Below, one piece after another: positions 1 to 64,000 of a stretch of DNA of 64,000 bases. The stretch covers positions 15,594 to 79,593 of the IMG/VR virus record IMGVR_UViG_3300029267_001718; one strand, 5' to 3'. A model generated the notes under the pieces. That model was given only the letters and a program-made list of their open reading frames with translations, did no database searches and was not told the DNA's origin. Source of the DNA: a virus. The number at the start of each line of letters is the position of its first letter. The stretch's first letter is position 1. The translations under genes were made by a program, and so were the position numbers.

Positions 1-2385
1 TTGCAGCGATTGATGATTCTGAAATCGGCGGACGTGGACGCTCGCCGATACGCAGAACGCCAATTTGAACAGTGGTTGCGTGGTTTCTATCATCGCTGGT
101 TCGAAAAGATTTCCAGGCGTTTGACGCTGTCGGGATTCTTCTCGGCTGCGGTTCGGCACGCACATCTCATCAAAAGAGTTGGGGAGCCCATAAAAGAACG
201 TCGCAGGCGTGTGGACGACGCATTGGGGGAAATCTTCGACCCGATAGTCAACGAGCTATTTGGAGAATCTGAGCGGCGGATCTTCGCGTCGAAACATCGA
301 CCCTATTATCGGCTGATGTACGAGTTCGGGGCGGTGGAGGGTTTGCGGTCTATGGGGTTCAAGGCCACATCACGGCGTGTGAAGCATGTGGAAGACGTTG
401 CGAAGGCTGTTCGTCCGGACGGGACGGTTGTCTTTCAATTGACGGACAGCGAGCTAATACACTCTCTGGAGACGCGTACGATACGCGTCGGAAATGGACT
501 TGCCCCCGAAGTCGTCAAGGATGTTCGCGGGATGGTTCGCGACAACGTCTATTTGGGATCGGCGGACACTCAGGATATAGCCCGTATCGTGGCGAGCGGT
601 GATGGTGTTCCGGAATGGCGTGCGTTGAAAATCGCCCGCACGGAATCTCAGGCCGGATTCAACACAGCAAAAAACGAAATGTATAAGCGGTCGGGTGTGA
701 AGAAAAAGGAATGGTACACGGTCGGGGATAGTCGGGTCCGTCCTCCGCATTCGCTGAACGAAGCAACCGGGGCGATCCCCATGTCGTCACCTTTCCCGAG
801 CGGGCAAATGCACCCGGGAGACGGAGTTCTGTCGGTCAATTGCAGATGCTCAATGATGCCTGACTTATCTGATCCGAATCTATTGCTGGAGCCTTGGGAC
901 GGCGGTCCTGTGCCCATGCCAAAGGGAATCCCACCCGCTGATCTTCTCGGCGGGGCGAGACCCGCTGGAGCCCCGACAACTGAACCTCCGGTCTCGTTTT
1001 TGGATAAGCCCCCCGTCGAACTGCCGGATGACCGCGTAGCGTTGATAAAACTCCGCAATCGATTGGTTAAGGAAGGAACTGATCCTGACGCATTGGCAGC
1101 GGCGGAAGCGAAACTCGCAAAACTGCGTGCGGCTGATGATTTGGGACAACCGAAACCACCCCCGAAACCTAAGCCGACTCAAAAACCAACGGACGCAGAT
1201 CTCGACCGTGTGGGACTTGAACATGCCGAGGATCTCGGCGAAGAACACGCCAAACTTGCGAAACGTCCTGCTGACACCGACGAACTTCAGTGGGTCAAGG
1301 AAATGACCGAAGACGAGTTTGAGCACGTCGCTGGTTGGATCTACGGCGACGAGATGGGCGTGAATGGATCGTTCTGGACAGGGGACGAAGCCCTCACAGT
1401 GAAAGAAGCGGCGAAACGCTACTACAAACCTGTGCGTGACTCGATTGCTGCGGGTAAGCCGACGCCGGAAGCAAAAGTGTTTATGCGTGCGATTGAAAAG
1501 GGACGGGAAACTGCACCGTTTCGCGGCAAAGTTTATCGCGGTCTACACAATCTTACTGATGACCAATTGCAGGCATTTCAAAAAGGAAGCGTTGTTGAAC
1601 TCAATGCTCCAACGTCTTCGGCGGAGGGGATCGATCAAGCGTTGCGATTTGCGAAGGGTGAGTTTTCGGATCTCGCGTTGGGGAAGGGTAAGAATCCGGT
1701 CATTATGGAACTCCGCACGCGTACGGGCGTGCGTCTGCGGGAAGTCACGCGAAATTTCACGGGCGACATTTTGGATGAAGTGATTGTTCAAGGCAAGTAT
1801 CGTGTCGTTGGGGTGGTGGACGACGTTCGCGACGGATTCAAATTCAAGCGGGTTATTCTGGAGGAAGCAAAAGCGAAACCGAAACGTGCTCCACGTATCA
1901 AACTTTCAGAGGCGGTAGCCGAGGAAGCTGCGGAAGCTGGCGTGCACCCTACGGATCTTCGTGGATTTCTCGACGACATTTATGAGTCGGAAGTGCAATA
2001 CGTTCGTGAATACCAACAAGCGAAGGAAGGGATTCATCGGGCAACGAATTTGAAGGCATCGGATCTTGCACATCTGGAGAACCGTGGATTCGATCACGCG
2101 TCGAACATTCCAGGCAAACTCGGTGAACGCGTTGCACGGTTGGACGTTCAAGCGTCGTCGCTCGCACGCGAATATCCGATCTTGGAGTTAGGTGACCCTG
2201 ATAGTCCGACTGCGGATCTAACTGCGGCGTTGTGGGATAAGTTGCGGGAATCGAAACCGCTCATTCCGAAGAAAACTGATCCCGAGCTATTGCGGCAAGC
2301 ATCACAACTGGCGTACGACGCGGGAAGTCGTTCGGGTCAATCCATTGGGCAAGCGGTTGAACTTGTTGAGGAAATTCCTTTCTAA
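1..2385 (+). CDS. Phage head morphogenesis protein (MuF/SPP1 gp7 family) fused to a C-terminal ADP-ribosyltransferase-like domain; 5' end may lie outside the window
   Basis: MuF motifs IARTE...KKEWYTVGDSRVRPPH...HPG...NCRC; Pro-rich linker; ART R-S-E motifs VYRG...PTSS...DEVIV; lies upstream of protease and capsid. Confidence 0.8.
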   Translation: MQRLMILKSADVDARRYAERQFEQWLRGFYHRWFEKISRRLTLSGFFSAAVRHAHLIKRVGEPIKERRRRVDDALGEIFDPIVNELFGESERRIFASKHRPYYRLMYEFGAVEGLRSMGFKATSRRVKHVEDVAKAVRPDGTVVFQLTDSELIHSLETRTIRVGNGLAPEVVKDVRGMVRDNVYLGSADTQDIARIVASGDGVPEWRALKIARTESQAGFNTAKNEMYKRSGVKKKEWYTVGDSRVRPPHSLNEATGAIPMSSPFPSGQMHPGDGVLSVNCRCSMMPDLSDPNLLLEPWDGGPVPMPKGIPPADLLGGARPAGAPTTEPPVSFLDKPPVELPDDRVALIKLRNRLVKEGTDPDALAAAEAKLAKLRAADDLGQPKPPPKPKPTQKPTDADLDRVGLEHAEDLGEEHAKLAKRPADTDELQWVKEMTEDEFEHVAGWIYGDEMGVNGSFWTGDEALTVKEAAKRYYKPVRDSIAAGKPTPEAKVFMRAIEKGRETAPFRGKVYRGLHNLTDDQLQAFQKGSVVELNAPTSSAEGIDQALRFAKGEFSDLALGKGKNPVIMELRTRTGVRLREVTRNFTGDILDEVIVQGKYRVVGVVDDVRDGFKFKRVILEEAKAKPKRAPRIKLSEAVAEEAAEAGVHPTDLRGFLDDIYESEVQYVREYQQAKEGIHRATNLKASDLAHLENRGFDHASNIPGKLGERVARLDVQASSLAREYPILELGDPDSPTADLTAALWDKLRESKPLIPKKTDPELLRQASQLAYDAGSRSGQSIGQAVELVEEIPF

Positions 2386-2533
2386 CTTCTTAGCGTGTAG
2401 GTGGTTACGATGGCGGACACGCCGAATCCAAACGAGCGACGGTACGGTGAGCGGTTTGGTGACTCTGGGGAAGATCTGGCTACGTTTTATCGCGTGCGTG
2501 CACCCGGGGACACTGAAAAATCTGAAGAATCTC

Positions 2534-2562
2534 TTGACGAGCGTTCTGACAATCCTTAGATT
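2534..2562 (+). promoter_or_regulatory. Sigma70-type promoter for the head operon
   Basis: TTGACG-17 bp-TAGATT upstream of the ATG at 2591. Confidence 0.6.
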
Positions 2563-2590
2563 AAGGGCAACTCTTGCCGAGGGTGGGTCT

Positions 2591-4192
2591 ATGCCAAGCG
2601 AATTAGTACGTGAACTTCTACGTGTCCCTGCTGCTATTCCAGTGGCGGTGGTTCCCTCTGATCCTGAAGCCGATACTGTAACGGTGAAGGGATTTGCATC
2701 GGTTGAAATCGAAGACCGTTCGGGCGATCTTGTTGCTCCGGAGGAATTCGATATCGATCAATTCATGGCAGCACCGAGCCTGATGGTCAACCACAAACTG
2801 TGGGTAGACCCTATGGGCAACGGAGTGGCCGTTGGTCGTCCGATGGAAATGTACGCGTCGAAACTCGTCGACATTGGTAGTGACGACAATTGGGGCGTGT
2901 ACGATCTGAAGACACGCGAACTCGTCAACGAATATCCGAAGGTCAAAGTCCCGAAACTCAAAGCGGGGGATCGCGGGCTGTTCGTTGTGGTCGAAGTGAC
3001 CGAGTACGATGTCGTGAAGATGGTCAAACGTGGCGAACTGTCTTCCTTCTCTTGGCGTGGTCTAGTTCAAGTCGACTACCAAACAAATCCGGACGGCACT
3101 GTTTCCCGGGTGCTGAAGAACATCGATCTCTACGAAATTTCCCTCGTGAACGTAGCGGACAATCCGAGTTCGACGTTTATGGTCGGGAAAATGGTGGCGG
3201 GGAAATTCGAAGGTGAGCCGTCCGAGGATACCTTGGCGGTTCACGTCGTTCGACTTGACAAGAGTCGCTTCGAAACTGAAGTAATGGCTCTTGAATATCT
3301 GAAGAATCACGATTTGGATTCTGAATCTGTGCGGTCGACTGACGAGGCATGGTTCGCACGTCAAAAACCCGCCGACGATTTCAGCAGTCTGAACGATCTT
3401 GTATCTGTGAAAATGAGCGACGGCGTTTTCGTTGTAGCTGGCCCGCTCACTGCCAGATTCTCTCCGCGTAAGGGTTTGAAAGATCCGCAACAACACTGGA
3501 TCGGTCAACTCCTTGGGAGTGAAGCTGCCGAAAATCTGACCAATTTGTATTCGCCTGGATCGGCTGGCGAGGACGCATCGAAAGATGGTCATACTTCATC
3601 CGCAAAGGAGAAAACGATGGCGGACGACGCTGCGGACAAGGGCCAGACGGACGATCAAACCGACGCTGGCGAAGACAAGGAAACCACCGAAACGCAGGAA
3701 ACCCAAACCGACGTGGAAAAGGGTCTTGCGAAATTGGCGGACGACGTTTCGACGAAAACGGCCAAGGCCGTCGCCGAAGCAATCGAGCCGCTGTTCGGCG
3801 GAGTTACCGAATCCCTCAAAACCGTCTCGACTGGACTGGAGCAAATTTCGTCCAAGATGGCGACGGTCGAACCCGACGCGGACACCGAGACCGCGACGAA
3901 GGACGCAGACGAAACGGAAACCGAAACGGACGAAACGGAAAATACGGAAGACACGGAAACGGAACCCGATGGCGACACCAAGACCATCGAGAAAACGTTG
4001 GCGGGACTCACCGATGGTCTCACCAAACTGAACGACAAGGTCGCGGAAGTTGCGAAGACCGCCGAGGGTCTCGCGAAAGCCGCCCCTTCCGGAACCGAAC
4101 GGGACGAGAAAGTCGAAACCGAAAAGACCGGCGAGAAAGACCCGAACAACTGCTTCGACAGCACGTTCGCGTTCCTCGGCGGATCGGAGTAA
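2591..4192 (+). CDS. HK97-family prohead protease with C-terminal acidic scaffolding region
   Basis: VKGFASVEIEDRSGDLV...NH...LSSFSWRG...LYEISLVNVADNP; acidic coiled-coil C-terminus; directly precedes the capsid gene. Confidence 0.85.
   Translation: MPSELVRELLRVPAAIPVAVVPSDPEADTVTVKGFASVEIEDRSGDLVAPEEFDIDQFMAAPSLMVNHKLWVDPMGNGVAVGRPMEMYASKLVDIGSDDNWGVYDLKTRELVNEYPKVKVPKLKAGDRGLFVVVEVTEYDVVKMVKRGELSSFSWRGLVQVDYQTNPDGTVSRVLKNIDLYEISLVNVADNPSSTFMVGKMVAGKFEGEPSEDTLAVHVVRLDKSRFETEVMALEYLKNHDLDSESVRSTDEAWFARQKPADDFSSLNDLVSVKMSDGVFVVAGPLTARFSPRKGLKDPQQHWIGQLLGSEAAENLTNLYSPGSAGEDASKDGHTSSAKEKTMADDAADKGQTDDQTDAGEDKETTETQETQTDVEKGLAKLADDVSTKTAKAVAEAIEPLFGGVTESLKTVSTGLEQISSKMATVEPDADTETATKDADETETETDETENTEDTETEPDGDTKTIEKTLAGLTDGLTKLNDKVAEVAKTAEGLAKAAPSGTERDEKVETEKTGEKDPNNCFDSTFAFLGGSE
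3617..4192 (+). CDS. Nested in-frame scaffolding protein (internal start)
   Basis: AAGGAG 6 nt before an in-frame ATG at 3617 (MADDAADK...); composition switches to D/E/T-rich here. Confidence 0.6.
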   Translation: MADDAADKGQTDDQTDAGEDKETTETQETQTDVEKGLAKLADDVSTKTAKAVAEAIEPLFGGVTESLKTVSTGLEQISSKMATVEPDADTETATKDADETETETDETENTEDTETEPDGDTKTIEKTLAGLTDGLTKLNDKVAEVAKTAEGLAKAAPSGTERDEKVETEKTGEKDPNNCFDSTFAFLGGSE

Positions 4193-4250
4193 CGTCCTCG
4201 GAGCCGGATCGTATTTTCCGAAAATCAACCTCCATTTAAGGAGATAAACT

Positions 4251-5267
4251 GTGGGTTCTGAAATCAAGCTGCCGTTGGATCAACTCATGCAGAAGTCGGC
4301 AATCGACGAGACTTCGCTGCCGAACTCTGTGTTGAACCGTCAGCAAGCGAATCGCTTCATCGATCTCGTTGTCAACGAGTCGGTGTTGCTCCAAGAAATT
4401 CGCGTCGTGCGGACGAACAACTCCAAGGGCGAAATCAACAAGTTGGATCTCGGTACGATTGTGACCGAGGGTGCACACACGACGAGTCGTGCATCGACGC
4501 GGACTCCCACCGAGTCGGTTGTCACCTACGACATGGAAAAGTATCGGTCGGCGTTCGATCTGAAGACCGATTTCATGGAAGACAACCTGGAACGGTCGGG
4601 CATTCGCGACACGCTTCTGAGCATGTTCACGAAGCGGATCGCAATCGACACCGAACTCGCGAGCATCGAAGGCGACGACTCTTTGCCCACTGGCGACAGC
4701 CAAACGGCGGAGAACAACCTTCTCGGCGTGAACGATGGCTTCAGCAAGATTCTGGGTGCGGAAGTTCCCGCTGCTCAGATCCTCGACGCTGGCGGTGCGG
4801 CTCCGTCCAAGAAGCTGTACTACGACGCCAAACGTCTCGTGCCGAGTCGCTACCGAGCGGCCAAACCCAACTACGTTTGGATCGTGCCGAGCGGTCCTGC
4901 GGATAAGTGGTCTCTCGACTGGAGCGACCGCGAAACTGCGGGCGGCGATGCAGCGATGCGGTTCAACAACCTCAAGTCGCGGATGCAGCCGGGACCGTGG
5001 GGCATTCCGATGTTGGAAGTCCCTCTCATGCCCGAGAATCTGTCGTTCGGCACTGCCGGGACGGACGGGAGCGAGATTTGGCTGACTCCGCTCAAGAACC
5101 TCGTCTACTTCGTGAAGCGTGACATCACAATCGAGTTCGACCGACAACCGCGAGCCGACGTTTGGGAAGTGACGATCCACTTCCGCGTGGACTTCGAAGT
5201 CGAAGAACCCGAAATGGTCGTCATCATTCAGAACGTCAGCATGAGTGGATCGGACTACACGGGCTAA
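4251..5267 (+). CDS. Major capsid protein (HK97 fold)
   Basis: 338 aa, AAGGAG RBS, position after protease/scaffold; LNRQQANRFID...DFMEDNLE...IEGD...NDGF pattern; followed by a strong hairpin. Confidence 0.85.
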   Translation: MGSEIKLPLDQLMQKSAIDETSLPNSVLNRQQANRFIDLVVNESVLLQEIRVVRTNNSKGEINKLDLGTIVTEGAHTTSRASTRTPTESVVTYDMEKYRSAFDLKTDFMEDNLERSGIRDTLLSMFTKRIAIDTELASIEGDDSLPTGDSQTAENNLLGVNDGFSKILGAEVPAAQILDAGGAAPSKKLYYDAKRLVPSRYRAAKPNYVWIVPSGPADKWSLDWSDRETAGGDAAMRFNNLKSRMQPGPWGIPMLEVPLMPENLSFGTAGTDGSEIWLTPLKNLVYFVKRDITIEFDRQPRADVWEVTIHFRVDFEVEEPEMVVIIQNVSMSGSDYTG

Positions 5268-5315
5268 CCCGTCTTTCGATTCGCCAAGCAGGGGTTCCTA
5301 CCTATCCGAACCTTC

Positions 5316-5356
5316 AAGGGCTCGGCGGGGTTTATCCCTGTCGAGCCCTTTGCTTT
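5316..5356 (+). terminator. Strong hairpin / probable intrinsic terminator after capsid gene
   Basis: AAGGGCTCGGCGGGG...CCCTGTCGAGCCCTT followed by TGCTTT. Confidence 0.6.
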
Positions 5357-5367
5357 AGGAGTTCGAA

Positions 5368-6567
5368 GTGGACGGGTTTCGGCACATTACGAAAGCGTCG
5401 GAGCCCTTAGTTGAACTGCCGGATGATTGGTCTTGCAAACGGATCTGTCTGAGGTTCACTGGAGGAATCGGCGATGTGCTCATGGCAATCGGCGGGACAG
5501 CGAAAATGCTGAAGTCCCGCGAGTGCCATGTGACTGCTGCCGTTATGCCTCACATTCGCGGACTTGCGAAGCAACTGATCGGCGTAGATGACACGATTGA
5601 AACCACCGCTCTCAACTCTCCCGAGACACGTTTCAGCTTCGACATTGTCATCGAATTCAAGCGTGTGTTGAACCACATGCGATCATTGCGTGCGGAGGAC
5701 TATTACAAACTCATCAGCGAACGTGTAGGGCGTACGGTCGAACCCGGGCAACTGCGGATCGAATACGCTCCGGAATTCCACGAGAACGCTCAAGTGATCG
5801 CGTTGCATCCTGGGGCGTCGAATCCAAACCGTCGCTGGAGTGAGGAACGTTGGGAAGAACTAGCCACGAAGTTGGTCGCTCGCGGGCTATTTGTAATCTG
5901 GTTGGGACCGAAGGATGAGTTTGGATTCACGAATGAACGGATGTTCAAGGCAAGCGACAAATCGGATTGTCTCGTGGATCAATCGAAACTATTAGCAAGC
6001 AGTCATTTTTTCATAGGAAACGATTCTGGTTTCTGTCACGTAGCGGGTTTGTTGGGCGTGCCAGGGTGTGTCATTTTTTCGGCGACTCATCCCGACACTG
6101 TCATCAAGCATTATCCGCTATTAACAGGGGTGCACGCGTTTGATAAGTTGGGGATCGAACCGACACGGAGCCTCGATGTTAAAGATTCCGTCTCGTTGTG
6201 GGCAGCTGACTCGGTGCTAGTTGACGAGGTTTTGAATTCAACACCTTACGGCGATTGGCCCGAAGTCGTGAAACCGCCAAGCGGTGAACGACACGCGACA
6301 CGACATACACTGTTGGCATTGGAGCCGACGACACTGAAGGCCGCAAGCTACTTGGATGATTTGGAGGAATTTTTCGGCATTCATCGTTTTCCGACACTTC
6401 CGGACGACTGGAGCGGATTCGACGCAGTAGTCACGGTGGATGTTCCGAATACAACACTATTCAACGGTGAACCGTGGAAGCCGAACGTTTACCTGTCGAC
6501 GGCACAACCCATCGAAGTTGCTCGGCGAATGATTCGCGAAGTCATAAATTCCGAGGATGTGCAATGA
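5368..6567 (+). CDS. Glycosyltransferase family 9 (heptosyltransferase-like)
   Basis: GGIGDVLM...IALHPGASNPNRRW...FIGNDSGFCHVAGLLGVP. Confidence 0.85.
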   Translation: MDGFRHITKASEPLVELPDDWSCKRICLRFTGGIGDVLMAIGGTAKMLKSRECHVTAAVMPHIRGLAKQLIGVDDTIETTALNSPETRFSFDIVIEFKRVLNHMRSLRAEDYYKLISERVGRTVEPGQLRIEYAPEFHENAQVIALHPGASNPNRRWSEERWEELATKLVARGLFVIWLGPKDEFGFTNERMFKASDKSDCLVDQSKLLASSHFFIGNDSGFCHVAGLLGVPGCVIFSATHPDTVIKHYPLLTGVHAFDKLGIEPTRSLDVKDSVSLWAADSVLVDEVLNSTPYGDWPEVVKPPSGERHATRHTLLALEPTTLKAASYLDDLEEFFGIHRFPTLPDDWSGFDAVVTVDVPNTTLFNGEPWKPNVYLSTAQPIEVARRMIREVINSEDVQ

Positions 6568-6929
6568 GTGACGCAGCTGCAAATACAAATGATTCGGTAT
6601 TCTCCAAAGAGGCTTGTGACAATCGCCACAAGGAACTGGAGAAAACGATGGCAACCCGACACACTTTCAATAAGTGGATGTTGAGTATCATCCTTGGCAT
6701 GATGACGCTGTTCGTCGCGGGGGCGGGCGTGTCTGTATTCAAGGGTGGCGTTGCTCACGATAAAGCGACCAGTGTCGAATACAAATTGGAAGCAAGCAAG
6801 GAGGTTTTGTCTCAACAAATAACCTCCGTTAAGGAAGACGTGACTGAGATCAAGGAAGACATGGCAAAACAAACTCGCATGATTGAGGAAATCTGGCGAA
6901 ACGGACACCTTCGGGAAGCGGAAAATTGA
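6564..6929 (+). CDS. Single-TM membrane protein with coiled coil (holin-like/unknown)
   Basis: Hydrophobic segment WMLSIILGMMTLFVAGAGVSVF followed by heptad repeats. Confidence 0.5.
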   Translation: MSDAAANTNDSVFSKEACDNRHKELEKTMATRHTFNKWMLSIILGMMTLFVAGAGVSVFKGGVAHDKATSVEYKLEASKEVLSQQITSVKEDVTEIKEDMAKQTRMIEEIWRNGHLREAEN

Positions 6930-7082
6930 TTAGCGGAATTCTCAAAGGGAAATTGCGTAGGATCGCTGCGGGGGACACTTGGAGTGGGACTAACGAAAGT
7001 GCTCCTGGGTTGTTGGAATTGGATTTTCATTTCCCGATTGATACTGAAGGATCTCGACAGGAGTTTGTAAAATAAGGAGTGA

Positions 7083-7370
7083 ATGATGCCGAACACTGGC
7101 ACGCAAACGTTGACAGCTTCCGAGGATCTGATTTTCAAAGATCCAGCTGGTTGCACGTCCTATTCGATCAAAAACTTGAGTTCGTCGGCGGGCAACGCTC
7201 AGATTCACGTGGACACGCTTCACGACGATGGTGAGTTCTTCGAAATTGAGCCCGGGGATGAGTACATTTTCCGACTCAATCATTTGGGGATTCGCCGAAT
7301 CACGGGCAAGGCTCCGAGTGGTGCTGACATTCTCAAAGGGGTTGTCGCGAAGACCGTACCCGAAGGCTAA
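7083..7370 (+). CDS. Hypothetical virion-associated protein
   Basis: AAGGAG RBS; coupled to the next gene (TAATG). Confidence 0.55.
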   Translation: MMPNTGTQTLTASEDLIFKDPAGCTSYSIKNLSSSAGNAQIHVDTLHDDGEFFEIEPGDEYIFRLNHLGIRRITGKAPSGADILKGVVAKTVPEG

Positions 7371-8134
7371 TGTCTGATGCTCTTGCTACAGGATTGGCAA
7401 CGCATCGAAACAAGATGCGTCCGTACCCACCACCGTTCAAGACTGGCCTAGTCGGATGGTGGGACGCTGCCGATCTGTCTACGATCACGGAGTCGGGCGG
7501 AAAAGTCAGTCAATTCGATGACAAATCAGGTCTCGGCAATCATCTTGTGCAGGGGACGGGGGCGAATCAACCAAGCACCGGATTAGTGACTCGTAATTCT
7601 CTGAACACTCTCTACTTCGCGGGCGGAAACAACGCAGTCGGAAGTTGGATTCGGAAACTCGGTTTCAACCAAACGAGTGCTCAAGAATTCTTTGTCGTGT
7701 TTCAACCGTACAGCACGCAACCGTTGGGCGGAATTGCGGGATTGTGGTCGGCGGATAATGACCGAGGTAACGTGCGAGCTAGTGCTGCAGGACTTCGGTT
7801 TCGATACAACAATGATGTTGTGATCCCGGGAGCCCCGGGCGACAAAAACGAATTGGGGCATCAAACCGGCGAGTGGAATCCGAACGGCACAATCGGTAGC
7901 GTGGTGACAGATCTTGACATAGCAAATGATGTGTGGTCACGCGTGCACATGACACGAGGAAATCCAGATAGCGGTGGGAGCGTTTACACGACGTTTCGAC
8001 TCGGCGGGGACAAGGTTGCAGGCGGACGACACTTGCGTTTTGATTTTGCTGAGTTGCTGATCTACAATCAAACTCTGACGACAGCGGAGCGTGCGGAAAC
8101 TGATCTTTACCTCCGACTGAAGTGGGCATTATGA
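7370..8134 (+). CDS. ConA/LamG-like beta-sandwich virion protein, paralog 1
   Basis: LATGLAT leader; WWDAADLSTITESGGKVSQFDDKSG; C-terminal ELLIYNQTLT...YLRLKW. Confidence 0.6.
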   Translation: MSDALATGLATHRNKMRPYPPPFKTGLVGWWDAADLSTITESGGKVSQFDDKSGLGNHLVQGTGANQPSTGLVTRNSLNTLYFAGGNNAVGSWIRKLGFNQTSAQEFFVVFQPYSTQPLGGIAGLWSADNDRGNVRASAAGLRFRYNNDVVIPGAPGDKNELGHQTGEWNPNGTIGSVVTDLDIANDVWSRVHMTRGNPDSGGSVYTTFRLGGDKVAGGRHLRFDFAELLIYNQTLTTAERAETDLYLRLKWAL

Positions 8135-8847
8135 GCGACGGACTTGCAACTGGACTGGCGACTTCGAAAGGTGGGAAGGGATTGAAGAGTCCCAAAGTCC
8201 TGGCCGATCTGCTTGCGTGGTATGATGCTCAAGACTTGGGTACAATCACCGAAGCTGCGGGGAAAGTTTCGCAGTGGGATGATAAGTCAGGCAACGGATA
8301 CCATGTGTCGCAAGGTGCGGGTGCGAATCAGCCAAGTCTGAGCACCTTAAACGGTTTGAGTGCGATTGAATTTGTGAAAGCGAACAACACGCACTTGGAT
8401 GGGGTGAGTTGGTCGCCGCAGTCGCCTACAACGATATTCCTTGTGTATGAGCTTACAAGCCCATTGAATAGTGCGTTTGGACGAGTGTTCTGGGGCGGGA
8501 GTGATGACAGACTTCGATACCAGAAACGAAGCGGCAGTAATGCACATGGGCGTTGGATGCACGAGAATAGCTCGATCAACGGTTCATCGTTTAGCACCGA
8601 TCCTGAGTACGCTTCGCTTGTCTATAATGCGGCGAGTAGTTTTGGACGAGTCAACGGTGTGCAAGACTTGTCGGGAAATGTGGGAACGAGGACACCTTCT
8701 GCAACAGGGTTGTCGATTGGTGCGGAGGCTGACGGATCAATTGCCCTTGATTTTACGTTGGGAGAATTCATCTGGTACGATAGACTTCTCACTGATAACG
8801 AGATTTTGCTGATGGAAACTTATCTCGCGAATCGTTGGGGTATTTGA
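8131..8847 (+). CDS. ConA/LamG-like beta-sandwich virion protein, paralog 2
   Basis: LATGLAT leader; WYDAQDLGTITEAAGKVSQWDDKSG; EFIWYDRLLT...YLANRWGI. Confidence 0.6.
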   Translation: MSDGLATGLATSKGGKGLKSPKVLADLLAWYDAQDLGTITEAAGKVSQWDDKSGNGYHVSQGAGANQPSLSTLNGLSAIEFVKANNTHLDGVSWSPQSPTTIFLVYELTSPLNSAFGRVFWGGSDDRLRYQKRSGSNAHGRWMHENSSINGSSFSTDPEYASLVYNAASSFGRVNGVQDLSGNVGTRTPSATGLSIGAEADGSIALDFTLGEFIWYDRLLTDNEILLMETYLANRWGI

Positions 8848-9581
8848 TGGATGAGTTAGGACTGGCAACTGGAATCGCGGTACGACGCTCGGAGTCTCGC
8901 TGGAGATCTCTGATGCGTTCTGTAGTGATTGGTTGGTGGGATGCGTCTGACTTGTCCACAATTACGGAAGCCGCTGGAAAGGTGAGCCAACTCGATGACA
9001 AATCGGGCAACGGTAATCACATGACGCAAGCGAGCGGGAGTCTGCAACCCACGACAGGAACGCGAAGTCAAAATGGTTTGAACGTTCTCGATTTTGTTCC
9101 GAGCAATCGGTTGGCGAGTCCGTTACATCCAACGAAACCACATACCATGTTTGCGGTGGGAAAAGGCGACGGCGGCGTAGCCAATGCATTTGACGACGGG
9201 TTTTTGGCGGCACGTTGGAAGAACGGGATCGATCATCATATTTCGTTCAATCAGCGGGGGTGGGGGCGATTTCAAAACGGGCAAAATAACATGGTAGCGG
9301 CTGACGCTACAGTACCTCGATTGCTGAGTGGTTCGGAAGTATCTGGCGGTTCTCCTAATGCTCGTGCGTGGTTGAACGGAAGTTTGATCGGCACAAATAG
9401 CGGAGCGACGTTGGATTGGAACGCGAATCTCCGTTGGGGACTTGGCGGACCAGCCCCGTTGCCCCTATCGAGACACTATTTGAATGGATGGATCGGAGAG
9501 GCTATAATCTGTAGTGTTGAATTGGCGGACGCGGATCGCCAACTGTTTGAGAATTATCTCTTAACGAAGTGGGGTATCTGA
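8847..9581 (+). CDS. ConA/LamG-like beta-sandwich virion protein, paralog 3
   Basis: LATGIA leader; WWDASDLSTITEAAGKVSQLDDKSG; EAIICSVEL...YLLTKWGI. Confidence 0.6.
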   Translation: MDELGLATGIAVRRSESRWRSLMRSVVIGWWDASDLSTITEAAGKVSQLDDKSGNGNHMTQASGSLQPTTGTRSQNGLNVLDFVPSNRLASPLHPTKPHTMFAVGKGDGGVANAFDDGFLAARWKNGIDHHISFNQRGWGRFQNGQNNMVAADATVPRLLSGSEVSGGSPNARAWLNGSLIGTNSGATLDWNANLRWGLGGPAPLPLSRHYLNGWIGEAIICSVELADADRQLFENYLLTKWGI

Positions 9582-9940
9582 TGCTTGCCTACGTCTTTGC
9601 GACTGAAGCCGATGCGAATACTGCAGTCCCTCAAATTGAGGCGGCGATGCGTGGTATCTTGGCGAGTGTGGGATTCACGATTGACGAGGATGGTCACCTA
9701 GTCGGGAAGCGTGCTTCGACGGGTGAGGATCGTCCGGACGCACAACACACGGAGAAGTGGGGAGATCCGTTTATTTTGACGGACGGGAAGTGGGCGATTG
9801 CTTCCTACCGTGAGAATTTCTCACGTGAGGTTGAGGGCGTTCCGCTCTGGCAAAACATCGATGCTGCGATCACGGTAGCATTCAATCATAAGGACGTGTC
9901 GGATCTCATTCCGATACCTCCGGAGTACCCCGAGGACTGA
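9581..9940 (+). CDS. Hypothetical protein
   Basis: TGATG coupling with the upstream gene; fills the gap to the connector gene. Confidence 0.55.
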   Translation: MLAYVFATEADANTAVPQIEAAMRGILASVGFTIDEDGHLVGKRASTGEDRPDAQHTEKWGDPFILTDGKWAIASYRENFSREVEGVPLWQNIDAAITVAFNHKDVSDLIPIPPEYPED

Positions 9941-9941
9941 C

Positions 9942-10637
9942 ATGGGAAACTACGTCACTGTCGCTGAAGTCCGAGCATTCAAAATCGCGGGCGAAGTGAT
10001 CGATTTGTCTGCCTACACGGATGACGAAGTGGAGGAACACATCGGTCTTTCGGAATCGTTCGTCGAGGCGATCTGCAATGATATCTTCTACGCGAAAGAT
10101 GAGACGAATCGTTTCGATGGCAACGGTTTGACGCAGCTACATTTTCAACCGTTGGTTGTCTACCCATTGATTTCGATTGTCAGCTGCAAGGATATTGATA
10201 TCGATGGGGCGGAACTGGAAGAGTATGTGGAGGGGGATGACTTTGTTCGATACGATCATTACATTCAGACTGCTCTCGCATTCCCCGAAGATCGCCCGAG
10301 ACGTGGTGTTTTTCGCGGCGGCGTTTGGCCAAAAGGCCAGAAAAATATTGTGGTTGAAGGACGTTGGGGACGTGAAGAAACCCCTCCGGAAATCAAGCGG
10401 GCAGTCATGCTACTGACGTTGGAATCGTTGCAACCGGGATCGACGAAGCAAGTTCCGGTCGACGCACAGCAAATCATTTGGCCTGACTTCACTGTCACGT
10501 TCAAAGGTACGGCGGAAAGCATTGGAATGGAGACTGGTTTTCCTCAAGTTGATCGGTTACTCTACAACTACGTCAACTGGGTGGATCTATTCCAAGTGGT
10601 ATCCGACAAACGTGGAGAACATGACCGTGATTTATAG
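9942..10637 (+). CDS. Head-tail connector/adaptor protein
   Basis: YVTVAEVR N-terminus; WPKGQKNIVVEGRWG.EETPPEIKRA motif typical of gp6/gp15-like adaptors. Confidence 0.7.
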   Translation: MGNYVTVAEVRAFKIAGEVIDLSAYTDDEVEEHIGLSESFVEAICNDIFYAKDETNRFDGNGLTQLHFQPLVVYPLISIVSCKDIDIDGAELEEYVEGDDFVRYDHYIQTALAFPEDRPRRGVFRGGVWPKGQKNIVVEGRWGREETPPEIKRAVMLLTLESLQPGSTKQVPVDAQQIIWPDFTVTFKGTAESIGMETGFPQVDRLLYNYVNWVDLFQVVSDKRGEHDRDL

Positions 10638-11601
10638 AATTCCGAAGTGGTTCGGACGACTCGGCAATAATCTGATTCAGATCAGCAATTGCCTCTGGTC
10701 TGCGTACACGACACACGGGGCGTTTGAGATGCCTGAGCATGATAATATCGCTCAAATCTCGGAACGTTTTTGTATGCCTGGGCAGATCAATCCCGAAGTG
10801 GTTTCGGAAGCGACGGCGGCACAAACGTTTCACGGTCCCCCGCTCAGTGGGCGAACTCCAAAATTCTTTGAGTTCGTTCGTGACGCTGCACGGTCGACGC
10901 TTTATCAGGCGTTGGAATTCCCGCTGAAGAATCAAGATCCGTTGCCTGAGAACACGTTGGTTGTGCACGTGCGGTCGACGGACATTGTGAGGTATCGTCA
11001 ATCGTCAAAAGTCAACAAGACTTACATGTGCAATCCGATCACATTCTTTGACGATGCAGCGAAACAATTCGACCATGTGATTGTTCTCTCTCAATCGGAT
11101 CAGCACCCGTTGCTGACTTATTTTCAGGAACGCGACTGGGAGATCCGGACGGGTGGCACAATCGAAGAGGACGCGGCTCTGATCCTTCGTGCACAAAATC
11201 TTTGTATCGGTAGCACATCGTCATTCAGTGCGATGCTCGGGTTGTGCTCGCAGCATTTGAAACGGATCTACCTGTCTTCGTTGAGTCATCAGCAATGGAA
11301 GTGCCCGATTGATTCGTTTTTCTATCATGTGTCGATTGAGAAGCATTTCTATCTGTACCCGATGCAGTGGATTGAAACACAAAAGAACACGCATGGGGCG
11401 GCATTCCTTCGGATGCTCGTCGAGTTTCCTGTTCGCAAAATGTCGAAGCTGCGGTTCAATCGTCGGCAACTGGTCGACGCGAGTATTCCGAGGCTGATCG
11501 AATGGCAGAAATTTCACAAACGGACGGACAAACCTGATCCCCCATTTCCAGTGAGTCTTGACGTGGAAAAACCACCCGAAGGTGAGTCCGATGCTGTATA
11601 G
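10621..11601 (+). CDS. Glycosyltransferase, GT11 (alpha-1,2-fucosyltransferase)-like
   Basis: GRLGNNLIQ...VVHVRSTD...D.ALILRAQNLCIGSTSSFS. Confidence 0.65.
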   Translation: MTVIYRIPKWFGRLGNNLIQISNCLWSAYTTHGAFEMPEHDNIAQISERFCMPGQINPEVVSEATAAQTFHGPPLSGRTPKFFEFVRDAARSTLYQALEFPLKNQDPLPENTLVVHVRSTDIVRYRQSSKVNKTYMCNPITFFDDAAKQFDHVIVLSQSDQHPLLTYFQERDWEIRTGGTIEEDAALILRAQNLCIGSTSSFSAMLGLCSQHLKRIYLSSLSHQQWKCPIDSFFYHVSIEKHFYLYPMQWIETQKNTHGAAFLRMLVEFPVRKMSKLRFNRRQLVDASIPRLIEWQKFHKRTDKPDPPFPVSLDVEKPPEGESDAV

Positions 11602-11986
11602 CGTTTATCCTCTCTACGGAATGGTCAACAAGATGACCGTGGTTCGCATCGCCAACGCGGATGACGGAGCGGGTGGGTTGACTCCAAGCGGATCGGAAAC
11701 AGTGATCTATGAGGATCGCGACTGTCGGATCGCGTTGATGAGCGACGAGGATCAACAGCAACTTTTCGGCAACGCATCTCGCTACCGTTGGAAGTGCTTG
11801 TGTCCCTATTCTCCGGATATTCAAAAGTCTGATTTCATTCGCATCGCTGCGGGTGCGTATCCGTACGACTTGACAGGACAAACCGACTATCGAGTTTGTT
11901 GGGTGAGACCGCAACAAGACGACCGTGGTGGATTGCACCACACGTCTTTCGTGATGGAGTTGGAAGACCAAGATACGGGTGTCTGA
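11591..11986 (+). CDS. Head closure/head-tail joining protein
   Basis: Size and position; DDGAGG motif; beta-rich sequence. Confidence 0.6.
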   Translation: MLYSVYPLYGMVNKMTVVRIANADDGAGGLTPSGSETVIYEDRDCRIALMSDEDQQQLFGNASRYRWKCLCPYSPDIQKSDFIRIAAGAYPYDLTGQTDYRVCWVRPQQDDRGGLHHTSFVMELEDQDTGV

Positions 11987-12501
11987 TGGCGACTGGGTTC
12001 TTCATTACTGAAATCGGGATAGACCGTGCAGCCCGAACGCTCGCGAAGTGGGCGAAGTTCGCTCCGATGGTCACGGCTCAAGCTATGCACACGTCGGCGG
12101 AAATGATCCTCGTTCCAGGTATCCGAGCGGAAATCCGGAAGAATCGGTCGATCTTTCGGGGGCAACTCTCACAAAAAGTCGACGTGCGTGCTATCGTCGT
12201 CGGCGGGAACCCGGGCGTGGAGGTTGGGTCTTTGGGGGTTCCATACGGGGAAGCTGTGGAAAAGGGCACGAAGCCGCATTCTGCCGACATGTCGAAATTG
12301 GTACAATACGCCCAGAAAAAGATGGGGGCGACGGGGGATCGTGCGATATCATTGGCGGCAGCGATTCATGCGACAATCGAAGAGGAAGGGACCAAACCGC
12401 ACCCGTTCATTATCCCTGCGTGGGTGGCTCTGAAGGATCTGTACTACAGAGACACTGTGCGGCGTTTGCGGACACTCTTTTTAGGACTGGCGTCTGTCTA
12501 A
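11986..12501 (+). CDS. HK97 gp10-like neck protein
   Basis: PYGEAVEKGTKPH...GTKPHPFIIPA. Confidence 0.7.
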   Translation: MATGFFITEIGIDRAARTLAKWAKFAPMVTAQAMHTSAEMILVPGIRAEIRKNRSIFRGQLSQKVDVRAIVVGGNPGVEVGSLGVPYGEAVEKGTKPHSADMSKLVQYAQKKMGATGDRAISLAAAIHATIEEEGTKPHPFIIPAWVALKDLYYRDTVRRLRTLFLGLASV

Positions 12502-12959
12502 TGGAACATCAGGAAAAGCTCAACAAAGCGATTGCGGACGTTCTACGAGCGGATACCGGGGCGGGGTCACTGGTTGAACTGACAGGGCACACTCCGACGA
12601 ACATCCGGATAGCTCGTGATACCCCACCCGTGAAGGGCATGAAGCCGTTTCTGGGGTTCCGGATTGGTCCCTCGGTTCCACTGAACAACGAGACCACGTT
12701 TCTGCAGGAATCACGTGTTGAATTCTGTTGCTGCAGTACACAGGAATTGACGGCAATGCGGATTGCCGATAGACTTGAGGAATTGGTGCACAACACCACC
12801 CCCGCGAGCTATTGGAATTTTTCCAACGGCGACATTAGCAACCGTTCAACACGGTTCGCGAATCGCGGAAAATCGATGCACGACGAAGATACGGATGTGT
12901 GGACTGTCCAAGTGGATTTGGATCTGATCTGGTATGGTCAGCCTTGTCCAGTACCCTAG
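12501..12959 (+). CDS. Tail completion/terminator protein
   Basis: Position between gp10-like and tail tube genes; AMRIADRLEEL motif. Confidence 0.6.
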   Translation: MEHQEKLNKAIADVLRADTGAGSLVELTGHTPTNIRIARDTPPVKGMKPFLGFRIGPSVPLNNETTFLQESRVEFCCCSTQELTAMRIADRLEELVHNTTPASYWNFSNGDISNRSTRFANRGKSMHDEDTDVWTVQVDLDLIWYGQPCPVP

Positions 12960-12973
12960 TTGGAGGGTTTTTC

Positions 12974-13453
12974 ATGCCGAATGCCGACAACATTATCATC
13001 GGGGCGGCTCAAGTCTCCATCGGTGGTAGCGATGTGGGCTACACCAAGGGCGGTGTCACTGTTCGGTACGAACCTGAGTTTGTCGATGTCATTGCGGATC
13101 AGGCCGTTGGCGTGGTTCGCAAGGGTCGCTCTCTGGAACGTATGTACGTGATGACCACCTTGCTGGAAGTGACGTTGAATCAGATTCGACTCGCTTTCAT
13201 GCAGCCCCAGGCAAACCTCTCAGGGCAAACTCTCACGCTTGGCTACGATGATTCGTGTTGGGTGGACGAAGTTGCAATCGTGTTGGTTGGCGTAGGTCCG
13301 TCTTGCGGGACGCGTACCTTCACCTTCAGCAAGTGCGTGACGTTCGGAACTCGCGAATACACAATGCAGCGTGAAGAGGAAACTGCTTTCGAGGTTGAGT
13401 TCGAAATTCTGAAGGACTCCAATGGAGCCTTCGGGACAATCGTGGACTCCTAA
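12974..13453 (+). CDS. Major tail tube protein
   Basis: DVGYTKGGV.VRYEP...VIADQ...TTLLEVTL...FEVEFEIL. Confidence 0.75.
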   Translation: MPNADNIIIGAAQVSIGGSDVGYTKGGVTVRYEPEFVDVIADQAVGVVRKGRSLERMYVMTTLLEVTLNQIRLAFMQPQANLSGQTLTLGYDDSCWVDEVAIVLVGVGPSCGTRTFTFSKCVTFGTREYTMQREEETAFEVEFEILKDSNGAFGTIVDS

Positions 13454-13466
13454 AAAGGAGGGAGTC

Positions 13467-13709
13467 ATGGCGTCATCTGAATTTGGCAATGCGGTTCAAT
13501 CTGAGTTGCAAGCACTCGGAATCAACACGCAGCCTGAAGTTCAAGACTTTCGTGTTCCCGGTGAACGCCGGAATGAACAAAAGACTCCAACGGCGGGCGA
13601 CATGCACACCGTAATCACGAACATCCAAGCTGCTCGCGGGCAGTATTGGATTTCGCGAAAGCGGATGCGACATGACGCTTTGCGGTTGTTGCACGAAGGT
13701 CAACTCTAG
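13467..13709 (+). CDS. Hypothetical protein
   Basis: AAGGAGG RBS. Confidence 0.5.
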   Translation: MASSEFGNAVQSELQALGINTQPEVQDFRVPGERRNEQKTPTAGDMHTVITNIQAARGQYWISRKRMRHDALRLLHEGQL

Positions 13710-13774
13710 TTCTGTGCACCCGGGGACACTCGGGAGCTTTACTAAAATTGCGACACGTAGCAAGGGAGTCCAAA

Positions 13775-14149
13775 ATGGGACACGATTATGCTACCAGTGG
13801 TGCGAGCAACAACATGGGCGACTTCACGGTCACCAAGTCGAACCCGGGGACGACGGTCGTTCGTTTCACGGTCAGCGACGGTTGCTCCCGTCTCACCACT
13901 TCCAAGATGATTCGTGCGGTCCTGGCCGATGCTATCGACCAGTGGATTGCTGACGAACGCAGCGATCTCGATGCGAACGGTGACGCGAGCGTCAAGGGTT
14001 CGGACGAGTATCCTCTGCCGGGCGATGGCTTCAGTGCCTTCACGTGGAACTTCAGCGGCAAGTACGCGGAAGTGACGCTGACTGCTCTGACGAACATCAG
14101 CACGAGCGGCGATATCACCGTCTCGATTCCGTACGCGGACGTAGCCTAA
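13775..14149 (+). CDS. Hypothetical (probable virion) protein
   Basis: GGAG RBS; followed by a hairpin at 14150-14176. Confidence 0.55.
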   Translation: MGHDYATSGASNNMGDFTVTKSNPGTTVVRFTVSDGCSRLTTSKMIRAVLADAIDQWIADERSDLDANGDASVKGSDEYPLPGDGFSAFTWNFSGKYAEVTLTALTNISTSGDITVSIPYADVA

Positions 14150-14193
14150 GCACTGCGGGGTAATTCCCGCACGTGCTGACGGAGGTAAAGATT

Positions 14194-14487
14194 ATGAGTA
14201 CGACGGACAAACCGAAAACTTCTTTCCGAACTAAGAACCTGAACGAAGCGGCATTCATCTGGTCACAAGACGGCGTGGATCTGAAGAACGTTCAGGGAAA
14301 ACAGGGTCGTGGCACAACGATCTATTTCCACTTCGATGTGGAAATGTCGGAAGAGGAATTGACGAAGATACTGATAGACTACGCAAATGGAAAAACGCTG
14401 GTTGAACCCCTAGCATTCTGCGAAAGTTTGCGGAAACTTCGCGATGCTCTACACGGCGGTCTCCAGCATCACCGAAAGTCGAAGTGA
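14194..14487 (+). CDS. Hypothetical protein (DUF5659-like)
   Basis: GGAGG RBS; FRTKNLNEAAFI pattern. Confidence 0.45.
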   Translation: MSTTDKPKTSFRTKNLNEAAFIWSQDGVDLKNVQGKQGRGTTIYFHFDVEMSEEELTKILIDYANGKTLVEPLAFCESLRKLRDALHGGLQHHRKSK

Positions 14488-14945
14488 TGTCTGACGCTGA
14501 TACTGTTGAACTGACCGAATCGGAGCGAATGGCGAACGTTGGCGTTCCGGTCGAAACGAAGAAACTCGGTACGATTCGCGTACGCGAATTGACTCTTGAG
14601 TCGCTGCTAGGATTGTCAACCGACATTGCGGTTCTTCTGCAAGCCATGCAGGACGAACGCAAAACGTCGGACGACGCTGACGGGTTGGGATTCCTAGCAA
14701 TTCTCGCGACGAACCCGAACACTCAGGAAGGGTTGCGACGAATCGCGTCTGCAGCGACTAGCGAGCCTATGGATTCCTTCAAAGAGATGGGAATCGGCGA
14801 CTGGTTGAAGATCTCGGTCGCACTGAAGGAAGTCATGGATTGGGAGGAACTGCGGGGCCTTTTTACGCAGCTGATTCCACCGAAGACCTTTACGGCTCTG
14901 CGGGAGGGATTCGCGGCGGCGACAAGCGAGCCCTCGCAAAGCTGA
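14487..14945 (+). CDS. Tail assembly chaperone (gpG-like)
   Basis: Position between tail tube and tape measure genes; overlapping -1 frame ORF. Confidence 0.65.
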   Translation: MSDADTVELTESERMANVGVPVETKKLGTIRVRELTLESLLGLSTDIAVLLQAMQDERKTSDDADGLGFLAILATNPNTQEGLRRIASAATSEPMDSFKEMGIGDWLKISVALKEVMDWEELRGLFTQLIPPKTFTALREGFAAATSEPSQS

Positions 14946-15211
14946 TCGATTCCTTTGCATCGGAGTATGGTTGGACGCTGCAACAAATCCTGTCGCACAC
15001 AATTTTTCAGCTGAATCGATTGAGTTGGGCGGGTTTGGTTCGGCGTGCACAAAACCGGAAGGAAATGTCGAACGACTTCCGCACTGCACAACACGCAGAC
15101 CGGAGAGAATTCGATACGTACGTTGGACGTTTTGACCAAGTGGGTGATGTCAAATCGGACGAACCTGTTAGTGAAAACTTGCCTGACGGTTTGTTGTATT
15201 CCAAAGGGTAA
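14858..15211 (+). CDS. Tail assembly chaperone C-terminal extension (gpGT-like, -1 frameshift product)
   Basis: -1 frame ORF with no good start; LIDSFASEYGWTLQQIL motif; candidate slip site C CTT TTT at 14858-14864. Confidence 0.55.
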   Translation, partial: PFYAADSTEDLYGSAGGIRGGDKRALAKLIDSFASEYGWTLQQILSHTIFQLNRLSWAGLVRRAQNRKEMSNDFRTAQHADRREFDTYVGRFDQVGDVKSDEPVSENLPDGLLYSKG

Positions 15212-15214
15212 TCG

Positions 15215-18200
15215 ATGGCACTCGGCGAAGCAGTTCTACGAATCTGGGCAAACGTTCGCGGTCTGCAAGCGGGATTAGCTGCGGGGACTGCGAAACTCAA
15301 AGCGTTTAGTGCATCGGTTTCCAAAGTCGGTGCTTCGCTGACCGCTCTCGGTGCGTCTGCTGCAGCGACGGGTGCGATCCTTCTTGGTGCTCTATCGCCG
15401 ATTGTCGTCGTTGGGGCGAAGTTTGAGAAAACCATGTCAGCCGTGAAAGCGGTTGTGGGCGATCTCGCTCCCGCTGCCGAGAACGCGGGCAAAAACTTCG
15501 ACAAACTACGTGCGAAGGCTCAAGAGCTCGGCAAAACGACTGCATGGTCCGCATCGCAAGTCGCGGAAGCGATGAAGTTTCTCGGGTTGGCGGGTTTTCG
15601 GACGATTGACATTCTCAACGGCGTGGAGGCAACGTTGAATCTTGCCTCTGCGGGGGCACTAGATCTTGCCCGAGCGTCTGATATTGCGTCGGATACTCTG
15701 ACTGCGTTCCGGATGAATGCAGCGGACCTAAATCGTGTCGCGGATGTTCTAGCGATCACGCAAGCTAGTGCGAACACGACGGTCGAAATGCTCGGCGAGT
15801 CGATGAAATATGCAGCCACGGTTTCGGCTGCGTACGGTCAATCTCTTGAAGACACTGCAGTAATTCTCGGGTTGCTTGGAAACGCTGGTCTTAAAGCGAG
15901 CATCGCAGGGACCACGTTTGCGAATATGCTGCAGATGCTCACGAAAAACGCGGATCGTGCTGATCGCATTATGCGGAAGTACGGGTTGACGTTTGAAGAT
16001 ATCGATCCGTTGCTGCACTCAATCACTGACATTATGCGAACGCTCGACAAGGCGGGCGTTAGTGCGGCTGATGTCTTCGACATGTTCGGGAAACGAGCTT
16101 TCAAGGGCGTCCAGGCTGTCTTGGGGCAGATGGAACAAATGGAGTTGTTGGAGCGGGCTATCAACGGGTCAAAACTCGCAGCTATGGAAATGGCTACGAC
16201 TATGATCGACAACGTTGCTGGAGCTTTCACACTTCTCAAGTCGGCGGTCGAAGGATTTCTGAATGCACTGTTCGACATGATTCGGGCGGATTTGGGAGCG
16301 TTCATTCACAAGGTGACGGAACTGGTTGGCAAGGCCCAAGACTGGGTGATGGCGAACGAAGCAATCGTCAAATCAGTCATCGGTGTTGTTTCGAAAATCG
16401 GGGCGTTTATGCTCGCGGTTGGGGTAGCCCTGATTCCATTCGGCGGGTTTATCGCGTTACTTGGAAAAGCGATTGGTGTGATAGCGTCGGTTGTTGCTGC
16501 GGTCGTTTCGTTCAAAGCAATTCTGATCGGTCTTGCGGTCGGTGCAGTCAGCGGTGTGCTGATTCCGGTCTTCGTTGCGTTGGGTAAAGCGTGGCAAAAA
16601 CTCAAAGAAATTTTTGTTGCGGTCTGGAACGGATTCATTAAGCCGATCATTGTCGGAATGAAGGAAGGATTTGTTGAAGCCTGGAACAAATTCCTCAAGC
16701 CCGCAATTGCACGACTCGGCGAAGCGTTTAAGTCGCTGTTCGCTGAGATCTCGATACTCTTTCAAACGATGGGGCAAGGCGATGGGATCTTCAAGAAAAT
16801 TGCCAGCGTAATCACATCAATGGTTGTGATTGCGGTTGCGGCACTAGTGCACATCATTGAAGTTCTCGTGGTGGTTGTTAAAAGTGCCGTGCAGTCGTTC
16901 ACGGCGTGGAACGATGACTTAATTCGAATGGGGAGACGATTTGGGTGGTGGACTGATAAGGTTAAAACGTCAACTGAACTACTCGCCGAACAGAAGAAAC
17001 AGGCGGCGGAAACTACGAGTCAGTTTGGCGATCTCGCTGCACAAGTTGAGAAAAATATTCACGCCAACAAGAATAAAGTCGCATCGCAACAAAAGATCAT
17101 TGGTCTGCTACAAACGCAGTCCCGTTGGACGGTCAACGAACTGAATCAATTGGAGGAAGAACTTGCGAAGCATGGCGATCTGAAAACGGCGATTGACGAT
17201 CAAGTTAAGGAACGGCAAAAAGATGTCGACGCATTGAAACAACTGATCGACGCGAAGAAAACTCTTGGGATCTCGGCGGCAGCGGAAGAAAAACAATTGA
17301 AAGCTGCAAAGTCGTTGTTGTCTGATGCGTCGTCGGCTCAAAAGCGTTTCAATGAGGACACGAAGGATCTTGTTCGTGAGCAATACCTGTCGGTCGATGC
17401 TGTGCGTGCGGCGAAGGCTGAAATGCAAGCACACACGGAAATGATGGAGGCTGCGGAGCAAGCACAAGGTCGTCTCAAAACTGGGACCGAAAAATTCAAC
17501 GAACTCTATAAGGAATTAACGCAACAAAGTCTTGAGGGATTTGCGGGTGAGATTCAAAAAATTGAGGAAACCCGGGTTGCACAGATTGAACTTACAAAAG
17601 CACGCATTGCGGATCTTCAGGCAATCCGCACGCGGATGGTGGTGCAACGTAAAGCGGCTGATGAAGATATCGCTACACACATCGCCGAACTTGAAGCGGA
17701 ACGTGCTGCGGTGTCGGCAAGCGGTAAAACTACGGCGGAAATCGACGCTAACATTAAGAAATTGTCGGCTGCTCGTAAGGCGGCGAGCGAAGAGTCTGCG
17801 GCGGAAATTGATAAGATCGATGGGGACATTCGGCAAGCTGCAACTGCTCTCGGATTGATTGAGAAACGTGCGGCGGAAAACATTGCAAAGTCGTTGCAAA
17901 AACAATCGGACGCTCGACGAAAACACTTGCGTCAAATGCAGATCGATGATTTGAAGGCCCGTGAGGAAACGGTTGCTGCGGCTCGATTGGAATCTGACGC
18001 GTTGTTGGAAGAAGAACAAAAACGGATTGATAAGCTGTTCGCGACTCATGCGAAAATGAGTCCCGAGGAAATTGCACGCGTTGAAAATCAACGGGCGGAA
18101 GCGATTGCACTGGCTCGGAATAAGGCTGCGAAAATTATCGAAAAAGCGGAAGAGGATCAAGCGGACAAGAAGGAAAAGAAACTGACGGTTGCTGCTCGCG

Positions 18201-19069
18201 AAAAGAAATTGGAAACGGATGTCACGTCGCAACTGGTCAAGCGGGTGCAAACGGTTCAGGATCTCTACATTCTCTATCAAGCGTTGGCGAATATTCGACA
18301 GGCCCAGGAAATGCGGGCGTGGCGTGCGGCGGATGCTGCTCTGAAAATGGAGCAACAAATCGTGACGATGAAGGAACGTCGCACGAAAGCCGAAGCACTT
18401 GGAAACGACGCGGAAGCAACGCGGTTGAACAACCTCATCCAACAGCGGGAACAGCAAGCACTATTCGCTCGGTCGATTGCGGGCAAACGTGCGGGCGAGG
18501 CTGGTTTGGAAGGCATGGCTCATGCGGGGATGTCACAAGAACAAGCCCAACTGAAAAACGTTCTCGATCAAACCGTTCAGAGCATCACGCTCGCACGCGG
18601 GAATTTCAAGATGCTGTTCGACGAAGTCAACGTGATGTTCGGACAAGCACCCGTCAACTGGATTTCATCCTTTCTCACGGCGTGGCACGAGCAAGCCCCG
18701 GCTATGATCGATGCGGTGTCGGCGACGATGGCGAATCTGAAGTTGGAAATGGACCCAACGACGCAGCATTCTCCTTCGCTAGTGCAAGTTTGGAAACAAA
18801 ACGTGCGTGCGGTTTCGGAGGGTGTTGCTGGAATCGGATCGGCGATGCAAAACGCACAGCCACGGTTGCGTGAAGCGGCGTTGTCGCACATGACTCCACG
18901 TATTCGCGGCGTGAGTGCGGGTGGATTTGTCCCCGGGGTTTCTGCGAACGAAATCAACGATAATCGGCAAGTTCAAATGGAAATCCATAGCCAAGTGGAC
19001 TTGGATGATGTACGGAGGAACATTGGCAACGCTCTGAATACTGCCGGAATGAACGCGGAGGGGATCTAA
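15215..19069 (+). CDS. Tail tape measure protein (TP901-type)
   Basis: 1284 aa, Ala-rich; FEKTMSAVKAV...AQELGKTTAWSASQVAEAMKFLGLAGF...LGESMKYAA; long coiled coil. Confidence 0.92.
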   Translation: MALGEAVLRIWANVRGLQAGLAAGTAKLKAFSASVSKVGASLTALGASAAATGAILLGALSPIVVVGAKFEKTMSAVKAVVGDLAPAAENAGKNFDKLRAKAQELGKTTAWSASQVAEAMKFLGLAGFRTIDILNGVEATLNLASAGALDLARASDIASDTLTAFRMNAADLNRVADVLAITQASANTTVEMLGESMKYAATVSAAYGQSLEDTAVILGLLGNAGLKASIAGTTFANMLQMLTKNADRADRIMRKYGLTFEDIDPLLHSITDIMRTLDKAGVSAADVFDMFGKRAFKGVQAVLGQMEQMELLERAINGSKLAAMEMATTMIDNVAGAFTLLKSAVEGFLNALFDMIRADLGAFIHKVTELVGKAQDWVMANEAIVKSVIGVVSKIGAFMLAVGVALIPFGGFIALLGKAIGVIASVVAAVVSFKAILIGLAVGAVSGVLIPVFVALGKAWQKLKEIFVAVWNGFIKPIIVGMKEGFVEAWNKFLKPAIARLGEAFKSLFAEISILFQTMGQGDGIFKKIASVITSMVVIAVAALVHIIEVLVVVVKSAVQSFTAWNDDLIRMGRRFGWWTDKVKTSTELLAEQKKQAAETTSQFGDLAAQVEKNIHANKNKVASQQKIIGLLQTQSRWTVNELNQLEEELAKHGDLKTAIDDQVKERQKDVDALKQLIDAKKTLGISAAAEEKQLKAAKSLLSDASSAQKRFNEDTKDLVREQYLSVDAVRAAKAEMQAHTEMMEAAEQAQGRLKTGTEKFNELYKELTQQSLEGFAGEIQKIEETRVAQIELTKARIADLQAIRTRMVVQRKAADEDIATHIAELEAERAAVSASGKTTAEIDANIKKLSAARKAASEESAAEIDKIDGDIRQAATALGLIEKRAAENIAKSLQKQSDARRKHLRQMQIDDLKAREETVAAARLESDALLEEEQKRIDKLFATHAKMSPEEIARVENQRAEAIALARNKAAKIIEKAEEDQADKKEKKLTVAAREKKLETDVTSQLVKRVQTVQDLYILYQALANIRQAQEMRAWRAADAALKMEQQIVTMKERRTKAEALGNDAEATRLNNLIQQREQQALFARSIAGKRAGEAGLEGMAHAGMSQEQAQLKNVLDQTVQSITLARGNFKMLFDEVNVMFGQAPVNWISSFLTAWHEQAPAMIDAVSATMANLKLEMDPTTQHSPSLVQVWKQNVRAVSEGVAGIGSAMQNAQPRLREAALSHMTPRIRGVSAGGFVPGVSANEINDNRQVQMEIHSQVDLDDVRRNIGNALNTAGMNAEGI

Positions 19070-19458
19070 TGCCGTACCCAACTCTAGCAACGCTCGACGG
19101 AACTGATCTGCCCCCGCAGTTTTCGTATAAGCCGTATGTTCCTCGTAAACGGAACTCGACGACGCCAACGGCAAACGCGGTAGTCGTGCAAGCGAGTAAT
19201 CCTCAAATCGTTCACGGCGACGGGACTTTGGCGTTCACGATTGAAGCCTGTTATCCTTCCGAGTTTCAAACACTCTACGATCTCTACGACACAAGCACCT
19301 TGACTCTCTACACGTTTGAGGGATACTGGGGTGAAGTGTTGGAAGTCTACTTTGCTCGGTTGGATCAACCCGGGGTTCGCGGACGACTCTTCAGCGTCTC
19401 GGGAATGTTCCAAGTGATGTGTGTAACAACCCCGATGGCCGCAGTCTGTAGTCCATGA
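19069..19458 (+). CDS. Distal tail protein-like
   Basis: Small gene coupled directly after the tape measure gene. Confidence 0.5.
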   Translation: MPYPTLATLDGTDLPPQFSYKPYVPRKRNSTTPTANAVVVQASNPQIVHGDGTLAFTIEACYPSEFQTLYDLYDTSTLTLYTFEGYWGEVLEVYFARLDQPGVRGRLFSVSGMFQVMCVTTPMAAVCSP

Positions 19459-21191
19459 GTTGTCCCGAAATCCGGCAATCGATCTACACGTATGTCGAAC
19501 AGCCTGCAGTTGTTTGGCGTAGCGATGTAGTTTTGGAACCTCCGGTTCTTCTAGCACCGGAAAACGAGTCGACGGTTTGCCCGAGCAACACGGGCGGATA
19601 CGACAATCCTTCTGGGATCACGCTGGAGTGGGAAGATCCGGTCGACGCGGATTGGATCATCATTCAAGTCTGTGATAATTCCAGTTTCAACGGTCCTACG
19701 CTTCGCTCGGTCAAAGTGCTCGCCGGGGAAGAATCGTATCAGCTTTCACTGATTTCGGAAATCCGACACGGTGAAAGCGTCTATTGGCGGGCGATGGCGT
19801 ATAGCAATTCGGGCGGTGTTTCCCCGAAGTCGGACGCGTGGCAATTCACTTACGATTGTGGTTCGCCCGGGAAGAAAGGTGGTTCGCCCCCGAGTCCTGC
19901 CGGTCGACGCCCGTCGCTGTGTGAACTCTACGAAGTGAAGATGGAAGTCGCCGGTCCCGATGTGATAATGGCGTGCTCTCAGGAGAATTTCAATGCAAAC
20001 GTTGTGTGGACTTGTGAAGACGGTGACGGTAATGAGATTCTCCGTTTGGATAGCGTTCAGTGGTCCGTTGAAAATGATCCTGCTCACCCTGGACAAATAA
20101 CGACGCAAGGCCCGACGAACGGGATGGAAGTGATCGTCAATATAGACTGTGAGTTTTCCGGTCTATTCGCGGTTGTCTTCTGTGCGACGTTCACGCACAT
20201 TCCAACGTCTCAGCAATTCGTGTGTTGCGAACGCAAAAAGTTTCGTGTGCACGAGCGGGACATTCCGCAAAACAAACCGCAATTTCAACTGAACGATCCG
20301 ACGAAGTTGAAGATATACATGCACCCTGACTACACATCGTTAGGGTCAGGCACGTACATGTATCCTTCGGACGCAAATAAATCAGTGCTTGGTCGCGGTT
20401 CGAATGTGGTTGCGAAGGGTCCGGTGATGCTCGTCAGTCAGGACGTTGCACCCGAACAAAAAGCACGTTGTAAAATTCCGACTGGCGATTCTCAGATGGT
20501 GGGAATGGAGTCGGTTGTCAACATTCCAGTCCCTTGGGTTTGCGATCACATTAAGAAGGAAGGCAAAGCCGATTCCGGTTTGAAATGCGACGATGAGACC
20601 CCCTCGGGTTTGATGGTCGACAACGAAGCCGAGTGCACGTTTGGAATCAATTCGGTGACTGGTCTCAGCATGGTGTTGAAACCGGGGGGTCACCTTGTTG
20701 TGGATCTAGTTGGGGATAGTTATGATTTTGGTGTGACTGAGCACGGGCTTGTTGTTCGTGATGATTGCGAAAAGGATTTGTCTTGGTCGATTCGTCAATA
20801 CGTGGACATTAAGGATTGGGCAATCAGCGGCGGTCTGGTCTTCGACATTTGCAACTATTGCTATGGTTGGTATCCAGGCGAAGAATTGCCTGATCCTGCC
20901 GGATGTTCGGATACGATGGTAGTGTCGGGCGGTGACGATGAAGGGATCAATGATAACTACACTAAATCGGGCACTTACAACGGCGAGCCCGCTTGGGTCA
21001 ACAGTTCTTCGCCTCCGTACCAATATTGGATTTGGTGGGATTCAACTGCGGGCGAATGGCGAGTGAGTCAAAACAAGGGTGATGATTTCGACTATTACGC
21101 GGGCGGTGGCGATGCGAATTGCCCGAGTGGTGGCGGAGCGTATACCGGATTCGGAGTACATACCGGAACTATTCTAGTGCAAGAGGGTTAG
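19455..21191 (+). CDS. Cys-rich tail/tail-tip protein with Fn3/Ig-like N-terminal domain
   Basis: PPVLLAPEN...LEW...IQV.DN.SF...YWRAMA pattern; about 20 Cys. Confidence 0.5.
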   Translation: MSCPEIRQSIYTYVEQPAVVWRSDVVLEPPVLLAPENESTVCPSNTGGYDNPSGITLEWEDPVDADWIIIQVCDNSSFNGPTLRSVKVLAGEESYQLSLISEIRHGESVYWRAMAYSNSGGVSPKSDAWQFTYDCGSPGKKGGSPPSPAGRRPSLCELYEVKMEVAGPDVIMACSQENFNANVVWTCEDGDGNEILRLDSVQWSVENDPAHPGQITTQGPTNGMEVIVNIDCEFSGLFAVVFCATFTHIPTSQQFVCCERKKFRVHERDIPQNKPQFQLNDPTKLKIYMHPDYTSLGSGTYMYPSDANKSVLGRGSNVVAKGPVMLVSQDVAPEQKARCKIPTGDSQMVGMESVVNIPVPWVCDHIKKEGKADSGLKCDDETPSGLMVDNEAECTFGINSVTGLSMVLKPGGHLVVDLVGDSYDFGVTEHGLVVRDDCEKDLSWSIRQYVDIKDWAISGGLVFDICNYCYGWYPGEELPDPAGCSDTMVVSGGDDEGINDNYTKSGTYNGEPAWVNSSSPPYQYWIWWDSTAGEWRVSQNKGDDFDYYAGGGDANCPSGGGAYTGFGVHTGTILVQEG

Positions 21192-21192
21192 A

Positions 21193-22608
21193 ATGCACAA
21201 TGTGTTACTGTCGGCTATACATGAGGAATTCGTAAGGAGTCGAATCTTTCAAGCGGTGACTCCCGAACGCGGTGTTCGGTTCATCAATTTCCTCAAGCAC
21301 AATTCCGTAGATGACATTCGCGGTGAGTTTGACTGGTGGAATGTTTCCTACGATTCTGAAAAGCAAGTATTCACCTTGCAACTCCAACGGGACGGCAAAG
21401 TCGCGGCGTTGCTGACGATGGATTCGAAGGGGATCTGGCGAGGACGTTCGCGGGTGTCGAACGGGACGCTGGTTCTGACTTCAACGGTCAGGGGCGAGCA
21501 CTGGAAAATTCTCGGGAGTCCGGTCAAATTCTACGCGACGATTGAAGTCGATCCGGATGAGCCAACGTTTCGATACGAGGATCATCTTCCACCGCAGCTT
21601 GACTGGTCTGAAGTCGGGTTGAATCTTCGGAAACCTCCGTATTGGAATCACATCCGAGAGTTTCCGAAATCGGACACGGCGATTGCTCTGGTCGGACACG
21701 ATAGACCCACGTATTTTGAGCGTGTGGTCAAATCGCTCGCGGCGAATAAGGGAGTGATTGAAGGCATCCCGGTTTACGTGTTCCTCGACGCGTGCGATCC
21801 TGATGTGATGCGTGAGCAGGAAAACTTGGCGAAGGCGATCCTGCCGGTTGTGCTCGTGGTAAAGCGGCCAGTCAATTTCGGCTGCGGGCGAAACCTGATT
21901 GACGCACGTCGACAAGTGTTTGATTTGCTCGGGTATCGTCAAGCGTTCATCTGTGAAGATGATTTGGTGTTGTCGGAAACCTACCTTTCGACGTGCCTCC
22001 AATTGTATAGATGGGCGACAGAGACCTACAGCGACGTTGGAGCGGTTCAAGCGTGGAACTTCTGTACGCTTCCCCTCGACGCTAAACGAGAAGCACACAG
22101 CCTCGTGAAAGCCACTTGGACGAATTGGTGGGGTTATCTGATGGGGCACGAGACTTGGAGACGGATTCGGGCGTTCCTCTACAAGTTTGAGCGGCTGTTT
22201 CTCGGTGGTGTCTATGCTCGTCGCCCGCATCGGTCGGTCAAAAAGTGGTTCCAGCTGAAGTATAGCTCTGAACGAGATCCGATTGGTGTCTCGGATCACT
22301 ATCCGGTCGACAGCGAATTCTACACCCGTCGCGAGGCATATTTGAACGGTCCTCCCACTGGTCAGGACGCAGCGACTTCGTATGCGATGGATCTGGCGGG
22401 GTACGTGCGACTGTGCACGCTAGTCAATCACGGGGAGTACATTGGGCAGCAAGGGATTCACATGAATCCGAAATGGTTCACGCGGGAAGGTTTTGGGAAC
22501 ATCCGCCTGGATGAACTTGGGACGCCTAAGCAATTCGTTCCGCTGAAGGAAGGGCAATCCTTCGAACGTCTCGACTCGGCAATCAAGGGGGGTTTGGAGT
22601 TCAAATGA
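21193..22608 (+). CDS. GT-A fold glycosyltransferase (GT2/GT13-like) with extra N-terminal domain
   Basis: IALVGHDRPTYFERVVKSL...VYVFLD...NFGCGRN...FICEDDLVLS. Confidence 0.75.
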   Translation: MHNVLLSAIHEEFVRSRIFQAVTPERGVRFINFLKHNSVDDIRGEFDWWNVSYDSEKQVFTLQLQRDGKVAALLTMDSKGIWRGRSRVSNGTLVLTSTVRGEHWKILGSPVKFYATIEVDPDEPTFRYEDHLPPQLDWSEVGLNLRKPPYWNHIREFPKSDTAIALVGHDRPTYFERVVKSLAANKGVIEGIPVYVFLDACDPDVMREQENLAKAILPVVLVVKRPVNFGCGRNLIDARRQVFDLLGYRQAFICEDDLVLSETYLSTCLQLYRWATETYSDVGAVQAWNFCTLPLDAKREAHSLVKATWTNWWGYLMGHETWRRIRAFLYKFERLFLGGVYARRPHRSVKKWFQLKYSSERDPIGVSDHYPVDSEFYTRREAYLNGPPTGQDAATSYAMDLAGYVRLCTLVNHGEYIGQQGIHMNPKWFTREGFGNIRLDELGTPKQFVPLKEGQSFERLDSAIKGGLEFK

Positions 22609-22892
22609 TTGACGACATTCGCGTTCCGAAAAATATTTTTCAGAAAGCGTTGTCTGCGATTAGTGCCTTGGTTTCGGGTGAAACCGTTGGTGAAATGCAG
22701 ATGCGAAAACGCGTTGAGGTTTGTGCTCAATGTGAGTACGTGCGTGAAGCGAACGGCGAAATGCGATGCGGGATCTGCGGATGCAAAATCTCAGGAGATC
22801 GTGGAATTTTGAACCTCGCGAAGTTTGTCGAAACTGACTCCTATGGATGCAAACATCCGAACGGTAGTCAGTGGAAAGCGAACGGATGCTGA
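22605..22892 (+). CDS. Small Cys-rich (Zn-binding) protein
   Basis: CAQC...CGICGC...C.HP...W. Confidence 0.6.
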   Translation: MIDDIRVPKNIFQKALSAISALVSGETVGEMQMRKRVEVCAQCEYVREANGEMRCGICGCKISGDRGILNLAKFVETDSYGCKHPNGSQWKANGC

Positions 22893-22907
22893 GAACCGGA
22901 GTATGAA

Positions 22908-24647
22908 ATGAAAATTGCGATGATTGGTGAGTCGTTGGGAGTGCCGTCTGGTTTTGGCGTTCAATCTCGGATGATTGCTGAAGGATTGGCAAAACGCAAG
23001 CACGAGGTTGTGGTCATCGGAACTCCTTCGGTTCCGTTGAAAGATCCGGTCGACAATCTTACGGAGATCCGTTGCGAACAGATCAATGATTTGGAGGCGG
23101 TGGATCGCATCCTGCATAGGATTAAACCAGACGCGGTGATTTGTTTTTACTACATGGGCATGTGCGCACACTGGTCGAAGCTATCATCAGCCCCGCCAAA
23201 CTGTCCTATGTATTTCTGGATGCCTTGGGAAGCGAGTTCGCCGGAACACGATTTGGATCTGCTACTGAAGACAATTCCGGAAGATCACATCGTGCATCTG
23301 ACGAAATATGGTCAGCAATTGTGGGAGGGTGTCTTTCAATCGAAAAACATCATTCCGCACGGAGTCGACTTGTCGATCTTCAAACCTCGAAACGTTTCGC
23401 AGTCGGCACTTCGGCGGGAGTGGGCGGAGAAACTGCGGTTCCCTCTGTTTGAGGATTCGCTGATCGTGTTGAACGTCGATAGAAACGTGTGGCATAAGCG
23501 TTGGGATGCGACGTTTGATTTTATTCGGCGACTGCAGGAAACTGAGAGTCGCACGGTTCAACTGATCGCACACACGCGGATTCACGAAAAGGGTGAGCAC
23601 GGTCATCCCAAGGGCTACAATCTCCCGAAACTGGAAGCACTCTACGGACTGACGGGCAAGGTCTGCTACACTCATTTTGAGTGGGCGACGGGGTTAGACC
23701 GTCAAACGTTGGCGAAGTTGTATCGTGTAGCTGATTTGCGGATCTCCACATCGATGGGTGAAGGGTTCGGCGTTCCCACAATTGAAGCGATGGGGATCGG
23801 TCTCCCTCAAATCGTCAACAAGCAAACAACGATGCCGGATATCCTTGGTGAAGACTGTCCATATATGGTCGAGCCCGCATTCACGCAGGAGCAATCTGGT
23901 CACCTTTGGCAAGTGCCTGATGTGATGGCGATGGTGGATCGTGCTCGGTATTTGATTGAAGACCCGAAAGTGGTCAAAGCGGAACGCACCAAACATCGAC
24001 GGCGGGTGCAAAAGTTCGACTCGGAAAAGGTGGTCGACGCTTGGGAAGAACTGCTGAAAAAGGGACGGCGTAGCAATCCTCCGGAACAATGTTGGCGTTT
24101 CCACCGTTGGGGCTATGGGGCGAAGCATTTCAATATGGATAAGTTGAAGGCTACGGCGAAGGTTGTCAGCCGACTCGGGCGACTCCCGAAAACGTTGGTC
24201 GTCGGGGCATTTGATGGTAGAATGTTGGAGTTCTGCCTAGATGCGGGTTGTGATGTCTTTGGAATCGAATACGATGCAGAAGTCGTCAAAACTGCAGCGG
24301 CGATAATTCGCGATTCGATTAAGGTGATTACTGATGCCGATCCTTGGCCGGATGCAGAAGTTGCGGTGGTGACGGACGAATTATATCGGACGAACGACGC
24401 GGAAGCACTTCTCGACAAGCTATCTGAATACGAGTGGGTGGTGTTGCGAAATCGGCGGATCTTTTTGTGGGATCGCGATGAGTTGGACGTTGATAGCCTG
24501 ATGAAATATTTCAGGACGCAAGGGATGACTCGGCGACACGACTTGGAGAAAATGGCTCGCGAGAAAATCGACGATGAGTTCGATCACGAAATCTGGCAGC
24601 GTGGCCAGGACACGTCGAAAATTCCACACGCGTTTGCGAAGGCATAG
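22908..24647 (+). CDS. Glycosyltransferase family 4 with C-terminal methyltransferase-like domain
   Basis: PSGFG...IIPHGVD...ADLRISTSMGEGFGVPTIEAMGIGLP; C-terminal LVVGAFDG...VFGIEYD. Confidence 0.85.
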   Translation: MKIAMIGESLGVPSGFGVQSRMIAEGLAKRKHEVVVIGTPSVPLKDPVDNLTEIRCEQINDLEAVDRILHRIKPDAVICFYYMGMCAHWSKLSSAPPNCPMYFWMPWEASSPEHDLDLLLKTIPEDHIVHLTKYGQQLWEGVFQSKNIIPHGVDLSIFKPRNVSQSALRREWAEKLRFPLFEDSLIVLNVDRNVWHKRWDATFDFIRRLQETESRTVQLIAHTRIHEKGEHGHPKGYNLPKLEALYGLTGKVCYTHFEWATGLDRQTLAKLYRVADLRISTSMGEGFGVPTIEAMGIGLPQIVNKQTTMPDILGEDCPYMVEPAFTQEQSGHLWQVPDVMAMVDRARYLIEDPKVVKAERTKHRRRVQKFDSEKVVDAWEELLKKGRRSNPPEQCWRFHRWGYGAKHFNMDKLKATAKVVSRLGRLPKTLVVGAFDGRMLEFCLDAGCDVFGIEYDAEVVKTAAAIIRDSIKVITDADPWPDAEVAVVTDELYRTNDAEALLDKLSEYEWVVLRNRRIFLWDRDELDVDSLMKYFRTQGMTRRHDLEKMAREKIDDEFDHEIWQRGQDTSKIPHAFAKA

Positions 24648-24649
24648 CC

Positions 24650-26881
24650 ATGAGTTGTATTGCTGATGAAACTCTGATGAATGACCTAGTCAACTGGTCG
24701 ATGACTAGTGCGATGGGCGGGCAATATTCTGGAAGCGTTCAACTGATGAACGCGAGCGGGCAATATGACGAGTCGCTCCACTGGACGCCGTTGAGGATCT
24801 ACCTTGCAGCGACGGCGGTCGGTTCGGGTGGCGTGGATGTGAGTGGGTTGTGGGGAACAACGCACTGGATCAACGGATTGATTTCGTCAGTCCGCGAGGG
24901 TGAAGGATTGTCGGCGGGACAAGTTTCGCTGTCAATCGTTTCTTACTTCACGCGGTTGGGGCGTAAGCCAGTCAATACCGAATTCTTCAACGCGTTGTCT
25001 CGGGGTGATTACTTCGCTTCAGGGAATTCGAACAGTAGCTATGCGGAAGGCGGGTATTATCTTCAAGACGGGGGTGGATACGCGAGGGCGGGATCAACGC
25101 TCACGGAACTTGCGGGGACGTGGACGATTGAGGACACGGACGGTAAGAAATGGACGCGTGTCGGCTCGGTCACAGGAACGTATACGGCAGCGGGCGGGGG
25201 TGCAACTGGTTCGCTGACGGTTGAAGGCACGTTGAACGTCGGCGACATATTGGCGGAGTTAGCCAGCCGTTACGGGACAACTCCACCCTGGCTCTACGAT
25301 TTCAGCGAACTCGCTTCGGACGATCATCTGATTCGGGGAGTCGTGACGGGTAACAATTTGCTGGCGGAAATGCAAGCCGTCGCGGAAGCGGGCGAGTCTG
25401 ATCTGTTCGTGCAAGCGGATGGTATTCTCACGGCGGGGTTGTGGAAGGACGCGAGTGATTCGGTCGACTTCGTGATTCCTGCCGAGGCTGTTATCGAAGC
25501 GAACATTTCTCACGAACAGGACTTCGGTCCTTCGATCTTGAAAGTCAGCGGGCGGTTTTTCTCCGAATACGAATGTGGCGATCAGCAAATGATCTGCGGG
25601 GGCGGGGGTGGTGGCAAGCCTGGGGGATCGGGCAGTGGTCTTCCCGCACGTCGCCCGACGCGTGGCGAGCAGAAAATTTGTGCGAAGGTTGGGATTGCTG
25701 AACCCGATGCTCGGGCGAGACTGCAGGGGATCAAGGTTGGTGCTCAATCTGGAAACGTCGATGGAGCAAACTTCGAAATCACTGACGGCGACGGTGATTA
25801 TGAGTCGGGTGATGAAGCTACGATCACGGTGCGACAAGGCTCGGACGGTGAAATCGAAATGGTTCCGACTACTCAAGGTTTTCTCGCTGCAGGGGATCAT
25901 TCGGTGACACTCGGGGCACGCGGGCGGGCGAAACCTCCGGAGTCAATCGACGGTCCTGGGGCGAAGAAAAAACTCGGGGCGGAAAAAGCGAAGGCGGTCG
26001 AAAAACAACTCAAGGCGATGGTCAAAAAATTGACCAAAGGCAAAAAGGCTGCGGTCGGTGGTGCAGGTGGCGGTGCGGGCGGTGGTGGTAGTGGCACGAG
26101 CGGCGGTGGTGCGAACGCTGGAACGTCGGCGGACAAAGCGAATGATGAGAAAGATCCGAATCGCATCGAAATGATCGTCACTGATCCGGACTTGCAGAAT
26201 GAATTCGGAACGGTAGTGGAGTCGATTGATAACCTCTACATCTCCGACAAAGAAACTCTTTTCGACGTGGCGGTTCATCGGTTCCAAGAATTCAAACGTC
26301 AGCGGAAAGTGTGGACGGTGAAATGTACGCACATCGATACGCTTCGACTCAACCAAGTCGTGCAGTTCCGGACGCCTAAGCAAAATACTTTGGTGACGGG
26401 TCTGTTGTCTCAGATCGCAGGTGGTTATAATCCTGAACCCACTGCACAAATGACTTTGCTCGTCGAATCCTTTGAAGACATTGGAGCGACCGAATACACG
26501 TCGGACAATCTTCTCTTGTGTGGCGAGTTTGAGGGCGTCAACGAAATTGGACAAGGGACGGTTTGGGTTTGCGATGACGATGAGCGGATCTGGGCGGCTG
26601 ACGGGTACATGGTTGTCGAGGGAGCGGGGATTGTCTATCAGTGGATTAACGTGGATGTCAATGCTACTTACGACGTTGAGGTTTTTGGGTTCAAGCCTGG
26701 AGGCGGCGGTGGTGTGGCTACGTTGTCCTTCGGTGGTTCGTCAACGAACTGTCTCAGCAACTCCACGACGAGCATCACGGGAATCACGCCAGCGTCGTCG
26801 CCCGCTCAATTCAAACTCGACGTTACTTCGGGGCAGTGGGAATTCAAAAAGCCACGACTTGTCAAACACATCACTGCTTAA
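24650..26881 (+). CDS. Tail tip/hub-like minor tail protein
   Basis: Gly-rich, last gene of the structural module; EFGTVVESIDNLYI...LRLNQVV pattern seen in hub/Tal proteins. Confidence 0.5.
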   Translation: MSCIADETLMNDLVNWSMTSAMGGQYSGSVQLMNASGQYDESLHWTPLRIYLAATAVGSGGVDVSGLWGTTHWINGLISSVREGEGLSAGQVSLSIVSYFTRLGRKPVNTEFFNALSRGDYFASGNSNSSYAEGGYYLQDGGGYARAGSTLTELAGTWTIEDTDGKKWTRVGSVTGTYTAAGGGATGSLTVEGTLNVGDILAELASRYGTTPPWLYDFSELASDDHLIRGVVTGNNLLAEMQAVAEAGESDLFVQADGILTAGLWKDASDSVDFVIPAEAVIEANISHEQDFGPSILKVSGRFFSEYECGDQQMICGGGGGGKPGGSGSGLPARRPTRGEQKICAKVGIAEPDARARLQGIKVGAQSGNVDGANFEITDGDGDYESGDEATITVRQGSDGEIEMVPTTQGFLAAGDHSVTLGARGRAKPPESIDGPGAKKKLGAEKAKAVEKQLKAMVKKLTKGKKAAVGGAGGGAGGGGSGTSGGGANAGTSADKANDEKDPNRIEMIVTDPDLQNEFGTVVESIDNLYISDKETLFDVAVHRFQEFKRQRKVWTVKCTHIDTLRLNQVVQFRTPKQNTLVTGLLSQIAGGYNPEPTAQMTLLVESFEDIGATEYTSDNLLLCGEFEGVNEIGQGTVWVCDDDERIWAADGYMVVEGAGIVYQWINVDVNATYDVEVFGFKPGGGGGVATLSFGGSSTNCLSNSTTSITGITPASSPAQFKLDVTSGQWEFKKPRLVKHITA

Positions 26882-26907
26882 TGTCCCCGGGGACACTGGA
26901 GCGAACG

Positions 26908-27420
26908 ATGTCTAATCCGTCAGCAACGGTTAAGGAAATGTTGGCACGTGCGGAAGCACGTAAAAAACGCGTTGCGGATGACGTTCTTCAGGATGCGAAA
27001 CCAAAGCGACGGTGGAAACCGAAAACGCCGAAGCAGCGGGTTTGGGATTACTTCATCAGTGAGTTTCGCGATAGATGGCCGATGTCGTTCGCGTCAACGG
27101 AGCGGTCAATGCCTGGGGGTGAGGACGCGGGCAATCAACGAACGTACGCGGCGGAATATCGGCGAGTGAATGCGATCTTGAAATTCTGCAACGCTGACGA
27201 AGGTCTGGCCAAGCGTATGGTAGCTTTCGTTTTCGATAATTGGGATAAATTCAGCACGACGGATCGCGACGTGCCAACGTTCAATCTAGTAGGCACCGTG
27301 GGGTTTCTTCAGGTGGTACGAACTCGGATGCTGAATGGGTTTCCGAAGAAACGTGAAGATGAACGGATGCTGACGCGGTGCGATGAAGAGGCGATGGACG
27401 CGGAAACGTCTGAGTGGTAA
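26908..27420 (+). CDS. Hypothetical protein (possible replication initiator)
   Basis: GGAG RBS; coupled to the DnaC-like gene. Confidence 0.45.
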   Translation: MSNPSATVKEMLARAEARKKRVADDVLQDAKPKRRWKPKTPKQRVWDYFISEFRDRWPMSFASTERSMPGGEDAGNQRTYAAEYRRVNAILKFCNADEGLAKRMVAFVFDNWDKFSTTDRDVPTFNLVGTVGFLQVVRTRMLNGFPKKREDERMLTRCDEEAMDAETSEW

Positions 27421-27992
27421 TGGACGAGAAGATTTTAGAACGTATGCGACTCCCGCGAAATCATTGGGGGTCGAGACTTGCCGAGATTCCGGATGCGTGC
27501 GAACACAAGGAAAAATTTCAACGTTACGTTGAAGACATTTCTGAGCACGTGCGGGACGGTCGGGGGTTGCTACTGCTTGGCAAGTATTCTACGGGCAAGT
27601 CCGCATGTGCAGCAATCTGTTTGAAGGCTGCGGCGGTTGCTGGTCACCTTGGGTTGTGGATCAATGCCCGCGAGATTCTATCACACAAAATACAAAAGAC
27701 TCCATTCGATGAAGAATTCACACTGTATGAGCGTGTGCTGGTTGTTCCGGTTCTGGTCGTCGATGAAGTGACGGTTGCATCGACGGCGACACAAGTTGAG
27801 GCTGAAATTGAAAACGTTGTTCGCTCTCGGTTGGAGGATCGGCGGGCGACGATTGTCACGACTAACGAGATCAAGACAACGTTTACAAAACGGATGCCTG
27901 GATTGGCAGCAGCGATGAAGGAATGTATGTTTCCGCTGAAATGTGGTGGACATGACTTTCGGGAGGAACGGAAGGCTACGTGGGAGCTCTAG
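27420..27992 (+). CDS. DnaC/IstB-like helicase loader ATPase
   Basis: Walker A GKYSTGKS, Walker B VLVVDE, R...RATIVTTN. Confidence 0.85.
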   Translation: MDEKILERMRLPRNHWGSRLAEIPDACEHKEKFQRYVEDISEHVRDGRGLLLLGKYSTGKSACAAICLKAAAVAGHLGLWINAREILSHKIQKTPFDEEFTLYERVLVVPVLVVDEVTVASTATQVEAEIENVVRSRLEDRRATIVTTNEIKTTFTKRMPGLAAAMKECMFPLKCGGHDFREERKATWEL

Positions 27993-29275
27993 GAAAACGA
28001 TTGATTGCGGCGTTGCTGCATGAGAAAGATTCTGCGGAACTCACCCGTGCGGGTGTGGGCGAGCACAATCTTTTTGATGACGCGAAGACTGCTTACAATT
28101 GGGCGATTTCATTTCACGACGCAGAAGGATTTTGGCCGACTGCCGAAATGCTTCACGAGAATACAGGAATCGAACTGCCCGATTCTCCTGAGCCGCTGTC
28201 TTATCTCGCGGATCTTGTTCGTAAGCGAACACTCGGCAAAGCAATCGAAACTCGGATGAAGGATGCGATTGCGGAACTGGAAGGCCGAGATCCTGATGAA
28301 GCCCTCCGGTTGCTGAACGAAACTGCGTCGGCGTTGCGTCCGTTGAGTGTTCGGTCGAAGGTGACGAAATTCGTTGAAGACGCTTCGAAACGTGTCGGCG
28401 ATTATCTTGAGGAAAAGAAACTCGGCGTTCGTGGAATGCCTACACCTTGGAAGTCGCTGGATCACGTTATTCAGGGCTGGATTGACGGAACGCTGAACGT
28501 CTTCACAGCGATGCAGAACACTGGAAAAACTTGGGCGATCTGTGTCTGTGCGGATAACTCACTTGAGCAGAATCAACGCGTGCTCTTAGTGACGATGGAA
28601 ATGGCAGCGGCTCGGATTCATCGACGCTTGGATGCGATCCACTACAGGATGCCTTGGAAGGATCTGCGTGATTGGGAACTCGATGTCGGAACGGTCGAAC
28701 GTTGGGAACGTGAAGCATCGAAAATGGACTTCAGCGGAGACATTCTCATCGCCGATAAAAAACTTGTGCGGCGTGTGTCGGATGTCACGGCGTTAGTCAA
28801 CGAACACAAGCCCGATATCGTCTATATCGATGGCGGGTATCGATTCGAAGGGAATCAGGCGGGGAGTTCGGGCAAATGGGAAAACACGGTCGACATTGTC
28901 ACGGATCTGCAACTAGCTGCGGAAGTGACTGAAATTCCTTGGGTGGTGTCGACTCAACACGGGGACGCACAAACGACAGGGAAAGACCCGAAGCGTGGAC
29001 CGAAAATGCGGGCGTGGAATGTTCGCTACGGTAAGGAATGGACGATCAACCCCGACAATGTGATAGGGCTGTTTGCCAACGAGGACATGCGGCTGATGCA
29101 GCAACTTGAGATCTCGTTTCTGAAGATTCGGGATGGTGCGGGCGAAACGTTTGGATCGGAATTTCGAATCAATTGGAATATGAAGAAAATGGACTTCTCG
29201 GAGATCGTCGTCACCGAGGACGACGGTGCTCCCGGGGACACTGACGAGGGTGCGGCTCACAAGGTGGATTTCTGA
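27980..29275 (+). CDS. DnaB-like replicative helicase
   Basis: GMPTPW...AMQNTGKT...VTMEM...IVYIDG...STQ...LKIRDG. Confidence 0.85.
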   Translation: MGALGKRLIAALLHEKDSAELTRAGVGEHNLFDDAKTAYNWAISFHDAEGFWPTAEMLHENTGIELPDSPEPLSYLADLVRKRTLGKAIETRMKDAIAELEGRDPDEALRLLNETASALRPLSVRSKVTKFVEDASKRVGDYLEEKKLGVRGMPTPWKSLDHVIQGWIDGTLNVFTAMQNTGKTWAICVCADNSLEQNQRVLLVTMEMAAARIHRRLDAIHYRMPWKDLRDWELDVGTVERWEREASKMDFSGDILIADKKLVRRVSDVTALVNEHKPDIVYIDGGYRFEGNQAGSSGKWENTVDIVTDLQLAAEVTEIPWVVSTQHGDAQTTGKDPKRGPKMRAWNVRYGKEWTINPDNVIGLFANEDMRLMQQLEISFLKIRDGAGETFGSEFRINWNMKKMDFSEIVVTEDDGAPGDTDEGAAHKVDF

Positions 29276-29616
29276 TGTCTGACACACCCCCAACGGAGGG
29301 GAAAAAGCCCTCTGATACGATCCTGGCGATGCTCCGCGAGACGGATTCGGGCGAGTCGGTCGTCACATTGGCCGAAAATAGTACGAAACGTGTCTCCTGC
29401 GTCCGTTTCAGCGATCCTCGGGTGCGTTCGGCATTCTATGCACTGTACGAGGCAGGCCCGGGAAAGGGCTTTCTGATGGGTTCTACGTGGTACTCTGCAG
29501 CTTACGCAAAATACCTATACGACTACCTTCGCGAGATCTACGATGGAGTGGACCGAACTCAAGCTGATTCTGAACCAGATCGGGGTGAACACGGAGCATC
29601 TGTATCCGAACGGTGA
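29275..29616 (+). CDS. Hypothetical protein
   Basis: TGATG-coupled to the helicase gene; overlaps the primase start. Confidence 0.4.
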   Translation: MSDTPPTEGKKPSDTILAMLRETDSGESVVTLAENSTKRVSCVRFSDPRVRSAFYALYEAGPGKGFLMGSTWYSAAYAKYLYDYLREIYDGVDRTQADSEPDRGEHGASVSER

Positions 29617-30520
29617 CCACGTTCAGATCCCTTGCCCACTTGCCCCGTGGTTCCACAAAAAGCGAACGGATCACCACCCGTCGCTGTCGATCAAGTTCGG
29701 CGAGCCTCCAACGCTCTGGAAATGTTTCTCGTGCGGCGAGGGCGGCAAGCTGTGGTCGCTGGTCGATTCTGTTGCTACTCTCGGCGAACGTTCGGACCTT
29801 AACGCGTTAGCCGATAATCTGACGGTTAGCGATGAGCCATCGTTGGGAACTCGGCTCGCGTCGGCGATGTCTGGAATCGATTCGTGGAGTCTTCCAACGG
29901 TCAAAACTCAAGTGCGTGTTTTGCAGCCAACGGTGCTCGATAACTTTCGGTTTATTCGGCCAGGATCGGACCCACATCGGTACGTTGTCGACCGAGTGCC
30001 TGAGTCACGGATTGACGAGTTCCAACTGAAGTATGATCTGCACAAAGATAGGGTTGTGTTTCCGATCTTCAACCAAGCACATCAACTGCTCGGGGCGGTC
30101 GGTCGAACGTTGGCCAGTGACCCGCGAAAATATTACAACTACTTCGGTGTCGAAACGGGCAAGTGTTTGGGCGGAGCCGACAAATTTACTGATCGTCCCA
30201 GACTGTTCATCGTTGAGGGATATTTTGACTTGTTGCGTTGTTGGGAGTGGGCGGCTGAACGTGACGCGGATGTGGCGTGCACGTTCAAAGCGGAGATCTC
30301 TCCGGAGCAAGCGGAACTGATCTTGGGTCTCGACAAAACAGTCTCGGTTTGGTATGATAATGACGTTGCTGGAAATCGTGGTTGGGATAAGGCTGAGAAA
30401 ACAATTGGAAAATATTTGATCGGTCTGAAACGAGCACGACTTCCGGAAGACAAAGATGTGGGTGCATTAAGCGAACGGCATTTCAAGCACCTAGTTGACT
30501 CTCTTTATGGAGAATTGTAA
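29543..30520 (+). CDS. DNA primase (Zn-binding domain + TOPRIM)
   Basis: CPLAPWFH...PS...CFSC; IVEGYFD; YDNDVAG; KDVG. Confidence 0.9.
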   Translation: MEWTELKLILNQIGVNTEHLYPNGDHVQIPCPLAPWFHKKRTDHHPSLSIKFGEPPTLWKCFSCGEGGKLWSLVDSVATLGERSDLNALADNLTVSDEPSLGTRLASAMSGIDSWSLPTVKTQVRVLQPTVLDNFRFIRPGSDPHRYVVDRVPESRIDEFQLKYDLHKDRVVFPIFNQAHQLLGAVGRTLASDPRKYYNYFGVETGKCLGGADKFTDRPRLFIVEGYFDLLRCWEWAAERDADVACTFKAEISPEQAELILGLDKTVSVWYDNDVAGNRGWDKAEKTIGKYLIGLKRARLPEDKDVGALSERHFKHLVDSLYGEL

Positions 30521-31227
30521 TGAGCGACGAGCGACCCGATTGGCTGATCGGAACTGGGATCGATGACGCGGACATGTCAGGCGATCCAATTCCCGGGGGT
30601 GGAGCCTTCCAACGTCTCTGGATTCCTCGCGGCGAATCCAAGAAAATCATCTTCGTCACTGGGGGCGGTGAAGCCCCAATTCTTTGGGAACATCAATTCA
30701 ACGTTGGCGGTTCGTGGCAGAACTGGGTGACGTGCGTTGAGCCCTTCGGAATGCCTTGCCAACTCTGTCGGTGGGCGGATGCGACAAGCAAGTTCCGGCG
30801 TTACAAGGGTGCGTTCTTCACGGTCATCGACTGCACCGAATTCAAAGACAAATCCGGTAAGGTTCGGAAGAACGAAAAACGGATTCTGTGTGCGAAGAAA
30901 AAGACGACCGAAATTCTCAAACGGAAACGTCTCGCCCGGGTGGAGGAAGGGCAGGGGTTGAAGGGGGCGATGTTCAACGTTTATCGAACGAACGACGAAC
31001 AATCGCCGAGCGTCGGAGACGACTACGAGTTCATCAAAATGGTGGACTTGAGTGACCTTCCGGTGGATACCGAACCTCACGATTTCAGCACGATGCTGAA
31101 GCCTGATCCCGACAAGGTTGCTGCTGCTGTGCAAAGGCTTGCACGTGAGAGCGGCGGCAAATTTCCTTGGGAGTCGGGTGAAGGGGCGACGACGGCGGAG
31201 GGAACGGATGCCTCCGTCGATTTTTGA
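30520..31227 (+). CDS. Single-stranded DNA-binding protein (phage type)
   Basis: EH...TC....C.LC Zn site; aromatic-rich core; acidic tail ending in F; lies between primase and polymerase. Confidence 0.6.
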   Translation: MSDERPDWLIGTGIDDADMSGDPIPGGGAFQRLWIPRGESKKIIFVTGGGEAPILWEHQFNVGGSWQNWVTCVEPFGMPCQLCRWADATSKFRRYKGAFFTVIDCTEFKDKSGKVRKNEKRILCAKKKTTEILKRKRLARVEEGQGLKGAMFNVYRTNDEQSPSVGDDYEFIKMVDLSDLPVDTEPHDFSTMLKPDPDKVAAAVQRLARESGGKFPWESGEGATTAEGTDASVDF

Positions 31228-31240
31228 TCGGCTGTAGCCA

Positions 31241-31302
31241 GGGATAGCACTTGGGTTCGGTTTGTGGTGAGCCTGTTTCCCCCAAGTGCTATCCCGATTT
31301 TT
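31241..31302 (+). terminator. Perfect 15-bp stem between SSB and polymerase genes (terminator or processing site)
   Basis: GGGATAGCACTTGGG...CCCAAGTGCTATCCC then GATTTTT. Confidence 0.55.
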
Positions 31303-31315
31303 ATCGGATGGTGGA

Positions 31316-33277
31316 ATGAAGACGATGGGCGTCGATACATTCATCGAAATGGCCGAAGAACACGGTGCGTTTGCGTTTGACGTGGAGCACCTTGATACTA
31401 TCCAATTCAATGCGGATGGTTTCAAACTCATAGGCTGCGGATTCGCGACTGAAGGGGCGGAATTCTTTGCGGATACGGACGCGGATATCGAGCGTATCTG
31501 CAAAGCTCTTTTCTACAATCACAACATTCACGCGGTTGCACACAACGCGAAGTATGATATCAAGTGCCTACGTGCGGCGAAACTTATCACGCGATATCCA
31601 GTCAGCTTGCGGTGCACAATGGTCGCGGCGAACCTGTTGGATGACAATAAGCATCCGAATCAACTAGGTTTGAAGCCGCTAGTCTACGACACGTTTGGTC
31701 ATCGGATGATGACTTACAAGGAAGCTATCGAACACGGTCCTCGGTCGAAGGAATTTTACGAGTATGGGTTGGATGACGTTCGTTGGACGTTGAAGCTGTG
31801 GCATAAGTATCATCCGGAACTTGAAAAGCAAAATCTTTGGAACTTGTTCTCTAAGATTGTGATGCCCGCATTGAACGCGTTCTCGGATATGGAGATAGTG
31901 GGTGTCGGTTGGGATCTCTCGGGTGCTCGCGGATTGCTGACGGGGTTCCAGAAACTTCGCGATGATATGGAAGATGCAGTGTTGTCGGAGATCGGCGACT
32001 TGAATCTCGGCTCGGGGGATCAACTGGCGAAGCGACTGTTTGACGAGTTGGGATATTCGACACGGGGTATTCCGATGACGGACAGCGGCAAGCGGTTGTC
32101 GGTCGACGCGAAGGCGATGGATACGTTGGCGAAACGCTATCCGGTTTGTCACAAAATCAAGACGTTTCGCACAGCGTCGAAAATGATAAGCACTTACATT
32201 GAACCTCTCACGCGGATGTGTCTTGAAGACCCGAAGCGGCGAGTGCATCCAACGTTCTGGGTGGTCTCTTCGACAGGGCGAACCCGCTGCACGAATCCGA
32301 ACTTCCAAAACATTCCAGCGTATCTGGCGAAGGAATTCAAGCATCTGAATATTCGGCGGAACGTGATACCGGCAGACGGTCGACGTTTCATTGTCGCGGA
32401 CTTGTCGCAGATCGAACTCCGGTTGTGTGCACACTTCACCCAAGACGCGGCGTTTATGCGTGCCTATCGCGGATGGCAGTGCACGGCGTGCGGAGCGGCG
32501 GGGGATTCAACGGTGATTCTGCACACGTGCCCCGAATGTGGTGCGGACGAAAACGAGAAAATTCTGAATACTTGTCCGAAGTGTGGGGCGAAGCACGTTC
32601 ATGTAGATAAGAAGGCTGGAACGTGTGCAGTTTGTCGTGGGGATTCTTCGTACGATCTTGCGAAGATCCGAGCGTTCTGGCATGGTCTCGACATTCACAC
32701 CGAAACAACTGAAAGCATCGCGGCGTTGCACGGTGACCGGCAGAACGGTAAGCGTGCGAACTTCGCACTGATCTACAATGCCACCGCGAGGAAGATGCAT
32801 GACGAATATCCGGACTTGTCGGTCGATGAGTGGCAGGATGTCATCACGCAATTCTTCGAACACTATCGCGGAGTCCAACGTTGGCACATGCAGATGCAGC
32901 GTCAACTCTACGATACCGGAGTTTGCACTGACATTTTCGGACGACGGCGACGGATCACGGCGAACGAATTACGCAAGTCACCGAAGCACGCGTTGAATCA
33001 ATTCGTCAATTTTCCGATCCAGGCGAGTGCGTGCAATCTCATCATGCTGGCAATCGTGAAACTGCGTGAGTTGTTCATCGATAAAGGATGGTGGGAGCGT
33101 CGGGTTTGGCTGACGAACTTCGTTCACGACGAGATCATTTTGGAAGTGCCGGATAAGGATTCGGTAATCGCGGATGTGATTGACGACGTGCAAGCGGTGA
33201 CGGAGCACGTCGTTCAATTGCGAGTACCTCTGCGAATGGATTTCGACATTGCAGACAACTGGGGAATCAAAGGATGA
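31316..33277 (+). CDS. polA: Family A DNA polymerase with 3'-5' exonuclease and Zn-ribbon insertion
   Basis: ExoI FDVE, ExoII HNAKYD, ExoIII YGLDD; TGRT...PNFQNIP; motif A DLSQIELR; motif B KRANFALIY; motif C VHDE. Confidence 0.92.
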   Translation: MKTMGVDTFIEMAEEHGAFAFDVEHLDTIQFNADGFKLIGCGFATEGAEFFADTDADIERICKALFYNHNIHAVAHNAKYDIKCLRAAKLITRYPVSLRCTMVAANLLDDNKHPNQLGLKPLVYDTFGHRMMTYKEAIEHGPRSKEFYEYGLDDVRWTLKLWHKYHPELEKQNLWNLFSKIVMPALNAFSDMEIVGVGWDLSGARGLLTGFQKLRDDMEDAVLSEIGDLNLGSGDQLAKRLFDELGYSTRGIPMTDSGKRLSVDAKAMDTLAKRYPVCHKIKTFRTASKMISTYIEPLTRMCLEDPKRRVHPTFWVVSSTGRTRCTNPNFQNIPAYLAKEFKHLNIRRNVIPADGRRFIVADLSQIELRLCAHFTQDAAFMRAYRGWQCTACGAAGDSTVILHTCPECGADENEKILNTCPKCGAKHVHVDKKAGTCAVCRGDSSYDLAKIRAFWHGLDIHTETTESIAALHGDRQNGKRANFALIYNATARKMHDEYPDLSVDEWQDVITQFFEHYRGVQRWHMQMQRQLYDTGVCTDIFGRRRRITANELRKSPKHALNQFVNFPIQASACNLIMLAIVKLRELFIDKGWWERRVWLTNFVHDEIILEVPDKDSVIADVIDDVQAVTEHVVQLRVPLRMDFDIADNWGIKG

Positions 33278-33352
33278 ATCGATGCCCAGCACTGGTCCCT
33301 GGAGCGGCTTTTGGCATCCATCCCCGTGAAGGGGGCCAGTGCCTTTTGTAAC

Positions 33353-34723
33353 ATGACGCACGAACTAAAACTAGACCGACTATTGTGGATTCCGGAAGCT
33401 GCGGCGGATGTAGAAAAGCTGAAGTCGGAACTGACGATTCATACCGAAACCTACCGAGGGGCGTCGGCGACACTGGAACTCTATGAGCATCCCGGTGAAG
33501 TCATTGGCGTTCCTCGCATGTGGGGTTTGGATCAGTTCAAGAATGATCCGACTGTTCACGTGGTGGATAATACTTCGTATCCACACATCGAGTGGCCGGA
33601 ACCGAAGTGCGATTGGCGTAAGGGTCAACTCCCTGCGGTGACTGAACTCGTAGCGTCGTTCAATCCAATAGACAACGTTTATGGTGCTCGACTTGAAGCG
33701 GCGTGCGGATTCGGCAAAACGTTGGTTGGTTTGGCAGTAGCATCGTTGCTGCACACTCCGACTTTGATCCTCGTTCACAAGGAAGACTTGGCGGGACAAT
33801 GGCACAAGACTGCCGAGGATCTGATCCCGGGTGCACGGGGCGGACACGTCCAAGCAAATAAATGGCGATATCAGGATTGTCATTTCGTTACAGCGATGGC
33901 ACAAACGTTGTATTCGCGAAGGCTGGAGCTACCGTTGGATTTCGCTCGACACTTCGGTTTGGTCATCTACGATGAGGGTCATCGATATCCAGCAAAAACG
34001 TTTGAACGCGTGATGCGAATTCCCGAGGCACGCTATCGGTTGGCGGTGTCGGCGACGTGGAGACGTAAGGACGGGTGCGAGTGCATCTGGCACTGGCACG
34101 TTGGCGACATTCAACACCGAGCGAATGCGGAAACGCTCTCAGGTGAATACGTTCAAGTGTTGTGGAAGACCAACGTTCGTGATTCGATGTTTCGTTTCGG
34201 GCGGAAGATCAACACGGCGAGATATATCAATTCGATTTCAAAGAACGCGAAATTTAACGCGTGGCTCGCGGAGCAAGCGGTCGCGGGCGTGAAGGCTGGT
34301 CGTCGCGTGCTCTTGGTATCTGATCGGCTCGACCAATTGGAGTGGATTCGTGCACGAATTCTGAAGGATGGCGAGTCGCTGACGATTGGACGATACACGG
34401 GTAAAATTCCGAACGGTAAAAAGGGACGGCGACCAACGGAAACTGAACTCAAGGAAGCGGCGTCGTGCGATCTGATCTTGGCGACGTATGGAATGATGGC
34501 GGAGGGAACAGACATTCCGGAACTCGATACGCTGATCTTCGGAACACCCCGGGCGGACGTTCAGCAAGTGGTTGGTCGGATTCAACGTCCGGTTGACAAG
34601 AAGCGATTGCTGATCGTCGATCCCGTCTTCTCGACTCCGTATAATCAGAACCTTGCGACGAAACGGGAAAAGACCTATCAAAAACTTGATTTTGTACCTC
34701 AAATTAAGGAGCGACGGAAATGA
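33353..34723 (+). CDS. Superfamily 2 (DExH) helicase
   Basis: ACGFGKT, DEGH, SAT, EGTDIP, QVVGRIQR. Confidence 0.88.
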   Translation: MTHELKLDRLLWIPEAAADVEKLKSELTIHTETYRGASATLELYEHPGEVIGVPRMWGLDQFKNDPTVHVVDNTSYPHIEWPEPKCDWRKGQLPAVTELVASFNPIDNVYGARLEAACGFGKTLVGLAVASLLHTPTLILVHKEDLAGQWHKTAEDLIPGARGGHVQANKWRYQDCHFVTAMAQTLYSRRLELPLDFARHFGLVIYDEGHRYPAKTFERVMRIPEARYRLAVSATWRRKDGCECIWHWHVGDIQHRANAETLSGEYVQVLWKTNVRDSMFRFGRKINTARYINSISKNAKFNAWLAEQAVAGVKAGRRVLLVSDRLDQLEWIRARILKDGESLTIGRYTGKIPNGKKGRRPTETELKEAASCDLILATYGMMAEGTDIPELDTLIFGTPRADVQQVVGRIQRPVDKKRLLIVDPVFSTPYNQNLATKREKTYQKLDFVPQIKERRK

Positions 34724-35097
34724 GTGAGAGCAGTGATGTCGGTTCGAAAATCTCAACGGATGCTTTGACTTCTGCGAAGTCTGAGCGTCGAATGTTGACG
34801 GTCACGAAAATGTACCACCGTAGCGGCGTGCTCGACCGCGAGGAAAGCGATGACGAACCTCTTGAGGTTGAAGTCCCCGCTGCGGATGTTCCTCTCGCGT
34901 CGGTAGGGTTCGGCGTGCGGATGACGGTGAACATGGGAAACTACGAGACGGTTCAGGTTGGAGTCAATGCCCAACTGCCGTGCTACGTGGAAGAAATGGA
35001 TGACGCACTAACGACGGCGAAGAATTTCGTGGACGTGCGTTTGAACAAGGAAGTGAAGGCACTGCGGGACTACCGAAAGGAACGGGACGCATCGTGA
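34720..35097 (+). CDS. Hypothetical protein
   Basis: AAGGAG RBS; TVNMGNYETV motif common in small phage replication-region proteins. Confidence 0.55.
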   Translation: MSESSDVGSKISTDALTSAKSERRMLTVTKMYHRSGVLDREESDDEPLEVEVPAADVPLASVGFGVRMTVNMGNYETVQVGVNAQLPCYVEEMDDALTTAKNFVDVRLNKEVKALRDYRKERDAS

Positions 35098-36188
35098 GCG
35101 ATTCTGACGAAACGACATTGGATCGCGTGAAGTCGTGGATGGATGCGATCAACAAAACGTACAAGGGTGAAGTCGTTGAAGTCGGCGGGAATTTCGGTGC
35201 GTTGAGTTTGCACCGATTTTCCAGCGGGGTTATCGACTTGGATTGTGCTCTTGGTGGAGGTTGGCCGTTTGGACGGACGATGGTCATCGCGGGCGACGAG
35301 TCGACGGGGAAAACGCTGAAGGTTCTGAAGGCGTTCGAACAAATCGAAAACTACGATCACAAGACGCGGCTCCACAGGTCGCTGGTCGATCCGGAAAAGT
35401 TCGAACCTGGGAAGGGTCTCTTCATCGACTTGGAGGGTGCGTTCGATATTGATTGGGCGATCCGAAACGGATTCAATCCGGATAGCCACATAGTCGCCCG
35501 TCCCGAATATGCGGAGCAAGCGGTCGATATCGTCACTGCGGCTATTCGCGAGAACGTCTTCGATCTGATCGCAATTGATTCCATTGCCCAAATGACCCCC
35601 GCGAAAGAGATCGAACAGTCCTCTGAAGATACGCTAGTTGGTGCAGCCGCGAGGTTGCTCAATCGGGCGATGCGTACGTGGACGGCGAGCCTCAACCGTA
35701 TGAGCCAGGAATCTTCCACGGGCGGTCCAGCGATTATTTGTCTGAATCAATTCCGTATCAATATCGGGCAGATGTTTGGCGATCCTCGCACACTCCCGGG
35801 CGGACGTGCACAGCGATTCGCGGCGTCGATTATCGTCTACACGAAATCGGCGAAAATCAGCGACGATACGGACAAAGAAACAGCCATCGGCGAATACGGC
35901 GGGGTGGTGCATAAGAATAAGACTTACATCCCCCGATTGAACTTCGCCTATCGTATGGCGTTGAAGGAAACGGACGGATGGCCAGCGTGCCAAGTCGACA
36001 ATCTTTCGCGGATGCTGAAAGCTGGAAAACGTTACGGGCTGATCGTCACTGAAAAGGGCAAGACCCTGTTTGGCGATCTGAAATTTCCCACTCAAAAAGC
36101 ACTGATGGAACAAGTCGCCAAGGATGCCGAACTGTATCGACTCTTGTGGTTGGCGATCTGCGAAGCTGCTGCAGCCAAACGAAGATGA
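35094..36188 (+). CDS. recA: RecA-family recombinase
   Basis: SSGVIDLDCALGGGWPFGR...GDESTGKT...FIDLE...IDSIA...NQFR...PGG.A..F. Confidence 0.92.
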   Translation: MSDSDETTLDRVKSWMDAINKTYKGEVVEVGGNFGALSLHRFSSGVIDLDCALGGGWPFGRTMVIAGDESTGKTLKVLKAFEQIENYDHKTRLHRSLVDPEKFEPGKGLFIDLEGAFDIDWAIRNGFNPDSHIVARPEYAEQAVDIVTAAIRENVFDLIAIDSIAQMTPAKEIEQSSEDTLVGAAARLLNRAMRTWTASLNRMSQESSTGGPAIICLNQFRINIGQMFGDPRTLPGGRAQRFAASIIVYTKSAKISDDTDKETAIGEYGGVVHKNKTYIPRLNFAYRMALKETDGWPACQVDNLSRMLKAGKRYGLIVTEKGKTLFGDLKFPTQKALMEQVAKDAELYRLLWLAICEAAAAKRR

Positions 36189-36631
36189 CGAAAGAATTTC
36201 GATTCGCTGATCGGGAACCCAAAAAGCCGGGAACCCAAACACCACTTGGCTCGCAAAAACACAAGTCTGTGAAAGCTCGGACGCTGCAGACGGAGCGTGA
36301 CGCTGCGGACACGCTTGGTGGTGTCGCTCAACCGGCGAGCGGTGCTATGGAAGCCCACAAGGGCGATATTCGCTTGGATGATATTCTTTTGGATTCGAAG
36401 GAAACCGAAGGGCAAGTCATCAACGTAACCAAACGGGATCTCGTGAAAATCTGTCGGGAAGCGTTTGAGATCGGCAAGCACCCGGGAATCGTTGTCAAAA
36501 TGAACGGGGTAGCAACTACTGTCCCGAAGACCTGGGTCATGCTGCCGATTACGGTCATTGCTTACATGCTGGAACGTGGACAAGGCGAGGGCTTATCCGA
36601 TGTCGATTCTGGATGGGATGAGGGAACTTGA
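36185..36631 (+). CDS. Holliday junction resolvase-like PD-(D/E)XK nuclease
   Basis: E...QPASGA...KGDI...DSKET. Confidence 0.65.
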   Translation: MTKEFRFADREPKKPGTQTPLGSQKHKSVKARTLQTERDAADTLGGVAQPASGAMEAHKGDIRLDDILLDSKETEGQVINVTKRDLVKICREAFEIGKHPGIVVKMNGVATTVPKTWVMLPITVIAYMLERGQGEGLSDVDSGWDEGT

Positions 36632-37631
36632 CGCCGAGCGGAAACGTGATGTCGAAATCGACTCACCCGCGAAGTATTGTCACCTTGAAAAAGCAATCAA
36701 GGTTTGGCTGAACTCACGTCCCCCACGTGAGCCGGGAACGGACTGGCTTAGGGCGTCCGGTCTTCATTCGCTGTGTCCTCGGCAGTTCGTGTTGAATTAT
36801 TGGCATCCTCGCCCACACGTGCAGTTTGATTGGGCGAGCATCCTACGGATGAACATCGGATCGTATCTGCATTATTTCATGCAGAATCAAGTGCTAGGGC
36901 CGATGGGCGTTCTCTACGGGACATGGTGGAACAAAAAGACTGGGGTGAGGGTTGGCGGATTTCACCCTGAGCCCGAAGTCGATTGGGATACGACGGAAAT
37001 CACCTGGGAATTTCAAGAGGAAACGGTTCGCGACGAACACCTTCGAATTGAAGGGCACTTGGACGGAATGGTCAGCGTGGAGCGGATAGCGTACCTCTAC
37101 GAAATGGGCGATCTGCACAAACGCGATCCAGAGGAATGCATGAGGCGAATGTGGTCGATGTCGGCGGGGACACTCGTCCCGTTCGAACTGAAGACCGTGA
37201 GCAATTACGGCTACACTCTCTTGGAAGGCCCGAAGGATATCGCGGGCTATTACAAAATGCAATCGTGCATCTACCAGAAACTCAAGGGCGAAAAACGGAT
37301 GGTGTTCCTCTTCATCAACCGAGACACGGTCGCCAGCAAAACGATGCTCTACAACTATGAGCCTGGGTGGTGGCGTGATGCGAAACGAAAAGCACAAATC
37401 GTTTGGGAAGCAATTCGTGATGAGACGCTTCCGGAAAACGGAATGAAGTGTCATACACCTACAGACAAGCGTGCGAAGAACTGCCTGTTCCACCACCCGT
37501 GTTGGCTGGCGGAACCGAGCGACTTTCGAACGTACGTTGAGGAAGGAAAAATTCGTGCTGACGAATCTGGTCGCAAGCTGCTTGACTTGTCGAAGTGGAG
37601 CGGTCGGGTTGACTTGATTGAAGTCCTGTAG
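36600..37631 (+). CDS. Cas4/RecB-like exonuclease (likely Fe-S)
   Basis: RAS...CPR; GHLDG; ELKT; QSCIY; C-terminal C...C.F...C. Confidence 0.75.
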   Translation: MSILDGMRELDAERKRDVEIDSPAKYCHLEKAIKVWLNSRPPREPGTDWLRASGLHSLCPRQFVLNYWHPRPHVQFDWASILRMNIGSYLHYFMQNQVLGPMGVLYGTWWNKKTGVRVGGFHPEPEVDWDTTEITWEFQEETVRDEHLRIEGHLDGMVSVERIAYLYEMGDLHKRDPEECMRRMWSMSAGTLVPFELKTVSNYGYTLLEGPKDIAGYYKMQSCIYQKLKGEKRMVFLFINRDTVASKTMLYNYEPGWWRDAKRKAQIVWEAIRDETLPENGMKCHTPTDKRAKNCLFHHPCWLAEPSDFRTYVEEGKIRADESGRKLLDLSKWSGRVDLIEVL

Positions 37632-37643
37632 TATTCTCAGGTT

Positions 37644-38438
37644 ATGAATACTACAGTACATAACAAACGTGTCTCGGATGATGACATTCGCAAGGCTTAC
37701 AGACTGGCACCGACTTTGCGTGTTGGTGCTCAACTCGTAGGATTATGTCCGCAATCATTCCACGAACGGGTGAAGCGATTGATTCCGCAGGATGAGCAAC
37801 GGAACACCAATTGGACTGCTGCGGAAATTCAGCGACTTCGCGACTACTACACAAATACGGATTCGAAACGATTCAGCATCAAAACGATAGCGAAACGTTT
37901 GCAGCGTCCGTATTCGGGCGTAGCTCTCATGGCTTCGCGACTCGGGTTGACTCAACAGAATCGACCAATGAGCGATGAGCATCATCGGAAAGTCACCGAA
38001 GCCAATCACGAACGCTGTGGATCGTCCCCATTTTCACAGACCAAAAAAGGGCGGCGATCCGATCTTGGCGATGCGTTTTTCCGTAGTGCCTGGGAGGCAA
38101 ACTACGCTCGATACCTTAACCTCATGGTCGAGGAAGGACTTATTTGGAAGTGGGAATACGAACCGGAAACGTACTGGTTCCATAAGATCAAGCGGGGAAC
38201 GCGATCCTATCTTCCCGATTTCAAAGTTTGGCCGATTCCCAACGCAGAGGGGATTTTCTATCTCGTCGAAGTTAAGGGTTACATGGACCCTGTTTCAAAA
38301 ACAAAGCTCAAGCGAATGCGGCGATACTACCCGCACATCACGCTTTTACTTTTGGAACGAAAAGTTTATAGGCGAATGTCGAAAATCTACGGTGAACTCA
38401 TTCCAAATTGGGAGTTCGCCAAGTCCGAAAAGAAATGA
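37644..38438 (+). CDS. PD-(D/E)XK endonuclease with N-terminal HTH-like domains (possible homing endonuclease)
   Basis: FRSAWEANYARYL...WEYEP...YLPDF...VEVKGY. Confidence 0.7.
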   Translation: MNTTVHNKRVSDDDIRKAYRLAPTLRVGAQLVGLCPQSFHERVKRLIPQDEQRNTNWTAAEIQRLRDYYTNTDSKRFSIKTIAKRLQRPYSGVALMASRLGLTQQNRPMSDEHHRKVTEANHERCGSSPFSQTKKGRRSDLGDAFFRSAWEANYARYLNLMVEEGLIWKWEYEPETYWFHKIKRGTRSYLPDFKVWPIPNAEGIFYLVEVKGYMDPVSKTKLKRMRRYYPHITLLLLERKVYRRMSKIYGELIPNWEFAKSEKK

Positions 38439-38596
38439 CTTTTGGATTCTTTGCAAAAATTTTGCCTTGCCGACGATGCTCAAGTGGTAGAAGTGAAAGC
38501 CCGTAAAATACGCACTTCAGAGCCATGCATCGTAGTCCGGATAGATGAAATCCGGCCAGCCCGCTGAAAAATTTTTGGATTTTTCAGGAATTCCCC

Positions 38597-38625
38597 TTGC
38601 AATCATCGCCGATACCGGCTATATT
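38597..38625 (+). promoter_or_regulatory. Early promoter with operator box GCCGATACCGGC (38608-38619)
   Basis: TTGCAA-17 bp-TATATT; motif repeated at five other sites. Confidence 0.8.
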
Positions 38626-38673
38626 TCAAACATGCGAAACACATTCACCACCACCGCAAACGGGACCAAAACC

Positions 38674-39063
38674 ATGTCGCTTAAATCGCAAGCCCTCGCA
38701 CGTCAACAAAAAATCGCCGAATTCAACGAAGCCGAAATCGCGAATGAAATTGCTGCAATCCGCAAGGAGATGGCGAAAATCAACCGCATGATTGATCGTG
38801 CAACCGATCCCGTGAATAAAGCCGTGCGGACTATCAACCGTTGGATCGATCTGAACAACTACAACGGGTTTGACGACGACGCCCAAAAGCGTGAAATGGC
38901 GACAGCCGCTCTCAACGCGTGGAACGGTCTGACCGATCTGGAACGGTTGAGCATCCGATCCACCAAACGCATTCTCAACGAATTGGTGAAGTGGTCGTCT
39001 GATCCCTTTGCTTACGCTATTCCTCGGGACCGTGTAACGGATGCTCACATTCTCCGACGTTAA
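38674..39063 (+). CDS. Hypothetical early protein
   Basis: Downstream of the promoter with ACCACCAC leader; alternative start at 38632. Confidence 0.55.
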   Translation: MSLKSQALARQQKIAEFNEAEIANEIAAIRKEMAKINRMIDRATDPVNKAVRTINRWIDLNNYNGFDDDAQKREMATAALNAWNGLTDLERLSIRSTKRILNELVKWSSDPFAYAIPRDRVTDAHILRR

Positions 39064-39104
39064 ACCGAACGCGAAACGAATCACCACCATACCGGAGCCG
39101 AACG

Positions 39105-39404
39105 ATGAACCACGAAAATCAAAATTTCGATCAGCTGGCCGACAAACTACGCGAATCCTTCGATCTGCCAATCGAAGCGAAATCGGTCGAAGATGGCGTG
39201 CTCTTTCTGGAGCGATACTTCGATGACGACGCTAACCTCACCCACGATTGCGAAGTCGCTCTGAGCGTGCTGTGGGATGACGACTCGTTCGGCTACGTGC
39301 TCGGCCACAGCAACCAATACCGGGGACGGCGAGGCTTGCCCCGTCTGGCATTCGATACCGTAGAAGACGCGGTCGACTTCGTTCTCTCTTGCGGCGTGAT
39401 CTAG
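39105..39404 (+). CDS. Hypothetical early protein
   Basis: ACCACCA...CGGAG leader. Confidence 0.55.
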   Translation: MNHENQNFDQLADKLRESFDLPIEAKSVEDGVLFLERYFDDDANLTHDCEVALSVLWDDDSFGYVLGHSNQYRGRRGLPRLAFDTVEDAVDFVLSCGVI

Positions 39405-39438
39405 GAAACAACACGCACCACCACACGGGATTGAACCG

Positions 39439-39819
39439 ATGAAAAGCGAACACGAAAAAGCGACTGAACTGCACGCGAAACTCGCCGAAATCGTCAGCGG
39501 CGAACTCGCCAAAACAGTGCCGGTCATTTGCACGGATCGACACATCCCCCGCAAGGAACAGGCCAAACTCGCACGCAAACTTTTCAAGATCCTCGGAATC
39601 AGAGGCGTCAGCGTTCGCACGCCGAACTACTCAATGGCCCGAGTGGTTGACGTGAGACTCCCGCAACTCGGCGATGACGTGGAACGGGAAGCACGACGCA
39701 AGGCGAATTGGGAAGCACGTTGTCGGATGAAGGATGTGTTGGAATTCGCATTCCCTTGCCACGATGACCGCAGCGACCCGATGACAGACTATTTCGATCA
39801 TTGCTGGTCGATTGACTAG
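39439..39819 (+). CDS. LPD29-like (large polyvalent protein-associated) domain protein
   Basis: AKLARK....G...VSVR...YS....DV...DRSDPMTDYF. Confidence 0.5.
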   Translation: MKSEHEKATELHAKLAEIVSGELAKTVPVICTDRHIPRKEQAKLARKLFKILGIRGVSVRTPNYSMARVVDVRLPQLGDDVEREARRKANWEARCRMKDVLEFAFPCHDDRSDPMTDYFDHCWSID

Positions 39820-39859
39820 GAAACCAACTATCACCACCTTCACCACACGGGAGCTAACA

Positions 39860-40048
39860 ATGGCACAGCACATCGACACGAACGCACGCGGGATCAGCGT
39901 TGTCACCCCCGCACAACTCTTCGGTCCTCCGCCCGAGCCTGCACCGACTTATGAGGAAGTCTTGGCGATGGGATACCCACGCAACTGGGAGTACATGCAG
40001 GGTATCAAACCTATCGATTGGGAACGTTCACAGGAGTTGCCACGATGA
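39860..40048 (+). CDS. Hypothetical protein
   Basis: CACCAC...CGGGAG leader. Confidence 0.5.
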   Translation: MAQHIDTNARGISVVTPAQLFGPPPEPAPTYEEVLAMGYPRNWEYMQGIKPIDWERSQELPR

Positions 40049-40546
40049 CCGTCAAAACAACATACGAGTGGGACTGCGAACTAGTCGACGAGCACGGCGA
40101 CATTCAGGATCACAATCACTTCGATAAGCTGGTGGATGCGTTAGCCTACCAACGCGAGCATGACGGCGACGGCGGAGCGATCTCCATCGTCCTCGTGCGT
40201 GACACGGTTGCGTGACACGGTCTGCGAGTTTGATGGGCTTATCCAGCGGTTCTGGGCGTACGTGGAGAATGGCGTGCTGCCGGATGTCATGTATTCGGCG
40301 GACGACTCCGAGACGAACACGCCCAAGCGATATCTCCGCGAGGCCGAACGCGAACTTCCCCTGCCGAAACTCTCGGAGGTTCTGGAGGCTCTGGGGTACA
40401 CTCACGAGCGAGCCGGGGAACACACCTACGCTCACTACATCTACAAGGACGGAGAGCACGTATTCACGGGTACAGCGGCGGATGTGTGGGAGTGGCTTGT
40501 CGAACGCGGTGAATCGAAGAACGGGAGACCATATCCGAATGGCTAA
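40045..40546 (+). pseudogene. Hypothetical gene split by a 13-bp tandem duplication
   Basis: TGCGTGACACGGT x2 at 40196-40221; removing one copy joins ...IVLVRDTV to CEFDGLIQRFWAYV... Confidence 0.7.
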
Positions 40547-40877
40547 ACGTTACGGCGTTGCCGATCTGATTGGAGTTGGTGGAATGCAATACCGCAGACT
40601 GAAGAAAAAATGTTGCGAACTTGGCGTGCTGCTGTTCATCGACGAGCACGCCCGAACGTTGGCAGCGGAAGCCCCGACAGGATTTTGTTTTGACGCACAC
40701 GGGGCACACGTCCTAGAACATAACTATTCGCTCAAGAGTCCCTTAGCGGATGCGGTGGCGAGAATGCTCTTGGATGTGACTCACGGGCTAGTCTCTTGTC
40801 CTGTGGGTGACTCGTGTACGTTCTGTGGTGATTCGACTCGATTTCAAGAAAAGCGAGGGGACCGATGCCTGACTTAA
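40539..40877 (+). CDS. Hypothetical protein
   Basis: GGAG RBS; C-terminal CP...C.FC. Confidence 0.45.
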   Translation: MAKRYGVADLIGVGGMQYRRLKKKCCELGVLLFIDEHARTLAAEAPTGFCFDAHGAHVLEHNYSLKSPLADAVARMLLDVTHGLVSCPVGDSCTFCGDSTRFQEKRGDRCLT

Positions 40878-41179
40878 CCGAGCAAACCTTCTGGGCGTGC
40901 CAAACGGCGATTGAATGGTCTACAGTAGTCGTCGGAAGCACGGGCGATAATCACGTGGTTCGTTGGGGGTTCACGCCCGAAGGCGATACCGAATATGCGT
41001 ACAGCTGCGATTGCAAGGGATTCAAATATCGCAAACGTTGTTCCCACGTTAAGCGGGCGAAGGAACGTCGCTGTGGGTGGACACAATTCGTGGACGGCGG
41101 CGAGCCTCACACGGTAGACGGGAAGCACTTCTGTCCCGAATGCGGTGGTCCGGTCGTTGCCCAAAGATTTGGAGTTTGA
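40865..41179 (+). CDS. SWIM zinc-finger protein
   Basis: SCDCKGFKYRKRCSH; extra CPECGG. Confidence 0.75.
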   Translation: MPDLTEQTFWACQTAIEWSTVVVGSTGDNHVVRWGFTPEGDTEYAYSCDCKGFKYRKRCSHVKRAKERRCGWTQFVDGGEPHTVDGKHFCPECGGPVVAQRFGV

Positions 41180-41180
41180 A

Positions 41181-41510
41181 ATGCTCTGTTCAATGTGCCA
41201 GCACGGAACCACTCAACACTGGAACTGCACTGAGTGCGGTGAGCGTCACTGCAAACACATTCGGTCTTGCTCGTGCAGCACGCCCGAGGAACGTGCAGCG
41301 TGGCACCACCCGGGGTGGGAATCGTTCGTTGAGTACATGAATCAATTCCCCTGCGTGGATCAGCATGACTGGGAGCAACTGGAGCCCCACTGGAATATGT
41401 GGGTCACGTCCTGGCAATATGCGATTAACTTTGCGGAAAGCCAGCAACCGCTATGCTGTCGTGGTAAGAAATGCGAGGGTTGCCGAAATCCCGATTGTCC
41501 TTTGGAGTAA
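41181..41510 (+). CDS. Cys-rich hypothetical protein
   Basis: GGAG RBS; multiple CxxC pairs. Confidence 0.5.
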   Translation: MLCSMCQHGTTQHWNCTECGERHCKHIRSCSCSTPEERAAWHHPGWESFVEYMNQFPCVDQHDWEQLEPHWNMWVTSWQYAINFAESQQPLCCRGKKCEGCRNPDCPLE

Positions 41511-41513
41511 ATC

Positions 41514-41720
41514 ATGTCGACTGACGTAGACGAGAATGGGTATGTCAAACGTGCATTCTTTCAAGGCCCGAAAAGGAGCATTTGGAAGATCTGCGATATG
41601 TTGGGCATTCCTCGGTGGGAAACCAAAAAGCGAATCCTGACGTTGAATGTCTTTCCTTCGGATCAGGTGACGCCGGAACAATTGCACGCGGCTCAAGAGG
41701 TTTGGCGAAACGAGGAATAA
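41514..41720 (+). CDS. Hypothetical protein
   Basis: GGAG RBS. Confidence 0.45.
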   Translation: MSTDVDENGYVKRAFFQGPKRSIWKICDMLGIPRWETKKRILTLNVFPSDQVTPEQLHAAQEVWRNEE

Positions 41721-41943
41721 TGATGTTTAGACTCGGTCGATTTCAACTGCAGCTTTGGCGGAACGACGACTGGCGATTCTGGCAAGTCCTGATTGGCAGG
41801 GACGGCATTCGCTACGGATGGTTGTCTTTGTACTTTGGGCGAGTTGGGGTATTCGTTGCCGTTTGGCGGTAGGTGTCCCCGGGGACACTGGAATTTTTTT
41901 TTGAGTCTCAAATGCGAGTGGGAAGTGAATTGTAAAAAATTTA

Positions 41944-41993
41944 GCCGATTTCGGTGAAATCGGGTTGACGCGGTCGCCGATACCGGCTATATT
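41944..41993 (+). promoter_or_regulatory. Early promoter with two operator boxes
   Basis: GCCGATTTCGGT at 41944; TTGACG(41965)-17 bp-TATATT with GCCGATACCGGC at 41976-41987. Confidence 0.85.
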
Positions 41994-42040
41994 TCAAACA
42001 TCGGAAACAAATTCCACACCACCAAAACGGGAGCGACACG

Positions 42041-42760
42041 ATGGAAATCACACTACGCGGGAAAACGATTGTCTCGGAACACAGCGACACTGAAGCGTGT
42101 GAACTGCTCGCCGATTGCAAAGGCGACTTCGCTGCTTCCCTCTACCGGCAATATCGCACGTCGAAGCGTGGGTTGTCGCAGAAGCAACTCGACTGGGTTC
42201 ATTTCCTCGTCTACGAAATGGAACACCCCACCCCCAAAGCCGACAAGATCGATTTGGGCGTCAGCCTCTCGGAACTCGTTGCACGTTTCGATCTGGCGGG
42301 CAGCAAACTCAAGTACCCGAAACTGCACTTCGATGTGGACGGGCAGCACGTGATGCTTGGTCGTGCTGGCAATCGGGCGAAGTTCCCGGGATCGCTGAAC
42401 ATCACCGATGGCGGACGTTACGGTGAGAACGAGTGGTTTGGCCGAATCCACCGCGATGGTCGTTTCGAACCGTCCCGAAAGTGCACCCCCGAAATCGTTG
42501 CGTTTCTGAAATTCTTTGCGGACGATCCCGAAGCGGCACTTCTCAAGCACGCCAAAACTGGCAACTGCCCGTTCTGCAATTCCAAGTTGTCCGATCCGAT
42601 CAGCGTCGTGCTCGGCTACGGTCGCACTTGCGGAAAAAACTGGGGACTGAAGTGGGGCAAAAAGTTGGCCGTCGCGGTCCTCAAAGCCGCTGGCAAATCG
42701 GACGATGAAATCGAATCCACGCTGAACCCCGAAGTGGCAACCGAGCCCGTCGCGGTCTAA
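42041..42760 (+). CDS. DUF6011-like Zn-binding domain protein
   Basis: TGNCPFCNSKLSDPISVVLGYGRTCGKNWG. Confidence 0.65.
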   Translation: MEITLRGKTIVSEHSDTEACELLADCKGDFAASLYRQYRTSKRGLSQKQLDWVHFLVYEMEHPTPKADKIDLGVSLSELVARFDLAGSKLKYPKLHFDVDGQHVMLGRAGNRAKFPGSLNITDGGRYGENEWFGRIHRDGRFEPSRKCTPEIVAFLKFFADDPEAALLKHAKTGNCPFCNSKLSDPISVVLGYGRTCGKNWGLKWGKKLAVAVLKAAGKSDDEIESTLNPEVATEPVAV

Positions 42761-42772
42761 CTGAAACTGATC

Positions 42773-42812
42773 GGACTGCCCCGAGCAAATGCCCGGGGCG
42801 GTCCTCTTGATT
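42773..42812 (+). terminator. Probable intrinsic terminator
   Basis: GGACTGCCCCGAGC-AAAT-GCCCGGGGCGGTCC followed by TCTTGATT. Confidence 0.55.
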
Positions 42813-42877
42813 CACGAGTTTACCTTTGATACGTTCGAACCTCTGGCTCACCATAACCAAACTAGGAGCGACGACAC

Positions 42878-43870
42878 ATGAGCGAAACTGAAACATCAAC
42901 GGAACTGATTCTCGGCAGCGGCGTAGCCGGGGACATTTGGGAGGGAACTGCTTCGACGTTCGTTCCCATGCTCAAGCAGGACATGCCGATTGCCGAACGC
43001 AAGGAAGCGGTGCGAAACATCCTGCACGCAAGCGGCGAGATCGACGACAAATTGAATCTTGTCGCGGGCGAAATGCTTTACGAGGTTCACGCCAACGAGT
43101 ATTGGAAAGACTGGACGATCACAGTCGACGGCGAGGATCGTCCGTACTCGTCTTTCGAGGAATACTGCGAAGTCGAACTGGCGATGAAAAAACGCAAGGC
43201 TTACACGCTGCGGCAAGTCTACGAGCGTTTCTGTGTCGAACTCGACATTCCTCTCGAAACCCTACGCGGGCTGCAGTGGACGAAGGCACGGGCGATCCTC
43301 CCGGTGGTCACTGATGAGAACTGGGAAGAACTTCTCGGCAAAATCAAAACGCTGTCGAAATCCGAAGTCGAAAAACTGGTCAAGTCGATGAAGGCGGACG
43401 ACGATGACGATGACGGCGAGCCCGATGAGCTAGCCCGCATCGCCTTCAAACTCCACCCCGAACAATTCGAAGTGGTCACGTCGGCACTGAAGGTTGCCGA
43501 GTCGATGAGCACGTCTGAAGTCCCGGGAAATCAACTCCATTTGATCTGTATGGATTTTATCTCGGGTGCAGCCGGAACGGGCTTAACAGGAGCCCTGGCG
43601 AAGCTGGACGTGGTTGTCAAAAACATCGAACGAGCGTTTGGTGTCGAACTCGAAATCAAGGGAGTCGACGAAGACCGCTATTCGGCGTTGAAGGGTGCGG
43701 CGGACGCGGAACCCATTGATACCACATCGACGGACGCCGAGCCCGACGAGGACGATACAGACGTTGTGGGCGATCTGGATGACGTGGACGACGAGGAACC
43801 GTCTGACACGGATCTGGAAAGCGTACTCGCCGACGCGGAAGCGGCTGAAGCCGCTTTGGGGGACGACTGA
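42878..43870 (+). CDS. HTH-type DNA-binding protein (DUF3102-like) with acidic tail
   Basis: GEMLYEV...YSSFEEYCEVELAMKKRKAY; AGGAG RBS. Confidence 0.5.
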   Translation: MSETETSTELILGSGVAGDIWEGTASTFVPMLKQDMPIAERKEAVRNILHASGEIDDKLNLVAGEMLYEVHANEYWKDWTITVDGEDRPYSSFEEYCEVELAMKKRKAYTLRQVYERFCVELDIPLETLRGLQWTKARAILPVVTDENWEELLGKIKTLSKSEVEKLVKSMKADDDDDDGEPDELARIAFKLHPEQFEVVTSALKVAESMSTSEVPGNQLHLICMDFISGAAGTGLTGALAKLDVVVKNIERAFGVELEIKGVDEDRYSALKGAADAEPIDTTSTDAEPDEDDTDVVGDLDDVDDEEPSDTDLESVLADAEAAEAALGDD

Positions 43871-43875
43871 TCTAT

Positions 43876-44037
43876 GGTTGCGAAGATGCCATTGCCGAGG
43901 ACGTGCAGTATTGGCGGTCGGGCGGTCCCCGAGCGTCGGGTAACGCTGACACGTTGGGCTAAGTGGAAGGGTGGTTTCCCGGGGCGGAGTGCACGCCAAA
44001 CCGGGGAGGTAGGCTGGATCTTCGCAACCTCTTTTTC
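43876..44037 (+). ncRNA. Candidate ~155-nt structured RNA
   Basis: Perfect 12-bp closing stem GGTTGCGAAGAT/ATCTTCGCAACC followed by TCTTTTT; internal helices CGTGC/GCACG, GTCGG..GCTGAC, GGAAG/TTTCC. Confidence 0.6.
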
Positions 44038-44042
44038 TACTT

Positions 44043-44340
44043 GCGAGGGTAGCTCAATTGGCTGTTCACGGAGGGCGGCGGTATTAGGGACGCTGAACCC
44101 GTTTGCCTCAAGGCTCACTGGTTATCATAGCCGATTCGTGAACGACGCGGTGCGGACTTCGGTAGAGAACGTTGATACTGCCACTCCGCCCAAGCCCAAT
44201 GAAAGTCCACGTGGTGACTGCGGGCGAGGGAGCCGTTGTGTGAGCACGGATTCGGAGCATACGAAACGGAAGAATCCCTCTTCCGTATTGCGTTACTGCT
44301 ACGGAAACGAGGTTGGAGGTTCGAGTCCTCCCCCTCGCAC
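44043..44340 (+). ncRNA. tRNA-like RNA with large insertions in D-loop and anticodon loop
   Basis: Acceptor GCGAGGG/CCCTCGC+A; TAGCTCAATTGG; GGTAGAG at 44161; CGTT/AACG stem; AGGTT variable loop; T-arm GGAGG-TTCGAGT-CCTCC. Confidence 0.75.
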
Positions 44341-44386
44341 TTTATTTTGAATTGAAACGCTTCACCATAGAACCGGAGTAGGAAAA

Positions 44387-45094
44387 ATGGCGATTGGCAG
44401 TGTATCGGATCTGCGGAAATACCTGGACGAGCGGGCACGTAAAACGAAGAAATTGCTCGATGAAATCTCTACGGCTCAATTGAAGCGAGCCAAAAGTTTC
44501 TGGACATTGATCTGGAAGCTCACTGATCTTTGGGACCACATTCAATCGGGTTATCGACACGAGGGCAAACAGGGGCAAGAACTTCGAATGCTCACATACA
44601 CTGCCTATCTCCGACAACTGAAGGGACGCGTCAACGAACCCGATGCTATGTGGGGGCGTCAGGTTTACAAGCGTTGGGTGTCGGACGCGGATCGGGATAC
44701 GATCCTTGAAGGGTGTACCCCCGAAGCGTTGCTGCTTGTGGAATCCAAACGTCCTGTGTGTCATCGGCGGAAGATCATCACGAGGTTGCGTGCTCACGTC
44801 AAACGTGGAGCAACGTTGGTGACGGAAGACACGGTGCGACGTTGGTGGCAAGGATACATCGACGGCGAAGCGTTGGCGGAAACTCCCCCGCACACAATCG
44901 GGGAGGACGATCCGGATGTGTGTGCGTTCAAAATTCGAAAGCGTCGTAGTTCGGTTCTGAACGAATTGGAAATTGCGGAGCGTGTGGTAGAATTGGCGAA
45001 GAAGCATCGGGCGTTGATCGCTTCGCTATTCGAACTCTACGGCGAGGATTGGCGAACGGCGAAATCAGTGAAGGCACCCGGGGACACAAAATGA
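44387..45094 (+). CDS. Hypothetical basic protein
   Basis: GGAG RBS; 235 aa. Confidence 0.55.
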   Translation: MAIGSVSDLRKYLDERARKTKKLLDEISTAQLKRAKSFWTLIWKLTDLWDHIQSGYRHEGKQGQELRMLTYTAYLRQLKGRVNEPDAMWGRQVYKRWVSDADRDTILEGCTPEALLLVESKRPVCHRRKIITRLRAHVKRGATLVTEDTVRRWWQGYIDGEALAETPPHTIGEDDPDVCAFKIRKRRSSVLNELEIAERVVELAKKHRALIASLFELYGEDWRTAKSVKAPGDTK

Positions 45095-45390
45095 AATACA
45101 CAGTCCGCGAGAATGCTGACCACACGCACACGTTGCTTCGATATCACAAGGAAGTGCCGCGATTGATTAACAACGCGGAGCTAGAATTCTGGTTTGAAAT
45201 CGAACGACTTCGTGAAGCACTGCAAGCGATTGCGGATCGTGGCGATCCACCCCCAGGACCGCGAGCGGCGGTGTGTGTAACGACCACAACTCTGGCGACG
45301 ATGGCGAAGCAAGCGTTGGCGGAAACAACGTTGTCGGTTCCAGACACAGATGAACGCGAAATTTCTGACGTTCGAATGGAAGGATTTTGA
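45091..45390 (+). CDS. Hypothetical protein
   Basis: ATGA coupling to the upstream gene. Confidence 0.4.
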   Translation: MKYTVRENADHTHTLLRYHKEVPRLINNAELEFWFEIERLREALQAIADRGDPPPGPRAAVCVTTTTLATMAKQALAETTLSVPDTDEREISDVRMEGF

Positions 45391-45907
45391 AATGCGGAAG
45401 GGATTGTTCGAAGAACTGACTGCGATCATGCCGAATACCGTCTATGTGTTTCAGGAACACCCGGGCGGATACGTTTGTGACAAACTCACGAAGCCCGACG
45501 AGGGCACAGAGTTCGAACGAAAACGATACCTCATCACGGGCGAAACGCAGTGCACTTGTTTGGGGTGGATGAAGTTTCGCGACTGCAAACATCTGAAGAT
45601 GCTCCGACGTGACATGAGTTGGGTCAAAAATCCCCCTCCGTTCTCTTTTGCAGTGGAGGAATTCGAACGACTCTTTGTTGAATTGCAGAAGCGATTCACA
45701 TCGTTCGCCGAACGGGATCTGCCCGACTTTCTTAGCGTGTTGGAAGACGCACATCCGGACACTGTTCGGGTGATGGAGTTGTGTTTTCCAGAGTCGGAAT
45801 ATCCGCCGAACATGGTGCTCGCGGTCTCCATAGCTAAGTGGTCCGAGGGTTACGATATGGCGATTGCGTGGGAAAAAATTTCGGCGGATTCTGAAGCCTC
45901 AGAATAA
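45350..45907 (+). CDS. SWIM zinc-finger protein
   Basis: QCTCLGWMKFRDCKH. Confidence 0.7.
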   Translation: MNAKFLTFEWKDFEMRKGLFEELTAIMPNTVYVFQEHPGGYVCDKLTKPDEGTEFERKRYLITGETQCTCLGWMKFRDCKHLKMLRRDMSWVKNPPPFSFAVEEFERLFVELQKRFTSFAERDLPDFLSVLEDAHPDTVRVMELCFPESEYPPNMVLAVSIAKWSEGYDMAIAWEKISADSEASE

Positions 45908-45958
45908 TTAAGCTTTGTTTTACGGGATTCAGAGGCCGGAAAATATTTTCGAAATTTC

Positions 45959-45999
45959 GCCGATATCGGCTTGATTTCTGAGCGAGGATGTGCGATAAT
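45959..45999 (+). promoter_or_regulatory. Promoter with perfect palindromic operator abutting the -35
   Basis: GCCGATATCGGC then TTGATT-17 bp-(TGn)GATAAT. Confidence 0.7.
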
Positions 46000-46080
46000 T
46001 CAATTATTGGAAAACGGGAAACGGGAAACAAAACCACCACGGGAAACAAAACCCACCACACCAAACCGGAGGATTTTACG

Positions 46081-47652
46081 ATGGCGAAAACAGACATGGC
46101 GAAACCGATCTACATTGGGTTCAAACTGGCGGAAAATCAGTACCACATTTTCCACGCGATTAGCTGGAAGGTACGCACCGAATATCGCATCAAACTGGAA
46201 GCCGGTAAGCCGACTTGCGGTTGTGCGTTGTTCCGTTTCGATGGCGGTTGCGATCACGCCGCATTAGTTGAACGTGACGCAACGGTTTTCGCGGGAGCGT
46301 GGGGCGATGACGATCTTGATGTCGACGCGTTTCGCTGGCAAGCCGAAGATCCCTACGCATTCGTTGCGTTTTTCGACAAAGCAGGGGATCGTTTCGGTGT
46401 CTTGCGTCCGAACGTCGGCAACCTCTCGCTGGAGGAAGCCCTGTCGCTGTTGAGCAACGGCACGATTCCAGCGGGGGCGGACACAGACGGCGTTTTGAAT
46501 CCGAATCGTCTCTACGCGGAAGCGGTCGAATCGTTCGACAAGGGAATCGACGTTTCGCATCGTGACGTGGTCGAAGCGGGCGAGGGGGCGGATGAACCTG
46601 TCGCCACTGACACAGCGGACGATGACGCGGACGATTTTGAGGAAGACGTGGTCGACGCTCCTGCGGTCGACACTCCCGCCGAGGAACCGAAACCCGAAAC
46701 GAAATCGGAACCCAAACCCAAGGCCAAAGCGGACCTACCGATCTGGCGACGGGTCAAGCGTCCGAATCCGAATCAGTTCTTTGTCGACAAGGATGTGTGG
46801 GAACAACTACTCTACAGCATGTGCAACGGTGGGAACGTTCTGCTGATCGGCGAGTCGGGATCGGGCAAGTCGGAATTGTGCTACATCGCAACCAAGGCTC
46901 TGCATCGCGAGTTGGCCAAAATTGCCGAAGCGATCACCGATGACAGCGAGCCCAAAAACGTTGAGCCGCTCGATCCGTACAACTGCGGTGCGATGTCGGA
47001 ACCCAGAACGGCACTGATCGGCAACGTCAAACTTCGCGGGGACAAGACCGAATTTGAGCCCGCACGTTTTGCGAAATCGGTGCAGCGTGACGGGGCAGCG
47101 ATCCTGTTGGATGAAATCACCCGGGCGGAGCGGGGAGCATTCAACATTCTCTTGCCGTTGTTGGATCGCCAAGGCTACTTGCCGTTGGATGAGGATGAGG
47201 GTGGCGGTGTCGTCAAACGGGGCGAGAAAGTCACGTTTCTCGCTACTGCGAACCTCGGAATGATCTACGGCGGAACGGACGAGTTGGACAAGGCTCTGAA
47301 GGATCGTTTCGACACGGTTATCGCTCTTGACTTCCCACCCGCAGACGCCGAGGCGAAGGTGCTCCTAGGTCGCTGCGAGGGTCTCACGCGAGCGGACGCG
47401 GATCGTCTGGTTGAAATTGCCACCACTCAGCGACGGTTGGCGGTCGACGGCGATTTCGCGGGCGGTGAGCAAATCTCGACTCGGATGCTTCTCAACGCGG
47501 GCGAAAAGATTGGGGCGGGCATGAGCTTCAATGCTGCCTGTCGGTTCTCGATTGCCAACGCGTTCAGCGACATGGGGGGCGAAACCTCGGATCGTGCGAA
47601 AATCCAGCAAATCATCCAAAAGGGTGACGTGGGCGAATCCTCTGGATTCTAG
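46081..47652 (+). CDS. MoxR/CobS-like AAA+ ATPase with N-terminal SWIM finger
   Basis: CGCALFRFDGGCDH; GESGSGKS; ILLDEITRA; LATAN; DKALKDRF; ISTRML. Confidence 0.88.
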   Translation: MAKTDMAKPIYIGFKLAENQYHIFHAISWKVRTEYRIKLEAGKPTCGCALFRFDGGCDHAALVERDATVFAGAWGDDDLDVDAFRWQAEDPYAFVAFFDKAGDRFGVLRPNVGNLSLEEALSLLSNGTIPAGADTDGVLNPNRLYAEAVESFDKGIDVSHRDVVEAGEGADEPVATDTADDDADDFEEDVVDAPAVDTPAEEPKPETKSEPKPKAKADLPIWRRVKRPNPNQFFVDKDVWEQLLYSMCNGGNVLLIGESGSGKSELCYIATKALHRELAKIAEAITDDSEPKNVEPLDPYNCGAMSEPRTALIGNVKLRGDKTEFEPARFAKSVQRDGAAILLDEITRAERGAFNILLPLLDRQGYLPLDEDEGGGVVKRGEKVTFLATANLGMIYGGTDELDKALKDRFDTVIALDFPPADAEAKVLLGRCEGLTRADADRLVEIATTQRRLAVDGDFAGGEQISTRMLLNAGEKIGAGMSFNAACRFSIANAFSDMGGETSDRAKIQQIIQKGDVGESSGF

Positions 47653-47661
47653 GAAATTTTA

Positions 47662-47711
47662 GCCGATTTCGGTGAATGGGTGTTGACTCGTTCGCCGATA
47701 CCGGCTATATT
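47662..47711 (+). promoter_or_regulatory. Early promoter with two operator boxes
   Basis: GCCGATTTCGGT at 47662; TTGACT(47683)-17 bp-TATATT with GCCGATACCGGC at 47694-47705. Confidence 0.85.
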
Positions 47712-47755
47712 TCACACAACGGGAAACGAACCACCACACAAACGGGAGCGACAAA

Positions 47756-50155
47756 ATGCCTTGGACAACTCACTACAAACCAATCGAGCGAGACGACCGC
47801 GAGTTCGGATTCATCGATGAATCCCTCCGGATGAATGAAGCCGCTGATCGTCGGATGCGAGGCTCGTCGATGTCGGCGGAATGGTTTCGCGGACGTTCGA
47901 AAAAATCGTCGGCGGAGGGCGTGGTTTTTGAGTTGATGCGAATTCGCGAAACGATTCGTAATCTTCTCAAAATTCACGGAGTGCCGAACGGCACGCGGAT
48001 CGATATCGCGACAATGGCAGCGGGTGCACGGGGAGCCGCTGGTTTTGATCGCATCAGCGATTTCTCAGGTCCGCATCTGGTTCTGGACAAAACGATTTAC
48101 GAGGTCTGCGAGTCGAACGAAATGCTCGACGTGTACTGCGGTGCAGCGATCCACGAGGCAGAACACCTGAACGAAACTCGACTCATGTTCAATCTGATGG
48201 AGTCGGGTGAGTTGCGTGGTGTTCTCCAACTGTTCTATAACTTGTGGGAGGATGAACGGATCGAGGCGACGGGTCGCGAGCGGTCTCCTGGGTACGCTCC
48301 CTACCTCCAAGCGTGCAAGCGTGCGTTGTTCGAAAAGAAAGAATTCGGATCGGCTATCGATAACTGGAAGAATCTGCCTGATAAGGACAAGATCCTGGCT
48401 ATCATCTTCGGATTCGTCCGGACGCCTTACCGACTCACCGACGCACAACGCGAGTGGACAACAATAGCGGGGGAATGCCCGTTCACGATTCTGCGAAACG
48501 AGTTCGCCGAATTCCCCAAGGATGAGAATGCGGTGCACGATTACGCGAAACGCACTTTCAACATTTTCAATGAGTTGTGTGACGCGTATGACGGCAAGGA
48601 TGAATCGATGGCCGAGGATTTGGCCAAGGCTCTGAAAGAAATGATGGGTGACGATGATGACTCCACCGAAACGGAAGAAACTGACGGCGGAAGCGGCTCG
48701 TGCGGCTCTGGCGAAAACGACGGCGACGAGCCCGCTGGAGGAACTGGTTCTGCCGAAGGATTCGGTGATGAAACCGAAACGGGCGAAGGCGGATCGGGTG
48801 GAGCCGGTGGTTCCGACTCCGACGATGGAACCGAAGCCGATGGAACTGGAGACGACTCCGACGACGCCGAAGGAACGTCGGAAACTGGCGAATCGAAAAC
48901 GGAAACGGAAGTGACCGATAAGGAAGTTCGCGAAATGGCGAAACGTCTGAAACGACAAGCCAAGGCGGACGCGGCGGACAAAAAACTGGAGGAACTTGAT
49001 TCGAAATCGGATAAGAAAATCGATGCTGCTGAATCGAAAATGAAAAAGGTCGACACTCCGGAGAAAATGGAGCACGCGATGAAGTCGGGCAAGTCGACTG
49101 CTCCGACTGCATCTGCATCCCGCGAAACTGCCAAACGTGCGAAAGATAACCGGGGTGAGAAACGGATCGGCAAACGTTTCGGTGTCTCGGATCTGAAGCG
49201 GATGATTGAGCGGCTCGACTCGGTCTCCACTCCATTGGATTGCAGCGAATCTGAGTGCCTTGCCAAAGCCGAATCGGAGCGTGTGGAATTCGGCGAATCT
49301 TGGGTCAATCCGGACGGGTACGCAGACGACAAGCGGCGGACGGTCATCTCGCATCCCGTTGCAACGGACGTGGGAAACAAGCGACGATACGACGCGGCGA
49401 AAAAAGCGGTCAAGGAACACGTCCAAAAAATGAAACAAGTCTTCCAATTCCGCAAGGGTACGCGGCACTTCACCGAAACCCAAAAAATTGAGGGACGCCT
49501 GTCACGCCGAATGATCGGGTCAGCCAAGGCGACCAAACGCATCTTCCAAACCCACTACAAGAAAACGGCCAAAGGGCTGTCGCTGTGTCTCGTGCTCGAT
49601 GAATCCGGCAGCATGGGAACGGCGGACGTTTACGGCGGTGAGCTTTCCACGACGCGGGCAGGGATCGCTTTGCGGGTTGCGACTCTGATCGTCGAAGCCC
49701 TTCGGAATGTCGACGGGATTGAGTTGGAGGTTTATTCGTACGGATCTTGCGGAACGAATCACGCCGACAATCACATGAAGTATCTGTACGGTCGGGAGAA
49801 TGCCGATCCCACGTCGATTGGCGGGTATCACCACAGCGGCCAGAATTACGATCACCAAGCAATCGCGGAAGCCGGTCGACTGTTCAAAAAGAACACCGAA
49901 AACGAGAACCGTCTTATGATCGTCCTGAGCGATGGTGCTCCCTGTGGTCACGGGTACGGCGGAATGGAGGCGATTCGTGCCACCAAAAAATCGGTCGATG
50001 ACTTGGAGCGACAAGGCGTGAAGGTTGTTCAAGTCGCTATCGATTCCTTCGACTCGAAATCGATGTTCAAGAACGTGATTAAGTTTCTCGATTTGAACGA
50101 TCTAATCAACAACATGCGGAGACTCGTGACGCGAGTCGTACAATCTATAAGCTGA
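47756..50155 (+). CDS. CobT-like protein: HExxH metallopeptidase-like N-terminus, acidic linker, C-terminal VWA domain
   Basis: IHEAEH...NLWEDERIE; MIDAS LVLDESGSM; IVLSDGAP. Confidence 0.85.
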   Translation: MPWTTHYKPIERDDREFGFIDESLRMNEAADRRMRGSSMSAEWFRGRSKKSSAEGVVFELMRIRETIRNLLKIHGVPNGTRIDIATMAAGARGAAGFDRISDFSGPHLVLDKTIYEVCESNEMLDVYCGAAIHEAEHLNETRLMFNLMESGELRGVLQLFYNLWEDERIEATGRERSPGYAPYLQACKRALFEKKEFGSAIDNWKNLPDKDKILAIIFGFVRTPYRLTDAQREWTTIAGECPFTILRNEFAEFPKDENAVHDYAKRTFNIFNELCDAYDGKDESMAEDLAKALKEMMGDDDDSTETEETDGGSGSCGSGENDGDEPAGGTGSAEGFGDETETGEGGSGGAGGSDSDDGTEADGTGDDSDDAEGTSETGESKTETEVTDKEVREMAKRLKRQAKADAADKKLEELDSKSDKKIDAAESKMKKVDTPEKMEHAMKSGKSTAPTASASRETAKRAKDNRGEKRIGKRFGVSDLKRMIERLDSVSTPLDCSESECLAKAESERVEFGESWVNPDGYADDKRRTVISHPVATDVGNKRRYDAAKKAVKEHVQKMKQVFQFRKGTRHFTETQKIEGRLSRRMIGSAKATKRIFQTHYKKTAKGLSLCLVLDESGSMGTADVYGGELSTTRAGIALRVATLIVEALRNVDGIELEVYSYGSCGTNHADNHMKYLYGRENADPTSIGGYHHSGQNYDHQAIAEAGRLFKKNTENENRLMIVLSDGAPCGHGYGGMEAIRATKKSVDDLERQGVKVVQVAIDSFDSKSMFKNVIKFLDLNDLINNMRRLVTRVVQSIS

Positions 50156-50169
50156 CTCCTGTTTGGTGT

Positions 50170-50215
50170 GCTCGGGGGTAGTGGTTATCCCGTCCACTCC
50201 CCCGAGCCCTTTTTT
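50170..50215 (+). terminator. Intrinsic terminator
   Basis: GCTCGGGGGTAGTGG...CCACTCCCCCGAGC then CCTTTTTT. Confidence 0.75.
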
Positions 50216-50242
50216 GAATAGTGTCCCCGGGGACACACAACG

Positions 50243-50626
50243 ATGGAGAAAATGATGGAACCTCAAACAAATGGAAAAAAGCAGAAGGCGTTGGTCGCGG
50301 TCGTTGGGATCATCTTCGGCGGGTTGCTCGGTTGGATGGGACACGACGAGTTTGGAGCCCAAGTAGATCCTGCTCTCGAAATGCCTCTTCGGATGCAACT
50401 GCAGGCGGAGTACGCACAACCGATCTTGATCGAGGATACAGAAGTGACGCGGTCGCTCCGGTCGACTCCCGCTCTGACTCAATTGCTGGAGCTCCACAGC
50501 GTCCCTGTAGCACAGCGAACCGAAATCGCGAACTTCGTATCGTTCCGAATCTCGAAGGCGTTTCTGGCGGGTAAACAGTCCGCTGGTGAAATGCCCGTTG
50601 GTCGGCCTGTTGGCGATGGGAGATAG
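50243..50626 (+). CDS. Membrane-anchored hypothetical protein
   Basis: N-terminal TM segment ALVAVVGIIFGGLLGW. Confidence 0.5.
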   Translation: MEKMMEPQTNGKKQKALVAVVGIIFGGLLGWMGHDEFGAQVDPALEMPLRMQLQAEYAQPILIEDTEVTRSLRSTPALTQLLELHSVPVAQRTEIANFVSFRISKAFLAGKQSAGEMPVGRPVGDGR

Positions 50627-50628
50627 GG

Positions 50629-51228
50629 ATGCACTCGGACAACGAACGTCAATACTTTCTGAGCACTGCCAAGCAGCATACAGATCCGCTGCGGAAATTG
50701 GACTACTCACACCCGTCCAGGCAGTCGGCACGCTTCAAAGGGATTCTGGACGCTCTACAGCACGTGGACGGGGTAGAATCCGTTCTGGATGTCGGGTGTG
50801 GGTTCGGAGATTTCTATCCGTGGGCGACTGCACATTGGCCAAGCCTCAAGGATTACTACGGAATCGATATCATTCCGGAGTTCGTGCAGGGTGCTCGGGA
50901 CAAGTACGAGGGTGCATCGTGGACGGTCAACACGGTTGCCGATCTTCCCGTGGAGGAAGCCTACGATGTGGCGATTGCGATAGGCATGTTCACGAAGAAA
51001 ACCGAGGGCTGGTCGGATCTTCTAATGCGCACGATTGGGGGGATGTGGGTGCGTGCTCGCAAAGCGGTAGCGTTCACAACTCTGTCGTCGAATATGTGGA
51101 AGCCTCGTGAGATTGATGCTACAATCAGCCCGCAGGATTTGATGAAACTGATCGGTCCTGGGGACAATAGTTTTTCGATGCATCGGGTCGAGCCCCCTTA
51201 CGTGAACATCACGGCGATATTCAAATGA
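50629..51228 (+). CDS. Class I SAM-dependent methyltransferase
   Basis: SVLDVGCGFG...YYGIDI...YDVAIAIG. Confidence 0.85.
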   Translation: MHSDNERQYFLSTAKQHTDPLRKLDYSHPSRQSARFKGILDALQHVDGVESVLDVGCGFGDFYPWATAHWPSLKDYYGIDIIPEFVQGARDKYEGASWTVNTVADLPVEEAYDVAIAIGMFTKKTEGWSDLLMRTIGGMWVRARKAVAFTTLSSNMWKPREIDATISPQDLMKLIGPGDNSFSMHRVEPPYVNITAIFK

Positions 51229-51461
51229 GCGGACGCCAAAAAGTTTCGGTATGGATTCCGGATGAGCTTGCGTGGATCTTCGATGAAGTCGATGCGATTC
51301 ACAACGGATTCATGGCAGCAGGGTTGCCAATCACCAAAAGCGAAATCTGGCGACGGATCATTGTGCGAGGAATGAGCGATGGCGAACGAACGTGTGATCG
51401 TTGTGTTTCGGCGAGAGGACGAGTGGTTGCACGATTGCCTGACACGGATCGTGGAGACTAA
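51225..51461 (+). CDS. Ribbon-helix-helix-like DNA-binding protein
   Basis: KVSVWIPDEL...TKSEIWRRII. Confidence 0.5.
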   Translation: MSGRQKVSVWIPDELAWIFDEVDAIHNGFMAAGLPITKSEIWRRIIVRGMSDGERTCDRCVSARGRVVARLPDTDRGD

Positions 51462-51597
51462 AAAGGCTGCGGGTTTCGCGTCGTCACTAAGCTACGAACT
51501 CGTGCGACTGGCGAAGAACGGATTGACTGGAAGTATGGACGGGGCGGAAACGGATCGCAAAATTCTGAGGCCCACTGATGGCACGAAAAAATCCTGA
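51379..51597 (+). CDS. Small RHH-like protein
   Basis: RVIVVFRREDEWL...SLSYELVRL. Confidence 0.4.
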   Translation: MANERVIVVFRREDEWLHDCLTRIVETKKAAGFASSLSYELVRLAKNGLTGSMDGAETDRKILRPTDGTKKS

Positions 51598-51865
51598 GAT
51601 ATACATCGTAACAGGAGCCCAAGGCGACGTGGGTGTTGCGGATCTGCACGTGTTGCGATCTGACGCAGCGGATCGTTCAAGTAAAGACTTTGAAGCGGAT
51701 GCGGTGGTTGTTCGTACGCTACTGCGTCGGCACTTTCCCGTAGCAACTGTGAGGGCATTGCTGAGGATATTGATGGATGATATGCCTCTTCGGGTTGTTG
51801 AAAACGTTTTAGAAAATCCGGAAGTGGTCGATCAAATTGTGAAAGAGGCTTGGGAGAAAGCGTGA
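51578..51865 (+). CDS. Hypothetical protein
   Basis: Operonic position. Confidence 0.45.
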   Translation: MARKNPEIYIVTGAQGDVGVADLHVLRSDAADRSSKDFEADAVVVRTLLRRHFPVATVRALLRILMDDMPLRVVENVLENPEVVDQIVKEAWEKA

Positions 51866-52374
51866 TGGAAAAACGAATTCCTGAACGTCAGCGAGCAATT
51901 CGGTTGGCTGACGACTTGCCTGAAGAACGTCAACGGGAGTGCGGGCGGTGCATCCTCTGTTGTAAAATTATGGCAGTGCCTCAGATCGACAAGCCTGAGT
52001 TGACGTGGTGCAAATATCTGGATCGTCGGCGGAAGTATTGCAAGAAATACGATGTTCGCCCGAAGGCTTGTCGGGAATTCAACTGCCTCTGGCTGATGGG
52101 AATGTTCGGCGAGAATGATAGCCCCGAGAATACGAACGTGGTCTTCTCGGTGAACAACCCGAAAGGCGATCTGATTCAGTGTATCATCGCATTCGAACTC
52201 TATGCCGGGGCAGCGAACGAGGGGCGAGCAAAACGGATCATCCAACGGGTTGTACTCAAGGGAGTACCTGTTATCATCGTCTACGGTGACGGGCGGAATC
52301 TGTTGCTGCCCGATGGTGTCAAAATAGAACAAGTAATCGAGACCGACAATGCTCCTACCGAGCCAACTGATTGA
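51865..52374 (+). CDS. YkgJ-like CxxCxxCC cysteine-cluster protein
   Basis: CGRCILCC...C.YL....C..YD.RP.ACREFNC.W. Confidence 0.75.
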   Translation: MEKRIPERQRAIRLADDLPEERQRECGRCILCCKIMAVPQIDKPELTWCKYLDRRRKYCKKYDVRPKACREFNCLWLMGMFGENDSPENTNVVFSVNNPKGDLIQCIIAFELYAGAANEGRAKRIIQRVVLKGVPVIIVYGDGRNLLLPDGVKIEQVIETDNAPTEPTD

Positions 52375-52654
52375 ACGTTTCTCGGACTTCCTTCGGGAGT
52401 TTTACGGGATTCAACTGAAGGTGCACGACGAGCCTTGGAGGGACGAGGTTGCTCGGTTCATGCTTGGCGAACGTTTGGCGGTGATTCGAATGCCGTCGCA
52501 AGAATCACGCGGCGAAGACACGCCGTTGGTTTATGATCTGGTTTGCGGTGACAAGGATAAGTTGGTCGAACTGGAAAAGGTTTGGTCTCGATCTATTATG
52601 GAGGAAATCAATGCTGACAAATCCGCTGACGGGGGCGAGGTTCGATCTGACTGA
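52349..52654 (+). CDS. Hypothetical protein
   Basis: Operonic position. Confidence 0.4.
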   Translation: MLLPSQLIERFSDFLREFYGIQLKVHDEPWRDEVARFMLGERLAVIRMPSQESRGEDTPLVYDLVCGDKDKLVELEKVWSRSIMEEINADKSADGGEVRSD

Positions 52655-53126
52655 AGATTATGTCGAATCGCTCATTGAATCGCTCAAGACGGTACGCGTC
52701 GAACAAGCACGTGCAAATCATCGTGAGGCTACGATCCTCACGGCGATGAACGACTTAGTCGGCGAACCCGACAAGACTCGCGGAACATTGCAAGCGGACG
52801 GTCGAACGCACTGCATCAAAGTGACGCGGCGGGAGAACATCAAATACGCGAAGGAACGCGGTGCGGTGCATCCGCTCAAGTTGCTCTTGGACGGCAATCC
52901 GGATCTGGAGAAAATGGTTCGGATCGACTATTCTGAAAGCGGTGCGAAGGTTCGGACGTTTCTCGAAAACGCTGACAAACTTCCCGCCGAAGGAAACGAA
53001 CGCATCAAAGCGATTGCTGCAGAGATTCGGCAAACTCGAATCGTGACTGCGGGTAAGGTCGGGATCGAAATCAAGGATCTGGAACTACCGCAAACGGAGG
53101 TTGACTTTGGAGACGGCGAAGACTGA
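52611..53126 (+). CDS. Hypothetical protein
   Basis: GGAGG RBS before ATG at 52611. Confidence 0.55.
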   Translation: MLTNPLTGARFDLTEDYVESLIESLKTVRVEQARANHREATILTAMNDLVGEPDKTRGTLQADGRTHCIKVTRRENIKYAKERGAVHPLKLLLDGNPDLEKMVRIDYSESGAKVRTFLENADKLPAEGNERIKAIAAEIRQTRIVTAGKVGIEIKDLELPQTEVDFGDGED

Positions 53127-53252
53127 CGAATTCGTGGTGATGTTCAAAACGGGCAACGGTTGGGAGATAGCCCCAGTCGGCTCGGCAAACGAATACACCT
53201 TCGCGAAAAAGGACGCAAAGAAATACGCTAAATCAGCGGCACAAGGAAGACA

Positions 53253-53633
53253 ATGGAAACTGGTTCCGGTAAAGAAGTTCCCCATGTGATTTTGATGTCG
53301 TTCGGTTTCAAGTACGGGCAACCGCAAGCGAACTATTTCTTTGACGTGGGATTCATTAAGAATCCAGCCCGACAAGATGGGTGGTCGTTCTTCGCGGAAA
53401 TCGATCAGACTATGCGGAACTACGTGCTCAGTCAACCTACCGTGCAGACGTTCATCAATCGCACTTGTCCTTTGCTGGTGCTGTTAGCTCAAATCGATCA
53501 GCAACAAGTTTTTGCGTTCGGTTGCAACGCTGGTCGTCACCGTTCCCCGATAGTCGTCGATGCGATGGCGGGATGTCTGGAACGTGAAGGGATCTCTTGT
53601 CACATTGAACATCGGGAGCTAGATCGATGCTAG
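53253..53633 (+). CDS. Stand-alone RapZ C-terminal-like domain protein
   Basis: SFGFKYG.P...FDV.FIKNP...FGCNAGRHRS...IEHREL. Confidence 0.8.
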   Translation: METGSGKEVPHVILMSFGFKYGQPQANYFFDVGFIKNPARQDGWSFFAEIDQTMRNYVLSQPTVQTFINRTCPLLVLLAQIDQQQVFAFGCNAGRHRSPIVVDAMAGCLEREGISCHIEHRELDRC

Positions 53634-54430
53634 ATGCAGTGATTGTTATCGTCAACCGGGATCGTCCTGACTTGGTGAAACAACAAATCCCAAATCTGCA
53701 CAAGTTCTCAGGCGATGCGAAATTCGAAACGTGCGTCGTCGAAATGGGGAGTGAGAACGTTAGCGAACACAAAACGATTTGGTACTCTGATCCTGCCTTC
53801 CGAGGGAAAGCGTTCGGTCACAACGTCGGTCTGCGGTTCTGTGAACTGCAGTACCAGTGGCAACCGCGAGCGTGGATCTTCCTGATGAACGATCTGCTCT
53901 TTGAAACGTGCTGGAGGCCGTTGGTCGACACGCTACACGCTTTCCCGAGCGTTGGTGTTTTGAGCCCGACGCAACCCGGGGCAGGTTATCCGAAATGTCA
54001 ACCCGAATCGCACCTAGAGCCGTTCCATGTAGTGACGACGTGCGACTACCTTTGCCTTGCTATGAGGCCGCAAGATTGTCGGGAAATCGGGTTTCTCAAT
54101 CCTGCCTTCCAGTATTGTTGGGGGGCGATACATGAGTTATCCTATTTGATGGGACGTGCGGGCAAGTCGGTAGCGTATCACGACCACGTTCACATGAAGC
54201 ATCTCGGCGGAACGACCTACGGGCAAGTTGCTTCGGTCTGCAGTCGGGTGGATTATGTTGCACGAGCAAAAGACTTTGCGGCGAACTACTTCGCGGTGAA
54301 CTACGGAAGTGACTGGGATCGACTGTTTTATGAGGCAATGCCGGTCAAGCCCGAGTGTAACACGTTCTCGATGCACAAGCGTTTTTGGGGCGAACCAAAA
54401 CTTACTCCCGCCGACGAACCGATAGGGTGA
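53627..54430 (+). CDS. Glycosyltransferase family 2-like
   Basis: VIVIVNRDRP...VVEMGS...GHNVG...FLMND...EIGFLNPAF...HLGGTT. Confidence 0.75.
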   Translation: MLDAVIVIVNRDRPDLVKQQIPNLHKFSGDAKFETCVVEMGSENVSEHKTIWYSDPAFRGKAFGHNVGLRFCELQYQWQPRAWIFLMNDLLFETCWRPLVDTLHAFPSVGVLSPTQPGAGYPKCQPESHLEPFHVVTTCDYLCLAMRPQDCREIGFLNPAFQYCWGAIHELSYLMGRAGKSVAYHDHVHMKHLGGTTYGQVASVCSRVDYVARAKDFAANYFAVNYGSDWDRLFYEAMPVKPECNTFSMHKRFWGEPKLTPADEPIG

Positions 54431-54433
54431 GCA

Positions 54434-55531
54434 ATGGGTGTCAACCACAAGCACAAATGTATCTTTGTTCACATCCCGAAGAACGCGGGCTGCAGCATTG
54501 TTGAGTCGGGAATCTGTGCGGACGGATACTGGGGACACGTGAAACTTGAGGGCACGTTTCGACTACACCCGGAGTATCGCGGGCAGTATTTCACCTTCTG
54601 TTTCGTTCGGAATCCGCGAGCCCGTCTTGTGTCGCTCTATCACTACTTCACACAGCTGAAGCCTGGGCATCGATGGTGGCATTCGAAGAATGAGGATCGG
54701 CAACGGATCGTGAAGGCGTTCGGCGACTTCACGACGTTCGTGAAACGATTCGAATCCAGTCCGTTGGCCGAGGATTTTCATTTCTCACCCCAAGCCGATT
54801 GGATCACTGATCCAGAGACGGGCGAATTGTTGGTTGACTACGTTGGACGATGCGAGGATCTGGCAAACTCCTGGGAGCATGTCTGCAAAACGACGGGATT
54901 CCCGGGCAAGCCGTTGGGTGTCGTCAACCGGTCTGAGCATAAGCCTTTTGCGTCATACTATACCCCCGAAACGTGGGATATAGCGGGCAGCATCTACGCG
55001 GCGGATTTCGAACTCTTGCCGAACTACGTGGCGGACTTCCCAGGCACGCGAGTATACCTCGGTTGCGGTCGGGATAAGCGTGTGGGGTGGATCAACGTGG
55101 ACATTAACGACGCACACAAACCTGATATTGTCGCGAATGCCAAGAAATTGCCGTTTGAAAGCTCCACAGTCGACGTGATGGAAGCCTGTCACCTTTTGGA
55201 ACATCTCACGCACGCCGACGCGGTCAAGGCTCTGGAAGAGGCGTACAGGGTTCTTCGCGACGGCGGGCGGTTGCTCTTGGAACTGCCGAATCTGGATCGA
55301 TGTGTAGAAATGCTGAAGTCGGACGATACCGAGGAAGCCCGTCTCGGGATGCTCGGTCTGTTTGGTCTGCCAAATAAGTATTTTGCTCACCTGTGGGGAT
55401 GGACGCCCGAAACACTCAGCACGGAGTTGACGAGGGTTGGATTTCGGAACGTGCAAAACGTGCCAATCACCCAATTGTGGAGAAAGGCATCAGCGTACAA
55501 TCGGGACATGCGATTGGAGGCTACGAAATGA
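54434..55531 (+). CDS. Sulfotransferase (family 2/CHST-like) fused to class I methyltransferase
   Basis: PAPS motif FVHIPKNAG, FVRNP..RLVS.Y, HF.PQ; C-terminal YLGCG...WINVD...HLLEHL...RVLRDGG. Confidence 0.85.
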   Translation: MGVNHKHKCIFVHIPKNAGCSIVESGICADGYWGHVKLEGTFRLHPEYRGQYFTFCFVRNPRARLVSLYHYFTQLKPGHRWWHSKNEDRQRIVKAFGDFTTFVKRFESSPLAEDFHFSPQADWITDPETGELLVDYVGRCEDLANSWEHVCKTTGFPGKPLGVVNRSEHKPFASYYTPETWDIAGSIYAADFELLPNYVADFPGTRVYLGCGRDKRVGWINVDINDAHKPDIVANAKKLPFESSTVDVMEACHLLEHLTHADAVKALEEAYRVLRDGGRLLLELPNLDRCVEMLKSDDTEEARLGMLGLFGLPNKYFAHLWGWTPETLSTELTRVGFRNVQNVPITQLWRKASAYNRDMRLEATK

Positions 55532-56214
55532 GCAATTTCGGCGAACTCTTCGACAGGATCTTCGTTGTCAATCTGTGGGGCGAGTGTCGAGATCGGCGGT
55601 TGTCGATTGTGCGACAATTTCATCAGCTTGGCGTGACGAACTACGAGTTCATCCCGGGAATCAATGGTCGACTCCAAAACAAGGAAGATCTCATCACGAC
55701 GGGACGACTCGTGCAACAAACTTGGGAGCCTTACAAGTGGCTCAACACGGGTGAGATTGGCTGTCTGATGTCGCACCAAATCATCTGGAAGGAAACGATT
55801 CACCGCGAGTATCGGCGAGTGTTGGTAGTTGAAGATGACGCGTCGTTTACGATGGACGCCAACGCGGTTTTCGATGAGTGTTTTGCTCACTTGCCAAGCG
55901 ATTGGGATATCGTGCATTTCCATTCGCATTCTGGAGACATGAACGACCCGGGCAAGCCTCGCGAGCATCTATCTGGAAACATCTATCGCGGAAACAACGA
56001 GTCGGGCGGAACGCTCTGCTATGCGATCAAACAGCGTTCGGCGAATCAATGCCTGTCATGGTCACATCCGATGAAGGCGGCAGCTGACGGGGTTACAAAT
56101 TGGTTCTCCGGATATTGGGATGAGTGCCAAGGTTTCAACGGTTATATCGTGCACCCGTTCCCCTGTCGCCCGGGTAAATTTCAAAGCCTGATCGTGGACA
56201 GCCCAGAAGAATGA
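55528..56214 (+). CDS. Glycosyltransferase family 25
   Basis: IFVVNL....DRR...GEIGCLMSH..IW...VLVVEDDA. Confidence 0.88.
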   Translation: MSNFGELFDRIFVVNLWGECRDRRLSIVRQFHQLGVTNYEFIPGINGRLQNKEDLITTGRLVQQTWEPYKWLNTGEIGCLMSHQIIWKETIHREYRRVLVVEDDASFTMDANAVFDECFAHLPSDWDIVHFHSHSGDMNDPGKPREHLSGNIYRGNNESGGTLCYAIKQRSANQCLSWSHPMKAAADGVTNWFSGYWDECQGFNGYIVHPFPCRPGKFQSLIVDSPEE

Positions 56215-56933
56215 CTTCGTTTCTGATTGCCGCACGTCCTCGGAGCGGTTCGCACTTGCTCCGAGACTGTCTCGAAAAGCACCCCGACGTTCGCTGCATG
56301 GACGAATGTTTCAACCGAAAATCCGTGCAGAATTCCGGCAAGTCGGCGGAGCAATGGTTCTCTGAAATCTTCGCCGAGCCGAAGAAATGCTCGGGATTCA
56401 TTTTGCACTACGACAACGCACGTCAAGGCAAGTACGCGGAAGTGCGGGCGATGATGAAATCACGCGACGTAGATTACCGTGTTTTGCGGATGCACCGTAA
56501 GGATCTGTTCGCAATGTACGTGTCGAAAGTGCAAGCAATCGCGAAGGGAAAATGGACGCTTTGGGATGACGAGGAACGCGTTCCGGACGATGTGAAATTT
56601 GAGATCAATATCAACGATATGTTTCAGTATTTCGTCAACACCCACAACGCGTTTATGACAGACCTATGCGAGATCTACGTGCAACAACCTGTTCTTCCGG
56701 TTGCCTACGAGGACATGGTTGAAAGCCTCGACAGCACTATGTCGGACGTGTGGGAATTCCTCGGATTGAAGCACGTTCGGGTCAAACCTCGCACAGTAAA
56801 ACAAGTTCGCAAACCGATCAACCAACTGGTTGAAAATTACTGGGATTGTGTTGAAGCAATTCGGCGTGTCGCTGACTGGAAGTTTCTCCTGCAATACAAA
56901 CCACGTTGGGAAAAAGCCCCAGAATCGGTCTAA
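56211..56933 (+). CDS. Stf0-like sulfotransferase
   Basis: ARPRSGSHLL...HP...E.F; R.DLFAMYVS; VAYEDM...FLG. Confidence 0.8.
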   Translation: MTSFLIAARPRSGSHLLRDCLEKHPDVRCMDECFNRKSVQNSGKSAEQWFSEIFAEPKKCSGFILHYDNARQGKYAEVRAMMKSRDVDYRVLRMHRKDLFAMYVSKVQAIAKGKWTLWDDEERVPDDVKFEININDMFQYFVNTHNAFMTDLCEIYVQQPVLPVAYEDMVESLDSTMSDVWEFLGLKHVRVKPRTVKQVRKPINQLVENYWDCVEAIRRVADWKFLLQYKPRWEKAPESV

Positions 56934-57211
56934 TGGTACGCAATTACACACCCGTCGATCAAAAGGCACAGCAATGGGCCAAAGTGTTCAAAATCATTCG
57001 CAGCCACTCGGCGAACGGGATTGCTGTCTATGATTTGGCGGAGGAATTGGGTTTGGACAAGGGTGACAAATCGCTCGCAAAAACGATAGATCTGCTCGAA
57101 AAACAGGGCAGAATACGACTCTCGATTGGCGGGTCAAAAAGCGGTCTTGTTTGTCGGGTTGTTCAAGCGGTCGAATTACCGGACACGAAAACGGAGGACG
57201 AAAATGAGTGA
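56933..57211 (+). CDS. Winged-helix DNA-binding protein
   Basis: GIAVYDLAEELGL...LAKTIDLLEKQGRIR. Confidence 0.55.
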   Translation: MVRNYTPVDQKAQQWAKVFKIIRSHSANGIAVYDLAEELGLDKGDKSLAKTIDLLEKQGRIRLSIGGSKSGLVCRVVQAVELPDTKTEDENE

Positions 57212-57650
57212 TAAACTCTTGATTGTGATGGTCGGTTTCCCTCGCTCTGGGAAGACGACATGGGCACGTGAGCAAAAAGTTCCAATCGTCAATCCTGACT
57301 CGATTCGGTTAGCGATTCACGGTAAACCGTTCATCGGATTGGCGGAGCCTTTGGTGTGGGCGACGGCGAAGATCATGGTGCGAGCGTTGTTCCTGGCGGG
57401 ACACAACTGCGTCATTCTGGACGCGACGAACGTAACACGCCAGCGGCGAGACGATTGGCGAAGTTCATCGTGGGACACTCAATTCAAACACATGCACACG
57501 AATCAGGACGTGTGTCGTGAGCGTATTATGCAAATCGATGACACGGAACGAAGGCTCGGTTTGCTTGGAGCGTTGGGGAAAATGTACGCTCAATTCGAAC
57601 CTCTTGGCGAGGACGAAACAGCGTATTTTGGGGTTCCTTCGGAGCTCTGA
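57204..57650 (+). CDS. P-loop kinase (AAA_33/polynucleotide-kinase-like)
   Basis: VMVGFPRSGKTTWA...VNPDSIR...ILDATN...RR. Confidence 0.8.
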   Translation: MSDKLLIVMVGFPRSGKTTWAREQKVPIVNPDSIRLAIHGKPFIGLAEPLVWATAKIMVRALFLAGHNCVILDATNVTRQRRDDWRSSSWDTQFKHMHTNQDVCRERIMQIDDTERRLGLLGALGKMYAQFEPLGEDETAYFGVPSEL

Positions 57651-57813
57651 TGGTGATACCATTTCACCACTCTACACGACGGCGAAAAAAGACATGAGAT
57701 TTCGACACTGATCGGCGAATTTATGATTTAGCCCCACCAATGGGGATGAGGCAAAATGCGAAAAAATCACCTTTCTCGGGAGTGTCCCCGGGGACACTGA
57801 AAAACGGATCACA

Positions 57814-58011
57814 ATGGCAAGCTACGAGACTTGGGACGACGACGAACTTGTTGAAGAACTAGTCGATATCGACCAATCGGACGACGCTGACTTCAGCACT
57901 TGGGAGAAAGACTTTGTGGAGGATGTCTGCTACGGTCGCGGACCCTTCCCAAAGGCTTTGTCGGAAAAGCAACGGGCAATCTGCATCGAAATCATTCGCA
58001 AGAATTCTTAA
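57814..58011 (+). CDS. Hypothetical protein
   Basis: WEKDFVEDV...LSEKQ motif. Confidence 0.5.
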   Translation: MASYETWDDDELVEELVDIDQSDDADFSTWEKDFVEDVCYGRGPFPKALSEKQRAICIEIIRKNS

Positions 58012-58026
58012 ACCCTACGGTGCAAA

Positions 58027-58764
58027 ATGCAAAAGTTCATTCTGAGTTCGGACAAACGAACGGGATCACACTACCTTCAAACGTCGCTGAATAGCGTCGA
58101 TGGAATAGCGTGCCGGGGCGAATCCTACGGATCGGGCAACAAACAGCAAAAGCGGATCTACGATGGATGGTTCGAAAAGATGTTTGACGCTCCGGAGTTT
58201 ACGAAGGCTTCGGGATTCGTCCTGCAATGCGGCGACGGCGGTCGCTTCGGCTATTTCGAGAACCTACGGTCGAGAATAAAAGCGGCCTACGGTCGGGTCA
58301 AAATCATACGCCTTTTTCGAGACGATCTTTTCGCACAATACGTCTCCAGAGAGTTAGCCTGGAAGCGTCGGCGATGGGTGCTCAACACTTGGCACGAGCC
58401 TTTGCCGCACGTCACAATTCGGATCGAAAAACAGCACATGTTAGACTACGTGCGTTTCCGATACGATATCTGGCAATGGAACCTACGGGAGTGGGAAGGG
58501 CACGAGGCGATCACTGTCAAATACGAGGACGCTCGGGATAACCTCCACGCTCAAATAAAGCGATGCAGCGATTTTCTCGGCGTCCCTCCTGGCGACCCTG
58601 TACCCACTACGCAGATTCAGAATCCAAGGGCTCTGGACGCTGTGGTGGTGAACTACGAGGAAGCCCTATCCTGGCTAGGATCTCGGCGGATCTTCTCTGA
58701 AAATGTTACCTTCGGCGAGCAAGCCCCTCCCCCTGTCCCTGCCTCCCCTACGGGCGAAAAATAG
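58027..58764 (+). CDS. Stf0-like sulfotransferase (paralog of 56211-56933)
   Basis: KRTGSHYL; R.DLFAQYVS; VKYED...FLGV; VVNY. Confidence 0.8.
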   Translation: MQKFILSSDKRTGSHYLQTSLNSVDGIACRGESYGSGNKQQKRIYDGWFEKMFDAPEFTKASGFVLQCGDGGRFGYFENLRSRIKAAYGRVKIIRLFRDDLFAQYVSRELAWKRRRWVLNTWHEPLPHVTIRIEKQHMLDYVRFRYDIWQWNLREWEGHEAITVKYEDARDNLHAQIKRCSDFLGVPPGDPVPTTQIQNPRALDAVVVNYEEALSWLGSRRIFSENVTFGEQAPPPVPASPTGEK

Positions 58765-59493
58765 GCACTCCCTTCCTTACGGGTAAAGCTGCAAAAAGTA
58801 CCCGGGGGGTGGGTGTGCCTACGGGCGGTCTTCGGCGACTCTGAAAAAGATGTCCCTGGGGACACTACGGGCGGAAAAGCATACCCCCTGCCTACGGTCG
58901 GGCGAATACACTGGTATTTGGCCTATACCCCTACCCCTACGCACGCGGGCGAACTCACTAGATTGAGAATACCCCTATACGGTGCGGCGAATGCTCATTT
59001 GGCCTATGATCCGGCGACGGCGAACCTCTTGATTATGGAATACTAGATATGGGAGATGTAAGGATGCATGGGGGCTGTTGCCTTGGGGATGTGTGGGGCT
59101 ATGGATGTGGGGAATTTACCTATGTGGTGCAGGATTTGACTACGCAGAGAAAGCCGGGGGAAGAAGCCTGGGCAGAACAGCACGGAGCCTAGCTATACCC
59201 CCCCTCATGGGAGCCTAGACCTAGACTTCGGCGAGGATCTGATACTGTTACTATGTACCTAATACATACCTCTCTTGGAGGCGTGGTAGGCTAGCAGAAG
59301 CAGAGACCAGCGAGACCCACCGAGTCCGGTGTCCTCCGGAGTCCAGCAAAACTACCAGCGTGTATATTTTTTCTGAAAATTTTTTCTATCGCCCCCCGCA
59401 TGACCCCAACGAACCAATGACCACGTAAGCCAACGAGTCGAACGAGTGCACCCGGGGACACTCACCACCCCCAACGCGGTCGCCTTTGGCGAT

Positions 59494-59611
59494 TTGACAC
59501 ATAAGCGGATGTGTGATAAGCTGACTCAGGTCTCAACGCTGATCGACTTCCACCGTCAGCGGTACTCTGGACACTTCCGGTCGCTCTCACCCGGGAGTGT
59601 CCTTTTCTTTT
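59494..59611 (+). ncRNA. Promoter + ~83-nt small RNA + terminator
   Basis: TTGACA-17 bp-(TGn)TAAGCT; hairpin CGCTGA/TCAGCG; terminator GGACACTTCCGG/CCGGGAGTGTCC + TTTTCTTTT; no ORF start inside. Confidence 0.6.
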
Positions 59612-59693
59612 GGGGACACGAGATCCCTGTCCCCCCAGTAAGCCCCGGGGTTTGAACGGGAAAATCCGTTTTCACCTTTTCGCTGCGGCTCAC

Positions 59694-59722
59694 TTGACTT
59701 CTTGGCCGATACCGGCTATATT
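59694..59722 (+). promoter_or_regulatory. Early promoter with operator box
   Basis: TTGACT-17 bp-TATATT; GCCGATACCGGC at 59705-59716. Confidence 0.85.
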
Positions 59723-59774
59723 CTCAACACAACGAAATTTGTACCACCACAAACTACGAAATGGAGGAAACAGG

Positions 59775-60140
59775 ATGTCACAAATTATCTCGCGTGTGCT
59801 GCGGTTGAAATCCGCCACATGGTTCTCGCGTGCTCCGAGTGGGGATCTCCACTTATGCGATGAAATCCTGCGGAAATTGTTCTGCATTCCCCGCACGTGT
59901 CGAAAGATCCGGCTGTCGCTGCACACTCGGCCTGATCCAGATCGGGTGCGGATGAAGGTTGGTCGACACGCAATTGGTCTCTATCTGGATCGATTCAAAT
60001 ACATAATTGCCGTGCACGTCGAAGACCGTCCCAAAAACGTGTGTCGGAGTGAAACGGCTATCTCTGTTTGGTGGTTGAGTGATCGGTTGGAACCGTTGTT
60101 CGGTCGTCCGCTCTACCTAGAATGCGAACTCTTGGACTAG
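59775..60140 (+). CDS. Hypothetical protein, paralog A1
   Basis: GGAGG RBS; LC...L..IP....KI.LSLHT.P.P.RVR...LYLEC. Confidence 0.6.
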   Translation: MSQIISRVLRLKSATWFSRAPSGDLHLCDEILRKLFCIPRTCRKIRLSLHTRPDPDRVRMKVGRHAIGLYLDRFKYIIAVHVEDRPKNVCRSETAISVWWLSDRLEPLFGRPLYLECELLD

Positions 60141-60148
60141 GAGGACCG

Positions 60149-60526
60149 ATGAAACTTATCGAACGCACATTTGAGCTCGTGCTGCGGTGGTCGTCTTGGT
60201 CGAATCGCAAGGAACATTACGATCTCTGCATTAGGCACGTTTGCGAACTCTGGGCGATCCCCTGGAAAACGGACAAGATCACGCTGTCGCTGCACACAAA
60301 CCCTGGACCGAACCGAGTTCGGGTATTCGTCACGCGTTGTGAGTTCAACCTTCCGGACAATCCGCACTTTGGTCTGCGGGTTTGCGAAGACGAACTCGCC
60401 GACATGGGGTATTCCGGTGACCATGCAGACGACTACGCGTATTTGACGCCCGCATGGTCTCCGCTCGGGAAGCTGTTGGAGAAACTCTATCCCTCGGCGG
60501 AACTCTACTTGGAGTGCCGATACTAG
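60149..60526 (+). CDS. Hypothetical protein, paralog A2
   Basis: AGGAGG RBS; same motifs as A1. Confidence 0.6.
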   Translation: MKLIERTFELVLRWSSWSNRKEHYDLCIRHVCELWAIPWKTDKITLSLHTNPGPNRVRVFVTRCEFNLPDNPHFGLRVCEDELADMGYSGDHADDYAYLTPAWSPLGKLLEKLYPSAELYLECRY

Positions 60527-60694
60527 TTATATTGGGCGGTCCTACCCATCCCGAATGTAAGTAATGGCTAGACGAACGAAAAAAGAAATGGCGAAACTCC
60601 GCGAACGTGCGTTGTCACTGTCGGAAGCGAATCCGACGTTGAGCATCGCTCGGATCGCGAAGCACTTCGGCGTGGCTCAAAAAACTGTGTCGAA

Positions 60695-61126
60695 ATGGTT
60701 CGACGAAGAAAACCGGAAAAGGTGGTCGACATGATTCCGTCAATCTCTGGAATGGAGCGGGAAGTCAAACGCTATCGCAAAATCGAAGCGGATCTTGCGA
60801 CAGTGAAATCGGCGGAAACGTTCATCCGCCAGAAAAAGGCTTCGACGGGTCAAACACCTGTGAACGTGTTGAGTCTGGAGTTACTGGGTTGTGCTAATTT
60901 CAGCGTGCGTGTCGGCGGGGTGAATGCTGCCGACATTTTGGGAGCACTGTTGAAAACGTTGAAATCTCGGAAGCGGGATTTGGAGGAAGAACTGGATTCG
61001 TTTGAAGTCTCGGATGATATTTGGTACGAACCTCCGAAAGCTGAAACTCCGTGGACGAAACACTACTGTCCCAAGTGTGGGATGGCAAAATTTTTAGGGT
61101 GTGATTGTGATGTCTCTACACGGTAA
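60695..61126 (+). CDS. Hypothetical Zn-binding protein, paralog B1
   Basis: YCPKCGMAKFLGCDC. Confidence 0.55.
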   Translation: MVRRRKPEKVVDMIPSISGMEREVKRYRKIEADLATVKSAETFIRQKKASTGQTPVNVLSLELLGCANFSVRVGGVNAADILGALLKTLKSRKRDLEEELDSFEVSDDIWYEPPKAETPWTKHYCPKCGMAKFLGCDCDVSTR

Positions 61127-61430
61127 AGCATTGGACGGCACAGCACGTTTGGACGTGCCCAGAATTGTGGTGCAGCTGCTCGGCGGACCTTGCCACAATT
61201 GTCCAGCGTCAATTGACGAGCCCGCACTGCGGGTCTTGTTTCACGGCGTTTTTTACGTGAGACGATTTCCCGGTCGACACTTCATGTTTCCCGAGGGATT
61301 GAACGCTACGCAACGGGGTGCGTTGGTCGCGGTTTATTATCACGACAGAAAAGTGTGGAAGAAAAAACATGGATCAAGCGGAAGCGACGGAAGCTGCGGC
61401 GAAACTGGAACGCTGGCACGAACTGAATGA
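61110..61430 (+). CDS. Hypothetical protein
   Basis: LLGGP motif; operonic position. Confidence 0.4.
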   Translation: MSLHGKALDGTARLDVPRIVVQLLGGPCHNCPASIDEPALRVLFHGVFYVRRFPGRHFMFPEGLNATQRGALVAVYYHDRKVWKKKHGSSGSDGSCGETGTLARTE

Positions 61431-62010
61431 CGACGCCAAGCAAATCCAAAAGTTGCTGGATTCTTTGGATCTCAGCGACTCGCGGAAGATCGATCACATG
61501 ACACTCTATGCGGTCGGCGGTGGTCAGGTGGAAGTTTCACAGCCTGCGATTGAAATCGCTCATGTGCTCGCGTGCGTGCATCGCGTAATGGGCGGGCGAC
61601 TGGAAGAAATGTATCGTGAGATGGATGAAATGCGACTCGTGCGTGTGGTGGAAACCGAGAAACGAATCAAAGTGCGTGTCGGCGTGAAGCAAATCGAACA
61701 AGTGCAGACGCACGTCCATCATTACTACGACGTGGATGGAAACGAAACGGACGAAGATGGCAACATATTAGACGATTACGGCAAGAAAGGATACGGTTAC
61801 TGCAAGCACTGTGGAGTTGCTGAATTCATTGGATGTATGTGTGCGGATCGTCCTCACGAAGTTCCTGTCGAGCGACTGGAGCGTGAATACAGTAAGGGTT
61901 GGATGGATGACGCGGATGACGATGACGCTGACGAATTCGACGCGGTTGAAGACGTGGCGGAGGAAGATCTGCACCCTGCGGAATTTGATGATGATGATAT
62001 CCCATTCTAA
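61369..62010 (+). CDS. Hypothetical Zn-binding protein, paralog B2, with SSB-like C-terminal tail
   Basis: YCKHCGVAEFIGCMC; ends EFDDDDIPF. Confidence 0.6.
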   Translation: MDQAEATEAAAKLERWHELNDDAKQIQKLLDSLDLSDSRKIDHMTLYAVGGGQVEVSQPAIEIAHVLACVHRVMGGRLEEMYREMDEMRLVRVVETEKRIKVRVGVKQIEQVQTHVHHYYDVDGNETDEDGNILDDYGKKGYGYCKHCGVAEFIGCMCADRPHEVPVERLEREYSKGWMDDADDDDADEFDAVEDVAEEDLHPAEFDDDDIPF

Positions 62011-62026
62011 CTGTAGGTGCGTGCTC

Positions 62027-62425
62027 ATGGGAAGTATGACTGTAATCTGCATCGGCGGACCTAAGCACGGCGAACTCTACACGATATCAGATTGGCCGGA
62101 TGGAGGAAGGCGTGACTCTTTTGAAGTGCACAAATTTGAGGGCGAATCTCGTGCGGTCGGCGAAGCGATGCCGACGCGGGAAACGTTCACGCGTTTTCGT
62201 TACGAAGTGCACGATGTTGTTGAGCGTGACGGATCGATCTCTTACTACGCGGCACCAGTGGGAATTACTCAACAACAATTGAAGTCCCTTCTGCGGATGA
62301 ACCAAATCGAAATTGCGGAGGCGAAACGACGGAAGAACGCGACGTTCGCGGCGACGTTTGGTGCTGCGGCGAAAGCGATGGCGAAATTCTCGAAAGCCGT
62401 TCAAAGATTAGGAGAAATGTTATGA
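62027..62425 (+). CDS. Hypothetical protein
   Basis: CIGGPKHG motif. Confidence 0.5.
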   Translation: MGSMTVICIGGPKHGELYTISDWPDGGRRDSFEVHKFEGESRAVGEAMPTRETFTRFRYEVHDVVERDGSISYYAAPVGITQQQLKSLLRMNQIEIAEAKRRKNATFAATFGAAAKAMAKFSKAVQRLGEML

Positions 62426-63387
62426 AGCTACAGCAATTCCTTTACCTGCTCGCCCGAGACCACGTGCCAACCGGAATGCTGTGGGCGATCTTGGAGGAAT
62501 GTGTCCCCGGGGACACAGTGAAAATCTACTCGGACGAGTGGCTTGAAAAATGGTCAGCCGAATTCGTGGAGCAACTTCGGGGCGTGCAAATCGATGACTT
62601 GGATTCGATCCCCGACGCGGTTTCGAAGGAAGATTGCGAAGCCTTGCCCGCTGCACTTCAATCCAGCGACCCACTGAATTTGATGAACGCTTTCTTCAAG
62701 TGCCCGCTGAACGTCAAACTCCCGGGCGAATACTGGAGAAAACGTTTCGCAGCCCTTTGCGAAATGAACGTCACGTCTCGGAAATCGATAGCGGATGAAG
62801 TGAATGCACTCCGGTCGCAAATCGCGAATCACATCCACCCGCGAAAACTCAAACACTCGGTTCGGTGTGCGGGATATCGCGGAGTGGATCAAATTTTCGA
62901 CGAAGACGCGTGCGACTGTCCCGCCAGCCTGGAGAAATCCTTCCCTTGGTGCGTGAAATGCGAAAGTTATCACCACGTGGACAATCCAAACTGTTCTGCG
63001 TTGCGACAATCAGTGGATGACGTGCACGACATGCACGATATGCTTGAGACTGCGTGGGGGATTATCGCGAACGCGTGGGGAGGCGACTGGACACAAGCGA
63101 ATCTCGACTGGCAACGGGCAGCAACTCGTTGGCGGGACCGATATCATCAGCGATTGTCGAAGTTGCACATGAGCGACATGGTTGAACCTGAGCCAGATCT
63201 TCCCTCTCTGGAAACGATGACGTGCATGACTCCGATTCTGAAGGATCTGGCAACCATTTCCAGGGAGGGGATGCCGGATGTCGCAAAACGAATCGAAGCG
63301 AACGTTGATACGCTTCTACAGCGTGCTGCAGCCCTGGAACGCGAACTCGAAAACGAAAGGAAATCTGATGCGGCGGAAGAAACTTGA
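62422..63387 (+). CDS. Hypothetical protein (mosaic-looking)
   Basis: AGGAG RBS; 321 aa; AWGIIANA..GDW...W..AA.RWRD segment. Confidence 0.55.
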   Translation: MKLQQFLYLLARDHVPTGMLWAILEECVPGDTVKIYSDEWLEKWSAEFVEQLRGVQIDDLDSIPDAVSKEDCEALPAALQSSDPLNLMNAFFKCPLNVKLPGEYWRKRFAALCEMNVTSRKSIADEVNALRSQIANHIHPRKLKHSVRCAGYRGVDQIFDEDACDCPASLEKSFPWCVKCESYHHVDNPNCSALRQSVDDVHDMHDMLETAWGIIANAWGGDWTQANLDWQRAATRWRDRYHQRLSKLHMSDMVEPEPDLPSLETMTCMTPILKDLATISREGMPDVAKRIEANVDTLLQRAAALERELENERKSDAAEET

Positions 63388-63706
63388 AACGCGTGTCGGA
63401 TTTGACAAGTCGACTTCTACGAAGGAACCGATCTGGAGTTTCACGGTTGGATCGGTCTTTATGTGGGCGGCGAAAATGTGGATCGTCACTGAGCGGGCGG
63501 GCGGATCGGCACGCGGGATCTGTCAGGCTCAGGGTTTGGACGGATCGACGAATCTGTTCCAATGGGACAGCTCGGCGGACTGCCCCCAAGTGGAGCCCGT
63601 GGATCACGAAACGTGGACGCGTGCGGAACAACAGCAGGACCGTCTACAAAACGTCTCGGTTGGGTTGAAAGGATCACTAAAACGGTTGCGACTTCGCAGC
63701 CTCTAA
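63368..63706 (+). CDS. Hypothetical protein
   Basis: Operonic position before csrA. Confidence 0.4.
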   Translation: MRRKKLETRVGFDKSTSTKEPIWSFTVGSVFMWAAKMWIVTERAGGSARGICQAQGLDGSTNLFQWDSSADCPQVEPVDHETWTRAEQQQDRLQNVSVGLKGSLKRLRLRSL

Positions 63707-63724
63707 TTTGATAGGAGATCGAAA

Positions 63725-63907
63725 ATGTTGGTACTCTCACGGAAGAAAAATCAAAAAGTCGTTATTGACAACGGGACGGTCGTTGTCACTGTGGTTGAAG
63801 TTCGCGGCGACAAAGTGCGTCTGGGGATCGACGCACCCCGGGGGATCGACGTGCATCGGGCGGAAGTTCAGGACGCGATTGATCGGGAAAAATCTGAATC
63901 TGTTTGA
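63725..63907 (+). CDS. csrA: Carbon storage regulator CsrA/RsmA-family RNA-binding protein
   Basis: MLVLSRK...VTVVEVRGDKVRLGIDAPRGIDVHRAEV; AGGAG RBS. Confidence 0.93.
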   Translation: MLVLSRKKNQKVVIDNGTVVVTVVEVRGDKVRLGIDAPRGIDVHRAEVQDAIDREKSESV

Positions 63908-63984
63908 CAATCTAACCGATACCGGCTATATTGAAACTGACGGGAAAACACCTAGTTGACAACACTGCCGAAACCGGCTAAGAT
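63904..63984 (+). promoter_or_regulatory. Two tandem promoters, each with an operator box
   Basis: TTGACA-17 bp-TATATT (ACCGATACCGGC) and TTGACA-17 bp-TAAGAT (GCCGAAACCGGC); AAGGAGG at the window end. Confidence 0.85.
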
Positions 63985-64000
63985 TGTCGGCGAAAGGAGG

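Follow-up and report, generated by a model that had tools for sequence, protein, structure and literature searches.

The locus studied here raises a simple question: what occupies the 517 nt (43871–44387) that separate two genes of an uncultured virus, one coding for a protein of 330 aa (42878–43870) and the other for a protein of 235 aa (44387–45094)? The window analyzed is a stretch of 64,000 nt from the record IMGVR_UViG_3300029267_001718, a phage record of 79.6 kb that is 73% complete, and the spacer, its RNA domains, and its open frame are described on the plus strand. The original prediction placed two RNAs in this spacer and proposed that one contiguous segment of the second, tRNA-like RNA pairs with three separate parts of the first, as a guide would with its targets, either inside a single pseudoknotted RNA of about 465 nt or in a switch or ribozyme made of two RNAs. 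The explanation that we favor, with roughly even confidence, is that of a non-decoding RNA built on the frame of a tRNA-Gly, with a large cargo in its D loop and a second, closed RNA upstream, which is probably excised by tRNA-processing enzymes.

Genomic setting of the spacer

Metagenomes of marine sediment and of seawater, produced in several studies, contain this phage, and its sequence was identical every time. No variants were found in metagenome contigs from four sequencing runs, which yielded the identical phage only, in fragments. The promoter used by this phage (TTGAC-N6-GCCGATACCGGC-TATATT) contains a palindromic operator and is sigma-70-like, which indicates that the host is a bacterium. 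In this region the motif is located at positions 38596, 41964, 45947, and 47682, and none was found between 41964 and 45947. A second palindrome, GTGTCCCCGGGGACAC, unrelated to the operator and resembling a terminator, occurs in 11 places, with no copy between 41888 and 50221. A consensus scan of the region for sigma-70 promoters and terminators gave no match.

Since neither the promoter/operator motif nor the GTGTCCCCGGGGACAC palindrome appears between 41964 and 45947, the stretch would be transcribed within an operon. Any RNA encoded in it would therefore need to be excised in order to exist separately, and this fits a processing signal in the shape of a tRNA. We judge 43871–44387 to be no gene, but a structured, non-coding stretch that is co-transcribed inside a phage operon and has two RNA domains. 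The open frame that it contains is considered further below.

Two RNA domains and their relatives

The downstream domain is an RNA of 297 nt (44043–44339) which, judging from its sequence, its fold, and its comparison with tRNA-Gly, is derived from a tRNA-Gly. Its ends form an acceptor stem of 7 bp (44043–49/44332–38), followed by a discriminator A (A73, 44339), and CCA is not encoded. Between the two strands we found a D stem, GCUC(A)/(U)GAGC (44052–56/44241–45), A26 (44246), a variable loop of 5 nt, AGGUU (44310–14), in which G45 and U48 are present, and a canonical T arm, GGAGG-UUCGAGU-CCUCC (44315–31), with a 7-nt loop of the TTCRANN type. The nucleotides of the tRNA core are kept at U8, A14, G18, G19, G53, U54, U55, C56, A58, and C61, and the junction spacing is also canonical (the acceptor and D stems are 2 nt apart, 1 nt follows the D stem, and the variable loop has 5 nt). 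While the acceptor stem, the T arm, the D stem, and the U8/A14/G18/G19 set are thus all those of a canonical tRNA, an anticodon arm with a 5-bp stem, a 7-nt loop, U33, and a purine at position 37 is missing. Its 17 nt are replaced by a rod of 63 nt (44247–44309, from the fold prediction), the apical loop of which, AAUCCCU (44273–79), has a central UCC, with A33 and C37, so that both U33 and the purine are absent. The other departure from a tRNA is much larger, a structured insertion of 179 nt in the D loop (44062–44240), located directly after G18-G19 and delimited by the fold and by comparison with canonical tRNA-Gly sequences.

Over its first 19 nt, the tRNA-like RNA does not differ from tRNA-Gly (GCC/UCC) genes at their 5′ end. 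This match was retrieved at 12 bacterial genome loci, in genomes of Omnitrophota, Planctomycetia, and Cloacimonadota; ten of them are tRNA-Gly according to ARAGORN and an eleventh (L032, which ends at the locus end) is so by its letters. It is also found in one tRNA-Gly(UCC) of a jumbo phage. The identity set of tRNA-Gly consists of G1-C72, C2-G71, (G3-C70), (G10-Y25):G45, C35, and C36, with U73 in bacteria (PMC9976931). From this glycine set, the tRNA-like RNA has G1-C72, C2-G71, G3-C70, G10-C25, and G45, together with A73 in place of the bacterial U73 (PMC9976931); C35 and C36 are present provided that the apical loop of the rod is taken as the anticodon loop.

The predicted fold also agrees with the tRNA frame. 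In the partition function the acceptor stem has a probability of 1.0, the T arm of 0.96, and the apical helix of the rod of 0.88, and the folding z-score of the tRNA-like RNA is −2.1 compared to shuffles. ARAGORN, run for tRNAs (intron mode included) on the window and on the whole record, reported 0 genes. When the D-loop insertion is cut out in silico, it does call a tRNA, for 9 out of 9 choices of the boundaries. No match was obtained at the gathering score of Rfam release 15. The best one was to tRNA-Sec (21.5 bits, E 0.14) and corresponds to an alternative tRNA-like fold of 115 nt that could be formed with GCGAGGG, the sequence of the 5′ acceptor strand, which recurs at 44224–44230. This alternative fold is without G18-G19, its ensemble energy is 9 kcal/mol worse, and its probability is about 0. 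The second GCGAGGG at 44224 is in itself a hint of either an alternative fold or a duplication; in the corresponding check for a tandem duplication, the similarity of 44043–44223 to 44224–44345 was not above that of shuffles.

The upstream domain is an RNA of 154 nt (43876–44029), with several predicted hairpins closed by a perfect stem of 12 bp (43876–87/44018–29), which has a probability of 1.0 in the partition function. Its folding z-score is −2.7 compared to shuffles. A U-rich spacer of 13 nt (44030–44042) lies between both domains. The core of the closing stem, GCGAAGA/UCUUCGC, resembles the acceptor stem of the tRNA-like RNA, GCGAGGG/CCCUCGC, and both differences are changed on both strands. 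Because of this compensated likeness, the upstream RNA may be a paralog of the tRNA-like one that has diverged greatly; comparisons of the upstream RNA with 44043–44223 or 44224–44345 gave similarities no higher than those of shuffles.

From the shape of the molecule we can propose how these RNAs would be released. With its acceptor stem, T arm, and elbow intact, the tRNA-like RNA would be cut by the RNase P of the host at 44043 and by the 3′ tRNA-processing nuclease after 44339. Both cuts would split the operon transcript and set free a stable, non-decoding, tRNA-framed RNA, while the upstream domain would be freed as the product of the 5′ leader.

Relatives of this locus were retrieved through its neighbors and by several sequence searches. 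A blastn search against the phage collection gave a sole match, to 33 nt of the T arm, and no loci were found in a locus search with the 330-aa protein or the MoxR protein alone. The 330-aa neighbor has 1314 homologs (best identity 51%), and an alignment-based search provided 24 related loci, none of which has a sequence homolog of either RNA. DNA searches of the whole records of 10 related phages produced matches of T-arm size only. When the tRNA frame was used as a pattern, with a D-loop gap of 165–195 nt, only tRNA arrays were recovered, and a search with the exact 3′ end returned a single minihelix, an unrelated one, in the 64-kb phage L044, with a common T-arm-plus-acceptor sequence of 25 nt. 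Rfam searches at E ≤ 10, covering the region and the related loci, gave nothing meaningful. The 235-aa neighbor is without homologs, with weak DUF3102-like leads only.

Most relatives have the gene order 330-aa homolog, SWIM protein, MoxR ATPase, so that slot would have received the RNA stretch, together with the orphan gene for the 235-aa protein, as an insertion. tRNA-shaped RNAs that escape tRNA finders are also found in related phages. In the same slot of L009, the only related phage with such an RNA there, we found one of 122 nt, in which an acceptor stem of 7 bp and a canonical T arm are accompanied by a long arm; it is preceded by a small coding gene, with no upstream RNA. Another phage, L046, has a non-coding stretch of about 700 nt in which U-rich spacers, similar to the 13-nt one at 44030–44042, separate at least three tRNA-shaped elements; one of these has the loop UGCAAGU where the T loop is expected. 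The elements of L009 and L046 share no sequence with the insertion or with the upstream domain.

A different origin for the whole stretch is conceivable, namely that it is evolutionary debris, a decaying tRNA cluster or tandem duplication gained together with the 235-aa gene and devoid of function, in which any complementarity is the chance result of G-rich sequence facing a C-rich patch. We regard this as possible, if rather doubtful. It would be in agreement with the stretch and the 235-aa gene being an insertion missing from the relatives, with the failure to find homologs, and with the presence of three GCGA(A/G)G 5′ strands (43879, 44043, and 44224) for just two matching 3′ strands. However, the tRNA core is intact at all universally conserved positions, and a 19-nt 5′ end unchanged with respect to cellular tRNA-Gly would be surprising after decay. 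The perfect 12-bp stem and the folding energies below those of shuffles also favor structure, samples of sediment and seawater taken in several studies have the same sequence, and related phages keep several tRNA-shaped RNAs that are not tRNAs.

Complementarity between the two domains

The pairing that gave rise to the idea of a guide and its targets involves a C-rich strand of 31 nt (44170–44200) within the insertion of the tRNA-like RNA and three G-rich sites in the upstream RNA (43905–16, 43952–60, and 43982–91). When the sequence was re-read, the first two helices were found exactly as claimed: 44170–44181 pairs with 43905–43916 (helix a, 12 bp with 3 G:U) and 44182–44191 pairs perfectly with 43982–43991 (helix b, 10 bp). 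The third (helix c) is also present at 44193–44200/43953–43960, with its length corrected from 8 to 9 bp (43952–43960/44193–44201). The accompanying short helices CGTGC/GCACG, GGAAG/TTTCC, and GGACTT/AAGTCC (44154/44203) are located at the positions given for them, and an alternative partner for the strand, GGCGGTATT, does exist at 44077–85. Among all ungapped helices of at least 8 bp in 43871–44345, helices a, b, and c rank third, fourth, and eighth.

How unusual this is depends on the measure applied. We used a three-block score, in which a 31-nt window is paired as contiguous blocks of at least 7 bp anywhere in the 154-nt upstream RNA, a score devised post hoc, once the pairing pattern was known. 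Its maximum is 73 and falls exactly at 44170. Values of at least 73 were reached by 10 out of 300 dinucleotide shuffles of the tRNA-like RNA (62.6 ± 6.0) and by one out of 300 shuffles of the same kind of the upstream RNA (60.0 ± 5.6). The same was true for one out of 302 real 154-nt windows of the same genome used as target (56.7 ± 6.8), and for one out of 2389 C-rich genome 31-mers used as query (33.4 ± 14.7). With RNAduplex, the 31-mer binds the upstream RNA at −33.6 kcal/mol compared to −24.1 ± 4.6 for genome 31-mers, 2.4% of which are equally good; for the two whole RNAs, the RNAduplex value is equaled by shuffles. The original prediction had asked for complementarity beyond that of shuffled controls; the three-block score is rarely reached by the nulls (1/300 to 10/300), and the standard single-site measure, RNAduplex, is less striking, with the 31-mer in the top 2.4%. 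Overall, the complementarity is unusual at roughly the 0.3–3% level with post hoc scoring, and given that the score was shaped post hoc we rate it as suggestive but not compelling, at about the 1% level at best.

Composition may have a part in this. The 31-nt strand is 42% C, compared to 24% C in the surrounding region, so that many G-rich partners are possible, as would be expected if the stretch were debris and its complementarity due to chance.

The folding of the RNA gives a different picture from the letters. In the partition function of 43871–44345, helices a, b, and c have an ensemble probability of about 0, and the strand pairs locally, with 44069–87 (p 0.6–0.7) and with 44222–30 (p about 0.7). 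It is mostly occupied, with an unpaired probability below 0.2 at most positions. Imposing the helices on a single molecule costs 6.3 kcal/mol for b and c together and 18.6 kcal/mol for a. The pseudoknotted fold proposed earlier, with a, b, and c formed, reaches about −187 to −191 kcal/mol and is no better than the minimum free energy fold (−192.4 kcal/mol), and every one of the forced folds disrupts the acceptor and D stems as well as the closing stem of 12 bp. The a, b, and c pairings are thus not predicted to form, since they lose to local folding in these models. One likely explanation for the 31-nt strand is that, paired with 44069–87 and 44222–30 as the fold predicts, it supplies the 3′ side of the helices at the base of the insertion domain.

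The two domains could also make contact with both closing stems kept. In this arrangement the duplexes amount to −46.3 kcal/mol and the opening of the sites to 31.9 kcal/mol (11.7 + 20.2), a balance that leaves out the junction and topological costs of forming some 30 bp between domains that are both closed. For the individual sites, the net energies after opening are −0.5, −5.8, and −4.2 kcal/mol.

These results bear on the reading under which the 31-nt strand does pair with the three upstream sites, within one RNA of about 470 nt or between two processed RNAs, and acts as a switch or a guide/target complex, which we consider unlikely. It can rely on three helices that are present and abut on one strand, on a score of 73 attained in only 1/300, 10/300, 1/302, and 1/2389 null trials, and on the favorable balance of the contact between domains (−46.3 against 31.9 kcal/mol). 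The resemblance of the local partner at 44069–87 to the upstream sites is likewise what would be expected of a switch with competing partners. On the other hand, the score is post hoc and as many as 2.4% of genome 31-mers equal the strand by RNAduplex, the net energies of single sites are small and helices a, b, and c have probabilities close to 0, and the local partner of the strand is equally good. As a single molecule, the fold would destroy a tRNA frame that is clearly conserved with respect to real tRNA-Gly genes, and as two stem-closed domains it would have to pay the topological cost of some 30 bp. Furthermore, L009 has its tRNA-shaped RNA without an upstream RNA, and no ribozyme or other family of Rfam matches. 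The specific version in which the strand toggles between its own G-rich partner and the three separated G-rich sites upstream, stapling a multi-way junction as a switch or as a processed RNA-RNA assembly, seems to us distinctly improbable.

It appears most likely, then, that the complementarity to the three sites is incidental or represents no more than a minor alternative pairing, and that there is no guide/target mechanism. The complementarity is present in the sequence as described, and its statistics are suggestive; being rarer than the nulls predict (1/300 to 10/300), it does not make the word "incidental" secure. The guide/target idea has the complementarity, of modest significance, as its sole basis, with no independent support, and the competing local fold is better predicted. 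If true, it would be of greater import than the tRNA-framed RNA, a natural device in which two RNAs are stapled together.

Other readings and comparison with known systems

Returning to the tRNA frame, the element could be a decoding tRNA in which the expansions of the D loop and of the anticodon arm are removed post-transcriptionally as introns. This is very improbable. After deletion of the D-loop insertion, ARAGORN in intron mode does model a tRNA of 90 nt with an intron of 31 nt, a loop UUCGUAU (U33 and A37), and anticodon CGU, an assignment to which we give little weight because the intron search has many free parameters; alternatively, the apical loop of the rod reads UCC. However, the anticodon given by ARAGORN (Thr) conflicts with the glycine frame, and by eye there is no bulge-helix-bulge motif at either boundary. 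The sigma-70-like promoters imply a bacterial host, and bacteria are not known to have a tRNA splicing endonuclease. There is no group I intron signal at E ≤ 10 in 43700–44500, and 31 nt would be too short for self-splicing.

The stretch also contains an open frame of 158 codons (P0001, 43874–44350), annotated as a protein by public gene callers. As a real gene it would code for a basic protein, and the RNA-like features would be a coincidence. The frame fills the gap almost exactly, starting 4 nt past the upstream stop, and one as long appears in only 0.66% of shuffles, a rarity that counts against a non-coding RNA. Nevertheless, its codon score is −0.12, compared to 0.29 ± 0.10 in phage genes and equal to the 95th percentile of off-frame windows (−0.12), and its GC content per codon position (.53/.63/.58) departs from that of genes (.58/.42/.59). 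Also against a gene, the predicted product has a pI of 10.3, with R, S, G, P, and T abundant. No homolog was found among 5.8 billion proteins, nor any match to PHROG families. Because of this off-frame-like codon score and GC pattern, and the absence of homologs, we judge the frame non-coding, and a complete tRNA-Gly frame inside a coding sequence would have to be there by chance; a real gene is therefore very unlikely. Least credible of all is that the tRNA-like 3′ end serves as an attP core, with which the phage would integrate at a tRNA gene of its host: the identical 25-nt T-arm-plus-acceptor sequence in the unrelated phage L044 would suit it, but no tyrosine integrase (PF00589) was found in the 73%-complete record or in the complete L044 phage, which speaks against it, and such a core needs only the 3′ part of a tRNA, whereas the 5′ acceptor strand, the D stem, and the elbow are also present here.

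Several RNA classes were considered and set aside. For RNase P RNA there is only a word resembling GAAAGUCC, with no Rfam match. Hammerhead and twister ribozymes and a T-box were likewise discarded. A retron ncRNA was rejected as there is no RT nearby, and archaeal bulge-helix-bulge introns as the promoters are of bacterial type.

The non-decoding RNA on a tRNA-Gly frame would, if real and expressed, be a striking addition to the growing set of phage RNAs that borrow the body of a tRNA to carry a large non-decoding cargo, probably for the sake of processing and stability. Placed within a protein operon, it would double as transcript punctuation. Such elements escape both tRNA finders and Rfam, and the stretch described here has even been annotated as a protein.

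Among its closest known counterparts are the stable RNAs species 1 and 2 of phage T4 (rnaC and rnaD) and similar tRNA-shaped phage RNAs, which have tRNA-like ends and an unusable anticodon and are presumably matured by tRNA-processing enzymes. Like them, the RNA presented here is phage-encoded and non-decoding and has tRNA-like ends. In contrast, it is a recognizable tRNA-Gly with an insertion of 179 nt in the D loop and a rod of 63 nt, 297 nt in total, it stands alone in a protein-coding operon and outside any tRNA cluster, and beyond the T arm it has no sequence similarity to records of the phage collection. The t-elements of tRNA punctuation and the mascRNA-type signals are tRNA-shaped modules that, within a longer transcript, recruit RNase P and the 3′ nuclease. 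Those are small, minimal mimics, whereas about 240 nt of extra structured RNA are found here, beyond the needs of a cutting signal, and processing is deduced from shape.

With tmRNA it shares a length of about 300 nt, an acceptor stem and a T arm at the ends, and a large structured middle, but it has G3-C70 instead of G3:U70, a normal D stem, and G18-G19. Its extra RNA is predicted to occupy the D loop and a hairpin rod, while in tmRNA a P2 helix leads to pseudoknots and the tag frame. Searches for tmRNA with ARAGORN and Rfam release 15 detected none. A tRNA frame interrupted by some 200 nt of structured RNA is also typical of tRNA genes with group I introns. Here, however, the insertion comes after G19 in the D loop and not in the anticodon loop, and the Rfam group I intron model gave no match on 43700–44500 at E ≤ 10, which places the element outside this class.

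Phages also encode large, ornate non-coding RNAs such as GOLLD and ROOL, often beside tRNA genes. The present RNA has no match to them in Rfam and is nested within a tRNA frame rather than adjacent to tRNAs. A last parallel is provided by engineered tRNA scaffolds, in which a cargo RNA is placed in the body of a tRNA, typically replacing the anticodon arm, for folding, processing, and stability. A tRNA-aptamer fusion that can be compared with them is that of PMC5397188. The element described here would be a natural one of this kind, and it has its main cargo in the D loop.

Helices of the two RNA domains and the open frame across them

The upstream domain, a 154-nt RNA preceding the tRNA-Gly-framed element, has a closing-stem core (GCGAAGA/UCUUCGC, 43879–43885/44019–44025) that resembles the acceptor stem of the element itself (GCGAGGG/CCCUCGC, 44043–44049/44332–44338). 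Because the two stems differ at only two pairs, each of them altered on both strands, their likeness hints that the upstream domain may be a derived paralog. A potential 13-bp helix with four G:U pairs would join positions 44144–44156, in the D-loop insertion, to 44282–44294, in the 3' strand of the rod. Among the helices of the region it ranks second-best, with an ensemble probability of 0.03. The structured RNA is also spanned by a 158-codon open frame (43874–44350), which only 0.66% of dinucleotide shuffles keep open. Despite this rarity, its codon statistics are those of non-coding sequence.

Adjoining gene and repeated palindromes

The RNA and the 235-aa gene that adjoins it (44387–45094) seem to have been acquired in a single insertion. 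The gene product has no sequence homologs among 5.8 billion proteins, and the leads given by a language model and by fold comparison, toward DUF3102-like helical proteins, are no more than weak. Two palindromic motifs recur in the window. The first is a putative operator lying between the hexamers of a sigma-70-like promoter (TTGAC-N6-GCCGATACCGGC-TATATT), found at 38596–38632, 41964–42000, 45947–45983, 47682–47718, 59693–59729, and 63903–63939; this repeated motif marks the transcription units of the phage. The second, the 16-nt GTGTCCCCGGGGACAC, occurs at 11 sites against 0.3 expected (2498, 13714, 26881, 29226, 37158, 41873, 50221, 57782, 58850, 59446, and 62501) and may serve either as a terminator or as a binding site for a protein. 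A promoter follows the copy at 41873 about 90 nt downstream.

tRNA-shaped RNAs in other phages

An unrelated, complete 64-kb AT-rich phage (L044), in which no integrase was found, carries on its minus strand (~505–552) an acceptor-plus-T-arm minihelix that has a 25-nt 3' sequence in common with our element; the 5' strand of the minihelix runs into a gene's stop codon. Among related phages, the 99-kb relative G004 (locus L046) has ~700 nt of non-coding sequence (minus strand, ~975–1665) with at least three tRNA-shaped elements (1059–1132, ~1217–1371, and 1383–1527), undetected by ARAGORN and Rfam. One of these shows a UGCAAGU loop where the T loop would be expected, and a similar hairpin, GGAGG-UGCAAGC-CCUCC, is present in locus L011 (~4130–4160). 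Another relative (L009) encodes a 122-nt tRNA-shaped RNA (4072–4193), detected by no finder, with the acceptor GCAGUGG/CCACUGC, a canonical T arm and a 51-nt long arm. It lies immediately 5' of the SWIM-finger gene, in a slot identical to that of the window's element.

What the first reader, a model, noticed from the sequence alone, without database searches (positions are those of the whole stretch)
44043..44340. tRNA-shaped RNA of ~300 nt with two large structured insertions and no recognisable anticodon
Seen in sequence: a perfect 7-bp acceptor stem (44043-49/44332-38, discriminator A), U8A9-GCTC-AATTGG, then ~100 nt of hairpins (e.g. GTTCACG/CGTGAAC), then GGTA-GAG at 44161, a CGTT/AACG anticodon-like stem enclosing ~130 nt, an AGGTT variable loop and a canonical T-arm. 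The 3' part has two mutually exclusive pairings (ACGGAAGA/TCTTCCGT versus TTCCGTA/TACGGAA). It lacks the G3:U70 pair of tmRNA and I could not fit a complete group I core. Inference: a tRNA-mimic scaffold that uses host RNase P/CCA maturation to carry a functional payload (Y-RNA/YrlA-like adaptor, anticodon-nuclease decoy, or new ncRNA class).
Basis: partly seen in the sequence, partly recalled or inferred. Interest (0 to 1): 0.88.

Follow-up and report, generated by a model that had tools for sequence, protein, structure and literature searches.

The report
Oversized tRNA-shaped phage RNA gene
A 297-base stretch of an uncultured sediment/seawater phage has the two ends and the corner of a tRNA but no codon-reading arm. 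It is most likely an unusually large example of the little-understood tRNA-like RNAs of phages, but it has no relatives and no expression data, so its function is untested.

Summary
The tRNA-like ends are real. They comprise a perfect 7-bp acceptor stem, U8-A9, GCUC-AAUUGG, a canonical T-arm and discriminator A, and they lie in a 516-nt non-coding gap of a phage contig. This combination appeared in 0 of 100 simulated genomes.

The element is not a canonical tRNA, tmRNA, YrlA or group I intron host. Rfam and ARAGORN gave nothing significant, while a group I control scored 68.5 bits.

Folding favours a D stem GCUCA/UGAGC enclosing a 184-nt insert that is no more stable than shuffled sequence (z +0.15). 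A 63-nt rod then replaces the anticodon arm (z -4.3). A second GCGAGGG at 44224 could instead close a 116-nt inner unit (z -3.5).

I found no homologue, so there is no covariation, and no RNA run was listed.

Context supports the kind. Related phages carry 101-122-nt tRNA-like genes. 21 of 70 viral loci with the same T-arm module are oversized. A Streptomyces-phage family shows 18 of 31 covarying pairs. T5 RNA1 and RNA2 are annotated as tRNA-like stable RNAs of unknown function.

This scan has noted such scaffold RNAs before on other DNA. Verdict: probably a non-decoding tRNA-framed RNA, of modest interest.

The parts
44043..44049 (+). Acceptor stem, 5' strand (GCGAGGG), outer copy
   Evidence: Pairs 7 of 7 Watson-Crick with 44332-38. 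Pair probability is 0.98-1.0.
44050..44061 (+). U8, A9, D-stem 5' strand GCUC, and the start of the D-loop AAUUGG (G18 G19)
   Evidence: Read directly from the sequence. This signature was absent from 100 simulated genomes.
44057..44240 (+). 184-nt insert inside the D-loop in the favoured fold. It contains a predicted long helix, 44069-86 / 44173-88.
   Evidence: Helix probability is 0.6-0.65. The segment as a whole has z +0.15, no better than shuffled sequence.
44224..44230 (+). Second exact copy of the acceptor 5' strand (GCGAGGG). It could close a 116-nt inner tRNA-like unit, 44224-44339.
   Evidence: Rfam's best tRNA-clan alignment starts here (tRNA-Sec, 21.5 bits, E 0.17). The inner unit has z -3.48. 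The inner conformer is 9-11 kcal/mol less stable than the outer one.
44241..44246 (+). UGAGC, the D-stem 3' strand in the favoured fold, followed by A26
   Evidence: Pairs with 44052-56 at p 0.62-0.65.
44247..44309 (+). 63-nt rod-like arm in the anticodon-arm position. Its apical helix is ACGGAAGA/UCUUCCGU with loop AUCCC. There is no 7-nt anticodon loop.
   Evidence: z -4.29, with 0 of 200 shuffles as stable. The apical helix has p 0.83-0.88.
44310..44314 (+). 5-nt variable loop AGGUU
   Evidence: Read from the sequence. It is identical in the Streptomyces BE-phage RNAs.
44315..44331 (+). T-arm GGAGG-UUCGAGU-CCUCC
   Evidence: p 0.96. It is the only T-arm motif in the 79.6-kb record.
44332..44339 (+). 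Acceptor 3' strand CCCUCGC plus discriminator A. No CCA is encoded; a U-rich trailer follows.
   Evidence: Read from the sequence.
43876..44038 (+). Separate upstream structured domain. A perfect 12-bp helix (43876-87 / 44018-29) closes it, and a U-run follows at 44030-38. It ends 4 nt before the tRNA-like 5' end.
   Evidence: (z -2.72). It folds independently of the tRNA-like part.
43982..43991 (+). GGGCGGAGUG, perfectly complementary to CACUCCGCCC at 44182-91 inside the insert
   Evidence: I5. By my estimate the chance probability is roughly 0.05-0.1, so it is only a lead.

Best explanation
This is a gene for a non-decoding, tRNA-framed RNA of the kind represented by phage T5 RNA1/RNA2 and T4 RNAC/RNAD.

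Inferred pathway:
1. It is transcribed rightward with its neighbours.
2. Host RNase P cuts before G44043.
3. The 3' end is trimmed to A44339, and the host enzyme adds CCA, because none is encoded.
4. The acceptor/T-arm minihelix, together with the G18G19 to T-loop corner, provides maturation signals and stability.

In place of the rest of the D-loop and the anticodon arm, the RNA carries about 245 nt. This is a 184-nt insert of doubtful structure and a stable 63-nt rod ending in a C-rich loop (AUCCC). The rod is the most likely working part and would bind a host or phage factor. The RNA cannot read codons.

Shown here: the tRNA-type ends, the lack of an anticodon arm, the non-coding nature of the region, the stability of the rod, and the recurrence of oversized tRNA-like genes in related and unrelated phages.

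Inferred, not shown: transcription, RNase P and CCA maturation, and any partner.
For: - **tRNA-type ends.** They are present and are not due to chance.
- **Non-coding region.** The 516-nt gap lies in a densely coding, one-strand genome. The ORF that spans it scores -0.05 on codon usage against a gene mean of 0.17, and its product has pI 10.3.
- **Not a known family.** ARAGORN finds no tRNA or tmRNA. Rfam finds nothing at gathering score, and at E<=10 only a non-significant tRNA-Sec hit at 21.5 bits. A group I control scored 68.5 bits.
- **Stable rod.** The 44247-44309 arm has z -4.29.
- **Related phages.** In phages found through the upstream protein, the only tRNA hits in two records are oversized. 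G009 has a 122-nt hit at 36.1 bits with a 61-nt insert. G005 has hits of 101 and 121 nt.
- **Shared T-arm module.** Among 70 IMG/VR loci sharing it, 21 are 96-200 nt long.
- **Same ends, different interiors.** Two unrelated phages, L047 and L070, carry the same T-arm with an acceptor pairing that is the same or nearly the same, but entirely different interiors of about 43 and 86 nt.
- **Covarying analogue.** The Streptomyces BE-cluster RNA has a near-identical acceptor/T half. In it, 18 of 31 pairs show compensatory changes and the payload motifs are invariant.
- **Precedent in the record and literature.** GenBank annotates T5 RNA1 and RNA2 as 'tRNA-like stable RNA with unknown functions', and both fold with acceptor and T arms. 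The roles of T4 RNAC and RNAD are unknown (PMC3014915).
Against: - I found no homologue of this RNA, so there is no covariation for any helix other than by analogy.
- The 184-nt insert is no more stable than shuffled sequence, which is unusual for a functional structured payload.
- No sigma-70-type promoter was predicted nearby.
- A terminator-like helix plus U-run lies immediately upstream.
- A second acceptor strand at 44224 makes the true 5' end ambiguous.
- The D stem of the favoured fold has a probability of only 0.65.
Confidence: 0.4

Rival explanations
1. Only the 3' 116 nt (44224-44339) is the RNA gene. It would be a tRNA-like RNA of the usual phage size. The canonical 19-nt tRNA 5' fragment at 44043-61 and the 162 nt after it would be a leader or a recombination/duplication scar.
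For: - There is an exact second GCGAGGG at 44224. By my estimate, a 7-mer recurs within 475 nt by chance with probability about 0.03.
- Rfam's best tRNA-clan alignment uses this copy.
- The 116-nt unit has z -3.48, whereas 44062-44223 has z about 0 to +0.9.
- 116 nt matches the size of the relatives' RNAs, which are 101-134 nt.
Against: - The outer conformer is 9-11 kcal/mol more stable.
- The inner 5' half lacks U8 and the D-loop GG, while the outer one has a textbook U8-A9-GCUC-AAUUGG.
- The inner-acceptor pairing has probability about 0 in the full-length ensemble.
Confidence: 0.2
2. It is a non-functional relic: a former tRNA gene broken by insertion or rearrangement and not yet decayed.
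For: - It has no anticodon arm.
- The insert has no excess stability.
- It has no homologues.
- The phage carries no other tRNA.
- Syntenic relatives have only a terminator and a promoter, or ordinary tRNA clusters, at this place.
Against: - The acceptor and T-arm are perfect and the D-loop motif is intact.
- The rod is highly stable.
- 516 nt of non-coding DNA is retained in a compact genome.
- The stretch was fully present in five runs from four studies (two sample types, 2018 and 2021), and the fragments I laid from four other runs showed no differences.
- Oversized tRNA-like genes recur in this phage group.
Confidence: 0.15
3. It is a cis-acting element rather than a trans-acting RNA. A tRNA-like 'punctuation' or 3'-end module would be cut by RNase P and RNase Z to separate and stabilise the flanking mRNAs at an operon boundary.
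For: - It sits where relatives have a terminator plus a promoter.
- Both the upstream domain and the tRNA-like part end in a GC-rich closing helix followed by a U-rich tract.
- In L047 the same 25-nt module forms a bare minihelix directly after a stop codon.
Against: A minihelix would be enough for this role. Nothing explains the extra 245 nt or the stable rod.
Confidence: 0.1
4. It is an interrupted tRNA gene whose insert or inserts are removed, by self-splicing or by proteins, to give a decoding tRNA.
For: - At lowered thresholds ARAGORN can force a tRNA-Val(UAC) with a 218-nt intron.
- Phage tRNA introns of unknown type have been reported (Devoto 2019, PMC6784885).
Against: - There is no group I hit at E<=10, while the control scored 68.5 bits.
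- The forced model has a poor D arm, a mismatched anticodon stem, U37 and an 11-nt variable loop.
- No deletion I tried by hand yields a 5-bp stem with a U33/R37 loop.
- The record has no RtcB gene.
- The related, characterised phages infect bacteria. From general knowledge, bacteria lack a bulge-helix-bulge splicing endonuclease.
Confidence: 0.07
5. It is a tmRNA-like or otherwise aminoacylated RNA that acts on ribosomes or as an amino-acid donor.
For: - The acceptor/T half with a large interior is the tmRNA layout.
- A73 and the GCGAGGG/CCCUCGC stem resemble, from my memory only, leucine-tRNA acceptors.
Against: - The third pair is G3:C70, not G3:U70.
- ARAGORN tmRNA mode and the Rfam tmRNA families find nothing.
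- There is no plausible tag frame.
- The record has no SmpB gene.
Confidence: 0.03

Closest known systems
Phage T5 RNA1 (144 nt) and RNA2 (125 nt), annotated in AY543070 as 'tRNA-like stable RNA with unknown functions'
   Same: These are phage genes with an acceptor stem, a D-arm-like element and a T-arm. They have extra folded sequence where the anticodon arm should be, match no Rfam family and have no known function.
   Different: They are 2-2.4 times shorter and lie inside a large tRNA cluster. Their D arms are intact. They have no large D-loop insert and no second acceptor strand. There is no sequence similarity to this element beyond general tRNA features.
Phage T4 RNAC and RNAD (species 1 and 2 RNAs)
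   Same: [quoted passage not shown]
   Different: I did not examine their sequences here. From memory they are 119-139 nt. T4 has a tRNA cluster, whereas this phage has none.
Unannotated tRNA-scaffold RNA of Streptomyces BE-cluster phages (for example Elmer L002:1397-1530)
   Same: The acceptor/T half is nearly identical: GCNAGGG, AGGUU, GGAGG-UUCGANU-CCUCC, CCCUNGC-A. The anticodon loop is replaced by folded sequence. This family is supported by covariation in 18 of 31 pairs.
   Different: It is 133-137 nt long with an intact D arm, and its payload is conserved (GUGCAC loop, CUAGUAGCGCUGCUAG). I did not find those payload motifs when reading the tRNA-like stretch; the only GUGCAC lies in the separate upstream domain. 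The shared top half is widespread in phage tRNAs (70 IMG/VR loci), so common descent is not shown.
tmRNA (SsrA)
   Same: It has tRNA-like ends enclosing a large non-tRNA interior and is matured by RNase P.
   Different: The element has no G3:U70, no tag frame and no pseudoknot series that ARAGORN or Rfam could detect. Its D-arm 5' half is canonical.
YrlA / bacterial Y RNAs (Chen et al. 2014, PMC4201824)
   Same: These are non-coding RNAs with a tRNA-mimicking module, also found in phages.
   Different: In YrlA the RNA ends form the Ro-binding stem and the tRNA mimic is internal (from the paper's abstract and my own knowledge). Here the ends are the acceptor stem. There is no Rfam hit and no TROVE gene.
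tRNA genes with group I introns (for example metagenome loci L006 and L017)
   Same: They have the same D-loop and T-arm sequence motifs separated by about 250 nt.
   Different: Those genes have complete D and anticodon arms, and an intron that Rfam scores at 68.5 bits. This element has neither.

Membership tests
Canonical tRNA (Rfam RF00005) | 7-bp acceptor stem, 5-bp T stem with a UUCRANY loop, and a discriminator base | tested here: met
Canonical tRNA (Rfam RF00005) | Closed D arm and a 5-bp anticodon stem with a 7-nt loop (U33, R37); covariance-model score at or above 29 bits | tested here: not met
   There is no RF00005 hit in the window or in the whole record. ARAGORN finds none. The only candidate loops have C33 or U37.
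tmRNA | G3:U70 alanine identity pair | tested here: not met
   The pair is G3:C70.
tmRNA | Tag reading frame flanked by pseudoknots; detected by ARAGORN or the Rfam tmRNA models | tested here: not met
   No SmpB gene is present.
YrlA / Y RNA | Match to the Rfam Y RNA-like model; Ro-binding stem formed by the two ends | tested here: not met
   There is no hit at E<=10. The ends form an acceptor stem instead.
YrlA / Y RNA | Genomic association with an Rsr (Ro60/TROVE) gene, often also RtcB | tested here: not met
   PF05731 and PF01139 are absent from the 79.6-kb record, which is 73% complete.
Group I intron in a tRNA gene | Conserved P3-P8 catalytic core recognised by RF00028 | tested here: not met
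   There is no hit at E<=10. Positive control L006 scored 68.5 bits.
Phage attP copy of a host tRNA 3' end | The same 3' segment in a bacterial tRNA gene, and an integrase gene nearby | tested here: not met
   The exact 25-mer and 29-mer are absent from 185,579 species genomes. There is no PF00589 gene in the record. An attP copy also would not explain the matching 5' half.
Phage tRNA-like stable RNAs (T5 RNA1/RNA2, T4 RNAC/RNAD); a kind, not a sequence family | Phage-encoded, with acceptor and T-arm ends and a non-decoding interior | tested here: met
Phage tRNA-like stable RNAs (T5 RNA1/RNA2, T4 RNAC/RNAD); a kind, not a sequence family | Accumulates as a stable, end-processed RNA during infection | not testable with these tools
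   No RNA holder was listed, and the available runs are DNA contigs only.

The most novel reading that the evidence does not exclude
The two alternative 5' acceptor strands (44043 and 44224) compete for one 3' strand, and the 3' part has mutually exclusive pairings. Together these would make a conformational switch that yields two different RNase P substrates, of 297 and 116 nt. The switch might be set by pairing of the insert (44182-91) with the upstream structured RNA (43982-91). That would be a regulated, tRNA-framed RNA device of a type not described.
Probability: 0.06. Interest if true: 0.75.

Novelty: new variant of a known kind. Interest (0 to 1): 0.4.

Why it matters
Phages from T4 and T5 to uncultured lineages carry tRNA-shaped RNAs that cannot decode, and fifty years on nobody knows what they do.

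This element is the largest I saw: 297 nt, against at most 187 nt among 70 loci that share its T-arm. It is also the only tRNA-like gene of its phage. If it is expressed, its role cannot be codon supply.

It adds one more data point to the 'constant tRNA ends, variable interior' pattern. By itself it does not open a new question.

Tried and rejected
**Homologue searches that found nothing useful**
- blastn against 50,697 phage records matched only the 3' 33-36 nt.
- Single-protein locus searches with three neighbouring genes found nothing.
- The downstream protein is an ORFan.
- Exact-pattern scans for the 3' end and for an internal 20-mer found 0 hits.
- A gapped D-loop-to-T-arm pattern in metagenomes returned only tRNA clusters and two group I tRNAs.

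**Sequencing runs**
- No RNA holder was listed.
- Laying four partial DNA holders gave only short, identical fragments and no variants.

**Synteny**
- RcZahn, DLP3 and TM16 have only a terminator and a promoter in the equivalent gap.
- 12 of 13 IMG/VR relatives have nothing tRNA-like next to the homologous gene.

**Other tests**
- Antisense targets: the longest complementarity to the phage genome is 14 nt, against 13 nt in shuffles, and it lies inside coding sequence. I rejected this.
- A T-box reading of the upstream domain (a GGGUGGU motif seen by eye) was rejected because Rfam gave no hit.
- ARAGORN's intron-mode solutions for this element, L032 and Elmer have abnormal loops, and I rejected them.
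- The literature searches found no paper describing this architecture.

Full report
**Setting.** The window is part of a 79.6-kb IMG/VR virus record, 73% complete by CheckV. It has a tape-measure gene, and essentially all genes are on the + strand. The finding lies in a 516-nt gap (43871-44386). On one side is a 330-aa protein of PHROG 17202. On the other is a 235-aa ORFan, followed by a CobS/CobT-like AAA+/VWA pair. An ORF (43874-44350) spans the gap. Its codon-usage score is -0.05 against a mean of 0.17 for the phage's genes. Its product is a Cys/Arg/Gly-rich protein of pI 10.3 with no family match. I treat the gap as non-coding.

**The observation.** The T-arm is the only one in the whole record. 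A T-arm with an abutting 7-bp acceptor can arise by chance if G-U pairs are allowed: 0.39 per simulated genome. The full signature, with U8-R9-G10 and a D-loop GG, appeared in 0 of 100 simulations. So the ends derive from a tRNA.

**What it is not.**
- ARAGORN finds no tRNA or tmRNA.
- Rfam 15 finds nothing at gathering score. With lax filters at E<=10 it finds only a non-significant tRNA-Sec alignment (21.5 bits, E 0.17), which starts at a second GCGAGGG at 44224.
- Nothing matches group I introns, tmRNA, Y RNA-like, RNase P, T-box, GOLLD or ROOL.
- As a positive control, a metagenomic tRNA with a group I intron and the same D-loop and T-arm motifs scored 68.5 bits.
- The record has no TROVE, RtcB, CCA-enzyme, integrase or SmpB gene.
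- The exact 25-nt T-arm plus acceptor 3' strand occurs in none of 185,579 bacterial and archaeal species genomes. This argues against an attP copy of a host tRNA.

**Architecture.** In the Boltzmann ensemble the helices of that model have probability about 0, and enforcing them costs 15.5 kcal/mol. The favoured fold keeps the acceptor (p about 1) and the T stem (0.96). Its other elements are:
- GCUCA (44052-56) paired with UGAGC (44241-45) at p 0.65
- A26
- an arm whose first pairs use the nucleotides just before the AGGUU variable loop. This is correct tRNA junction geometry.

The arm (44247-44309) is a 63-nt rod with an 8-bp apical helix and an AUCCC loop. It is highly stable (z -4.29). By contrast, the 184 nt enclosed by the D stem are no more stable than shuffled sequence (z +0.15), and 44062-44223 gives +0.9.

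A second exact GCGAGGG at 44224-30 could pair with the same 3' strand to give a 116-nt unit (z -3.48). That conformer is 9-11 kcal/mol less stable than the outer one. No candidate anticodon loop has U33 and R37. No frame looks like a tmRNA tag.

**Upstream domain.** Positions 43876-44029 form an independent domain (z -2.72). A perfect 12-bp helix closes it and a U-run follows, ending 4 nt before the tRNA-like 5' end. It contains a 10-nt perfect complement to the insert (43982-91 with 44182-91). I rate this as marginal.

**Comparative evidence.** I could find no homologue of the RNA itself. Sequencing runs from sediment and seawater hold the stretch, but the fragments I laid showed no differences, and no RNA run is listed. 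Covariation is therefore unavailable.

Homologues of the upstream protein led to syntenic cultured phages: Rhodobacter RcZahn, Rhizobium TM16 and Stenotrophomonas DLP3. In these the equivalent gap holds a terminator and a promoter, and DLP3 has an ordinary tRNA cluster 1.5 kb further on.

The same homologues also led to 13 IMG/VR relatives. Among those:
- G009 carries a 122-nt tRNA hit (36.1 bits) with a 61-nt insert, one small gene downstream of the homologue.
- G005's only tRNA hits are 101 and 121 nt.
- G010 has normal tRNAs.

Oversized, non-canonical tRNA-like genes therefore recur in this phage group, but they are not sequence relatives of this one.

**The wider kind.**
- The 3' 36 nt match an unannotated gap in Streptomyces BE-cluster phages. 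That gap holds a 133-137-nt RNA with full acceptor, D and T arms and two hairpins in place of the anticodon loop. It is present in 50 records.
- In seven diverse members of that family, 18 of 31 pairs show compensatory changes, while payload motifs are invariant.
- A scan of IMG/VR for the T-arm module GGAGG-UUCGANU-CCUCC-CCCU gave 70 loci. Of these, 29 have a perfect acceptor partner at 64-95 nt, 21 at 96-200 nt, and 18 have none.
- The oversized ones include a family with giant variable arms, and RNAs whose anticodon loop is replaced.
- Two unrelated phages carry the same T-arm with an acceptor pairing that is the same or nearly the same, around quite different interiors. L047 has a roughly 43-nt minihelix right after a stop codon. 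L070 is 86 nt.
- The T5 GenBank record annotates RNA1 (144 nt) and RNA2 (125 nt) as 'tRNA-like stable RNA with unknown functions'. Both fold with acceptor and T arms, and neither matches Rfam.
- A T4 review states that the roles of RNAC and RNAD are unknown (PMC3014915).
- Earlier notes of this scan describe many such 'tRNA scaffold' RNAs on other DNA. I used them only as leads and checked the Streptomyces and T5 claims myself.

**Interpretation.** The best-supported reading (0.40) is a non-decoding tRNA-framed RNA. Host RNase P, 3' trimming and CCA addition would mature it, and the stable rod would be the likely working part. The main rivals are:
- only the inner 116-nt unit is the gene (0.20)
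- a not-yet-decayed relic (0.15)
- a cis-acting processing or termination module (0.10)
- a spliced tRNA (0.07)
- a tmRNA-like or charged RNA (0.03).

Nothing here shows transcription, processing or a partner.

**Verdict.** Interest is modest because it is a singleton without covariation or expression evidence, and because the kind has been noted repeatedly before.

Noticed in passing
L002:1397-1530 (Streptomyces phage Elmer); also L003, L050-L054: An unannotated 133-137-nt tRNA-scaffold RNA is present in 50 Streptomyces BE-cluster phage records. The acceptor, D and T arms covary (18 of 31 pairs compensatory). The payload is invariant: a hairpin with a GUGCAC loop, CUAGUAGCGCUGCUAG, and AUGA. 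An RNA ligase gene lies about 1 kb downstream.
   Followed up: partly
L032:5072-5193 (IMG/VR relative G009); L036:1501-1601 and L037:1501-1621 (G005): Related phages carry 101-122-nt tRNA-like genes. They hit RF00005 at 27-36 bits but lack a normal anticodon arm, and default ARAGORN misses those inside the loci I scanned with it, such as L032. The gathering-mode Rfam scan also missed the L032 one.
   Followed up: partly
L047:506-548 (- strand) and L070 (- strand, about 3067-3155): Two unrelated phages reuse the same T-arm with an acceptor pairing that is the same or nearly the same (L047's is interrupted by a 2-nt bulge, L070's differs at the seventh pair). In L047 it is a roughly 43-nt minihelix that starts within the stop codon of a 180-aa ORF. 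In L070 it is an 86-nt non-cloverleaf RNA.
   Followed up: partly
L055, L061, L075, L088, L101 and others: This is a family of phage class-II-like tRNAs with acceptor UGUAGGG/CCCUACA-G. They have an Asp/Asn-type anticodon loop with U37 and giant variable arms, giving total lengths of 119-159 nt.
   Followed up: no
L066:about 422-529: A tRNA-like gene with intact D and T arms whose anticodon stem (CUACA/UGUAG) encloses a 41-nt insert instead of a 7-nt loop.
   Followed up: no
window 43876-44038: A 154-nt structured domain (z -2.72) closed by a perfect 12-bp helix and followed by a U-run. Its apical hairpin loop contains GUGCAC. Relatives have simple terminators at this place.
   Followed up: partly
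L006:56-347 and L017 (- strand, 1095-1363): Metagenomic tRNA genes with a group I intron (RF00028, 68.5 bits in L006) in the anticodon loop. I used L006 as a positive control.
   Followed up: partly
window 45988-50155: A CobS-like AAA+ gene (AAA_5 + CbbQ_C) and a 799-aa VWA/CobT-like gene pair lie 1.6 kb downstream. The 600-aa N-terminal part of the second protein has no family match.
   Followed up: no
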